64,000 bases of DNA. It comes from Trichosphaerium sp. ATCC 40318. Taxonomy: Eukaryota; Protista; Tubulinea. Position numbers and translations under genes: made by a program. The stretch lies in contig JALMLS010000271.1 in assembly GCA_038496445.1 (NCBI GenBank), forward strand, positions 145,883 to 209,882. The letters are read 5' to 3'. Below, piece after piece: positions 1-64,000 of the stretch. Positions within the stretch are counted from its first letter, which is position 1, and each line of letters begins with the position of its first letter. The notes under the pieces are model-generated. The model did no database searches and had not been told where the DNA came from. It saw only the letters and a list, made by a program, of their open reading frames with translations.

Positions 1-59
1 TTGCTGTTAAGTATCTGGCCAAGTTTCTCCTCTAACATGTCGTATCCTTTTGTGACGCC

Positions 60-785
60 CTTGATAGTTTTTTCATGACCTTGCACGTAGCTTCTGTAGA
101 ACTTTATCAGTATTGTAGTGTGTTTAAAACGTGAACGTACTCTTCATACATTTGTTGCTTTACTTGTAGGTATTTAGAGTATTCACGTGTCATTCTGAAC
201 GCAAGTGCTGTAAAACAACATTAATACATGAGAAAAGTTGAAGAAATCGTACAGTGCATAGAGAAGGTCTCGTATCTTTGCCCGCAAGCTTGCACGAACC
301 TACCAAGTGAACAAGTAACGTCATTAGCATCATCAATATCGTTGATATTGTTGTGGTAAAATGCATTGCGTTGATTTACCAAGTACTCAAATTCTTTGTA
401 AGCGCATTCAGGATCGGGTAATATGGTTGCCACTTTGCTCCAATAGTCTGTTGGCATGCGCTTTATTCCACGCTCTTTTTTTCCCTGAATTTTTAAGCGC
501 CATTTTGTCACGTCAAAGCGGATTGGGTCGCCTTTAGGGTCCATAAAACGGGCGTAAAAATCAGTTGATTTTAGTATGTCATTTTTCTTGGCGTGGCAGT
601 ATACTCTATACAACACTGAACTTGCAATCACGCAAGCAGCTCTCATCACACAAAAGAGTATGAAGAAGGGGTGTTTGTAACTTAGCGCTGTACTCTGATA
701 GAACTGAAAAAGCTCTCCCCGGATTGCGTATTTGTATTATCGGGTATCTAAAACTTGTAAGAAAGTGAGGCGCATATTAAAAGTT
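60..785. repeat. Inverted duplicate of 5793-6490
   Basis: Reverse complement aligns over ~700 bp, e.g. aacttttaatatgcgc...acaagttttagatacccgat and ggagcaaagtggcaaccatatta in both copies. Confidence 0.95.
221..747 (-). pseudogene. 5'-truncated copy of the last exon of an RxxxxH (HEPN-like) gene
   Basis: ORF 221..649 contains LVNQRNAFYHNN. Homology to 5793-6490 starts inside an intron (acceptor TTTTAG at ~748), and two 1-nt insertions shift the frame upstream of 649. Confidence 0.55.
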
Positions 786-1299
786 CGTCCAGACGCCAAT
801 CCTTGTTGGCTTCAGTGTCTCATATAAGAGCTAATACTGAAATTACAGCTTGTCATAATCGCTTAACCCAACCTTGAACAAATAAAGAAAAAAACAAGAA
901 AACTTGCGATGGTTAAAAGTGAGTACTCTGTTGACTACACTGTGCGGAGCGTCACTCTCATACCATTTGCTTTCATAAAGTTTACCATTCTATCTACTTC
1001 AGCGAGCGTATGTAACGAACTCATCAATCTCAAACACATGTTTTGTACATTGGGTTCGCTCGTTAATATACCAATTTACTGCATTCTCTGTACGCCACAA
1101 TTACAGTTATTTCCAAGACATCTTTCATACTTTCTCGCATCATGATACTTTCTGTAAATGAAAGGTCAATAGTATGAACACCAGCAAGGGCCCTTGATGC
1201 TTTCATTTGTTATTTCTGTATTTCCGGTAAATATTATGAATCTACGGTCCTTTATGGAGATATTGGTTGACTTTTAAACTTCACCAACATAGAAAAGCA

Positions 1300-3446
1300 A
1301 TGCGTTGTGTTATTCTTCTTCTTGCTTTATTATCCATTGTGGCAGCTGAATCAATCGGTGGGCACGTTTTGGTACGGTTATTATTAATCATTTAAAACGA
1401 CGTTTGACGGGCGTTAAATTGCTTTTACAAGCAAACATAGTGTTTTGTACAGCTCTTAGTTATCTTTATTACGTTATTTATTACTATCGCTTATTACAGC
1501 CTGTAGGTCAATAAAGACTACGGCGCTTACGTCTACTACAACGTACAACCAAGTCAAAACGATTTTAAGAAAGATCCAGTCGTTTTATGGCTTCAAGGAG
1601 GCCCTGGCTGTTCATCACTGTTTGGTACGTCAAAAGAAAAAAAAGCAAGCACAAGAAATATCTTTTAACTTTTTTTTTTTTTAAAGGATCGTTTGTGGAG
1701 AATGGTCCACAGCTCATCTCAAAAAATGGATCTTTACATGATAACCCATGGTCATGGAATACAAATGCTACTGTTATCTACATAGATAGTCCAGTTGGTA
1801 CAGGGTGAGACTGAGATAAAATTACAAAAAATCACGTGATTTTTTTTTCTGTTTCTGACTTTTTTTTCTAAAACTGAAGGTACTCCTACGTTGAGAATCC
1901 AATTGGTTATGTGACAAATGAAAAAGTATTAGCAGAAGAGCTATATACTACATTATACGCTATATTATTCGACATTGTACCCGAACTTGGATCTTTACCG
2001 TTTTATGTTTTCGGCGAAAGTTATGGTACGTATTTTTTTGAATTTTTTCGGGTTTTTTTGGAATACCAGACAAGTAACTTTATTTTATCTCTTAGCTGGA
2101 AAATATGTACCTTGGATAGCGCACACAATACTTGAGAATAATCCTAAAGCTTCAAAAGAGATTCTACTCGAAGGTATTGGCATAGGCGACGGATGGGTTC
2201 AACCTTACTACCAAGGTATGAAAAAATCGATTAAAACTCTTTTTTCCCGCGTGTATCACGTGTCTTGAAAGTAATTTTGTTTTTGCTTACACTCATCAAC
2301 AGCTGGATCATATGCAACGTTTTTATATTATCATAACTTGATAAACAAAGCTGAACTTGTACGTTGTTTTGGGAAACCCAAAAAAAAAAAAACTAAAAAA
2401 AACACATAAATAATGTTAACTGTTTTATCTCCTTTAGGATGTTGCGAAAACTACCTTTGCACTTTATCAGGAACAAATTGATGCTGGGGATTATGTCCTA
2501 GCTGCTTTTACAGGCAATATAATGTAATAAGCAAGCGTGTTTGGACTTTGTTGTTAAAAAAAGTTGCTAGGTTGGGCGTTTTAGTTGAAGCTGCTGGTGG
2601 CGTTGATGTTTATGATATTCGCGTCAAAGTTGATCCAACAGATGTCCTACAAGTTAGTCTAAAGCGTGATTAATCTAATATATTGATTATTGAACCTAGA
2701 CCGCATTAACAAAGTATCTAAATGAACCAGCAACAAAGGCTAAGATGGGTGCAGGTAAGAGCCGATATAAGAGATAAGATATACTAAATCTCGTTTTTCT
2801 TTGTTTCAGGAAACGCTGAGTGGAGCGCTTGTGCAGTTGTTCCAAATTTATTCCTGTTGGATGATGAAACCAGGTCTTCTGAGATGCTATTCCCTGGAAT
2901 TCTAGAGAAAATACCAGTTGCGTATCTGTTACACTCCTTTTGTCTGAAACCTGGTTTGAAACTTGGTTTTTTCTTCTCCTTGTGAATGCATCTCCTCGTT
3001 TAATGAATATCATAAACAGGATATTGCTAACTGGTTGTGATAGGTTCTATTGTACAATGGCGACTATGATTTGATTTGTAATATGTTTGGTACAACAGAT
3101 TGGGCCTCAAGGATGCAATGGCCATATAAACAGCAATTTGATGATGCCAGAAATACCACGTGGGTTGTAGATGGTTCAAAAGCAGGATACTACAAGGTAA
3201 GCGGTCAGAAGACTAATCATGATAATAAATCACGTGGGTTTTTTTTGATTTTTGCTTTAACACGTGTTGTTTTAGGGCGCTGGAAAGCCTAAACTTACTC
3301 ATTTGATTGTACATGATGCAGGTAAGACTTTGGCTTTGTTATAATTTTGTTGCTGACTGAGAACGTCCCTAGGACACATGGCTCCATTCAACCAACCAAA
3401 AAACACACATTCAATGCTGTACTCCTTTATCAAGGGCGACTTGTAA
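1300..3446 (+). CDS. Secreted serine carboxypeptidase (peptidase S10), multi-exon
   Basis: Signal peptide MRCVILLLALLSIVAA; spliced motifs WLQGGPGCSS, ENGP, YIDSPVGTGYSY, FGESYAGKYVP, YNGDYDLIC, AGHMAPFNQP; GT-AG introns restore frame. Confidence 0.95.
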
Positions 3447-3780
3447 GATTGTAGCCTCCAGATCGTTGATAAAAAACTGTTTGATGAATATCACGGTTTT
3501 GTTTAAAACACATGTGTTTGCTTACATTAGCTGGTAGCTTGAGTAGTTACAACCGATTCGTAGGCTAGTAAAGAATCTTGAAATGAGACATCTTCATTCA
3601 TAATTAAAGCGGTATGATCATACTTGCTGATCCCTCATAGTACGCTTGTCTCCTATGCTTTCGTACTGTCACGTATAGCTTTTCTCCAAACAAACTTACT
3701 TTTTTGAATCATCAAAGTTGACATCTACTAAAAGTCAGCTACCGGTAAGGCAAAGTGTTTGTTGTGTTTCTACAAGCTCT

Positions 3781-3873
3781 TTTTGGTTGCCACTTTTACA
3801 GTTTAGTTACAGACTGTAACTGCCAGTTCTTTTTGGTTGCCACTTTTACAGTTTAGTTAACAGACTGTAACTG
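3781..3873. repeat. ~50-bp tandem duplication containing a short hairpin (agttac-agact-gtaact)
   Basis: ttttggttgccacttttacagtttagtta(a)cagactgtaactgc occurs at 3781 and 3831. Confidence 0.9.
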
Positions 3874-5080
3874 CAGAACTATGCAATGCAAAACTTGCAT
3901 GGAGAGTTGGAAAGTAGTAACTATAGGTAGGCATGAGTTGCGAATTGCAAAAGGAACAAGAGACCCCAACATTAACAAAAATTGTAAAGATGATATATAA
4001 GCATTATGCTGGATTTTGTGCATCGTAAACCACAGGTTCAAACAAAAAAAAAGAGACTGTATACTGCGTTAGGGTGTTCAATTTTGTTTTGAAACATGCA
4101 TACTAATTCGTCAAACATCTCAAATTGCTGATCCCAAATACTTGGTCTAGAATGCCAGAATACTCATATACAATGTGTTGTTAAATGTTTTAGATTCGTT
4201 CATTTATAGTTCACTGTTGTTTGAAATTTCGAGAAGTACTACAAAGTGAGTGTTAAAATATGCGCTGGAACTATTTACCCGAGCCTTCTAGTGATATAAA
4301 GTATGTTTAACAACTACTAATAATGCCATTGAAGGGTATTGTAACATTCAAAGTGAACAACATACAAATGGGGATGAACAACAAATATTTTAACGAAAAC
4401 AAAACTAAAAAAAAAAAGTATGTTTTGTTGTAATAGTTTCTTTTCAATGGTCACGTGTGATTATGAGGTTTGTGAGAGTTTCACCATACCCGATAATTCA
4501 TAGAGTATGCAGTATATATCTGAATTAGGTTATTCCGATAGTTTAAAGCTCCGGTATACCCGACTGAGTAAGAGTTGTTCTAGAAGTGTGTAGTATCGTA
4601 TTTGTGAAACTTAAATCACGTGAAACGCCTTCAGAGGTGTTTTCAGACAATACAAATCTCATGTTTTTAAAACAATTAGGTCCAGCACCTACCACGTGAC
4701 AATACGATCACACAAAAAGTATGAAAAAGTCGTCAGAAAATTTCTCCTTGTCAAAACGTGATTGATTGACACATTTTTGGAATTCTTAAAACCACTTTAA
4801 AAACACCTCATATCATCATGGTTCGTAACACTGTGCGCGAATTATCGATATTTATGTGTTTCGGAATGAAACTTTAGTTTTTAGTTAAATTTTTATAATT
4901 GAGCTTTAATTTATGCTTATTTAGGGTCTCCGTGGCATTTCCAAGCGTCAAAGGCAAAATAAAAAATGTAGAACCAATTTGAACAAAAGTTTATTAACTT
5001 TATGTTTTCCTTTTCGGGTTTTGTGGTCTTTTCAAAAACATATTCAACCTCTGCCCACAAAGCAGGCAACACGTGATATA

Positions 5081-6340
5081 ATGTCTAACAGTCGTATTCC
5101 AAACCCGCAATCAAATCATAGCAACACAGGTAGTACTACTTCGACAGGTAGTACTTTAGGTGGTGATTCAAATGGTATGTTATCTACAAGCGTTCACTTT
5201 CTTATCCCAGTAGCCCCTCAACAGTTACCACCAAGCTCCAGATACCTGGGAAATAACAATGGTCGTGAACAACACCGTCAATCTCTCAGTAAAGAGTATG
5301 CGACAGGTTAGAACAAATAAAATGTTAACACAACTTTAGATCACAGGAGATGCTTTTAAAGAACTGGAAAGCAACAGTTGGAGGTATGTACTACGGAACA
5401 TCCTTGTTTAATTCTTGCTCACTTACAAGCTAGAAAAGTTGAATAGAGGAAAAATTCAAACAAAAAAACCGAACCAGGCGAGATATGCTCCTTATCCTAA
5501 AGCTAGAAAAAAGAAGCGCACACCAAAGGAACAAGAAAGGTACTGTTCACCAAGAGTTTAATAGTTTGAAAATTTGCTTCAAGAGTCAGCACGTGATTTT
5601 TTCGAAGCAGTTCAAAGTTGTCACTTACCTTCCGTAGATTTGTTGTGGACAGTACTCGCATTCCTGCAGCTACTACACAACCAAAGCTGTACGAATCTAA
5701 TTTTTTTCTCACCTGACATCTTACGTAGTATTCAACAGCCAATCCCGAAGCCTTCGAAAAAAGCTGCGCCAACAATCACACCACATGCGTACTAACTTTT
5801 AATATGCGCGTCACTTTCTTACAAGTTTTAGATACCCGATATTACAATTACCCAATCCGGGAGAGCTTTTTCAGTTCTATCAGAGTACAGCGCTAAGTTA
5901 CAAACACCCTTCTTCATACTCTCTTGTGTGATGAGAGTTGCTATCATGATTGCAAGTTCAGTGTTGTATAGAGTATACTGCCACGCCAAGAAAAATGACA
6001 TATTAAAATCAACAGATTTTAACACCTGCGTTTATGGACCCTAAAAGCGACCCAATCCGCTTTGACATGACAAAATGGCGCTTAAAAATTCAGGGGAAAA
6101 AAGAGCGTGGAATAAAGCGCATGCCAACAGACTATTGGAGCAAAGTGGCAACCATATTACCTGATCCTGAGAATTTGAGTACTTGGTAAATCAACGCAAT
6201 GCACATTATCATAACAATATCAGCGATATTGATGATGCTAGTGACGTTACTTGTTCACTTGGTAGGTTCGTACACAGCTTGAGGGCAAAGATGCCCTCTC
6301 TATGCACTGTATGATTTCTTCAACTTTTCTCATGTATTAA
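5081..6340 (+). pseudogene. Multi-exon pseudogene with C-terminal RxxxxH (HEPN-like) domain
   Basis: Ser/Thr-rich first exon MSNSRIPNPQ, GT-AG introns, in-frame stops after splicing, frameshift near 6025 and deletions relative to the 221-649 copy; motif RNAHYH at 6195-6212. Confidence 0.55.
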
Positions 6341-6500
6341 TGTTGTTTTACAGCGCTTGCGTTCAGAATGACACGTGAATACTCTAAATACACACAAGTA
6401 AAGCAACAAATGTAGAAAGATTACGTGCGCATTTTAAACACACTACAATACTGATAACAGAAGTAGGTGCAAGGTCTTGAAAAAAAATCAGGGGAACTGA

Positions 6501-7335
6501 TAACATCAAAATTTATTGTAGTTTGTAACAAGTAGTCTCATAGCATAAATATCACGTGGACTGATCATCCATACCAATGTGTATTGCTTACAAGCATTCA
6601 TAGCGGATAAGCGTAGGAATTCCGCCAGCATACATTTTGCCATCATAATGGTTACATCTTCCAGCGCTTGGTGTTCTCTGACTACATTTTCTACCACACT
6701 TTTTCTTGGTTGGAATTCGTACGAACTAAGTACAATGTAAGCATATATATATCATAGCTTGTAAAAGGCAAGAATAGCATACGTACACCATCATAATTGG
6801 TGTATGGGCATGATCCCCATACATCAGCACAATAAGTTCCGCCGCTACCACTAGTCCGAACGTAGAGTTTTGAGCACCATTTACCATAGCATGCTTCTTC
6901 CTCTTCGTCATTTCCTGCTACTGAGCATACAAACATCAATACAACGAAAATAGTGGTCAATGATAACATAGTCTTTGAAGAAAAGGTGTTCATTGTGTGG
7001 TTAAATCCTTATTTTTAGATGAGAGAAAACTCGTCATTTTTTTTCACGAAGTTTATCCGATGAATCCCCGATTTCACTTAACTATGCCAACAACTTGAAT
7101 GGAACCCGGTGTTTATGTTCCAAGAGATTGTGGTAATAATGAACGCCAGAACAAAGGTTTAAATTAATACTCCTAACACGACTACACGTGACTTCACGTA
7201 ACACTGGAAATATTGTATAGGCTCTAGGATAGAGCTTTATCCAATGCTTGTGGTGTCACGTAACTACACGATGTACACGAGAATACACGCACCATTTTTA
7301 AAACCATCTTTTTAAATAATTACATATTCCATGCC
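6501..7335. repeat. Left arm of ~840-bp inverted duplication (partner 9568-10418)
   Basis: Reverse-complement identity across promoter, CDS, intron and 3' flank. Confidence 0.95.
6588..6993 (-). CDS. Small secreted 8-Cys protein, copy A (2 exons)
   Basis: Signal peptide; exon 1 ...ACYGKWCSKLYVRTSGSGGTYCADVWGSCPYTNYDG, GTACGT..TTAG intron, exon 2 FVRIPTKKKCGRKCSQRTPSAGRCNHYDGKMYAGGIPTLIRYECL*. Confidence 0.85.
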
Positions 7336-7906
7336 CTGTTTTCCAAAAGAAATAAATTGACTTGTTGCCCTTTGTTTCGTGTTGTATCAGGTATGGTATA
7401 AAAAGAATATTATCCGTATTTGAACATTGACAATCTTTGTCAATGAAAGAGCTGACCTGGAGTGATAGTCCAGGTTTTTAGTTTGTCGTTACTCACAAAT
7501 GTATGTACAAGAGATAACCACTTGTGTTTTGTTAGAGACACCAAGATGTTGTCTCCTTCTCAACCAAAAAAAGGAGGAAGTATAAAGTATGATTTTGTCG
7601 TGGTGTTATAGTAGAAAGAGCAAGGTTTCATGAACACGCTTGACTGCAATTAACAAAAGTTTGTATTGTAAATAAAAGTTTCTGTAACAAAAAGTACTCT
7701 GTCACTGTTCAACTGAATACCACAATATTTTTTATAAACAGTACAATCACTAAAGTGATTATGATCCCAATTTTTTGTAAAAACTCCTTGGCTTTCCACA
7801 AGGAATACTGTCAACAGTTTTCAAGTCACTTAGCCAAATATATTAGTCGCATTCTCTGCTACCAATTTCATTGCTTTTTCGTTTCTCCACGCGGTGATCT
7901 TCAAAG

Positions 7907-8692
7907 ATGGCAAATATACTCAATGGTCGTATTAATATAATAGATGAGCTTGTCACCAAACAAAAAGAACTTGATGCAAGAGAACAATCATTGGTTAAAA
8001 GAGAAAACGATATTAATCGCTTGAAAGAGGACCTAGTCAAAAGGGAGGCTAAATTAGACGCCAACAATGCTGAACTTGCAAAGAGGATTGACAAATTGAA
8101 AAAGCACGATGAAGAAGCTACAAAGGAGAGAAACGAGCTAGTAGAGAAAACAAAACAAGAAATAAAAGGACTTCACGAAGACTACGACAAAGAATTCAAT
8201 GAGAAGAAAGAAGAAGGAGAAAAGAAGCTTGCTGAAATCCAACAGGAGGTAGAAAGGCTCGAAGCGGCTATGCAACAGTACAAAGACTGCGCAAGCAGCC
8301 GGATAACACTGAACGTTGGTGGCGTTAAGTACTATACGACTAAAACCACCTTGAAGGGCAAGTCACCTTTTTTCGACGCCTTGCTTAGCGATAGATGGAA
8401 TCTACAAGAAACTCTTGGTGAGTCTGGTGAGATTTTTATCGACAGGAATGGTGATGCATTCTACGATATCCTAGAATTCTTTCGTACTGGTAAAGTGGTG
8501 TGTATGGAGAATAATAGGGAGAGGATCTTAGAAGAGTGCACTTTTTACCAAATACCTGCAATGGCAAACCTTCTACCGGAACCTAGTAAACCAGACCTTA
8601 AACTAGTGCCTAAACAAGAGCTGCAACGAAATATGAGAACAGCAGGAAAGGTATCACGAAGGGGCTTTAGAGGACGACACGCTTTTAATTAA
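7907..8692 (+). CDS. Intronless coiled-coil + BTB/POZ (KCTD/T1-type) protein
   Basis: Glu/Lys heptad N-half, then ITLNVGGVKYYTTKTTL...FFDALLS...IFIDRNGDAFYDILEFFRTG...ECTFYQI. Confidence 0.9.
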   Translation: MANILNGRINIIDELVTKQKELDAREQSLVKRENDINRLKEDLVKREAKLDANNAELAKRIDKLKKHDEEATKERNELVEKTKQEIKGLHEDYDKEFNEKKEEGEKKLAEIQQEVERLEAAMQQYKDCASSRITLNVGGVKYYTTKTTLKGKSPFFDALLSDRWNLQETLGESGEIFIDRNGDAFYDILEFFRTGKVVCMENNRERILEECTFYQIPAMANLLPEPSKPDLKLVPKQELQRNMRTAGKVSRRGFRGRHAFN

Positions 8693-9567
8693 TAAGAATA
8701 CGAAACCTTGCTGTCTTGTAGTGAAAATGTGATTTTATAATAAACAGTGGTGGTAGTGTACAATTTACATGTGACAAAAAAGACTTATTTTAGAATGGTG
8801 AAGTTTCCAACACGACCAACATTACTAAACAAAACTCATAAGTACCTTTTGTTAAAAAACCAAAACAAAAAAAAGGTTGAAAAAAAAGTCAGTCAGTCTG
8901 AGTGACTCGTACATATCGGGTGCCTTAAATGGTTGTGACTTGAAGAAGTGCTCTAAACAGAAGAAAAAGTTAGAGGCGAGGTCTATACTACAACAAGATA
9001 ACAAGAAAAAAGGAATAAGTTCACTTCTCTTTAATAAAAGCACGTGATTTAGGATTAAATACTAGAAGTTCGGTTTCAAAAAAGTACTCGTGTAAAAGAG
9101 GTTAGATATAAGTTTGGAAAGTAAATTGAGTTCCAAAGTGACCGCACTAATGTAACTGATCAAGGTAAACATGCTTTTGGTGAAGCCTGCTTTAACCCGT
9201 TGCCTTATTTAGACCAAGCGTGTTCTTTAAGAATAAACAAATGTCTTAGTCCATTTTGAATACTTTGGTTTTACTTTTTGGTTACCTCAAAATGATTGCT
9301 AGTACTTCATGCGTGCATAGATCTATTTGTAATTGTTGAGTTCTATGAATACTGTATGTGGTGATGGCAAGTACAACAAAGAACTTTTTTTTGGGAAAAA
9401 TCACGTGCACGGAAAGAGAAATCAGTGTTGGTAATAAATATGAAATTGAAAGGAAATCAAGCTAAAACAAGTGTTATCAACATCAACGAAGAATTTGAAC
9501 TACCCACTTCATCTAACACGCAATCCGAGTGTTATTTTTCACTGTGTGAGTGTGACAATGATATGCC

Positions 9568-10418
9568 AGGCATGGAATATGTAATTACTTAAAAAGATGG
9601 TTTTTAAAATGGTGCGTGTATTCTCGTGTACATCGTGTAGTTACGTGACGGACCACTTTTTATCGCACATACTCAACGCATTAGATAAAGCTCTATCTAG
9701 AGCCTATACAATATTTCCAGTGTTACGTGTGTAACGTGTAGTCGTGTTAGGAGTATTAACTTAACCTTTGTTCTGGCGTTCATTATTACCACAATCACTT
9801 GGAACATAAACACAGGGTCCATTCAAGTTGTTGGCATAGTTAAGTGAAATCGGGGATTCATAGGATAAACTTTGTGAAAAAAAATTGACGAGTTTTCTCT
9901 CATCTAAAAATAAGGATTTAACCCCACAATGAACACCTTTTCTTCAAAGACTATGTTATCACTGACCACTATTTTCGTTGTATTGATGTTTGTATGCTCA
10001 GTAGCAGGAAATAACGAAGAGGAAGAAACATGCATTGGTAAATGGTGCTCAAAACTCTACGCTCGGACTGATGGTAGCGGTGGAACTTATTGTGCCGACT
10101 TATGGGGGTCATGCCCAGTAAGTAATTATGACGGTGTACGTATGCTATTCTGGAAGTTTACAAGCTATGATATATATTGCTTACATTGTACTTAGTTTGA
10201 ACGAATTCCAAACAAGAGAAAGTGTGGTAGAAAATGTAATCAGAGAACACCAAGCGCTGGAAGATGTAACCATTATGTTGGCAGTATGTTTTATGATGGA
10301 AATGCTGAGCTTGCCCGCTATGAATGCAAATAAGCAATACACATTGGTATTGATCAGTCCACGTGATATTTATGCTATGAGACTACTTGTTACAAACTAC
10401 AATAAATTTTGATGTTAT
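9568..10418. repeat. Right arm of inverted duplication (partner 6501-7335)
   Basis: Reverse-complement identity to 6501-7335. Confidence 0.95.
9929..10333 (+). CDS. Small secreted 8-Cys protein, copy B (intron 10136-10195)
   Basis: Spliced product MNTFSSKTMLSLTTIFVVLMFVCSVAG-NNEEEETCIGKWCSKLYARTDGSGGTYCADLWGSCPVSNYDG|FERIPNKRKCGRKCNQRTPSAGRCNHYVGSMFYDGNAELARYECK*. Confidence 0.85.
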
Positions 10419-10873
10419 TGTCCGTATCATTCAAGTTTACACAACTTTTTGCTGTTTGTGACTTTTGGTTTTTGTGTTTAGTCAGATCTGACAGATCAAC
10501 TTCTGTTAGTTCTTACAAGATCTGTCAAAAACTACAAGATCTAACGGATCTTGTCAGTTCTGGAAAAACCATAATCCACGTCTACTCGATACATATTGCG
10601 ACCACGTGTTTTTAACTATTACATATTATTTGGTACAATAGCTTTTGCAGTTCTGTTAATGTCTCTAAGGTCCAGCAGCTGTCTCATATACTCTAGTATG
10701 TTAACATTTAAAAGCATTACTAATTTGTACCTGTTTTAATAGCTCCTTGGGTGAGCAGTAATGAGCTCACCTAAGAAAATACTGCGATCGAAACAGAAGG
10801 ATATCACAAACAGGGATTTAATGGTTCTTAAGAATCATCTGTATCCAATAGAGGGACAGCTATTGAAACAAAA

Positions 10874-11098
10874 ATGTGTTCCAATGATGGTACCCTGCAT
10901 TTCGAGTACAGCACGGTGACTGACGAGAGCGGAATTATTATTTCTGATTCAATCACGTGTTATAGAAATGGTCTTATTGATTGTACCATGGATGATTACA
11001 GTGTGATTACAGACAAGGATGGACATATTATTCCTGATTCACGGATGTGTTATAATGGTGTTGTTGAGAACATCAACTATGACGAGAACGGATGTTAA
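10874..11098 (+). other. Short ORF or gene remnant with two internal ~30-aa repeats
   Basis: EYSTVTDESGIIISDSITCYRNG vs DYSVITDKDGHIIPDSRMCYNG. Confidence 0.4.
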
Positions 11099-11208
11099 GA
11101 AAGAGGAAAAAAAAAGGTTTAATTTACTACCAATAAGGCAACATGCTCAGTCTAAATAAGGCAACTGGTTATTGTAGGCTCCAACAAAAGCATGTTTACC
11201 TCGATCAG

Positions 11209-12233
11209 TTACATTAGTGCCTGTAAGCCTAATTGTGTGAACGCCAATAAGTACTTAACTCCTTTATCACTTATATTTGTGAACCTAACATCAATTGTAT
11301 GTACTCCAGCCAATGCCTTCATCCCTTCATCTGCAATGTAACAGTCGGATAAACAAATTGAATGAACACCAGCTAACGCCTTAATACCTTCATCTGAAAC
11401 CTTTGTTTCACTCAGATCTATAGCATGTACACCTGCTAAAGCTTTGATCCCAACATTTGTAACCTTTGTTTGGCATAAGTTTATCGTATGAACTCCAGCT
11501 AGTGCCCGAATGCCATCATCTGTGATACCTTTACATTTTCTTAAACTTATTGTATGAACTCCAGCTAATGCCTTAATGCCTTCATCTGTAATACCTTGAC
11601 AGAAAGAGAGATTGATTTTATGAACACCAGCTAGCGCCTTGATGCTATCATCTTTCACTTGCTGACAATCGCCTAGATAAATTGTATGAACGCCTGCTAA
11701 TGCCTCAACATTTGAAATATTTGTGTTGTGGGAAAGATCAATTGTATGAACAGATAATCGTAAAAAAGCCTTTAGACCTTCATCAGTAACATAATTGCGT
11801 GATAACCGTATTGTTTTTGCTCCAGCCAGATGTTTGAGATGATCATAAGTTACACATGGAGTGCTAAATCTCTGATGAAAGTCACGTTTAAAAGCTTTAA
11901 AATCAGATGGCAGCAGTGTTGATATGCCACATTCAAATCTGAGGCCATACGCTCTTTTGAGGTACTTTAAATGTTGACGTTTGATATAAAACTCAATGGA
12001 TAGAGTGTTTGTTTTAATGAGATGTGGCATTGTTTTGAATAGTTTTTTGAGCTTTTGTTTTGATTCAATGACAATCACTCTTCTGTTTTCATATCCCACG
12101 TGTTGTATTGCGATCATTTTTAATAATTTTGATGTACAGAATGCATAGATAGAGGTGAAACAAATTGTAAAATAATGACAGTAAGTTCAACAGGGATATC
12201 ATCAAAGAATGCGCTCTTTGAGTTCATCGCCAT
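11209..12233 (-). pseudogene. Intronless F-box + leucine-rich-repeat gene, frameshifted just after the F-box core
   Basis: ATG at 12233 gives MAMNSKSAFFDDIPVELTVIILQFVSP (F-box-like). Another frame continues FCTSKLLKMIA into ~9 repeats of (I/V)TDEGIKALAGVHTIxLS. Confidence 0.8.
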
Positions 12234-13908
12234 TTATTTTGGATAATAGAATGTGATGTTATGGGTAACGTATAAACCAGAGACGAGCACCAATGTGATA
12301 TTAGCTGTGCTGTGACTTGATATTTTTTGTGGGTACCAAAACTACCTTTTATCTTGGATTGTATAAACAAGAGATGAGCACTAATGTGAAATCATTAAGA
12401 TGTGTTGTGACTGTAGTTGACTTGAAGTTTTTCAAAAAGTCAAATATTACTCCACAACCACAGAAGCATACAATGAAATTAAAGGACATCTATTTCTTGT
12501 ACTTAAAAAAACTACTAGAAAAACATGAGCGACTATTGAAGCAGTGTAGAATATGTTAGAAGTAACATTTTATTAAAAAAAAACAACGCAACTACCTTAA
12601 TCATCAGTTGTAGAACCCGAAGATAGCAGTTGAGGGCCCTTAGGAAGCAAGCTCCTGGAGGCCAAGTCCAATGGCAGCCAAAGCTTGATCTTCTACATCA
12701 AAGCCTTGAGCCAATTTCGATGGCAGCCCACCTCAATGAGACGGATACTAGAATACACTGTGCACTAGACCTTGCTACCCAACTCTTACATCAAGTCACG
12801 ATGTGTTGGAAGATAAAATTGCCTTCTTGTGTGTACTCTATTATATCATACTCATTGTACAGCCGTTGTTTTTTTATGAAAGAAACCTCGATCTCTTTCA
12901 CATTAATATGGAAATACAACAATACTTTTATGCACAACATGTTATCCAAAAAATAAATTGTGGGATAGAGTTCACAGAAATATCCACTAATAATACTCAA
13001 ATATGGATAATGCACACTTTGAAATGCTCACAAAGCCTTGTGAGACCTGTTTACACGTGTGAGAACCGTTGGCAATGTGTTGTTTCGCCAAACGTGCAAC
13101 AAAACGATTTTCCCTTTTTTTATGCTCTAATGTGCACTAAAAGTTGATTGTAGTGTAGTACGGCTATTATGGTGTGAAATTTGCTCTTTTCAACACTTTT
13201 TCATGTTGTAGTGTAATACTAGAAAAGAGAATCAAGAGATGTGGCGAGAATTTTGTGGGCAAAGCCTCAAGAGTACCTCAAATAATCGCCTTAAAACCAC
13301 CTGTTTACCCAAAGTTGTTTATGTACTATGACTTGGTGGGTTTGGCCCTCAGAACTCCACGATTGGAGATAAATTTAAGGAAAGAACAGCGACAAAGCTC
13401 TTGCTCAATAGCTGGTTCATTCTGACATTTTGTTTTCTACGTAGTGCTGAAAGGATTCTTTGCTAATAGTGAACGGCTGTGTGGTACCAACAGATATACA
13501 ACTTCTTGGCTCTAAGTCGAATCGATAAAAGATAACAAATCTGGTGATTAGTTCGTCATAGTTCGTCATTAAGTTAAACGTTTCATAGATTGCATTACTG
13601 AAAACAGGTTTCTAATGTCAACACATCATGGATATCATGTCTATGTTGTACAAAAGAACGTTTCATTATTTTGATGTTCGGAGAAACTCTATTATAATCC
13701 ATCCTTTTTGGGACGTATCGCGACATCATCTAACCAAACTAAGAAATTATAATAAATTACTCCAAATCTTCTTCACAGGCCCTGATGTTGCCTCAACACT
13801 ATTATGTTGTGCACACTTTTGGTGTTTTCGTTCTTTGATTTTGGCATTTTTGGAAATAGTTTGTGTAGCTACAGCAGAAGGAACTATTTGAAGACAGGGA
13901 AACCTGCA

Positions 13909-16900
13909 ATGAAGTTTTTATTATACAACTACGCCATAGCGACGTTTTTATTCTTTTTCGCATCAAATGTGTACGGTAAAGCTGTAACAACTTGCAGAGT
14001 TAACGTAGAAGACAACATAGAAAAGGGTACGACACGATTAGAGCGTTTGGTTTGAAAATTTTAAAAAAAAAGTTTGAACAAAACTATGTCGTTCGCCACT
14101 GTTCCTTCTTTTTAACCGAATAAATCACCTGTGACGCTCATAAACCGCCTATTTGTAGTTTTTGAAGCTACAACACATACACCATGGCTATTAAATCAAA
14201 CAAATGGAGATCTGCACATACTATACGTGCGTAAGGACGACAATTACCGTGATGCTTGCTTCCATTTACGAAGATACCTTGGCGAATGCAATCTCGAAAC
14301 AACACCAGCAGAAGTAGTACAAATATGGTACGATACGTCGCCTACCAATCCCACATTCACCGCAAGCAGTGACAGTTTAAAAAAAAACATCCAAAAGAAG
14401 GAATGTGACGATGTTCATAAAAACTCACTTGATGTTCTTTAGGTGCCCTGAGGATACAACTACCTGGGATAGTGAATTTTTTAGACCATATCACATACAT
14501 TATGCTACTTTTATTGATAATAATACAATACACGTGTTGTATGATACTGGAGAAGATAGCTTAGCTATTGCTGAACCCTACTTTACTTTTCGCTCTGGAA
14601 CTCTTATTATTGGTGGTAACTATACTGATGATGTTGAGATATTTAGATCACACAAAGTATGGTTGTACGTGAACAAAACGATTAACTTGAATTTGCATTA
14701 CCAAGTGAAAACAGTAGTGCTTTCTTCTAGCCGGATTTTCTGTGCCTTTTTTTTTTTGACAAGTTCCTAATGTTAAGCGTATGACATATGAGCAATAATG
14801 CTTAAACCCGCTTGTAGGAATACTGTAAGCTCTTTTTTTAACATACATCAGTCATTTTAAAACATGTGATTTCTTAGTACTTGCTACCAATATCTCTTCT
14901 TTTTTTTTTCTGATTTGTTTCTTTTTTTAGTGATGCATTCGACTTTATAGAGCCCATCCCTTTTCAACAAAGAATGAGCATATCAACGACTAATATACCA
15001 AAAGAGTTTTATGTAGTATACGCATACCCTAACACAACAAATCCCGATGACGTCAATTTCAAATTTGAAGATTTTAACACTATTTATGTTACAAAATACG
15101 TGAATGGCTCAAGGGTTGAAGAAGCACTTATAATAGATTCTGAAAATCTTGGAGTAGCGTCTACAGATATAGTTGTTTCTAATGATGTAGTTACAGTATT
15201 GTGGAAAACAAACAAGAGCGATGAATCAATATTCAAAATGAACCAATATGATAGCAATGATTTCACATTGTTTACTGAGAAACGTGATTTTCTAGACTTC
15301 CAACCTGCCTACCCAACTTTCCATTTTGAAGTTAAAATAACACACATGATATCTTTGAACAGCGACGCTGTTATTTTATGTACATTATCATTTAACATAG
15401 TTGAAAAAACTCACTTTTTTTATCTAGCTATTGCATCTTCAAACTACACTTTGTTTGGTGTTCTATTGGCACCTTTAACAAATATTGCTACTATCTTTCG
15501 CATCAACGTATCTAATAGCGTAGATTGGCAGATAATTGGAGACGAGCCAATCTTGGCAGAGCTATTTAACGGTATAACAGACGTTGTTGGGCTAGGCAAG
15601 TTGTTTTTGAAGAAATCTTCTTAAACACAGTTTTAATGGTCTTGTTTAGGCAACTCTATTCTGTTTCCATTACGCACTGCACTATGACTTTTATACACAG
15701 TTTGATCCTGCCACTCGTATAGGCATACCTTTTTTGATAAATTTTAATGAGACAGCTGTTGTTGAGAGTATAGACGTTGCCCCTAATGATCTGTTTGGAG
15801 GTTCAAACCTTGAGCAAAGAGGAAGTGCGTTTCTAACTTGTTCCATCTTTTTTGACTTTAATCTCATCTTGTAGGTGGACTTTCTGGTATAGCAACAAGT
15901 GACGATGATCTAGTAGTGGTATTCACCTTTAAATTTCAAGCGACTGGAATAGCACAATTTCATTTTGATGTGTTCATGGAATTCTTTGATTGTGAGTACC
16001 CTCTTTTATGCACAAATAGAAAAAAAACCATACGTATTCTCTTTCTTTATTCTGTCATGGGTTTTTTACTTACTTGGCTTTCTAGTTAGAGAGGAAATAT
16101 TACCAATTGCGGAAATAGAAAAACCTGCAGGTACCTGCCGTTGTTGTGGTTAATTTACTCTAACTTGCTTTTTATAGTGCAGTCATCAATCATCATTACT
16201 GTTGTAGTTGTGGTTGTAGTGCGTATTATAGTACTTGTCATATTGCTAGTTATCCTCTTTTGTAATTGCGCTGTTTCCAAGAATGGTATAAACTAAAGCG
16301 TTCAGCTGTTGCAAATTTCTAATACTTTTCATCTTTAGTCATAGTTCCAGACTATTATGGGTCAGCTCTTGGTGACACTGTTACCTTAGAAACAGTTTAC
16401 GGTCCAAAAGTTAACAAAAAAAAGATAGGAATGACAGAAGAAACGCTAACTGAGCTATCTTTGCCTTTCTCTGAAGTTGTCTTGAAGGAAGAGCTCGGCT
16501 CTGGGAATTATGGGATTGTATACAAAGGGTACGCATCACCAGAACTTGATTTGGTCTTAACAACAAACACACAGAGAATGGAGAGCTACAGAAGTAGCAG
16601 TAAAGAGTGGTATATCAATCGTAGATGATGCCCTTGATGAGTTCTTAACAGAAGCTTATCTCATGAGCAAAATGAAACATCATAGGCATGTCACACAAAT
16701 GTACGGTATAGTACTTCATGCCAGTATGACGGCCATAGTAATGGAGTACGCCTCATGATATATTTGACTTTAAAAAAAAAAACCTATATTAAGATAACAA
16801 ACAAAAAGGTTCTTGGCTGGTGGATCGTTAGATACAAGGCTTTTTAATGATGAACTAGCTATGTCCCTAACAGGAAGAATCAAAATATTATCAGGGGTGT

Positions 16901-17608
16901 CAAGAGGTGTCTTACATATTCACAAAGAGAGCATTGTTCATAGGTAAACATAACGACGTTCCAAAATGTGGATTTTTTGCTAACTTTTTTTTAGAGATCT
17001 TGCAGCACGTGCGTTGTTTTCTTCTTCCTATTGTTATATGGTATTGATTACGCTTAGGAAATATTCTTTTAAGCGCCTCAGGAGTACCAAAAGTGTCCGA
17101 TTTTGGATACTCTAGGAATATAAAGAAAGGGAAGCTGGGTCGTACAAAGGCAAAACAAGGTCCCATCAGGTTGCTTCAAATAAATTGCTGGACAAGTATC
17201 TTTGACTAATCGCCATCACAAGGTGGATGGCGCCTGAAAGTATAGGAGAAAAACTATACTCTAACGCAACAGATGCCTGGATGTTTGGTTGCGTTATATA
17301 CGAGTGTATGGTATGTCAAACTCACTATGTCTAGTTAGTGTTAATTGCTATCTAGGAAAGAGTCGAACCTCATGCTACAGGAGACATACTAGTAACAGCA
17401 GTTTCAATACGGGACAAGGTGAGTATTTAGTGGATATTTATGTGTTTGAGACTCAAATGTTGATTTGCAAAAGGGGTTACATCCAATACTCTCAGACGAT
17501 ACACCAGACTGGCTTATAGAATTGGCAAAGTCTTGTTGGAGCTTAGACTCCGAACAAAGACCTACATTTGAAGAAATAGCAGAAGTATTCTCCAATCAAG
17601 GCTACTGA
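13909..17608 (+). CDS. Single-pass receptor tyrosine kinase-like protein, multi-exon
   Basis: Signal peptide, large ectodomain, Val/Ile-rich TM (~16185-16265); spliced kinase motifs LGSGNYGIVYKG, VAVK, HRDLAARNILL, KVSDFG, GPIRWMAPES, RPTFEEI. Confidence 0.9.
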
Positions 17609-18481
17609 AATTAGACCACAAACAAATCATTAATTTCAATTGTAAATATTCACTACCAACAAGCGTTTTTCTAATGCTTATAACTGCAATATAATGACTC
17701 TACAACATGTCTGTTGGAAACTCACTCTCTAGCAATTCAGTCTCATAAATGACATAAGAATGACGTGAAAGTTTCTGTTGTGTCATTTCTGCACTACTGC
17801 GTGTTATCTCCGAGAATCTAATGTGATTTTATACGCCCACTGGTAAATGACTACTTTGTAAGAGTTCCTAACTTTCATTGTATCAAAGCGCTGTCTGCTA
17901 GGAGGTTTTTGTTTTCGGGGCTTTTATTTGATCTCAGCCGTATCAATAGGTACAAGCGTCAAGTGGTATGAGGAGAAAGATACCAACACCAATACATGTA
18001 AGGTGCCTTTTTTTTACCCAAGCATGTTCCACAGCAAAAAATGAAAATTACTGCGTTGACGATTGACAAAAACACAAAAAATATTAAACCAACATAGAAT
18101 TGTGTATTTTTGTGATTCATTTGTTTGTTTGACCTAAGGAACGCAATTTAGTATAGCATGTATTTTACAATATTTTATGTCACACACGTGTTTTTCACTT
18201 TTTGAGGTTTTTTTTGTAGAAAATAGCCACAGTGAACATTTGCGAAATTTCGAAACTGTGTCTAGTATTTATAACAGAGGATATAACAAATGGTTGTGTA
18301 TAGCTACATAAGGTTCGATATCTCGGAGGCTCGCAAAGCCCGTTGAATCTGAAGATGTGAATGAGTCATAAACAAGACAAAACTGTGAGGTTACGAATAG
18401 GTAATGAACGTAAACTATGTTAAGTACTAACTACATGATTAAGTCTATACATGTACAGAACATTCGAATCAAAAACACAAG

Positions 18482-20422
18482 ATGAACTACACAACTTTCA
18501 TTATTGCGTTTCTGTCTTTATTTATCGCATATTCACTCTCACAAGATAGTAATGCGTTTATTACCACTATAGCACGTACTATTGGGTTCGAAATACGACG
18601 CATAGATGATCCAACGAACGTTGTACAAAGTACTGTGTCTTCACAACAATAACTGTTCTAACGAATTTAGCATGTGACGGTCCTGATATTGGTGTACCAA
18701 TTTCACTGTCTTATTTACCGTCGACACATACAGTATTTGCAAAAGTCGATAGTAGACTATTACAAGTAGATCCACGCACGTGTGAAGTAAAGGTACAAAC
18801 GAAACAATTCTGATTTAAGCGAGACATACCCGCCTTAATACCAAAAAGTTAATTATTTATGATAGCATTCCTGTTTTCTGAGCACTTCTTTTCGGGCCAT
18901 TGCCATTGACAAGACTACACAAATATTATATGGGTATACAAGCAGTGGGTCTATTGTTCAGATAGATACGACAGATTGTTCAATTTGTCATTTTTGTGAA
19001 GTAGATGTTTTCCCTGGATCAGGTGCTGGGAGTGCGTTGTGGAAAGAAGTGTATATTGTTGCTTCTAACTTGAGTATTTAGTTGAGATAGTTGGAGATAA
19101 TTTATACGTTTCTGGCTCCCGAGACGGAACAATCGCTATAGTACCCTTAACAGGACCTTCATCTTGTGTGGTGTCTCAAAGAGTGAGCTTTCCACCAGGA
19201 TCTATAGTCAGTGGAGGTACTTGTCTTTTTTGTTTTCTAATGTTTTGAATACTCTTCAATGATTGATGGTACTCTAGAATTGACAGCAATCTCAGATAAT
19301 GAAATCATTATCAGTACTTTTTTCAATTATTTTTCTCTGGACATTTCTTCATCTACGATTACTGCGATTACAACATCATTACCCCTATTTTTTGCCGGCT
19401 TTTCTTCTTTGGTTTTTGAAGGAACATTGCCTCCTCCAGATGACACAACAATGCCTCCTACAACAATCATACCAACACCTCCTCCAACAATAGCTCCTCA
19501 AGGTGGTGTGATTGACGTTCTAATCGCATCAAAGGGAGAAGGGGTAATAGGATTTGACTACAGACTACTGTCAAACACAGATGAAATTGTTGGGTGTACG
19601 ACTAATGTTATACTTGCTAATCTTTGCTAATAGTCTATTTATAGCTTGTGATAATCCAGAACTGGGTAGCTACGCAATTGCTTTGGAGTATAGTGCTGTA
19701 CTTGATAGAGTACTATACATTAACTTAAACAGAAGAATATTCTCAATCAATCCTTACACATGTCAGATTGTACGATAAAGACATGTTTAACATAAAACAT
19801 CACATACTATTAGGATAAAACTTGTATTGTTACTGCTTTCTCTTTTGGATTGATGGTAGATAAAGAGACAGGAAAGATATACGGAGAGAGTACAGGACCA
19901 CTGGTTTATGAAATAGATTTAGAAAACTGTAAATTAACACCTCATTGTGGTGACCAAACAACATCAGCTGCATCAGGCATGTTAAATAACCATTGTGTCA
20001 CGTGACTTACATAAAACAGGTGAAATAGTAGACGGTGTTCTTTACTCTGCTCAACGTACACTTACAGCTGCACCAAACTTTCGATCTGGATCATGTACGC
20101 CACAACAAACTATAACTGCTCTAGATGGATGTGACATTAGAGGTAAGCTTTTTTTTTGCAAAAGTGCTATTACCTAACCTGCTAATTACCTTGTTAATTA
20201 GGTTTAACGTCAATATCAACAAGCACTTTGGTTGCTTCTTGTAGTGATAGAAGATATATTTCAATTGATATTGCAACTTTTGATGTTACAGTGTTGGCAA
20301 CAAATTTACCTTTAAGCGAAGGTATATCTGCATTTAATTTCAACCCACCTCCTCCACCAGTAGTACCAGCATTTTTTGATAGAGAGCGTTGTTTCAGACG
20401 ATTGTCAGAAGAAATAATGTAA
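18482..20422 (+). CDS. Secreted protein with two homologous Cys-containing beta-rich domains joined by a Pro/Thr linker
   Basis: Signal peptide MNYTTFIIAFLSLFIAYSLS; repeated blocks IGFEIRR..CDGPDIG..LLQVDPRTC and IGFDYRL..CDNPELG..IFSINPYTC; linker PPPDDTTMPPTTIIPTPPPT. Confidence 0.8.
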
Positions 20423-20841
20423 ACACACGAGAGCTGTTAATAAAAGTTTAAACTTCTTAATGCTGACTTTTTGGTCAATCGTGTTTTCTACCATGTACAT
20501 TTTCATTTAAAACTGGGACATTTTTATTTGGGCTAAGAACTTTTGTATTGAATACCTTACACCATAACTACAAATGCTAGCTGAAAAGAAAAGTTTGGAC
20601 AAGATCATAAAATTATGAGTTTTCTGGGACGATTTTGTCGGCAACGTCCCTGTAAAAACAGCCTATTACCATTTCTTAGTACAACAAAAGGGCTTAGGTG
20701 ATTGTAGGTGCCTATAAAACTCAAAATTTTATGCTTTAAATGAACCCGACATACAATGATTTATTTAACAAGTTTTGGGTGTCTTTACGTTGAAACAATT
20801 GTTCAAGTTTTTACAAATGGGAAAGGAGAAGTTCAACTAAC

Positions 20842-21211
20842 TTATTTCCATGTTCGTGTGTATAAATGTGGATCGTGATACAAGACAACAGCTTGAGAGC
20901 TTAAAAAACTAGCCCAAAAACTAATAAGACACTGTTTTAACTTCGGGTGGATATAAATATATATCCATGTTGTAGATTTATCAAAGTGAGCTCCCTTGGA
21001 GCTTTCGTCAATTTTTGAAATTACTTCTTTGGAACTTCCTTCAATGAGCCCCAAACCGCCTTCATTAGTCTTACCATCCATTTTCCATCGTCTGATATTA
21101 CGTACGCGATGGCGTAGAGCAATTTGGGCAATTCTTGATGTATTTCCTGTGTTAGCGACTCCTGTTAGTCGAAACACGTTGGTTATGATGGAGAAGTAAC
21201 GTACGTAGCAT
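20842..21211 (-). CDS. Hypothetical small protein with Arg-rich, possibly mitochondrial-targeting N-terminus
   Basis: ATGCTAC|GTACGT..CAG splices into ORF 20842..21177, giving MLRVANTGNTSRIAQIALRHRVRNIRRW; 3' structure uncertain. Confidence 0.35.
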
Positions 21212-21466
21212 TTGTGTTATATAAAGTTGTCTGAGTTTAATTGACTGAAAAAGACTGAGTTCAGCTTCAGTGAATGTACTACTACTAGTGTTCTATCTTT
21301 GTGCCAGTTGTATCTACAAAGACTAGTTACAAAACAAGTCCGTTATTAGGAAGACCTTAATACAAAGAACATTTAAAACCAGGTACATATTCGACATGGA
21401 ACTGTAAGATGATGAACAACTTTTTATTTTGACTTAAGTTGTTGGTTTTTTTTTTCTTGTTCACAT

Positions 21467-24400
21467 TTATATCTTGTCTTCTTTCACCTCATCATCGCTG
21501 CTATTATTATCATGTTTTACTTTACTACGTTTACGAAAAGGAGATTTCTTTCCTTCGCTGGAAGCTTTTGGCTTCTTTTTCTTGCTTCGTTTTTGAGTTA
21601 CAGGCGTTTTGTCAGAACGTCCTTTTTTACTACTTGTACTGCTATTGCTTTTTTTAAGCTCTTCAATAGGAACATCATCATCACTGCTCTTATTCGTTTT
21701 ATCCAATACAGTAACCTTGCATTCGTTGTATGTTACAGCATGGTTAAGCTTCTTTTGGACTTTAAACCAAGACTAACTCTGTAAGACAATAACAAAGGAA
21801 AAAAAATTTGAAAGGAAAAAAAATTAAAGTGAAGAACGTACCTCTCTTACAGTAAATGAATACTTGCCATACCAAGATTTTTCAAAGCTTATAGTAACAG
21901 ATTCATCTTGTGATACAAATCCCTCTATAAAGTAGATTTTGAGGATAGGAGATCGCTGTAATTCAGAGAAAAATAAGTGGTTTTTTATTGAAAATCGTGC
22001 CTTTATTAATGCTCGCATAGGACACCCAACCGCTTATATTGAGGAAAGCAGTTAACTTAAATGTTGCAACATCGCCTGGATTAATAATTGTAGAAGGTGC
22101 TTCAGAGAGCCAGTTTCCTTGAAACAAACAAGTCAGCCTTTGAAGAAAAAAAATCAAACAATCTTCACTTTGTGTTATTTTACCTTTTTGAAGTTGCCAG
22201 TTGATACGCTTCAATACCTTTGTACTCTTATTCTCAATTTTGATCTCAATGTATCTACGGACACGTCTTATTTCTTTTGTTTCATCTAATTGTTCTTCTC
22301 GATCTATACACATGATGTTACGTCTCCAACAACCCAACAATTTCTTTATCCAAACTAAAAAATACGTACCAGTTTTGTATCGTCTAACTTCTGTGTGAAT
22401 GGCATCTATTGCTCTTGAAACACCTTTTTGTTTGGCTATTTGAGTTGCTATCATTGTTAATTAGTTACACTTGGAGGACAGATTCCAAATAGCCAAAAAT
22501 GAACTAAAACTGTTTTGGTTTTTTATGTACCAAACGATGCACATCTTGCAGCCATTTCCTTGTTGCCAACAAGCTTCATAATAGATTCTTTAAACCTCTT
22601 TGCATTCACACGTTTAATAGGAAGTGGAGATATACCCAAGCCCATCTTATAGACCTAAAAACAGCTTTAAGATGCGAATCCATCAAAAAAAGTTTAATAA
22701 TTCCGTACACGGCTTCCCCAAAACATTTGGTCTCCAAAGAAAGGAACAACCATTGTTGGTACACCAGCTCTGTTAAAAAATTAGTACAGGTGCTTTAAGT
22801 CAATTTATAAGGTGGGTATATACCTAAGACCTGCTGCTACAGTACCAGCGCCGCCATGGTGAACAACACCGGCCATTTGAGGGAATAGCCAGTCATGAGG
22901 TACACGTTCAAGCAAGAAAACATTATCAGGTTTTTTAATACCTTCACCAATACCACCCCATCCTAAGAAGAGTTAGTTACTAAGAGGTAGCTGTTCAACA
23001 TTGATTTGACAAACAAAATTTCCGGAAACTTTTGAGAAAAAAAAAAGTAAACGTTTTTTGGGGTTTTTTTTTACCTTGTATCATAACAGCTCGTTGTCCA
23101 CTTTCTTCCAAAGCAGTATAAATAGCGTTGGTAAGTCCATCAGGATCACCTACTGTGATAGAACCGAATCCAATGTAAATAGGTTTTGGTTTTTTAGAAA
23201 TAAACTCAACAAGCTTTGGATCAGGTTTCCATGTGCTGTAATATATTTAGTTGACTTTAAAGTACTGTTTTAACATACCTCGGACTATCCAAGAAAAAAT
23301 AACCACAAACGTGAATATGTGGACCCCAATCACTCGGTTTTGGAACTGTGTTAAAAAGTAAGAATAAAACAGGAATTGGGGGGTTTTCAAAGCCTGGGCG
23401 AAACGTACCTATAAGAGGACTGAAGCAGTACACAAATGGTACTTTACGATCATGTGCAAGACTAGATCCACCGAATCTGATCTCAGGTAAATCAATTGCT
23501 TTACGGAATTTATTAATCTTAGTGCGAAGAGGCTAAAGAAAAAAACCAAAAAAGTCAGTATCTTGAAGCTCCTACGTTTTGTGTTTTTCAAGTTAGTACC
23601 TGCCACATCCCTTGTTCTTCAATGAGTAAATGAGAGGAATAATTGTAAGCTGGGTTATCAAGGTTTTCAACATACCCAAAGGCCTACAAAAGTAAAGTAA
23701 ATCAAAAGCAATTTCGGAGGTTTTTTAAAGAGGTTATCAACACTTACATTAGGATATGCCCTAGTACGACTCCAAGGCATAGTAAAGGAGTTGATGATAG
23801 GTATCTAAACCAAAAATTAGAAATATTGCAGAGAACAACAGCAGGACGTCTGTGAAAAGACGAAAAAACCAGAAAAAACCTGAAACTGAATGAGGCTATA
23901 ACACTTACCTGAAGGCGTTCTGCAATATGAACACCAGCGAATGCAGGTGGATTTTGTATGATTAAATCACAATCCTCTTTGCATGCATCCCAACAAGACA
24001 TGCAGAGATCATAGATAAACTGTAAATATCTAGGTAAATCCTTTTTCACAAAGTCTAGACTGATGACACTAGTATTCACCATAAAATCCATTAAATCTCT
24101 TGGATCACCTATAAAATAATAAACCATAAGATGAGGGTTTACCAAACAAAGTTTCAAGAATATAGGGTGAAGATAGAAAAACATACCAGCTAAAAGTTCA
24201 AAATCGACTTTCCATTTTTTACAGAAATCTCTATGTGCTTCATGTGTCACAATAGTCACTTTATGACCTACGTAGAATACCTGTATTAGCAAGGAATACT
24301 ATACGAAACTTTAAAAAGAGTATCAACACTTACCATGGTCAATCATCTGCAAGGCTAATGCGACATAAGGTTGAACATCGCCTCTACTTCCGACAAGAAG

Positions 24401-26559
24401 AATTTTCACCTTCATCGATGGCATTGCGCTTAAAGCAGTTGTTGAAGTCACAACATCATCAATACCTCGCATAGAGTCCATTTCATCTCCTATAACATGA
24501 TTAGCAAGGATATTCTGGAATATAACAAAGAGTAATTGAGGGAGCACTGTTTACCTTCTTTGAACTGACCAACACGTTCCTTAATTTTTTTATACGCAGA
24601 ATCACGTGCTAAAAATCGACCGAACTCAAACCTTGATTTATCTTCTAATGTAATATTTACCCCGAACACTTTACCCTTCTTAAGTGTTTTAACATCAGAA
24701 TACTTGATTTCGACCTACAACCATAGATTGTTAGCGCAAGTCAAAAAACAATTAAAAAAAAGTCAAGAACAAACCTTCTGTTCAGACCATCCAACAACAA
24801 GGATTTTGCTCGACTTAAATAGGAGATAACGTTCTGTTATATACAAAGTTCCTGGTGTAGATTGGAAAATACCATTTGATAGGTTACAGACATATTCTAA
24901 CAACAAAGAAGTATCAGTATAGATCAAAACACGTTAGCGGGAAAAAAAAAAAAGTTTTGCATTTCTGCGTACTTCCAAGTACTCGTAGCTCGCTATCTGC
25001 TAGATGAGGAAACGCTTTTGTTAAAGCACGGAAGTTGTGTCCATTTCCAGACTTAACCTTGAGAATAGGAGCATCCTTTTGGAATGTTAAAAAACAGAAA
25101 TTTCTTTTTTTCGTACCCCAGCTTTGCTAGTATCGTGATCATCTAATACTTGTTGTAGCTCTTTTAACGTTGCTGGAGCATCTTGAAACCCAGAATATGT
25201 CGTCTAAATACAATACAATGAGTATTCTTGTAATAACATAAAAATCACGTGGGTACAGTTTCTTTATCATGAGATGTGACTAAAATGACATCTGCAAGTA
25301 CACCACTATCAATACAATGAACAGATTCGATTTTACTGAGTGTAGTATGAACCTAAGATGAAATGAGATGAAGACTGACATTATTTATAAACAAACTTCA
25401 TTGTACGCACCCTAAATGAGTCGGCACTATTTGAGTTTGCTTTTTGTTGTAATACTTTATCTATTGCACTAATCCATTCTCCTGTAAGCTTATGTGAAGA
25501 AGTGCAAGCATAATTAGGACCCCTTGAAGTTACAACTTGCAAAGAGTGATTATGCATTGTAAATTCCTTCTTTGCACGTGCAATAGAATGAACATCTGAT
25601 AATGACATTGTTACCTTAGGTTTATGCAAAGACTTGGGGAGGTAAATAAGTACAAGTGTTGGAGGAAGCAATAAACAGAAAACAGTTTTTTTTCAGGTAA
25701 TCGAAGTGTGAACTCTTTTTTTTTTTTTTTTTGTGTATCACAAAAATGGCATCACGCACTTTATTGTTTGCATAGCAACGGACAGCATCTTCTGTTAATA
25801 CTGCATAATAGTTCTTCCATGACCCCTTTTTTGTACCACCAATACATAACTCCATATATCCTTCCATTAAAACACCAAGCTTTAAAATTAAATAGGTAAG
25901 TAAGTCCAACATGGTTTGTCCGGAATGCGAGAAAAAATCAGACAAAAAAAAAACATGCGGAGAAATTTGGGTGTCTGTTTACCTTTAGATCCATGAAATC
26001 TGGTGTAACGAAGCATAAACGATGGTTTGTTACTACTAAATACCTAAATGTACTGTCAGGGCAGGTCAGACGCAAAATAAATAAAAACTAGTTCCAAAGT
26101 GCGTTAAAAAGACTCTACCCATTGTTTGATTGCGTATTGGACGTTAAACAGCAAGGATAGTCTAAAAAAATGACGTTAACGCAAATAATGGTAAAAAAGC
26201 CATGATGGTTGGCGTTAAGGTAAAACGAGTATTGGGGGCTGTATCATAAGGTCAGAAAGACGATTTAGAAACCTAAAAGTGAAATAGAATACAAATGGCT
26301 CGTTTCGGGTACAAGTTTGCCCCTGTATGCTGCAAGCCATATTACCGCGATTGGCGCACCTTTGATGAACGTTTCTGTTGTAGGCATACCAAATACTGCC
26401 CTTATTTGAGATTCACGCTCTGGGTTACCCGTAATAGTGGCGTCATCATTTATTATGCCAGAATCCTTTAAATCATGATAAATAAAACTGGCACGCTTTT
26501 GAAGGTTGCTCACTGCGCTGACAGTTAGGACGAAAACTATACGAGTACAACGTACACAT
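21467..26559 (-). CDS. Sterol 3-beta-glucosyltransferase (Ugt51/Atg26-like; GRAM-PH-GRAM-GT1) with extra C-terminal domain
   Basis: [74 protein letters not shown]; PH (KKGSWKNYYAVL..GEWISAI) and GRAM exons upstream. Last exon uncertain. Confidence 0.92.
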
Positions 26560-26787
26560 TACAGCCAAGTGGAGCAATGTACAAAACTAAAATTTAAAAA
26601 TTGAAATTCGTTGACTTTTTTTGTTTGGACTTCATTGACTTCAGAGCTTTAAAGATAGTCGCTCAACGCGGTTCTTGATACCACAGATATTGCCAGGCGT
26701 TAGTCGAGATTCATTCAACAACTCGATATTGCTTGCGACGTGCGAGGCATTCAAATGCTTATTTTTCTTACTCTAACAGTTTAACAG

Positions 26788-27995
<1,208 letters not shown>

Positions 27996-28119
27996 AAAAA
28001 TAGATTCACTAGAATAAAAAAACATGTTGCCTACAATCCTTGTGTTTTGCCATCAAGACTTATGGAACAAAAAGATCTCAATTTTCGAGAATAATCTAAC
28101 TACTATCTCTGACACGTGA

Positions 28120-28720
28120 TTTTAGTCCACACAATGATCGTGTTCCATGTAATGTTACACCTTTATCGTCAAGTGCACTTAGGGCTTCATCTGTGATGTT
28201 TCTGCGACCAGTCATAACAACGTGTTTATACCAGAAAGAGGAACAACCCAATCATTCGTTGCTTTTGTAAACGATATATTGATAGTATGAGCGCTTTACA
28301 GGCTTTTCATACATGTCCCAGAGATACCTTTACAGTGTGAAAGATCAATTGAGTGTACACCAGCTAGTGCTATAACACCGATGCATGACTTAAATAAAAA
28401 GTATGTACACCTGCCAATGCTGAAATTCCTTTGTCTGTCACTGATGTGTCACTTATATTAATGGTATGTACACCAGCTAATGCCGCTGTTTGTCCTGTAT
28501 CAGTAATATTGATTTTGAGAACAGTGCTGACACATCCTTATCAGTGATGAACAGGCACAATCTTAATGAAATTGTATGAACTCCAGATAGTACATACAAT
28601 TCATCATTGGTTATTTCGGTATTAAATGGTACCTACAACTAAGTGCACATAGACCAAGATAGATAGAATGACAAAAGTTGTCGTAATTTGTAACAAGGAT
28701 GCAGGCCAGACAAATTAATT
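28120..28720 (-). pseudogene. Degenerate paralog of the ALAGVHTI LRR gene
   Basis: Minus strand reads ALAGVHTINISDTSVTDKGISALAGVHT and LSGVHTISL, broken by frameshifts. Confidence 0.8.
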
Positions 28721-29163
28721 GTGTTGCACTCACTTACCACCTTCTCTTTAGTGAGCCCGGTAATGTCAGTTGATGATACACACCGCTATGTTATTCATGT
28801 GATGATTGAATCCGTTGACGCATGTCCTGTAATCCAGTGTACGCTGTCACTTTCTGTTGCCACCAGGCTAACATTGCTGTTTTCTTTAGTATAATATCCA
28901 CCACTTCACAGGAATCAACTTGTTTCAAGAAGTACGGTCGCTAGGACAATACAAGAAGTAACAGATTAATAAAGTGTTACCCCAAAAGTTGTTTTGCTTC
29001 TGTTTTCATAAAGAACATGCCAAAACAAGCAACACTATTTTTTCTTTACAGGGTATTCCTGGGGTCAGCCAACAGAAATGGCAAGTTTTCTTTAACCATA
29101 CTCAAATCACATGAAGCGCAGTTGTCAACAAATAAATTTGACATACACGTGTTGAATAAAAAT

Positions 29164-31345
29164 TTATTGTTTTGGTTTTTCTTCTTTTTTCTCTTCTTTT
29201 TTCCCTTCTCCTTCACCTTCACCTTCTTCTTTAGGCTTAGGTGCGTACTTTTCTAGTTCAACAGGCTCTCTTAGAAAGTCAGGTTTAGCAGTAAAGACAT
29301 TGAAAGGTGCACAAAAATCGAAACCAGGAGCTGGACCAGGTGTAGAGTAATTAGCAATTGAAAAAGCTTGATAGAAATCTCCCATTTCTGATTTTTTTAT
29401 AAGCCTATCAATAGATGCTATAATTTTTCTCGCTTGTGTCTCGTTTTTACAAGTTGAGAATATCCTACTTAAACGAACATCTAATCCCATATTACGTAGG
29501 AAATCACCTTGTCCTATTGGACCATACATATTGACCTTGCTGAACGTCTTGTGTTTTCCTAGAAAAAATATTTTAAAAAAAAGAGGAAAAAAATGAGAAA
29601 AGTTTGGCTTGTACCTTTTGGATCTTGTACACCAAGTGAAGCTCTTTTCAATGCTGAAAAATCTACAGCAGCAGATATATCTACCTCTCCAGGCTCTGAT
29701 AGGACATGAACAAATTTGTGTCCTTTGATTCCTTGTAAGGATTGAGACGATGGCTTATCAAATCCATAATCAACAATCAATGCAGCACCACCGCGTTCAT
29801 TGATGCGTCCAGCCAAGTCCTGGACTGTTGCAAGACCTTCTACACATATTTCTATAGCATCCCCTCTTTAGGTTCTTTAATACCAGTGAGGTACAACAAA
29901 GAAGGTAAAGCAAACGCTTGACCTTCGTGCTAATAAAAATAAGTCAAAACGAACTAAGACTGATTTTTGTTTTTGGTTACCATAACAAATCTAAAATGAG
30001 GTCCATTCTCATCTGGATCAACATCTACTAACGTTTCAAGCCATTTACCTCTCGAGAACTAGAAATTATTAAAAAAAAATATGACCAGTCACCAGTTAAT
30101 TGACGTCGAACACAAACTTGTTTTCAACAAAAAAACAAAAAAAAAAAAAGTTCATCGCCGTACTTCATAGCGTCTAACTGGAATAGCATCAAAATACTCA
30201 TGTGCAACACATAGTATTTGTTTATCCTTTGGTACAGTACCAAGCTCCCAATGCCATTCTATATTATATCCATCAGCAGACTTGGATTTATAGTTCTCTT
30301 TCATTGCTTCCTAAACACTTTTTTTTAGAAAATCGCTTACTATTAAATACAGAAACTAGTACTTTTTCTTTTGGATCTGGGAATGGTGCACGAAGAGCAT
30401 TAGCTTGTAAGCTTCTCATAACAGGACTGACTTCAACCATATGGACTGTAATTGCGCCTTTCATCAACGGATTTAATTGAAAGCATGTCTTTAACATGCG
30501 CTCCATCAATGTTCCTTTACCAGGCCCAAGTTCGACTAAATTCACTTGTGGTTGTCCTATATTCATTCCATATAAGCGATTGTTGAATATACAAATGATA
30601 TTTCACCCAAGTCAAGCGAACAATGGACGTCAATGATGAAACGGTTTTTTTTTCGAAAAATTTTGAAAAAATGAAACAAATAATTGTACTGCTTACCCAT
30701 CAGTTCCCATGACCTACACACCCAAACAGCTAGTAGCTATAGTTTAGTTAGATATTATAAGGTATATTGAAGGCAATTTAGGTTTTTTGAGGCGAGTTAG
30801 GGGCCGTACTTCGTTGAAAACCTGAGAGATTTCAACCGATGTCACGAAATCTCCTTTACGTCCTAAAACATTGCTTTTCATATAATAACCGTATTTAGGC
30901 ATAGTGAGGGCTTGTCTCCAGAAGGTAGCGATTGAAATTGGTCCGCGTAGCTGTTTTGATGAAACAATTAATTATAAAACACGCGAGACATGCCTTTGTA
31001 CCTGTATAAGATCAATTATAGCCTTTTCAAGAGGTCCTGCTGATTTTGCGATTTGTTCAATTTTTTTCGCGTGAGCTTCACTACAATTAGTGCTAAATAC
31101 TGTATACTATGCGTACCTTCGTTTGGTTTATATAATTTGGTTGTATCTATTCTAATACCCTCTGGCTCTTTTCTGACATTGCTTTTATCGCAGTAAGCCT
31201 AATACATCATTATATAAGCACTATTAGTATCTTTAAAGAAAATGTGTCTAACCCTTCGGCATTGAAAGCGTTTTACTTTGCTTCTCGTTACTCTTCCAGG
31301 TCGCACAGATCTGTGCAGACCCGGTGTCAGCAAGCGTGTGAACAT
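29164..31345 (-). CDS. NDUFAF7: Mitochondrial arginine methyltransferase NDUFAF7/MidA
   Basis: Presequence MFTRLLTPGLHRSVRPGR; GPISIATFWRQAL..YGYYM..GDFVTSVEISQVF, LVELGPGKGTLM, AHEYFDAIP, LIVDYG, DISAAVDF. Confidence 0.93.
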
Positions 31346-31512
31346 TTAGCGTTAATGCCAAAAATGTTGTACTCAGCGGCAGTAAACGCGTGGTCAATAT
31401 CATATTTGTGACACTGCAAACACCACGTTTGGTATCATAAGCAAAAGGCACGATTTGCTGAGGAAAAGTCTGTGATTGTAAATAAAACTGCAATTCGCTT
31501 CAGCTTTGAGGT

Positions 31513-32832
31513 ATGGGTCACATTGATGGGTGGCAAGTGTTTGCAGATATACTAGGGTGGGGTTATTTCGCTTGTTGGTCAATTTCGTTTTATCCACAAG
31601 TATGGCAAATGTATCGCCGTAAAAGGTACGTTTCTAAGCGTTTTAACGCCTACAAATACATTTAGAAGGTTCGTAGACCTAACTTGTTTAAATTAGCGTC
31701 CAAGGCTTCAGTTTTGATTATTTATCCTTTAACTTGCAAGGTAAAGTGACATTAACTACTTTATAGCCAATTTGCTTAAATTTTTGTATTTTTACGAAAC
31801 AGAATTTTTTATCTAAACTCAAATGTTTAGGCTACATTGCATACTCCATCTTCAATATTGTACTCTTTACAAGCACTTATTTTAGAAGTGAGTATTTAAG
31901 AATAAATCACACAGATCATATACCTGTGCAGGCACGTGGACTTTGTTTTTCTTTGAAATTCAAAAAAAATTTTGAGTGGTTTTTTTTTTGACATGACGTT
32001 AGATTAATGATGTTGTCTTTGCTGTACATGGTGTAGTCCTCAATCTTGTTTACTTGGCTCAAGTTATATTTTATGAGAGAGGAAAACAGAAACTCTCTTT
32101 ATCAATGTGGATCATCAGCGGACTTCTTTGGTTTGCTGTTCTAGTAGTGGGCACGTTTGCAAATAAATTTTTTTAGTAATTTAAAAAACAACATACTGAC
32201 TGTACTTGTAGTTGTCATTTGTGCTGGATGGGTACTGCCTTGGTTATGGGCAATACAAGCACTTGGATATGTAAAGATGGTGATAACAATTGTTAAATAC
32301 GCACCACAGGTAAACATTTTTATATTTTCTTTTTGGTATCCAAATCAAACGTCACACAATCATTTTTTTACTCCACGTGACAATTTATTAATTCTTTTTC
32401 TAAATAGGCTTATTTGAATTTTGTACGTAAATCAACAGTTGGATGGTCAATTACTGCTGTATTTCTTGACATATCAGGAGGAACACTATCATTCCTTCAA
32501 ATGTTTGTTCTAGCTATTCACAAAAGTACTTAGACTCCTTTTTAAGTCGCTAAACTTTATTTATTAACCTCACACTTATTATAGACGACTGGAGCGCATT
32601 TGAAGGCGGTAATATAGGCAAGCTAGGGCTTGCACTTGTCAGTATCTTCTTCGATATCATCTTTTTTGTACAACACTATGTACTATTCAGACAACCACCA
32701 AAGGATATGGCGTTTGCGCCAATAGAAACTTCGGATGAGGAAGATAGGACAAATTACCCTCCAGATGATGACATGAAACGTATTGTCGCTGTTAATGGAG
32801 CATCAAGCCAAGGATCAATAACCCCATACTGA
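31513..32832 (+). CDS. CTNS: Cystinosin (PQ-loop lysosomal cystine transporter)
   Basis: [68 protein letters not shown]. Confidence 0.93.
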
Positions 32833-33231
32833 CGTATGCCTCAACGCGTAAAATCGTATTTTTTGCGTAGTGTACGCAATCGTGTATTCATTAATTATAA
32901 TGATGATAATATAAAAACTACGGCAGTATACTGCCTCAGAGGGAGTTTATCGCTGTATTAGCGTTAAAAAAAACTGTCTTTTCGCTTTACACTATTATAC
33001 TAGTAGCACAATAAGCGTGCAATACCGCGTGCTAAGGGTGAGTTATAGTTCAATGATCGTTAGCCAAAAACAAGCGAGTCAGAGCGATTCTCGTCGAAAA
33101 AAGGTTTTACTCGCGTAAAGCACACATTTTCACGTCCATTTTTGCACTGATCAATAACACAGCCAACTAAATAGTGCCACATCACATACAACACTTTATT
33201 TTTCTATCAAAAAAAAAGTACACCGCCCAAA

Positions 33232-34857
33232 ATGAACCCAATCACTTTATCATCGCCGAGACGTGATCAAAATAACACAGAAGAAAACAAAGCAGTCCTT
33301 ACACCGGAAACGCTAAAAAACGAACTACATAGCCTTGAGATAGAAAGAGCAAGCGTAGCTAGACGCTTACAGGAGATTGATACAAAGATTGCGTCTTTAA
33401 AGGGCGAATTAAGTAGCATGTCAACGTTACGAAGACGATTCTCGGCGTTTAGCATAGCAAACACGTACGCATTCTATTAATGAGATCCACAACTGCTTTT
33501 TTCGAACGACTGGATTAACGCTTTCGTACTAGAGGCCTAGACGTTGATAAAATGCCTCCAGGGACTATCATTAAGGTACTAACGCTTATTAAATGGCCTC
33601 AGAATACGATTGAAGTTAAAAATGACATTTTCCATCTCCGTCATGTTTTCGCTGTTTTCTTATTACTAAAATCTCTTCTCCTATTTAGCAAACAACACAG
33701 ATTGAAGCAGAATTCTATAAAAACATACAAGATTTCTTACCAGCGGAGTTATTGTCCTACACAATAGCTTGTCATGGAACTATGTACAGACCCTTGAGAA
33801 TTACCAAGAAATACGATATTGCACTTGCAAATATCTCCCATGGTACGCCTAACTCCAAATTTGTTTTGTGAATTGTGCAATGAAATATTTTTGTCACATT
33901 TGATTCTTTTTTTTTCAGTGAATGGTGTCGCTATTGGTTGTTCCTTTATGTACTTATATATTACCTAGGTATGAAGCATCCATGTCTTTTGAAGCTTCGC
34001 ATAGGTCAATCAAATCGTAGATCATCTATTAGCTTCTACAACAAATCAGTTGTCACAAAAGAAAAACTGGGATTTCGCATCATTGGTACTCTTCATACTA
34101 CCTTCAATATTGGTTTTTTTAATTTTTGATAGCCGCTCAACATTGGAGAGAGGATGAGAAAGCCTATATCCAGCACGATGTTGACAAGATTCAGGTGTCA
34201 AAAGTGCATGGATGGCTTAAAGATTTTTTCAACAATGGAGATGGGATTCGACTCAATACAATTCGTGCCTTGTTACCACAGTTAAAAGATATATGTAGCA
34301 GTGTTTCTACGTTAAAAAAAGTACAATTAACAGAAACTGGAATACTTATTTTATACGACGCTGATAGTACAGGATCAGTAGCACGTACGAAAACATTGTT
34401 GTTTTGTTTTGTTTTTTTTTTTTTTGACTTGAGTCACTTGTTACTTCATTTCTAAATCATTTTTTGTTTGTAAACTACACCCTTTTCATTTATGAAATAT
34501 CATCTATTCTCTAGAGAACTTTTTAATTGACTATCCTTCATTTTGTTCAAATGAAGACGACTTGACTTTTTTTTTTTGACAATTCTATATTATTTTTGTA
34601 ACTTTTTTCCCCGTTTAGATGTTGTTATGCTTGATTTCGCTAAGGCTAGAAAAAGCACAGAAGTTGATATGAATTATATGTATGGTATTGAGATGATTAT
34701 ATACCATTTGGAAGAGATCCTAGAGGAGGCTGAAGAGACTGATGGTGAAGTAGATTCTGAACTTTGCAACACATTTGAATCTGAAGCTTCTGTTGTTACA
34801 GTTACCGAAGATGACACATTAGAGTTTACAGAATCAGGTTCAGAAATAACATTCTAA
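33232..34857 (+). CDS. Inositol polyphosphate kinase (IPK) fold protein with N-terminal coiled coil, catalytic motifs degenerate
   Basis: EAEFY, GMKHPCLLKLRIG, LGFRI, TGILILYD, VMLDFAK, DMNYMYGIEMII appear in IPK order. Confidence 0.75.
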
Positions 34858-35567
34858 GCCTCAAACACACTAGTAAAAAAAAATACCGCTTTTGTAACAC
34901 CATCATCAAATCCAACTCAGAAATTGAAGTTGAGCTCAATAAATAAAAACAGCCCACGTGAAAGTGATTGCATATTTTTCTTCATGTAGTAGCAATCTTC
35001 TCAGACTTTTACTCGAGAAGCTAACAGTCCTTGGTCAACAAGCATTACTCAATACTATGTTACGGATATAAGTTTTGCAATTAATTGGTTTGACATGTCA
35101 AACAATAAAAAATGGAGAAAGAAGACAATAAATATAGTTGATAATTTGAATTCAAAAAAAACTATCTCGCAATATTCCTTCAATGGCGCAATATCACGTA
35201 CTGCGTACTTGGTTCTTAGAGCATATATGTTGCATGTAGCCCTTTTGTGAATAATGACGTTATCTATTACGTTATTAAGACCACGTTTTCTAGTCTCCTT
35301 TACTCCTTTACTATTACCGAATTTCGCATAAAATACAACGTCATGCAATTTCCGGCTCGAGTGCCGGGTCACGTATTTTTGGAGTTGACTGCCTTTTTCG
35401 CTTATGTTTATATTTATATTGCGTCATTGCACATTTTTGGCTAGTAATAGGAATAAATCGTGACTGAACATGACTTTTTGCCCATAAGCTCCGTATTGGC
35501 TACCAAACAACAGTAAAGGCATTTAAACAGTTCTGGTTTTAGCCCAGAAAGGGCATAGTCAAGATAT

Positions 35568-38184
35568 ATGGCATTAGATAATCAAATTAACGATCCTAAA
35601 GTTTTGGAGTTATATTACCCAAAGCAAGAGATTGGTAGAGGTGTACGTGGTTATAAACCAATATGAAGCTATTATCCCGTACCATAAGAACACCGCCAGT
35701 TAACGCGGAAACGTAGGCATACGGGAGCGTATGGGAATGTACAGACAATGAAAGCGGTGCCGTTATTGCCATAAAAAAGATAATAGATGCATTTCAGAAC
35801 GCTCTAGATGCACAGCGAACCTTTAGGTATACACATATGCTTACTTAGAGGCTGTCTTTCTCTAACCTGTTTTTTCTTTTAGGGAAATTGTCCTATTACG
35901 CGCTTGCGCGCACCACGAGAACGTGGTATCCCTACTGGACGTTATACCAGCGAATAACTCGCGAGACATGTACTTAGTTTGCGAGTATCTACGTGCGTAG
36001 ACAAAAACGACTAAATTACCCTAAAAACCGTGGCACAGTAACACGTTTTACTTTGTTTTGTCGGCTACTAGAGTAAAAGCCCTTCTTGCCCCGAAAATTG
36101 CTCATTTATAATCAAAACATTGTACTTATGCTGTTTTTATAGCGACTGACTTGCATACGGTTATTCGTGCGAATATGTTAGAGGATATTCATCAACGTTA
36201 TATTATTTATCAGCTACTCAAAGTCCTCATGTATATACATTCTTGTGATATCCTTCACAGAGATATAAAGGTAAGCGACGAGTAGACAACTTCGACTTTT
36301 ACACAACCAAAAGCGTAGTTTTACGTAAAACCCAAAAATATGCTAAAAAACCATTTCAATGACATTTTTGGTTGCCATTGGAGTAATTCAAAGACAACGA
36401 AAAAAAAAACCCAAAAAAAAAGAATACCAAACCGGGAACAGTACTACGCGTTTTTTCGAACAAAATGCGCTGTATGGGCTACTGTACACATTTTGCGTAC
36501 CAAAGGTGTTGCCGCATACGAAAATACGTCAAAAACGATTTTTTTGCGTAAATTTGAACCTTATTTTCCGCGTAATGAAGCGCTTGTCTACTTGTATTTT
36601 TTGCATACGTTTTTTTCTGCAATTGTTTTTTTTTTACCAATTGGGGCCTTATTCTTCAAAATGTTATTTTTCATGTTGCTTATTATGTTGTTGAATAGCC
36701 AAGCAATATTTTAATGGATTCTGCTTGTAAAATTAAACTATGCGACTTTGGGTTAGCAAGGAAGCTTGGTGCTATGGCTGAGCCAACAGAAAAACAAAAT
36801 AAACAAGGAAAAGTACGTCAACAATAACATTAAGACAACAATGAACTTCTATTTGAAAGACTATGCGAAATTCAGCTTGGACACATTTTTTTTTCGAATT
36901 TTTGGAGGTTTTGTTTTAACCTGTATGCGTAGATAATGACTGATTATGTTGCTACTCGATGGTACAGAGCACCAGAGGTGCTTGTTGGATCATCTCATTA
37001 CACTATGGGTTCGTTCTCTTCTCGAAATTTAAATTGATGTCTTTTACAACTATAAAAACGCGGGGTAGTATTTTTTTTACTGTCAACTCGTTCACAAACT
37101 ATGAGAGCTTACTTGACGAGTTGTTAAAACACTAACATAATTTTTTTAGCTGTGGATATGTGGTCTGTTGGTTGTATTCTTGGCGAATTATTGAATAGTA
37201 AGCCCATGTTCCGAGGCAACTCTACAGGCGATCAATTGGATAAGATTTTACAGTGGAATGGTATACCATCAGAAGATGATATTGCAACATTACATTCAGA
37301 GTATGCAATGCGAATGATCAAGTACGGTTTTTTTGTCTTTTTAATTTTTTTGATTCTGACGTTGTTCCCAAAAAAAATAGGTCACGAAAGAAGCCTGTAC
37401 GTAAATACGCAGAGCAAGTATTCCCTGGATCACCTCCTGACGCAGTGGACATTTTAAAAAAATTATTGGCGTTCAACTCTGAGAAGAGGCTAGCAGCTGG
37501 GGTATGTACATTTTTTGTTTGTTTTTCTTCTCAAACATGAACTAGGATGCCCTACAACATGGCTATATTAGTGAGTTTCTCAATACAGAACCACAGCCGG
37601 TATGTGAACAAGAGATAACCATGGCTCTTCCTGAAGACAAGCGTTGCACGTGCGTTTATATTTATAAATGTTAAGTGATGCTTATTTGGTTTTTTTGACT
37701 AGGCCTGATAAATACAGAGAGGTGCTTGCGTCCATGTATGAAAAAAAGAGAAGGAAACGACATAGCTCGTCTAGACACAGCAAAGATCTTCTAAAAACAA
37801 CAGCACAGAGTTCAGACGATGATAGTCTGTCACCTGTGCATTCACCTACGACGCTAGATGCACAAAAACGAGAGAAAAGAAAGAGCAGACGAAGTAAGTT
37901 CCATCTCTTTTTTTGGACAAATTTATGAGCTTTTTTCAAAACTACGTAGCTTACACGTTTGTAAAGAAAAGAGGCACAAGTCATCTAAGTCTGGGAGCAA
38001 AGATAAAGGTAGTAGTAAGTCTGTACGACAAGAACGGCGAAAATCATCGTCCTCGTATGGTAAATCCGGCTTGAAAAAAACTCAGTCTGATGAGCTCAAG
38101 AAAAAGACTATACACCGAGGAGAGGACGATGATCAAGATGTTTCCGAAGGACAGTCTCTAGACCAAGGGACTGAAGAGGAGTAA
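35568..38184 (+). CDS. MAPK15: Atypical MAP kinase, ERK7/MAPK15-like (TDY), with basic Ser/Lys-rich tail
   Basis: [66 protein letters not shown]. Confidence 0.88.
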
Positions 38185-39106
38185 ACGCAAAATAAGGAGT
38201 TTTGGGTGAAGGAGTCATCAACATGAGAATTTTTTAAGAAAAATTACTTCCTCTTGCTGATGACCTTCCTCATGACTCTCTTTTCGTTTGTATGCCTTCA
38301 CCTATTTTTAAAGTATTTATTTTACTTTGAAATTGGGGTATTAGGGTATATACGATGAAATTGCGTTAGTATAGCGTTCAAAAAAAAAACAAAGAAAACT
38401 AAACATTTTTTTGATGAAAAAAAAATTAACGACTTTTTTTGTTTCACTCAAAATAGTCGTCATTTTTTACCGCTGTGGCTATAGTAGTTGGTCAACTACG
38501 ACCACAAATTGTACCATAAATAAACACTAATTTATTCACGGATACAAGTTGTCATGAGCGAGTTTACCAATCACTTTGTGGAAAAATGGAAAATCTAGTG
38601 GAAAAACGGAAATGTTTTTTCACCCTCAACATGACAAATTACGGCTTCAGCCACCAGACATGGCGCCATGGCACTCCGGCTCTCAACAAAGAGAAGGTTA
38701 TGTCGTATACCCCTTGTGTGAGTGTATGTACTGGGCCTGCAACTCCGTTTTACATTTTTCCACAGTTTTGTGACAATTAGGCGTATTACCCGCACAAGGT
38801 ATCATAGCGTTGCTACGCAAACAAAGTGTCTCAGTCGTGACTAGCCAAGTGCAACTGCGCAAGTGATTTCTTAGTTTAGCGCAAGTGATGTACAGTAATC
38901 ACAGCTACAATCTTGAGACTTATTTTGAGGTACTAGCTATGCTTAACCTTTTTCCAGTGGCGGAGAATGCATAGTGGGTTGTAGTAAAGGCTGGTAAGCA
39001 TCGATAAGTATAGAAAAAATGTGAGCAAATAAGGGTTGATATCTCTTAATTTGGAAAAACAAGGGCTTGCTTAGCCTTAAAACCAAAATATTTTGTCACC
39101 AACAAC

Positions 39107-39304
39107 ATGATATCACGATACATTCTGTTACTTTTAGTCTTGACCCTTGCAGTCGTTACTGTAGTTGAGGCTAGTAGTCGTCGTCAACATAACTGTTGTA
39201 CTAAAGTAGCGGCTTCTAAATGTTATTTCTACACAGATACATACTGGACCTGTCGCAGCTTACAATATAACCGTTGCCGTCGTACTTGGTGGCAATGTAT
39301 GTAG
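39107..39304 (+). CDS. Small secreted cationic 6-Cys peptide
   Basis: Signal MISRYILLLLVLTLAVVTVVEA; mature SSRRQHNCCTKVAASKCYFYTDTYWTCRSLQYNRCRRTWWQCM; AATAAA ~50 bp downstream. Confidence 0.7.
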   Translation: MISRYILLLLVLTLAVVTVVEASSRRQHNCCTKVAASKCYFYTDTYWTCRSLQYNRCRRTWWQCM

Positions 39305-39705
39305 GGAGGTATTATTTAGACGAATTATGATAAAAAGGGACCCTATGTAAGATAATAAAAGCTTATTCTCGTAGTACTCCTTTGGTTTTTTTGCATTTAC
39401 AAATGTTTCGTAGTATCATTTTTGGAGCGTTTTACCCTTTTGATGCAGCTTATCTATCTTTGTTGTGATGAGTAAGATACATTGTATTAGTTGCCTGACT
39501 CTCATGGATCCAAGGCAGCTGTGGCGATAATTTGAAACCCAATTCAAGTGCGGGATCCACACTTCCTTGGTTTGAAGACGCTGCAGCGTACATAAACCCG
39601 ATGAAGCCCTTGGAAACAATGATAGATTCGTCAGTATTTCAAAACGCATCAGAATTATTCTAGGATAGCAAATGTCAAGTTATTGATTTTTAAACAAGTA
39701 TGTCT

Positions 39706-40070
39706 TAACGCCCTTCCGTTATGAATACAAGCAATATTCATATTCATTGTCCCGTAAGCCATATTCATTAATATTCATTCATGAATATTCATGGGCGTTT
39801 GGTGAGTCAGGATGTTGAGGAGCTTTGGTTTGTAGCACCTAGCAATGTTCCTAATGGATAGATTCAACAAGTTGCATTTGAAAACCGAATCGGAATAGTC
39901 AACAGAACACCAAAACCCACAAATCCAGTCAAAATCAGCCATCAAATTGCACAATTTTCTGCCGTTTACTGTGTGCATGAATAATGAATGAATTTTTTTA
40001 GTCGTGAATATTTGTGAATGTAGGCTGTATTTGAATATTCAAATTATTCATTCATAACGCAAGGGCGCTA
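39706..40070. mobile_element. 365-bp hAT-type MITE
   Basis: ~21-bp TIR TA(A/G)CGCCCTT(C/G)CGTTATGAAT, perfect 8-bp TSD GTATGTCT (39698-39705, 40071-40078), subterminal TATTCA/GAATATTC repeats. Confidence 0.92.
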
Positions 40071-40115
40071 GTATGTCTAATAACCCTTTTTTTTTTATTT
40101 ATTTGTAATCAAGCC

Positions 40116-43100
40116 TCAAAATGGGTTACTGCTATTAAATGCACCAGAGGCAGGAAGCGATAGCGCTGACTTCTTCTTACTAGGCGTTTTGTTCTTGTCG
40201 AATACACCTCTACCAAAGTATCGTGCAACCACTGAGAACCCATCCACTGCACCTTCCAACTAGACGTATAGGTTAGCTGGGCAACGACAAACGATCCAAG
40301 TGTGCCAATTCGTACCTGTCTAAAAAATGCATTGTTCTGCTGTGAACCCTCCAAGTACGCGTTCTCCATGTTTAATAAGTTGCCCAACTCCTTGTTGCAC
40401 TTTGGGCACTCCTCGCCCTCTCCAAGGCATCGTTGACAGTATGAGTTGCCACAAGCACAATGAAGCGCAGGTAGATCAAGTACGAGTCCACAATTAGTGC
40501 AATTTCTGCTTTGGAAAACTACAACACTAAAAAAAAACGATCGTTTAACAAACACTTCCTTCTAATAATGTTGACGCACCCTGTTGTCAGTTTCTTGACA
40601 GCTGCTCTGTTCTTCTCTGTTTCTTCCTTGGTTCTGATAATATTCCTGCAAGAGGGAGGCGGGGTTAGTCGCATTTGATCCAAAATCCTGAAAAGACAAA
40701 AGTATGTCTGTGTCTATTGTTACTCACCTCCTGTTTTCTTCAATCTTTCGTTGCTCACGTTGAAGGTTTCTTACAAGGTATTCTTTAATCAATCCCAGTG
40801 TTGCTGCTTCTGTTTTTGATAGCATCTGAATGACACGAAGAGGAGGTAGAATGTTATCATGCTCAATATCTAACATAGAACAATTCAGCAAAAAAAAAAA
40901 AGAGAATTCAATAAATTGATTGCAAAAAGACGGAGATTGTTGGTTTATACATACGTGTCAACACCTCGTGTATGTGTCCAGCAACTGCAGATCTCGTCGA
41001 CTCATCACCTGTATAACGGGATGCAAAGTAATGTAATGCTCTAACCCAAAGGGATGGATCCTTGTCGCTACTCAATGGTCAAACAAACAAGGAGAAGCCG
41101 AAAATCGAATCCAATTCTTTTTTTTCTTCAAAAAAAAAAGCAAAACGTACCCGTTCTTCTTACAAGCCAACAATACGCGCGGCAAGTCGCTTTTGTCCAT
41201 GTAATAATGCAATACCTCACTATACATCTCCATGGCTTCATATAAGTACAATACACCTTCTTCGTACTCGGCTGCTTTGCATAGAATCAACGCTTGTCCT
41301 TTTGTGTACTCGCCGCTGCTGTCACTAGTCGAAACTGGTTAGTGATTTCAAATACCAGAGGGACGTGTATATCGCACGTCATGATGGCTATCGCCTTTTC
41401 TTGGAGCTTTGCACGTTCTTCTTCAAGCGCTCTATCTCCTGTGTCTGTTAAGCGTTGTCCACCAAGTGAGAGTGGTGCGTCTTGCTCTAGAGGCTTCAAG
41501 TAGAGCTGTAGCAATGTGTCATTGATCGTCTTTGTCTTTTTGTTGCTCTGTCTCATAAACTCCAAAAACTCGCGGAGGTACATTGGGTGGTTAACATAGA
41601 TCGGTATTAACTTTTCAGGAAGTGTCTATTGCGCGCAAGTAGCGGATTAGTGTTTACACATTCGAAGAGGAAAAAAAACACAAAAACAGGTTGGTGTGGG
41701 CGTTTACCTCCTTGTCGACTCCTTCGGCCTTTCCTCGTCTAGCAAATGGACCTTGGTTCTCTTCTTGCTTTTTCTGCTCTATTGTCTTTTCAGCTGGTAC
41801 GTAGTTGGTACAGAGATCCTTTAGAAGCTGTGTAGTCTCATCCGGTAAGTGTGTCACCAATGTCTTTCCGTATTTCAGCATACTCTCTGCTGTCTCTGCA
41901 AAAGGGAGCGTGCGTAGGTATTCTAGCGCTTCAGATGCTTTATTCAAATCCTACATGTTCTCATTAATCAAAACAACACAGAAACTGAAAAAAAAAAAAA
42001 AGTTGTAATTGCGAATAGAGCTGTGTACCTCAAGCAGAATCTTCAAGTACCAGTAGTTCTCGTTGTAACGACGAGCCAGATCAAGGGCGTGGTCATAGTA
42101 GCTGGCCTGTCTACATACAGTAATGGCTGTTTCAACATCAAAGCTAAGTCCTTGACTCTACAAACAAAGTACATGAGCAACAAACTACCAAGAAAAAAAC
42201 AGTCTATTACCTTGATGAAGTTGTCTAGCTTTTGAACGTCCTTTAGTTTCGTGTAACAATTCAATAATAATGTGGTGTGGTTTGCATTAGCTTTTTCAGC
42301 TTCGTGAAGCTTTTGCAAGTATGACGTGAGGTTGTGAATGCGTTGTGCATCCAAAAACTTTTTAATGACGTATGAAGGTTCTAGTCGTCCTATAGTGCGC
42401 ACATACTGCTGTATAGCGCCATCGTAGTCTCCTTTGCTGTATAGATGATCACCGTATATTCTAAAGATACCCATAACAGCCGTATTATCATAACCGCTAC
42501 TACGCGCAAGATCTATTGCTACAGTGTAAAGACGCTTTTTAAATAAGGTGTCTAGTTTGGTTTGAGAGTCTTTTTCAACCAATTTGTAAATCTAGAAATC
42601 AAAGAATCAGCCGACTACTCAAAAACTGCTTGTCTTTTTTTTTTTTTCGTACCTTTCCTGTGTTTGTTACAACAAAGAGGTAACCCCACTCCGAGACAAT
42701 GTCGAAAATATTCTCAAAGTTGGCAGAAGAGTACGCAATGAACTTGTTCTTCACGTCGTATATGGTCAGCGTATTGTATAAGTTGTTTCCAGTTGCTTGC
42801 TCTACGGATATGAGGTAGTTTTTGTGCCAAGATGTCACTACGCGTTGACCAGCAAAAGCTAAACAAGCACCACGACCAGATGCATTAACAAAGTACATGG
42901 CCTATGTCGTTATTACAAAGATGTAGCGGTAAATGGTGTAAGCTTTACTCACCTCTTTTCTACCAATTACAAATTCGAGCGGTTCGGTCTGCGTCAAGCA
43001 ACCGCAGTGTTGCTCGCATCCTAGACCATCCATCACTTCACCCTAATAATTGAGTAAACGCCAATTACCAATCATATTTCAGTAACGTACAGCATCTACG

Positions 43101-44163
43101 CCTGCTCTGTGTACGTAGTATATAGCGCAATTGAACGATGACGCCACGTAGAGGAGTTGACCGTTACGTGTCATTTGTCCAAAAGCAAGTTTGTTGATTG
43201 GATTCATTTCTTTTTCAACCTTTATAATATACCTGTTGGTAGCACTCTCACGCAATAAATCACCTAGAAAATTGTAAGTCTTTTTCTAGAAAACAAATAA
43301 TTTAATGTTGAAAATGTACAATTTTTGGAATCAACAAAAGATGGGTGTACGATCTACCAGACGTACCAGTGTATACCACTAAAGTGCCATCTACAAACCC
43401 GAGCGCTATAGCACTCAAATCCTTTGTTACAGCCATAGCAGTAGGCTGCATAAAGTGTTAAAGCGTATTCCCAAATAGATTGTTGATTTCGTGTCACTTT
43501 ATTCCGTACCATGTGTGCTACAGGCACCGGTATAAATCGCTCACGAGTTGGAACACGGTCTCCTTGTTCGAGTGTCTGCATCTTATCGCAGTTGTATATA
43601 CATATAGCTGGTTCTAGCCCTTCTTGAGCAAATCCAGCAGCAACCAATAAATTGCGGTCTTTTGCGATAACCAATCGCTCTGTACGCAAGGCAAAAGCGA
43701 TCCATTGTGCTTCAATGTCAAGGTCTCTGTTAAGCTGATAAATATTCCCTGCAATATCTAAAACGCGTAAGCGATGGTACTTCGTGGTATTTGAACGGTT
43801 TTTCGCGTTCAGGCGTCAAAAACATTTTGGATATTAACTAACGCCGTACCACCAAAGTATAGGTGCCCACCACCACTCGTAACACATGTGATGCTTTTAT
43901 CCTGAAATAAGCCGTGAGCGAAGTTACTCTTGTTGGTTGTACTAAAATTTAACAACGGTACAACCAGGCGCTATCAATTGGGTAATTGTATGCTTTTTTA
44001 ACACTTCTGGTGGTTTTTTTTGAATAACTTTCCGCTACAGTACGAATAGGTACCAGCAACGCGATAATAGAATACAGGTAGCGTGGGCGTGTGTACGTAC
44101 TTGTACTTGATTGTCGTCAACTGCTTGAGTATCAAAAAACACAAAGCGACGCCACTGGAACAT
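40116..44163 (-). CDS. VPS11: Vacuolar protein sorting 11 (HOPS/CORVET)
   Basis: MFQWRRFVFFD start; YGDHLYSKGDYDGAIQQYVRTIGRLEPSYVIKKFLDAQRIHNLTSYL, HTTLLLNCYTKLKD; C-terminal RING. Confidence 0.96.
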
Positions 44164-44406
44164 TCTTACAGCATATCACGTCTTATAATTTGATGTTATT
44201 GTTTCCACCTGAAAGGTTTGTCAACTTTTATTCAGTACAGACAAAATGCTTCACAAAACAAGCGCTTTGAATATTTCTGCTAGTTCTTACATACCACAAC
44301 GCATCAACATTGAGCATCACTGCCCGATTGGCAATTTTAGTTCACGTGCTCACAGCAAAGTTTAAACGCTTCGAGATAATACCAAAACTCGCTCAATACA
44401 AGCATC

Positions 44407-45739
44407 ATGGTGAAAATAATAAAGGGCAAGCTTGATGTTGCTGATACAATAACGGACGATAAATTTGTGGCAGATTATGTTAATTTACGCAAGCCAGTCG
44501 TTCTTACAGGTATCTCGTTGAATATTAAACGAATTACCATCTAACATTCCATAGGCATGACGAAACAGTGGCCAGGTACACGCAACATCAATAAAGAGAT
44601 GAAATAACGCCTAATAGCGTTAAAGAAGTGGACTGTAGATTATTTTAATGAAAAATACGGCAATCTAACAGTGCCTGTATGTAAGCTGCAAGGTATGCTA
44701 TCTAGCGCCAACACGCGTAACACAAGGATAGTTTCTTAACGTTCTCGTCTGCAGGCGGCCTGAGCCATCCACCCAACTACGAGATTAAGACAAAACTGTC
44801 AACATACTTGACGCTCATGCAACAGGTATGTACTGGCTCTGAGACAGTTGACGACTGATGATCCATTCCAACAGCAAGACGCGCACGCGTCCACCAGATC
44901 CATCCAAGACATGTCCGATAACAAAGAGCATATTGTGCAGTACCTCCAGCAGTGTCCTGTTAGCTACTTCAAAGGTAAAGTACAGTAACCGCCACAGCGC
45001 TCTCACCACTTAAATTTCCTTCCTTCTCGCTAGAAGAGGAGCCATGTGGATGTATTTGTTGTCCAGTCTGACGGCATGTTGTAGATATACAAAAGGATTA
45101 CACAATGCCTACACTGCTAGACAAAGCGCCTTACACAACTTTCGGATTGGTACGTTCTCTCCATCTCCTTGTAGCTGTCATTGTGGCACCTCCTCACTCA
45201 AAGAGGTGTAGAATACCATATTCATTGGTTCAACTCACACTAGGACCACACTACACTACGACAGACCACTAGTAGATAACTTGTATTGTCAGGTATGTTT
45301 GCTTTTTTACAAAGTTTCAACACGTGAGGCGTGATATCCACGTGTTTTTTTATACATTGTATTTAATTTATTGACTATTTTATTTTAGATTAGTGGCATC
45401 AAGCGCTTTAGAATGTGGCGACCAGCGCAGGGGCGTTACTTTTCTCCGTTTGGGTTTGACACAATGTATTGCCACGTCAGTAAGATACCGGAGCTAGATG
45501 CTAATGAGGCACAAGTCTTAAAAGACTTTCCAGACTTTGCAAAGGCCTCAGAACCTGACCTGGACATTCACCTGGAAGGTGGCGACATGATGTATATACC
45601 GAGGTACAGACCTAAACGTAACTATACCCAGTTCTATGATTACACCTCGTTCTTCCCTTTAACGATTCCGTACAGGGGATGGTGGCATCACGTGACACAT
45701 ATATCTCAGTCTATTTCAATGAACTTCTGGTACTACTAA
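44407..45739 (+). CDS. JmjC/cupin-8 2-oxoglutarate oxygenase (JMJD5-like family)
   Basis: RKPVVLTGMTKQWPALKKWT, FIGS..TTLHYD, NLYCQISGIKRF, LEGGDMMYIPRGWWHHV. Confidence 0.88.
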
Positions 45740-45930
45740 CACTCAAACCTACAACATGTAACAACCAGGAAATATAAAATGTGTTTTTAGCAGTAGTACA
45801 GTAAAAGGTTTTTTAGCTTGAGTATTTTATTTTCTTTTTATTTTGACACATTTCTTTTTATTTTATAATCTCTCGAGACTGGTCACTGAAAGTGAGGGTA
45901 ACTGCGAAAAAAATTGGCGAGATTGGCACG

Positions 45931-48900
45931 TTAGTATCTACCACGGCCCCTGCCACGACCTCTACCCCTAGAACCGCCTCTGCCACGACCTGGGCTTCTG
46001 CCACCACGACCTGGACTTCTACCGCCTCGACCGCCGCGACCACCACGACCGCCTCTACCCCGACTTGGGCTCCTATCACCATAGCCTCCATAGCCACCGC
46101 GACCGCCACGACCACCACGGCCGCCTCTTGAACCTCCGCGGCCACCACGACCACCACGATCACTACGGTTGTCGCGACTTCCTCCTCGGCCGCCACGTCC
46201 GCCTCTTGAACCTCCACGGCCACCTCTGGTAGAACTATCATCGCGTCCGCGTCCACGTCCTCGACCTCTGCCCCTGCCTCGGCCTCTTCCTCTGCTCTTG
46301 CCTCTGTTTGCTCTGCTTTGCCTCTCCTCTTTTATGACATCATCGACCCAGTTTGAGCTCTTAGATTTCTTAGGCATAGGCATATCCTCGTCAGAGTCGC
46401 TACGTTCCCGCAATCGTTTCCTTTTGCGCTGTGGCTCCTCATCCTCACTGTCATCAGCAACATCATCAACATGACCTAGACGCTCATTAGCTATTTTGTA
46501 CACAAGAGCACTATTTCTTACCATTGTCACGTGGTTGGTCATCGTCGTCATCATCATCATTGTCATCAATGTCCATTGCATCTTCAAGTTGCTTTTTCGG
46601 TTTTTTAGACTTCTTTTTCTTTTTGAGGGCTTTGTTTGTTTGTATCTTGCTCTCAAGTGTCTTCATGCTGACCATATTTGGTACAATACCCTTTAGTTTC
46701 TGTAGCTTCTGTAGATGTCTCTCTTTCTTGGCCCAGTCTTTATTAGAACCGCTAACAGCCAGACTAGGAGGAAAAGTGTCAACAAATACAAACGCATACA
46801 AGATTTGAACTTACTTTGAGTTGACACTGGACAGCAATTTCTCTTGTTCTTTCTCCAAAGCATCTTCGTCCATTTCAGCGCTATCGTTGAAAGCTCCCTG
46901 TAGTAGCCAGTTTTAGTGGAGACATGGATCGCAGTGGGGTTGGACGTACTTGTATTTCCATTGCTTTCTTTTCAGCATCAGTCTCCAGTACCTTAAAGTA
47001 TGTACTACACTTACGTATAAGCTTGTTGAGGAGAGCCAGTACTTGTGACTGCTCTATAGCAAGTTCAACCTAAGGACAATCAGTTTACGACAGCCCCAGT
47101 AAAGCAGGTGGAAATACGTACAGCAAGTTCCATTAAACGCTTCTTTTGGAAGCCCAAGCCACACAAGATCACTTTTTGTGCAGCGGATAGATCGTAGTCA
47201 GAAGGCCAAACACTATAGAACAAGATACGGTTAAAACAATTGGGATTCACAGAGGGGTTGTTCTGCTTCACGTACTATTCGAAGTACATCACGGCCAATC
47301 GCGGCAACAAGTCAATGACCACGTGGTAGTCCAACATGTTTTTAGCATAGCTCTCCAATCGCTTTACATCGTACACAGAGAAAGTTCTTGTAATCTCTTT
47401 GGTACCAACTACAAACAAAACGGGTGAGTATTTATCGAGGTCAGGAGGAGTTGAAGAAAAAAACTATTCAAGGAAGCACAGCACTTACGTTTCTTAACTG
47501 GCGTAGCTAATTTGCTCAAGTATATCTTTACAGCCAATTGAGAGTTCAAGGATCTGAATTCAAAGCCCATGAGATATGAGAAACGGCATTTGAAGTCTAA
47601 AAAAACGAAAATGTCAATACACGCTACACGAATGGAGCACCACGCACCTCTGGCAAAGTCCAAGAGCCATGTCTTTCTCATGGCGGATCTTGTGGATATT
47701 GCGCGATCCAAACCCTTTAGCATGATGCACGTGTGCTCGCCAGTGAGATCGTTCTATTTCGTAAAATGTCAGTGGTAATTTCTATGTGTTTTGTATACCT
47801 TTGAAAGTCTAATGTACACAGGTGTGAACCCATTTCCACTCCAGAAGCGGAAAAGACGATCTGTCAGACCGTATGAGACACCCAAGTAGTGCAAGTTCTC
47901 AGGTGGCCTCTTGTCTAGGCTGGTGAGGAGTGGTGGTAAATTTTTGCGAGGGACCAACGCTGATGACGCCTTGGATTTTTTCTTTTTCTTTGGCGCTTCC
48001 TCGTCCATGTTAGGCATTTTACCCTCGTAATACGTCATCAATTGGGACAATGCGCGACCGCCGTAGCCCATCTTTAAATATACATTAGAAAGACAATACA
48101 GCCACTTAGCTTCGTACCGATTGGTAGTCTGGGTGTACTGCTATACGAACAATTCTAACACCGCTCAATTGAGGAAAGTTTTCGTCTTGAAATTGTTGGC
48201 TAATTGTCCAAGGAATCAAATCGCCTACAAGAATAGGACCCCATCAATAAAGGTACGAGAATATAAAAAAAAGGAATGACAGTACCTGACATGCGCAAAG
48301 CACGTTTCCACGCGTCGACAACGGATTCTCTTGATATTTTACCTTCCAATGCGACCTGGTAAATAATGTGAGCCAAACGCGTGTTTTTTTTGTCCAAAAT
48401 TAGTTTTTAAGAAAGTGTACCTGCACTACTGCCAGAATTTCTGGTAATGCCTTGGATTCGAGGTCTAGAGGACCAAGCAATACAAACAAGTGATGAGCTG
48501 GCGCATCAGCCATCAACATGAGATCGTTTGGCGAATTTTTATAGTGAGAGGAGACGTAAAGAGCCATCATGCGCTGCAAGAACTCTTCGGAATGCTTGTG
48601 GAATGAAAACAGCGTGTCTCGGTTGACATAGTACAGTTGGCAATCTGATGGGTGTGGACAGCCTGATATGATAGGCTTAGCCACCGTTGCGTCCAAGCAA
48701 AGCGCTCTGTGAAGCCATTTTTCAACCTAAAAAAGAAATGAACAACAAACACACTCCTTCACTTTTTGAAGAAAGTAAGCGTACAGGATCACTTTTTCCG
48801 TAACGGATTGGTTCTTCCAACTTGATTTCCTTGAGCTTACTCTTGCTGATAGACTTTTCTGACTTTTCTCTGAGGTCCTTCAACAGCTTCAAGGACAAGG

Positions 48901-50753
48901 AACGACCAGTACCCTCGTAACCATTGACAGTAGACGATAGGAACACAAGGTACGGTCCAAGTAGCCTCTTCACTAAAGGCAGAGGGATAGCAGCTGCTTC
49001 GTCCACTACTAGAAGCTCTGCTTGTCCCAACTTGACATAGTCAGTAGGAGGGATGTACTACCAAGTTGTTAGTTTTTTGTTTCAAAAGCAAATTCATTCA
49101 AAAGAGGTAGGCCAGCAGTTACCTGAATTGTTTGTCTGTGTGATTTGTATATGTTAATGCGGACAACGCTATCAAGGTATTGAGGGTTAGTGCTCTTTAT
49201 AATCTCAAAATCGCTGTGTTCTGCATATCCCAAGGCTTTGAAGCCGACTACAATAAATTCGAAGAGCGTCTCAAGGTTAGATGGACTTGGAGAAGTAACA
49301 AAAATGTTAGAGTAGCCGAATGCGACAGCACTCGATATGGCCATGCCCAATGCAGCTGATTTACCACGTCCTGTGAAAAACCATATTTAATAAAACGAAA
49401 ATGAAATAGATGGAGATTAGAAGACGTACCACGCGCAGCCATGAGCGCCACAGTCGTACGAAGCGTTTTTTCAGAGATGGCATCTACGAATGTGATGATA
49501 GCCTTGGCTTGGTCTAATGTCCTAGCTTTTTCAACAATAGGACCAATAGGTTCTGTGTCCTTTAGCGATTTTTTAATTTCACGCAATTCAATATCAGCAG
49601 GAGATAAGTCTTGGCCCTATATCGAAGAATACTAGCTTTAGAAAAAGAAGAACAACAATAAATACAGTAATGCGTTGTTAGTGCGTACCGCCGTAGGTGC
49701 CAATGGTTCTATGGCTCTGACCAAGGACGACACTGGCAGAACATTGAGTTCGTCGTCCAACATGAGGCACGATTGACAGTGCGTCAATGACAACAAGAAC
49801 CGCTCATTGAATCTAGCCACTACGTTCTTGTGAGATGTGGTACGGTACCGAGAGTGTATATCCTAAAAGAACGCGTCAGCTGGGTGTGGGTAGGACAAGA
49901 ATAAAAATTATTTTGGAAAAAGAGAAACTTGTTTTTGGGATTGTACCATGGACATTGTGTACAACTGCTTTAGCGACTTCATTGAGTGAAGGAGGATGCA
50001 GACGATACCACCACCTTCTACAGTTTCTACAGTTCTGGCAAGCATGTTGGGCGTCAAAGCTTCAAAATCCTATTTGCAAGGGAACCGAATCAGACATTTT
50101 GGCACATGTCAAAAAATGAAAGGAAAGTGCTTTGACTTCAAAATCACGTGATGCGTACCTGTAATACGCACATGCCAAATGTTGTGCCGAGAATCTTATG
50201 CGTGTGTTTGTAGTAGCACCAGCGAACTTTTGTGGCAGCTATGAAGAGGTCGAAGGGAGAACTTTTGTCAGAAATATTGAACAGACCACGCTTTATCTTT
50301 GCGCGTATGCGTTGCATGTGCTTCTCACGATCGCTATTTATGGTCAGTATACACGTAGCTGGGCAGTAAAGGGCCACTAGACATCCGTATTTTAATCATT
50401 CAACATTTTAGCCGTGAATAAGCGTAAAAATAGGCTACTTGGTGCTAATTAACGCGTTTGAGCGTATACTTACGATGAGAAACCAAGTTTTGACTTGTAA
50501 CACCACAACACTGACGGTCTAGGGCCAACGCGTGCTTTTGATAATATATAGTGCAGAGTGATGGCCTTTTACGCGTGTTAGGCGATGTTGGCGAATTAAC
50601 AACTATTTCTCGCACCTGTTCTCGAGCATTGTCTCCAATAATAATCACAATGCTTCTGTGGCGTAGTTTTATATTGTTTTCTATCATTGTCTTGATTCTG
50701 TAGTCGATTTTTTTCTTGTAGCCATCAACAGGCGTGCCATCCTGCTCAGACAT
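45931..50753 (-). CDS. NAT10: RNA cytidine acetyltransferase NAT10/Kre33 with RGG-rich C-terminal tail
   Basis: KILGTTFGMCVLQDFEALTPN, AARGRGKSAALG, VDEAAAIPLP, GYEGTGRSL, SHYKNSPNDL, RIAVHPDYQSMGYG. Confidence 0.97.
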
Positions 50754-51427
50754 GGTTATAGTACGTAAAGCTACAGGAAATACGTGCGAAAGCTTAAGCA
50801 AAGAGCACTCTAGAAACACTGACTTAAACGGCACCAGAAACGTACGCTGAGTTAATAATACAAGCCACGTAGGTATACAAGATAAAGCGAACGTTGTTGC
50901 AATTTTTCTACTCTTGACATGTTTTTTTTTGTTGGTGGAGCTTGGCTTGTATCGGCTCACAGAAACAATGCCATAACACCTGAGCCTGCGTTTCTAAAAG
51001 CACGTGATAATGCAGTCCAAGAAGCCGTGTCAGGCTGCAACACATCAACTAAAGTGGTACAGTACACATTCCTCGTCGTTAAGTCTACAGACGCAAATAC
51101 GCTGCAGGTAGTTGTCAACACCGCATCTTATATCTACGAAGCGAAAAGTAATCTATTCGCTTTTTTTTTTTTGCAGCAGCACGAAACAATGTCAGAATGG
51201 ATTTGAATAAACCAAAATGATACAATAGCAACGAAAGTTTTTTTCTGCAAGATTATTTGTTTTATTGAAAGTCACTGAGAGGAATGTCCCAATCTTACAG
51301 GAGCTGAACTATGCTACAAGAGGGGGACTATCAAAAAGCAATGAGGAAATCAACTGGTAAAAGTGATTCCTCACACTTAAATAGTTGGTCGGGGCGGCGA
51401 GGCCAAAGGACCCCTTTTGTACGCCAC

Positions 51428-53446
<2,019 letters not shown>

Positions 53447-53839
53447 GTTGCAAGTGTTATTGGCTTGTTTAAATTTTTTTTTTAAGGGAGGCATATTATT
53501 CGTTTAAGTTGACAACTCACAGCAAGAGACAGCCACGTGTGGCATCGCGTACTAGCGGGCGTGAATTTTATAGGTTTTTTTTTACAGTTTGGTTAATATT
53601 ACAGTGCGTCACTTTTCATGAGCAATCCAGCGGTCTGCTTTACGGTAATATTTACAACTCCGTGTTTGTGCAGTACTGCCCAAGCGCGTTCACCAAAATG
53701 ATCGCGCGTTATTCTACATCGTAGTGTCCGATTCACGTAAGTGTTGTAAGGCGTTTTCGGGGCTCTATAAGATACATAAAACGCAATTCGCTCTCGAAGG
53801 TGTACACAACGTTACAATGCGTCGTATGAGCTAATCAAC

Positions 53840-56800
53840 TCATGATAAGTCGAAACCAGCAGCTGCCTATAGTTTGCAGTTAGTGCGTGTTGCGAATAAC
53901 AAGACACTTGCCTTTACAGCTTGTAGCAGTTTGTACTTCATAACCTCGGCTGATGAGTAGCTTCCAGACAGTTTTAGAAAATTCAAACACGCTACACGTC
54001 AAGTTAACAAGTTTTTAATCCTAGACATGTCAAAGTGAACGCACTATTTGCTGTTGGAAGGTGTGCAGGGCCGCTAACTTGGCGATGAATGCAAACTAAA
54101 TTATGTGTCAAACGAGGAATTCATTTTTTTGTTTAAATAACGTTTTGCTTCTTTACGCACATTTTGGGTTTAACATTTCAAAACCGAGAGGTGGTGGCCT
54201 AGGCGAGCTCGTTGTAAATTGAAGCAATTCCTTCATTAACACAAAATAAGCACAATACTGTTTAAAAACGGCTCTCAGCTCGTTCAAAGCTCGTACCGCA
54301 CGCTCTTTAGGTTCGAGTGATTTGACAATGCTCCAAAACCACCGTATGGATTCGTGGTCGGCGTGAAAACCGTTGCTGTACTTGGTATTCTGTCGCCAGT
54401 TCGCAACGTCAATGTCTTGTCCAGGTTTTCCACAAAGTACAGACGCTAGATCAGTCTGACGCAAAATCGTTAGTTGGTGATGATGGTTTGTGTTTGTGTA
54501 CGTACAGGAGTGAGGCCCACGGTCCATTGTTGCGGGATGACTTGCCGAAAACCTTGAGCAATGTACTCAACTGATTCCTTTATAGATCCTTCCACAAACC
54601 ATCGATATGACAATGACACAAAGCTAGAAATATTGTCTGCAGTCACAGGCTCAACTGGCTCTAACATCCAACATGAGTATTTTTTTTTTAACTTTGATCC
54701 TATAATCCTGCACAAAAGAGGACGCATACCCTTTAGGTTGGCGGAGACTGTCTGGCCCATATATTGCATTGATTGAGCAAAGTCCAAGTCCAGCACGTCG
54801 ACTTGATTTCTAGGCAGTTTACGCAAGGAATAGAGCGCCCTGTACATTTTCTTATCGACCTTCAGCAGTCCAATAGGCAACGGTTTAAATCCTAACAAAA
54901 GCGCAACCGTGTGCCTAAACATGCAGCGTAAGCAGACTAAAGGGTTACATGTGGAGGTATGTGCCTGGATATTGCTATTGGAAGCTGTACTTGGTTGAAC
55001 ATTGCAAAGCCAATGATTCGACCTATGAACCGCAGCTTTTCTTCTGGAGCGTCCTGTATACAACGCGATATTTGCAACGGCACGGGATACATTGTACCAT
55101 CGTCACCTTGACGCAAGAGCGCAAAGTTAGGATCTAGAATGGCGGCACAAGTGAGTGTGATGAGTTCTTTGACCAATCCCTTGCCAATACCGGCTTCTTC
55201 TTCTCCACTCTCGGCCATAAACTGTACCTTAATCTTTGCAGTGAGATCTACTTTGCTGTTGAGCTGTGACATGGCGTCCTGTAGAAGGCGAGATCTACGA
55301 ACACGTATGACCATTCCTGTTGTGTGTTCGTTTTCTCCTCTCATCGCTTGAAACCGCTCCAATACGCGCTCTAATGAAAACAAGTCAGGTCAGCTGAAGA
55401 TGGCAACCTCTTTCTTTACTGCTGGTGCAAAAAAACTTTGCCAACGTACTAATGCGGTATCGGGATGGCAGGAGGTATGGCAAACCTGCATACTCGATTG
55501 CTTGCTGAAGCGCTTGGCTATTGTGCTTCGTAAACGCTTCAAGGCGTGCACGTGTTGGTGCTGCGTTGTGTTCAGCCTTGAACTCTTGCAGTAGAGGTAA
55601 TAGGCGATGCATCTCCTCTGCCACCGTGTTCAACAGACCAGGCGCTTTGCTCTCGTTTGTTTGAAAGCCTAGGGATGAATGTTTAATTACACAGCTCACA
55701 GAACATGTTACTTATTCGAAACGAAGAAAATTTGCTAGGTTGTCATAGGTACCATCAAAGTTTGTATTGCACATGTGAATCAGATGCCTTACAAATCCAG
55801 TTTCTATATTTTCAATTACGCCCACATCAAAGTCTACCAGACCAGACAAAAGGCCCTCTAAATTAATGTTACATCAACGTAATAATACACCCAATTACAA
55901 CATGACAAAAAAAAGAAAACGTGCCTTGTAAGCTGAGGGAAAGCATCAAAAGGTTTGCCTGGCCTTTGCAAGACTTTCTATACGCTGCATTCTCACTTAA
56001 AATAGTGCTCTAGAATTGTTTGTAAAAGAGGTACAGTTTCATTACTAGTTGTAGTGTACCTGGTTAGTTAACATGTTATTCATGAACAAGGATCCATTCT
56101 TTGCGTTCAATGCGGATACCAAAAACTGTCTGAGGCCACTGTTGTCGGGCCCCCGCTGCATGCAACTCAAAATTACACAGGCAGATGATACAACCGTGTC
56201 ATGAAGGTCAGGTGTAACAGCAGAAAGCAGTGTCATAAGGAAAGAAGGCGAAAAAGCGTTCTGTAAGAAGTATTGTATGTTTTTGTTCGACCACATTCCT
56301 TTTTGGTTAGTGCGCCATGTGTCCAGTTGTGTCGCTGCTGTGCCCATTGAAATGCTATCCGCACATGCCAATAATCCATTAACAACTTTATTCACCAGTG
56401 CGCCATCATCCGACATGCCCAAGCCGTTCTTGAAAGCATATTTAGACACCAAGTGCACGAGATGTATTGCACTGTAAACACGCCTTTCGAATCGCAAATC
56501 CATCATCGCTTTCGCTCCTGTGGTTAACGTATCCATTGTGAACTGCGCTACGACACTGCTGTCATACACGCGTCTGTCCAAGCGCTGTAGTTGCAGTACT
56601 TTAGTGAACCACATTCGCGTCCCGTCATTATCATTGGCAACCGCATCTCTATGTAGCCGCAAGCATATCAATTCTAGGTATGGTAGTGTATCACTAATAG
56701 GAATCAGGGCCTTTTCTATGCCGGTGACTGTAGCATCCATCAATTTGACAGTCATTGCGTATGGTATTGTGGATGTTCGTTCTTCTTTAAATAGTGCCAA

Positions 56801-57533
56801 CAACGTGCGCACAGCCAGCGTTCCAATCTCAATTTTGTGTTGTGAAATAAGTTCAAGAAGGAGCGACATAAACCACCTGCCAACAGCACACTTGTAAATA
56901 TTTAAAAAAGCAAGAGTGATCGCCGCGTGTGACGTGCGTACCGTATATAGACGCCGTATCGCCTAGGACATGTGGACTGTACTCGGACGAATGATTGTTG
57001 ACCTAAACAGTAGAAACACGTGAGTGTGTTATGTTATGCGGCGTAGTGTGTTGAAATGGCGTAGTATCGCGTAAATAACAATAAATTACATAATTAATTC
57101 AAAAATAAACGCCTTTGTTTGTAAACGTACCACTTGAATGGTTTTTGACGCTCTGGTCTAACCACTGTAACGTTTGCACTAGTTTTTTGTCATCCGCTTC
57201 AGAACCACGATAAAAAAAGCGCAGGGACGCCAGCGATTGTAAAATGTCTTGTGCGTCGCTAACGTTATCATTTGGAAGATGCCACGCTATTCTTTGTGTA
57301 TCTCTAAAAGCACTATCAATACGCGTGGTTCTCCACCAGCGGAGTATCTAGACAGTGTTATGAACGAAAAAGGCGAATTTCACCCTTACTTTTGTGGCTG
57401 AAGCGCTTCGTTCGCGTTTTTTCTGCCTCTCTATACGCGCTTTCTTTGCTTTGGCGACTAAAGCCTCTCTACTTTCAGCCTGTCTACGCCCGGCCAAATT
57501 TACATTACGCCGTCTATCATTACCAAAAAACAT
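53840..57533 (-). CDS. HECT E3 ubiquitin ligase, UBE3B/UBE3C/Hul5-like
   Basis: N-terminus MFFGNDRRRNVNLAGR + IQ-like motif; HECT motifs VRRSRLLQDA, EEAGIGKGLVKE, LLQFTTSSPRPP, C-terminal GFDLS*. Confidence 0.9.
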
Positions 57534-57683
57534 GCGAGAGTAGTGCGTGAACGCCCCTCCTATGTAACCCAGTAAAGTGTCAGACTCGCTATGAAAAAAA
57601 TATTGCTGTGGGAAAAAAACGCGGAGGTTCGGTTCAAATATTCTTCTCAACTTTTCGTGTTCAAAGACTAAAACCCCATCGCA

Positions 57684-58512
57684 ATGGTACGTACAATTAA
57701 GAGCGAACAGAAGGTTACTGTAGACCCTGATAGTGGCGGTACGTGGGAAAAATACAATAAAAAATTGTAGCTACTTTTTACGCCGTGGTCTGATAGCGTT
57801 CTAGTCGAGGTTACAGTTAAAGCAAGACATGTTACCGTCAAAGGCCCAAGAGGAACCCTCAACAGGCATTTTAAAAGGCAACTGATGGACATTAAGCAAA
57901 AGGACGCAAACACCATCCTTGTAAGCAAATACTTCGGTAGCAAGAAGGAAAACGCTGCTGTTGGTTCAGTTGTCGGTCACATTCAGGTTAGCGTTAATGC
58001 TCAAGCTTTTGGCTTTGTTTGCTAACGTTATATAGAATATGATCACTGGTGTCACAAAAGGCTTCAGATACAAGTTGAGATGCGTATACGCGCATTTCCC
58101 AATCAACACTAGCATCCTCGATGACGGAAAGGGTACGTTCGCATGCGTTACGCGCTAATTTCGCTACTTTATTCTGCAATTGCTGCGTTTTTCTCAAATT
58201 TCAGTGTCGTCGTTTTGTATTTTTAATTTTCTCGCTTCAAATTTCAGTTTTATTAACGCGCGTTTAGTCCTTGAAATCAGAAATTTCCTTGGCGAGAAGG
58301 CTGTACGCAGAATCACCATGTTGGAAGGTGTCAAAGCTGTCCGCTCTGAAAAAATTAAAGACGAAATCTTGATTGAGGGTAACGACCTTGACAATGTATC
58401 ACAATCTGCTGCCAAGGTCCACGATTGCACAATGGTCCGAGGAAAGGATATCAGAAAGTTTTTAGATGGTGTGTACATCAGTGCTAAAGAAAATATTGTA
58501 CAAGACCTTTAA
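57684..58512 (+). CDS. RPL9: 60S ribosomal protein L9 (uL6)
   Basis: [54 protein letters not shown]. Confidence 0.97.
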
Positions 58513-59438
58513 GCATTGCCACAATAAAAAAATTGGTAAAGTAACATTGTTGTACACTTAATTCATACATTTATGTTTTCTTTTTGTACTTGATTTTGTG
58601 TGCCTGCAGTAATTGTTTTTGTCAGAAATTAATATTGTGCTTATTCTTCCTACTCCAACTGTATAGGCAAATGAGGTGTTGTAAATGCCAAACACCAGCA
58701 TTATTCCTATTGTCTCTTGACAAATACCAAAAGCTAAACATAACAATGTGAGCTGACATTAAAAAGCACCAAAGGCTTTTTCCTCCTCTTTCAAGTTATG
58801 ACATAATTACACAGTAAAATGCATCAGTCATGAACATCACTTTCAAAATCCACTTCAAATCCTAAAGCTCATAGACAAGAATATGGAATTTATGTGCACC
58901 TGCCTAAATCAAGTGTATCACCAAACTTAAACCTCAGTAGTAAAATCAAAACTATGTGTCAAAATACCAATTACAGTACTGCTTTGCCAGTGACAGAATC
59001 AAGTAAAATATGAGTGTTTAAAATGTGTGATTTGCAAGGCAACATAAATGATGTTGTGCTGGCCATTGATGTTTGCAAACAAGAACATGATGACATCTCA
59101 ATGTGGGTATGTCAAAAAACAAATAGCATCCTTTTTTTTTTTTTTACAAGCTAGAAGAGTCATCACACAAGTGTTTGGCAGATTTCTTTGTGGAAAGTGG
59201 TCTATCACATCAAAATCATGCAGGAGTAAGCTGGCCTCCACACTTTCTCTCTTCAACTTTACTTTTCAAGCCAACAGTTGTGATTGGTTTTGTTCAATAG
59301 TAAAATTGGGAGTATGGATAATGTACAAATAGAGTATGGGTCAAAAGTATGGGTTCTGTATGGGTTTTGTACAGGTCAAAACATGTGTTGGCAGTTATAA
59401 TTGTGTCCACAAAATAGTAAAAACAATGGATTGGTTTA

Positions 59439-60325
59439 CAGTGGTGGAATCAAACAAAATATGTGTGCCTAAAATGTGCCATTTGCGTGAAAAATAAACA
59501 TGTCCAAAACATGCCCAAAACATGCCATTTGCGTGTTGTATATTTGCAATTAACATGCCCAAAATGTGTCATTTGTGTGTTTTAACCATGTCCTGTTCTT
59601 AATAGAAATTTGGCCAAAAATTCAAAACTCAACCATCTCCCCCCAAAGCTGATTGTCTCCAATTGTTAACAATAAAACATGTATTTTCACCCAAGTAAGC
59701 AGTAGTTAGGTTTGTATCAGCATGGCTTTAAAAGTAGGTGAAAAAATCTAAAAATACCCAATTTCTTGATTTTCCTATTTTTTGTGAATAACTCAGGTCT
59801 ACTAGTATGAATCCTTTAAAAAACGAAGTATGGCCCACTATTAGGTACGATGCATGGTTTTTTGGTGGTTTGGGGTTCAATGCCCATTTTTAAGGCAAAA
59901 ATGATAGAAAATAGATATTTAGGGTTTAATTATGGCTCAATAACTCCATTAAACCTCTTTTTAAAGACAATTATTGGATTTGAGATTTTTTGCCTAATTA
60001 GGTAAGTTTTTGCTTAAGTATTTATGAGAAGGCAGGATTGGCAAAAAACATGGAGTTGGTTGATATAAACTGGGTATCATTTATGTGGGGATAGTTTTAT
60101 GTAAAGTTTGTAATAATTGTACCAAACCTCTTTGTAATTGTTATGTGCTATGTATCGTAATAAATCGTCATTTTCTTTTTTTCTATAAAGTGGTGTTTTA
60201 TGTGTCCAAAACATGCAATATGTGTGGCAAATATGAGTGTCCAAAACGTGTCCAAAACGTTTCTTTGCATGGAAAATAAATGTGCCCAAAACGTGCAATT
60301 CACGTGTTGTCCGATTCCACCACTG
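59439..60325. mobile_element. Non-autonomous TIR DNA transposon (CAGTGGTGGAATC termini, hAT-like)
   Basis: TIR at 59439 and inverted TIR ending at 60325; subterminal CCAAAAC(G/A)TGCCATTTG repeats; no clear TSD. Confidence 0.8.
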
Positions 60326-60350
60326 TTGTTGTTTTTTTAATTATTACAAA

Positions 60351-60397
60351 TACATTTACATTACAACACATTACAATACATTACATTACATTACAAC
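60351..60397. repeat. Imperfect (ACATT)n microsatellite
   Basis: tacatttacattacaacacattacaatacattacattacattacaac. Confidence 0.85.
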
Positions 60398-60650
60398 TCC
60401 ATTTTAATGTTAACAACTATTTCAGAAAAATGCTTGAAACCCATAATTGCCTTTAAAAAGAGGTTTATTAAAGCTATTAGGCCATAATATCCTTAAACTA
60501 CTCCAAATACTTATTTTCTGTTGTTTTTGCCTAAAAATGGTGAGCTGATCCCAAACCACCATGAAACCATGCATCATACCTAAATATACCCAATGCTACA
60601 TTTTCTGAGCAGTTCATACAGTCAGACCAAAGTTATGCAATAAAATGTTT

Positions 60651-61835
60651 TTATATTTTACAAAATTCAAAAAAACATTTGGACTTGTTGAGAAACAGAC
60701 CTGAGGCTGATGAAAAACTATTGATCATGTCTAAACATAGTGAAATATCCAAGTGTGATGAAGCAGTAATAAGTGCATCATCAGCAAACAGGATTTGCTT
60801 TAAAAAAAGAAAGATGGCCTTGGCTTCTACCACATCATTGCACTGATTAATCATGCAATTGAGAGGCTCAAGCATAAGAGCAAATAGGGTAGGAGAAAGT
60901 GGGTTACCTTGTCCTGTACCACGTTCGACTTTGAATGTTTTGTTGGAGACAACTCCGTTTATTCTAACAGCAACTTGGATTTGGAGCTGTCCAACAATGG
61001 CTTTAGCCATAACCGGAGAGAGACCAATATGGATGAGGATTAGTATGAGCACATTATGTGCACAGCTATCAAACGCCTTTTTGTTGTCCAATGGGCAAAG
61101 AGAGAGTGGAGTACCTTTATTTTGGTGGGCTTCAACAATTTCCAGCGTGGCAATTTGGTTGTCAACTATATCACGACCTGGAATAAAACCGTTTTGGTTA
61201 GGACTTATCATGCTAGATAAAAACTTGAGTAGCCTGTTGTTGATGACCTTCATGAGAATTTTGTAGTCATTGTTAAGAAGGACAATAGGCCTATAGTTAT
61301 CCAAGAGACTGGGATCATTTTTTTTGTATAAGGGGCATATAACTCCTCTTCCAAACCACTCATGTGGGGAGCCCGACAGAATATCGTTGAACAGTGGACA
61401 AAGATGCTGAGATCTTTGTACAAACACATACCAATACCATCTGGACCAGGTGCTTTGTTAGATGGCATAGACTTGATGGCAGTAAGTATTTCTTTAAGGG
61501 TAATTGGCTTGGACATGTCAGATGAGATACGCTCCTTAGCATATACTTTCCAATAATCAAGAAACTTTTCCATTAACTCTATATCACCTTCCCAGTGAGC
61601 ATATAAATTCTTTTTATAATACATCAACCCTTTGTTGAGCATGCCAGGCAGTCTGGCATCAAGTGGATGGTTGACAGAGCGACGCAGTTCTTTGATGTGT
61701 TGTGTAGAGTTCTTACCTTTGAGGACTTTGGTGAGGTAAGGAGATGGTACTTTTTCACTGGTAACGCACTTGACCTGCGAACACATTGTTAAAAATTCTA
61801 GACGTTCAGCCATAAGTTCGCAATACTTAGCTATA
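60651..61835 (-). mobile_element. Truncated L1/Tx1-like non-LTR retrotransposon ORF2 fragment (RT), frameshifted
   Basis: KAPGPDG, NYRPIVLLNNDYKIL, QNGFIPGR, LDNKKAFD, GQGNPLSPTLF, LFADD; short deletion near 61405 shifts the frame. Confidence 0.95.
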
Positions 61836-61985
61836 GGCAATATGCTTATTGAGCACATTTTTACTGGGCTTAATACAGTGGTGGAATCAAACAAAATACA
61901 CATGTCTAAAACGTGCCATTTGTGTGGAAAATAAACATGCCCAAAACGTGCCATTTGCATGTTTTAACCATGACCTGTCCTTAAT

Positions 61986-62055
61986 CAGTGGTGGAATCGG
62001 AAAACACGCAAATGGCACATTTTAGGCATGTGTATTTTGTCCGATTCCACCACTG
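61986..62055. mobile_element. 70-bp mini-element with perfect 16-bp TIRs
   Basis: CAGTGGTGGAATCGGA...TCCGATTCCACCACTG; empty site CTTAATAGAAATTT seen in sister copies at ~59598 and (inverted) ~63870. Confidence 0.9.
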
Positions 62056-62389
62056 ATAGAAATTTGGCCAAAAATTCAATATAAAAAAAATGACAAACTC
62101 AAAACTCAACCATCTCACCCCAAAGCCGATCGTCTCCAATTGTTAACAATAAAACATGTATTTTCACCCAAATAAGCAATAGTTAGGTTTGTATCAGCAT
62201 GGCTTTAAAAGTAGGTGAAAAAATCTAAAAATACCCAAAAACCAACAATTTCTTGATTTTCCTATTTTTCGTGAATAACTCAGGTCTACTAGTACAAATC
62301 CTTTAAAAAACGAATTATTTTCAGACAATTACAAATCTCTTGGCAACATTTATAATTGCTGACAACCTACCTTTGTCTCTTGTAGTGTT

Positions 62390-63345
62390 GGTATTCTCTT
62401 AAATCCCGCGATTATAGCGTCATGGCTGGTGTCATGCACAGCCTAGGGTTTGTGGATGCCGCACAGTGGTACGGCAATCCCACTCACACATTTGTTTCTT
62501 CTTTCAGCATGTGTAGCCGCATCGACTATATCTTTGTTAGCCAAAAATGGCTATCCAAAATTAAATGTGTCCACTCGATACGTTTACCAGGTGCCGATCA
62601 CAGCATGCTTCTAGTTACCTTTAATGCTGTACAAACAACGAAAACCGTGGCGACTTAATCCTGTAGTGTGGAAAAAGTCATGTGTCTCCCCTGTCCTGAA
62701 GGATGTGCTCGATAATATGAGCGTGTCCCTGCTGTCCGACTATCGCGAACTCAAGCTGGCGCTTGTCAGTGATGTCAAACAAAACCAAAAGTTGTTTTTA
62801 AAGTCGTGCAATAAATTTTGGCACGAATATACACTTAGGATTGCCAATGACGAGGGCGTCTCACTGCTTGAAGAATCTCGGTACATTGAAATGATGGCTG
62901 AACAACGTGAATTTCTTAACATGTGTTCTCAAGTCGCGCGCGTTACTAACGAAGAGACACCCTCGCCCTATCTCACTAAGGTATTGAAGGACAAACAAGC
63001 CTCACAGCAGATCAAGGAGTTAAGACGCTCTGAAGACCATCCTAATGATGCTAAACTTTCAGGTATGCTCAACAAAGGCCTTCTTTTGTACAAAAAAAAC
63101 TTGTATGCTTCTTGGTCAGGTAATGAAGGTGCCATGAATGAATTCTTAAGTTATTGGAAAGTATACTACAAAGAAATAATCTCTGCCAATATGTCAGCTA
63201 CCATTACAATCAAAGAAATACTCACTGCTATAAAAAGCATGCCAGCCAACAAGGCTCCTGGCCCAGATGGTGTGGGAATGTGTCTTTATAAAGACCTAGG
63301 TCAATCCATTGCTAGACAACTATGTCCTCTTTTTAATGACATTAT
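62390..63345 (+). mobile_element. Second LINE ORF2 fragment (APE endonuclease C-end, linker, start of RT)
   Basis: SRIDYIFVS, ADH, PWRLNP, PSPYLTKVLK, KAPGPDG; paralogous to 61380-61835. Confidence 0.92.
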
Positions 63346-64000
63346 AGTACTTGGAGTGTTAAAATTTTCCCTTTCACACAAATCAAATTTGTGAAAACTT
63401 GATTTGTAAACTCAAATGGAATGTTTGAGAACAAACAACCCAACCTTCACTGCTGATCTTTGGAAAAATAAAGTGACAAAAGACTATTATGCTTTAGTTG
63501 CTTTGCATTGGATATCAAAAATTTTTCCCCAATTAATTAATGTAGCAAAACAATTGGTAAAAGAAATCAAATATGTAATTTCTGGCAAAATAAATAGCTT
63601 TAATTAATGAGTCTAGGCTTGAAAAAGGTGTTTTACCTGTTGCAAAAGTGATTGATGGTGGCAGTAAAGTTTGTAATGGCATAAATAAAAACCAAACCCT
63701 TCTCTAACTTATCTTTGTAGCACACTCCATGATGATACTCCAGAAGTAAAAAAGTATTCAAAGAAGTATTCAAAAAAGTATGTGTTTGTTTGTAATTTTA
63801 GTTTGTGCTAACCTAAGAGATGAATTGTTTTGAGTTTGTGATTTTTTTATTTTTCAATTTTTGGCCAAATTTCTATTAAGGACAGGTCATGGTTAAAACA
63901 CACAAATGGCACGTTTTGGACATGTATTGCAAATATACAACACACAACTGTCAACTGTTTTACCTTTTGCTTTTCAATTGCACAATGCATTATCCTGTTT

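Follow-up and report, generated by a model that had tools for sequence, protein, structure and literature searches.

The sterol glucosyltransferase gene on the minus strand of the window (the whole stretch of 64,000 nucleotides analysed here, from contig JALMLS010000271.1 of Trichosphaerium sp. ATCC 40318) carries four further exons (22303-21467) that are spliced in frame onto its last GT1 exon, as read from spliced transcript contigs and from the JGI transcript contig L004. These contigs confirm that the C-terminal extension of the enzyme exists, keeps the reading frame and is expressed. The extension is composed of three parts, a charged linker, a Trp/Tyr-rich domain of about 120 residues predicted to be all-beta, and a tail of 76 residues. 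The new domain architecture is real, and its probable role is to direct the enzyme to a lipid of the membrane.

On sequence grounds, a single gene encodes this sterol 3-beta-glucosyltransferase, an enzyme of the Ugt51/Atg26 type with PH-GRAM-GT1 architecture and predicted UDP-glucose:sterol glucosyltransferase activity. An exhaustive phmmer search found P0001, the 567-residue product of L004 (1771 nt, sample 3300016894), a database protein that contains the peptide quoted in the preliminary description of this locus; it is N-terminally truncated and was used as search reference. P0001 matched the Pfam families PF06722 (65.3 bits, cut-off 31.7) and PF00201 (28.4 bits, cut-off 19.5), and for the GT-B N-terminal acceptor domain PF03033 (Glyco_transf_28) this truncated protein scored 24.6 bits (cut-off 26.2). 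When the PH-GRAM-GT1 homologues P0005 and P0007 were used in tblastn, the whole N-terminal half aligned to window positions 24499-23747. Together with the exon blocks of L004, these matches place the GT1 (GT-B) catalytic region in many short exons at 22370-24499. The exon-by-exon Pfam scan further detected a GRAM domain at 24554-24896 (exons 24896-24775 and 24714-24554; 20.0 bits on the first exon), with joints 24712|24773 and 24488|24554 in transcript runs X4 and X2, and a PH domain whose first exon (LGVLMEGYMEL...CYANNK, 25760-25879, ends read off the sequence) scored 17.3 bits over profile positions 2-36. The second PH exon (25411-25632) gave a weak PH_9 match over profile positions 66-114 and is spanned by a piece of an X4 contig (25409-25632). 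The PH and GRAM scores are both below the whole-domain cut-offs because each exon carries just one third of its profile. All these features lie on the minus strand.

The splicing and the frame of the extension are the same in four runs from three studies and in L004. Joints 22447|22531, 22303|22370, 22117|22184 and 21924|22001 were found in X1, X4 and X5, runs that stem from two studies, and joint 21772|21842 in the same three runs and also in X2, which comes from a third study and a related organism and in which the last exon is joined identically, 2 of 114 letters being changed. The alignment of L004 with the window comprises 14 exon blocks that span 24091 to 21403 and contains two mismatches. 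Contigs of X4 and X5 end in the loose sequence CCCGTACTCTGCGTTGATA, which we take to be a SMART cDNA oligo, indicating that these contigs derive from RNA.

The last GT1 exon (22447-22370) ends in GVSRAIDAIHTEVRRYKT and is followed by exon A (22184-22303; P0001 360-399), which encodes the charged linker DREEQLDETKEIRRVRR and then YIEIKIENKSTKVLKRINWQLQK, the strands that open the beta domain. The domain continues through exon B (22001-22117; GNWLSEAPSTIINPGDVATFKLTAFLNISGWVSYASINK; P0001 400-438) and exon C (21842-21924; EGFVSQDESVTISFEKSWYGKYSFTVRE; P0001 439-466), and its final strands (SWFKVQKKLNHAVTYNECKVTVLDK, 21698-21772) open exon D, so that the whole domain occupies 22268-21698, that is P0001 372-491. 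The introns at the five joints just listed are of the GT-AG type save one, within the beta domain (21925-22000, plus-strand ends CT..GC), which is GC-AG and non-canonical, a correction to the account first given of this locus. The acceptor in use for the last exon is 21772, not the AG five bases upstream, so the frame continues through the remainder of exon D (21467-21697; P0001 492-567) to the TAA stop at 21469-21467. A stop reached by way of that upstream AG, which would give RES*, was rejected because splicing uses the other acceptor, and a separate downstream gene was rejected as well since the exons splice in frame in every contig. The 3' untranslated region (21403-21466) could be followed as far as the transcript contigs extend, down to 21403 in L004 and to 21431 in an X5 contig.

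The preliminary description had proposed that in-frame exons follow GVSRAIDAIH, the end of the GT1 domain; the spliced contigs bear this out, joint 22303|22370 linking them directly to the GT1 exon and the transcript running well past 22290. The peptide then quoted is identical to residues 376-488 of P0001 (YIEIKIENK...KVTVL). The GT1 end and this peptide do not adjoin: about 33 residues intervene, TEVRRYKT at the end of the exon and then the linker DREEQLDETKEIRRVRR, whose 17 residues before the domain are nearly all charged. Nor does the reading frame end at KVTVL, as 79 more residues (P0001 489-567) follow. Of the 120 residues of the beta domain in P0001, 5 are Trp, 5 Tyr and 6 Phe. The tail, which accounts for 76 of the 79 residues after KVTVL, is rich in Ser and Lys and holds 19 Lys and 4 Arg (about 30% Lys/Arg), with the stretches KRSKKKKPK and FRKRSKVKH; such a basic tail could alternatively be a nuclear localisation signal.

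By sequence, the beta domain is an orphan. Pfam searches with each exon and with P0001 355-495 and 370-567 gave no match to the domain at E<=10, including from PF06355 (aegerolysins), PF06369 (actinoporins) and PF00168 (C2), and at the same threshold none came from NCBIfam or, with phmmer, from PDB sequences. A word-index search with P0001 360-492 returned only P0001 itself, and with the beta domain alone it returned nothing; metagenome loci likewise held no relatives. The exhaustive phmmer search, for which the stop-free stretch of 163 residues served as query, yielded besides P0001 just the repeat proteins P0002 and P0003, both regarded as junk. Across these searches, about 15 billion proteins held no relative of the domain other than the transcript of the same organism. 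When the organism's own genome was searched in six frames with the domain, its own exons alone were recovered; two weak matches from a separate, earlier search were traced to cyclase genes and discarded.

It had been proposed that the domain resembles the aegerolysin/actinoporin fold. We built a 14-sequence aegerolysin alignment from bacterial genomes reached with E. coli tufA as bait and then from metagenome loci. Comparison of the domain with these 14 aegerolysins by hhalign gave a score of 13.0 (P 0.19), which is at chance level: shuffled queries scored 11.9 +/- 2.6, and 46 of 150 equalled or exceeded 13.0. The signature motifs invariant in the aegerolysin alignment A1 (WGKF, CGRxNxSSGTxG and WDCPW) are absent from the domain. 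A six-frame scan of the organism's genome with PF06355 found no match, in a scan that recovers bacterial aegerolysins at 33-151 bits. Aegerolysins (ostreolysin A6, pleurotolysin A, RahU, Cry34Ab1) are of similar size (about 120-140 residues), all-beta and aromatic-rich, but they share no HMM or profile similarity with this domain, and those known are small stand-alone proteins whereas the domain described here is fused to an enzyme. Actinoporins and actinoporin-like proteins (FraC, bryoporin, HALT-1) are about 50 residues longer and possess an N-terminal amphipathic pore-forming helix; here this helix is missing, the charged linker preceding the domain instead. The protein was rejected as a pore-forming toxin on that ground, and no signal peptide would be expected, as the domain is C-terminal and the remaining domains of the protein are cytosolic. 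As a precedent, the same genome encodes an actinoporin-like domain (PF06369, 41.4 bits) with a BAG domain on the adjoining exon (PF02179, 27.9 bits); BLASTP detected no similarity between that actinoporin-like exon and the beta domain. These comparisons of sequence do not support membership in PF06355 or PF06369.

The proposed resemblance fares better at the level of predicted structure. A first AlphaFold construct that included the linker (358-495) was unusable (pLDDT 41.7), and its Foldseek matches were meaningless. For residues 372-491, one of five AlphaFold2 models exceeded pLDDT 40; this model (pLDDT 64.5, pTM 0.59) is a nine-strand sandwich, in line with the beta-sandwich initially anticipated, and it supports a compact all-beta domain. 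The top Foldseek match was Cry37Aa1, at an E-value of 0.063 that is not significant, and ostreolysin A ranked 14th; Cry37Aa is structurally homologous to Cry34Ab1 (PMC7387505). In language-model features, residues 372-491 were closest to aegerolysin clusters (0.94, 0.93 and 0.92, with 200-207 of 256 features shared); fifteen aegerolysin clusters scored at least 0.9 and 14 actinoporin clusters scored up to 0.91, followed by FB_lectin (0.88) and Nakanori (0.87), on a scale calibrated for whole proteins rather than parts and on which 4-10 of 100 shuffled proteins also reach 0.9 or more. The predicted all-beta structure, the language-model neighbours and the Cry37Aa1 match suggest a fold that is most probably of the aegerolysin/actinoporin type, with an aegerolysin-like fold as a plausible candidate.

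These predictions also bear on whether there is a folded domain at all. The extension might be a recent neutral addition, an exonised sequence that is transcribed but holds no folded domain under selection. The absence of relatives would suit such an origin, as would the poor quality of four of the five AlphaFold models and the fact that the intron on either side of exon A keeps the frame and contains no stop. However, an open frame of 207 codons is preserved across the four extension exons, the related organism sampled in X2 makes the same last-exon splice with almost the same letters, a nine-strand sandwich at pTM 0.59 from a single sequence is unusual for random sequence, and the language-model score reaches 0.94; we thus regard a neutral addition as very improbable.

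The enzymes related to this one show what may stand at this position. About 6,800 GT1 relatives were found; the best, about 50% identical, come from EukProt transcriptomes and from Arcella, and include a sterol 3beta-glucosyltransferase of Arcella intermedia. The predicted order PH, GRAM and GT-B of the present enzyme is that of fungal and amoebozoan enzymes of the Ugt51/Atg26 and Dictyostelium Ugt52 type (EC 2.4.1.173), many of which share about 40-51% identity with its GT1 domain; it differs in the predicted folded C-terminal beta domain and the polybasic tail. The premise that fungal Ugt51/Atg26 ends at GT1 proved too strong for enzymes of the Ugt51 type, as many GT1 homologues have long C-terminal tails and in protist relatives a lipid-binding module follows GT1: PX in P0006 from Arcella intermedia (495-567), FYVE in P0010 (370-421) and C2 in P0017 (571-666). 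The beta domain occupies the same position but is an orphan sandwich instead of a PX, FYVE or recognisable C2 domain, and none of the tails of 120 GT1 homologues is similar to it.

Since P0017 bears a true C2 domain C-terminal of GT1, the beta domain could be a highly divergent, calcium-independent C2 domain, which would still be a membrane-targeting module but would belong to the C2 superfamily rather than to the aegerolysin/actinoporin fold. We consider this unlikely. PF00168 gave no Pfam match, no C2 set is listed among the 100 nearest language-model clusters, and calcium-binding aspartate loops are not obvious, few Asp being read at the positions where they would lie. Z differences below 1 are ties by the structure-comparison tool's own note, and sequence identity in the structural alignments is 6-9% for C2 against 11-14% for ostreolysin and pleurotolysin A. 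A beta sandwich that serves protein-protein interaction or regulation (FHA-like, Ig-like or of another type) and does not bind lipid directly, followed by a tail acting as a nuclear localisation signal or regulated by phosphorylation, is in our judgement quite unlikely. A shape search of the ESM Atlas, in which no match exceeded TM 0.50, returned FHA, CueP and DUF families at TM of about 0.5, and by eye KRSKKKKPK and KRSKVKH look like nuclear localisation signals of the classical kind; however, the FHA match spans just 61% of the domain, the language-model neighbours are lipid/glycan-binding families of the cytolysin fold, and the high Trp/Tyr content suits interfacial binding. Moreover, the substrate is a membrane sterol and all identifiable accessory domains in the family (PH, GRAM, PX, FYVE, C2) are lipid readers.

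Given that the domain lacks sequence relatives and looks most like folds that bind lipid, those of aegerolysins and actinoporins (or C2), it was probably added to the enzyme as a module for membrane targeting. We slightly favour, at a little better than even chances, a PH-GRAM-GT1 enzyme that gained, in this organism's lineage, a linker, an orphan beta sandwich and a polybasic tail acting as an additional membrane-binding unit and coincidence detector. Exposed Trp/Tyr loops would attach the sandwich to a particular membrane lipid, in the manner of aegerolysins, actinoporins and C2 domains, and the Lys-rich, disordered tail would contribute electrostatic contacts with acidic lipids. Acting with the PH and GRAM domains at the N-terminus, sandwich and tail would decide on which membrane sterol is glucosylated. 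Aegerolysins bind sterol/sphingolipid membranes (PMC9505663, PMC7985367). It is reasonable to infer targeting to sterol-rich membranes, as originally suggested. Only tentatively do we consider that the domain could be a genuine lipid sensor of the aegerolysin type, one that has diverged to an extreme degree and is joined in nature to the enzyme modifying the sensed lipid. No mention of a natural aegerolysin-enzyme fusion was found in the review PMC9505663 or by full-text literature search, nor was any literature found that pairs aegerolysins with sterol glucosyltransferases or with Amoebozoa.

Sterol glucosyltransferases work on a substrate embedded in membranes, and accessory lipid readers set where they do so, as in the textbook case of yeast Atg26, whose GRAM domain has this role in pexophagy. 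The C-terminus of the enzyme appears as a swap site for lipid readers, occupied by PX, FYVE or C2 in relatives and by an orphan beta sandwich here. If the domain were merely a divergent C2, the protein would be an ordinary variant of domain shuffling. If, like aegerolysins, it binds sterol and sphingolipid in combination, it would be a natural case of substrate-sensing targeting and would provide a new genetically encoded cytosolic lipid probe. The cytolysin-type fold, familiar from secreted toxins, would then also serve in targeting modules inside the cell. A diverged aegerolysin sensor would represent the first natural aegerolysin-enzyme fusion, a cytosolic reader of sterol/sphingolipid domains steering steryl-glucoside synthesis. 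Together with the actinoporin-BAG gene, it would show that this protist lineage reuses cytolysin folds to target proteins to membranes within the cell.

The sterol glucosyltransferase gene lies on the minus strand, in eukaryotic DNA of 38% G+C with introns of 41-112 bases. Strand reading and contigs place the last GT1 exon at 22447-22370, ending ...GVSRAIDAIHTEVRRYKT, and strand reading and contig joints place four further minus-strand exons after it: A (22303-22184), B (22117-22001), C (21924-21842) and D (21772-21467). All exon joints of the strand-read model were borne out by public contigs aligned to window 21100-27000, as joints 22447|22531, 22303|22370, 22117|22184 and 21924|22001 are present in the sequencing runs X1, X4 and X5, and joint 21772|21842 is present in these runs and in X2 (from a related organism, in a third study). 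The preliminary description of in-frame exons beyond the GT1 end is thus confirmed, joint 22303|22370 showing splicing from the GT1 exon itself. The intron at 21925-22000 is GC-AG whereas the remaining introns are GT-AG. Exon D uses the acceptor at 21772 and not an alternative AG five bases upstream that leads to a stop, so that the reading frame runs on. The introns flanking exon A (22304-22369 and 22118-22183) are each exactly 66 bases long, in frame and stop-free, and the genome therefore displays a 163-aa ORF through both; in the contigs they are only ever removed, the spliced form being the sole form seen.

The X4 and X5 contigs carry a terminal CCCGTACTCTGCGTTGATA, which we take to be the complement of the SMART cDNA oligo and which argues that these contigs are RNA-derived. 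This oligo, at the end of an X4 contig, places the mRNA 5' end near 26595. Several upstream ATGs or short upstream ORFs lie between this position and 26385, near which the first ATG in frame with the GRAM-like N-terminus (GGT ATG CCT) was read from the sequence; a 5' intron with an acceptor at about 26518 is possible. The divergent neighbour gene (26786-27900, plus strand) carries the P-loop kinase motif GGPGSGKG, is adenylate or UMP-CMP kinase-like, and is matched in both X4 and X5 by spliced contigs of its own.

P0001, a 567-aa database protein from the 1771-nt JGI transcript contig L004 (sample 3300016894), was retrieved when the stop-free 163-aa stretch served as query in an exhaustive phmmer search. 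Aligned to the window, this contig falls into 14 exon blocks between 24091 and 21403 and shows two mismatches, and the spliced exon model is identical to P0001. Since L004 and X1 may share their raw data, the independent studies were counted as three, not four. The extension peptide of the preliminary description is present at P0001 residues 376-488. PH and GRAM signals were detected in the upstream exons by an exon-by-exon scan and are followed by a GT-B glycosyltransferase (Pfam on P0001: PF06722, 65.3 bits; PF00201, 28.4; PF03033, 24.6), which on sequence grounds is the Ugt51/Atg26 architecture. Beyond the GT1 end come a charged linker (P0001 360-376, DREEQLDETKEIRRVRR), a segment of about 120 residues (P0001 372-491, window 22268-21698) that includes 5 Trp, 5 Tyr and 6 Phe, and a 76-residue C-terminal tail in which 19 Lys and 4 Arg occur alongside abundant Ser.

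The 372-491 domain had no match in Pfam at E<=10 or in NCBIfam, and no relative among PDB sequences, in word-index searches of 5.8 billion clusters, in a metagenome scan or in the 70-Mb genome of the organism itself. An exhaustive phmmer search of 1.84 billion representatives, for which half of the domain served as query, found P0001 only. Two proteins matching an intron-containing query, P0002 (E 8e-7) and P0003 (E 1e-4), were rejected as relatives, since their tandem repeats of ~59-71 residues look like translated repeat DNA. Across these sequence searches, the domain is without detectable relatives.

For direct comparison with aegerolysins, reference sequences were gathered from bacterial genomes drawn with a tufA bait and scanned with PF06355, yielding genes from Chromobacterium (123 bits) and Pseudomonadaceae (151, 55 and 33 bits). 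An alignment of three of these aegerolysins drew 18 metagenome loci and gave a 14-sequence alignment. Against it, the domain obtained an hhalign score of 13.0 (P 0.19), shuffled queries scoring 11.9 +/- 2.6 with 46 of 150 at or above the observed score, and other beta-rich domains scored the same. The register ran N-terminus to N-terminus, though with the score at chance. As the invariant aegerolysin motifs are also absent, membership of PF06355 is not supported, in agreement with the Pfam result. One Pseudomonadaceae genome (L094, G297:C55) holds a RahU-like aegerolysin gene with a frame shift about halfway, which probably reflects a pseudogene or a misassembly.

Although every sequence test for membership failed, the domain resembles aegerolysins or actinoporins. 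A protein-language-model feature search with tight boundaries (372-491) gave aegerolysin clusters 0.94, 0.93 and 0.92 (200-207 of 256 shared features; 15 clusters at >=0.9), actinoporin clusters 0.91 (14 clusters), FB_lectin 0.88 and Nakanori 0.87; including the linker gave only 0.84. By the tool's statement, 0.9 is reached by 4-10 in 100 shuffled proteins, so that the score alone is modest evidence, which gains weight because both families had been named beforehand. Single-sequence AlphaFold2 failed to fold residues 358-495 (pLDDT 41.7), and for residues 372-491 gave one nine-stranded model (pLDDT 64.5, pTM 0.59), the other four being poor. Foldseek with this model against the PDB found no match at E<0.001; the best row was Cry37Aa1 (4rhz_B, E 0.063), structurally homologous to Cry34Ab1 (PMC7387505), and ostreolysin A ranked 14. 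VIA-align returned paired values of 7.3 and 73 for an FHA domain, 6.0-7.2 and 90-106 for C2 domains, 6.0 and 102 for ostreolysin A, 5.4-5.9 and 108-112 for actinoporins, and 5.4 and 99 for pleurotolysin A, all close together and under the stated noise line of about 8. With TM<=0.5 in an ESM Atlas shape search as well, structure does not separate the fold classes. The domain may equally be a divergent C2, a class within the VIA-align range and none of whose sets was among the families listed by the language-model search. The aegerolysin/actinoporin-like fold initially proposed is partly supported, by the language-model neighbours but by no significant Foldseek match; one medium-confidence model and an uncalibrated similarity point to a "lipid-binding-type beta sandwich", a description that does not choose among classes.

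Relatives of the GT1 domain number in the thousands; the closest (~50% identical) are in EukProt transcriptomes and Arcella intermedia, so that the organism is probably an amoebozoan or a protist of similar kind. The tails of 120 GT1 homologues included none similar to the domain. Three relatives carry lipid readers after GT1, namely PX (P0006, from Arcella intermedia), FYVE (P0010) and C2 (P0017), so that this C-terminus is a site at which membrane-targeting modules have been attached repeatedly; the orphan domain is located exactly there. A second, distant GT1 paralogue (L119/L122, G000:C62:130979-131800; 30-41% identical) ends ~60 residues past the catalytic domain, without the beta-sandwich domain. 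The gene belongs to the sterol glucosyltransferase family and shows a new domain architecture. A full-text literature search found no paper linking aegerolysins to sterol glucosyltransferases or to Amoebozoa, and in a 2022 review (PMC9505663) aegerolysins are treated as small proteins that occur on their own.

The enzyme must gain access to membrane sterol. In the mechanism proposed, PH and GRAM recruit it in a phosphoinositide-dependent way, as they do in family members already known; the beta sandwich would add a second membrane contact through aromatic loops, and the polybasic tail a third through charge. Combined, these contacts would restrict the enzyme to membranes presenting a particular lipid mix. 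Because aegerolysins bind sterol together with sphingolipid (PMC9505663, PMC7985367), a sterol-rich membrane domain would be an attractive target.

Elsewhere in this genome, a true actinoporin-like domain (PF06369, 41.4 bits) is encoded on the exon directly upstream of a BAG exon (PF02179, 27.9 bits; L009:1203-2185, G000:C38 ~336810-337792). From the sequence, the two look like parts of a single gene that joins a cytolysin fold to an Hsp70 co-chaperone domain. Its product would be the second multidomain protein of this genome, apparently intracellular, to contain a cytolysin-type fold.
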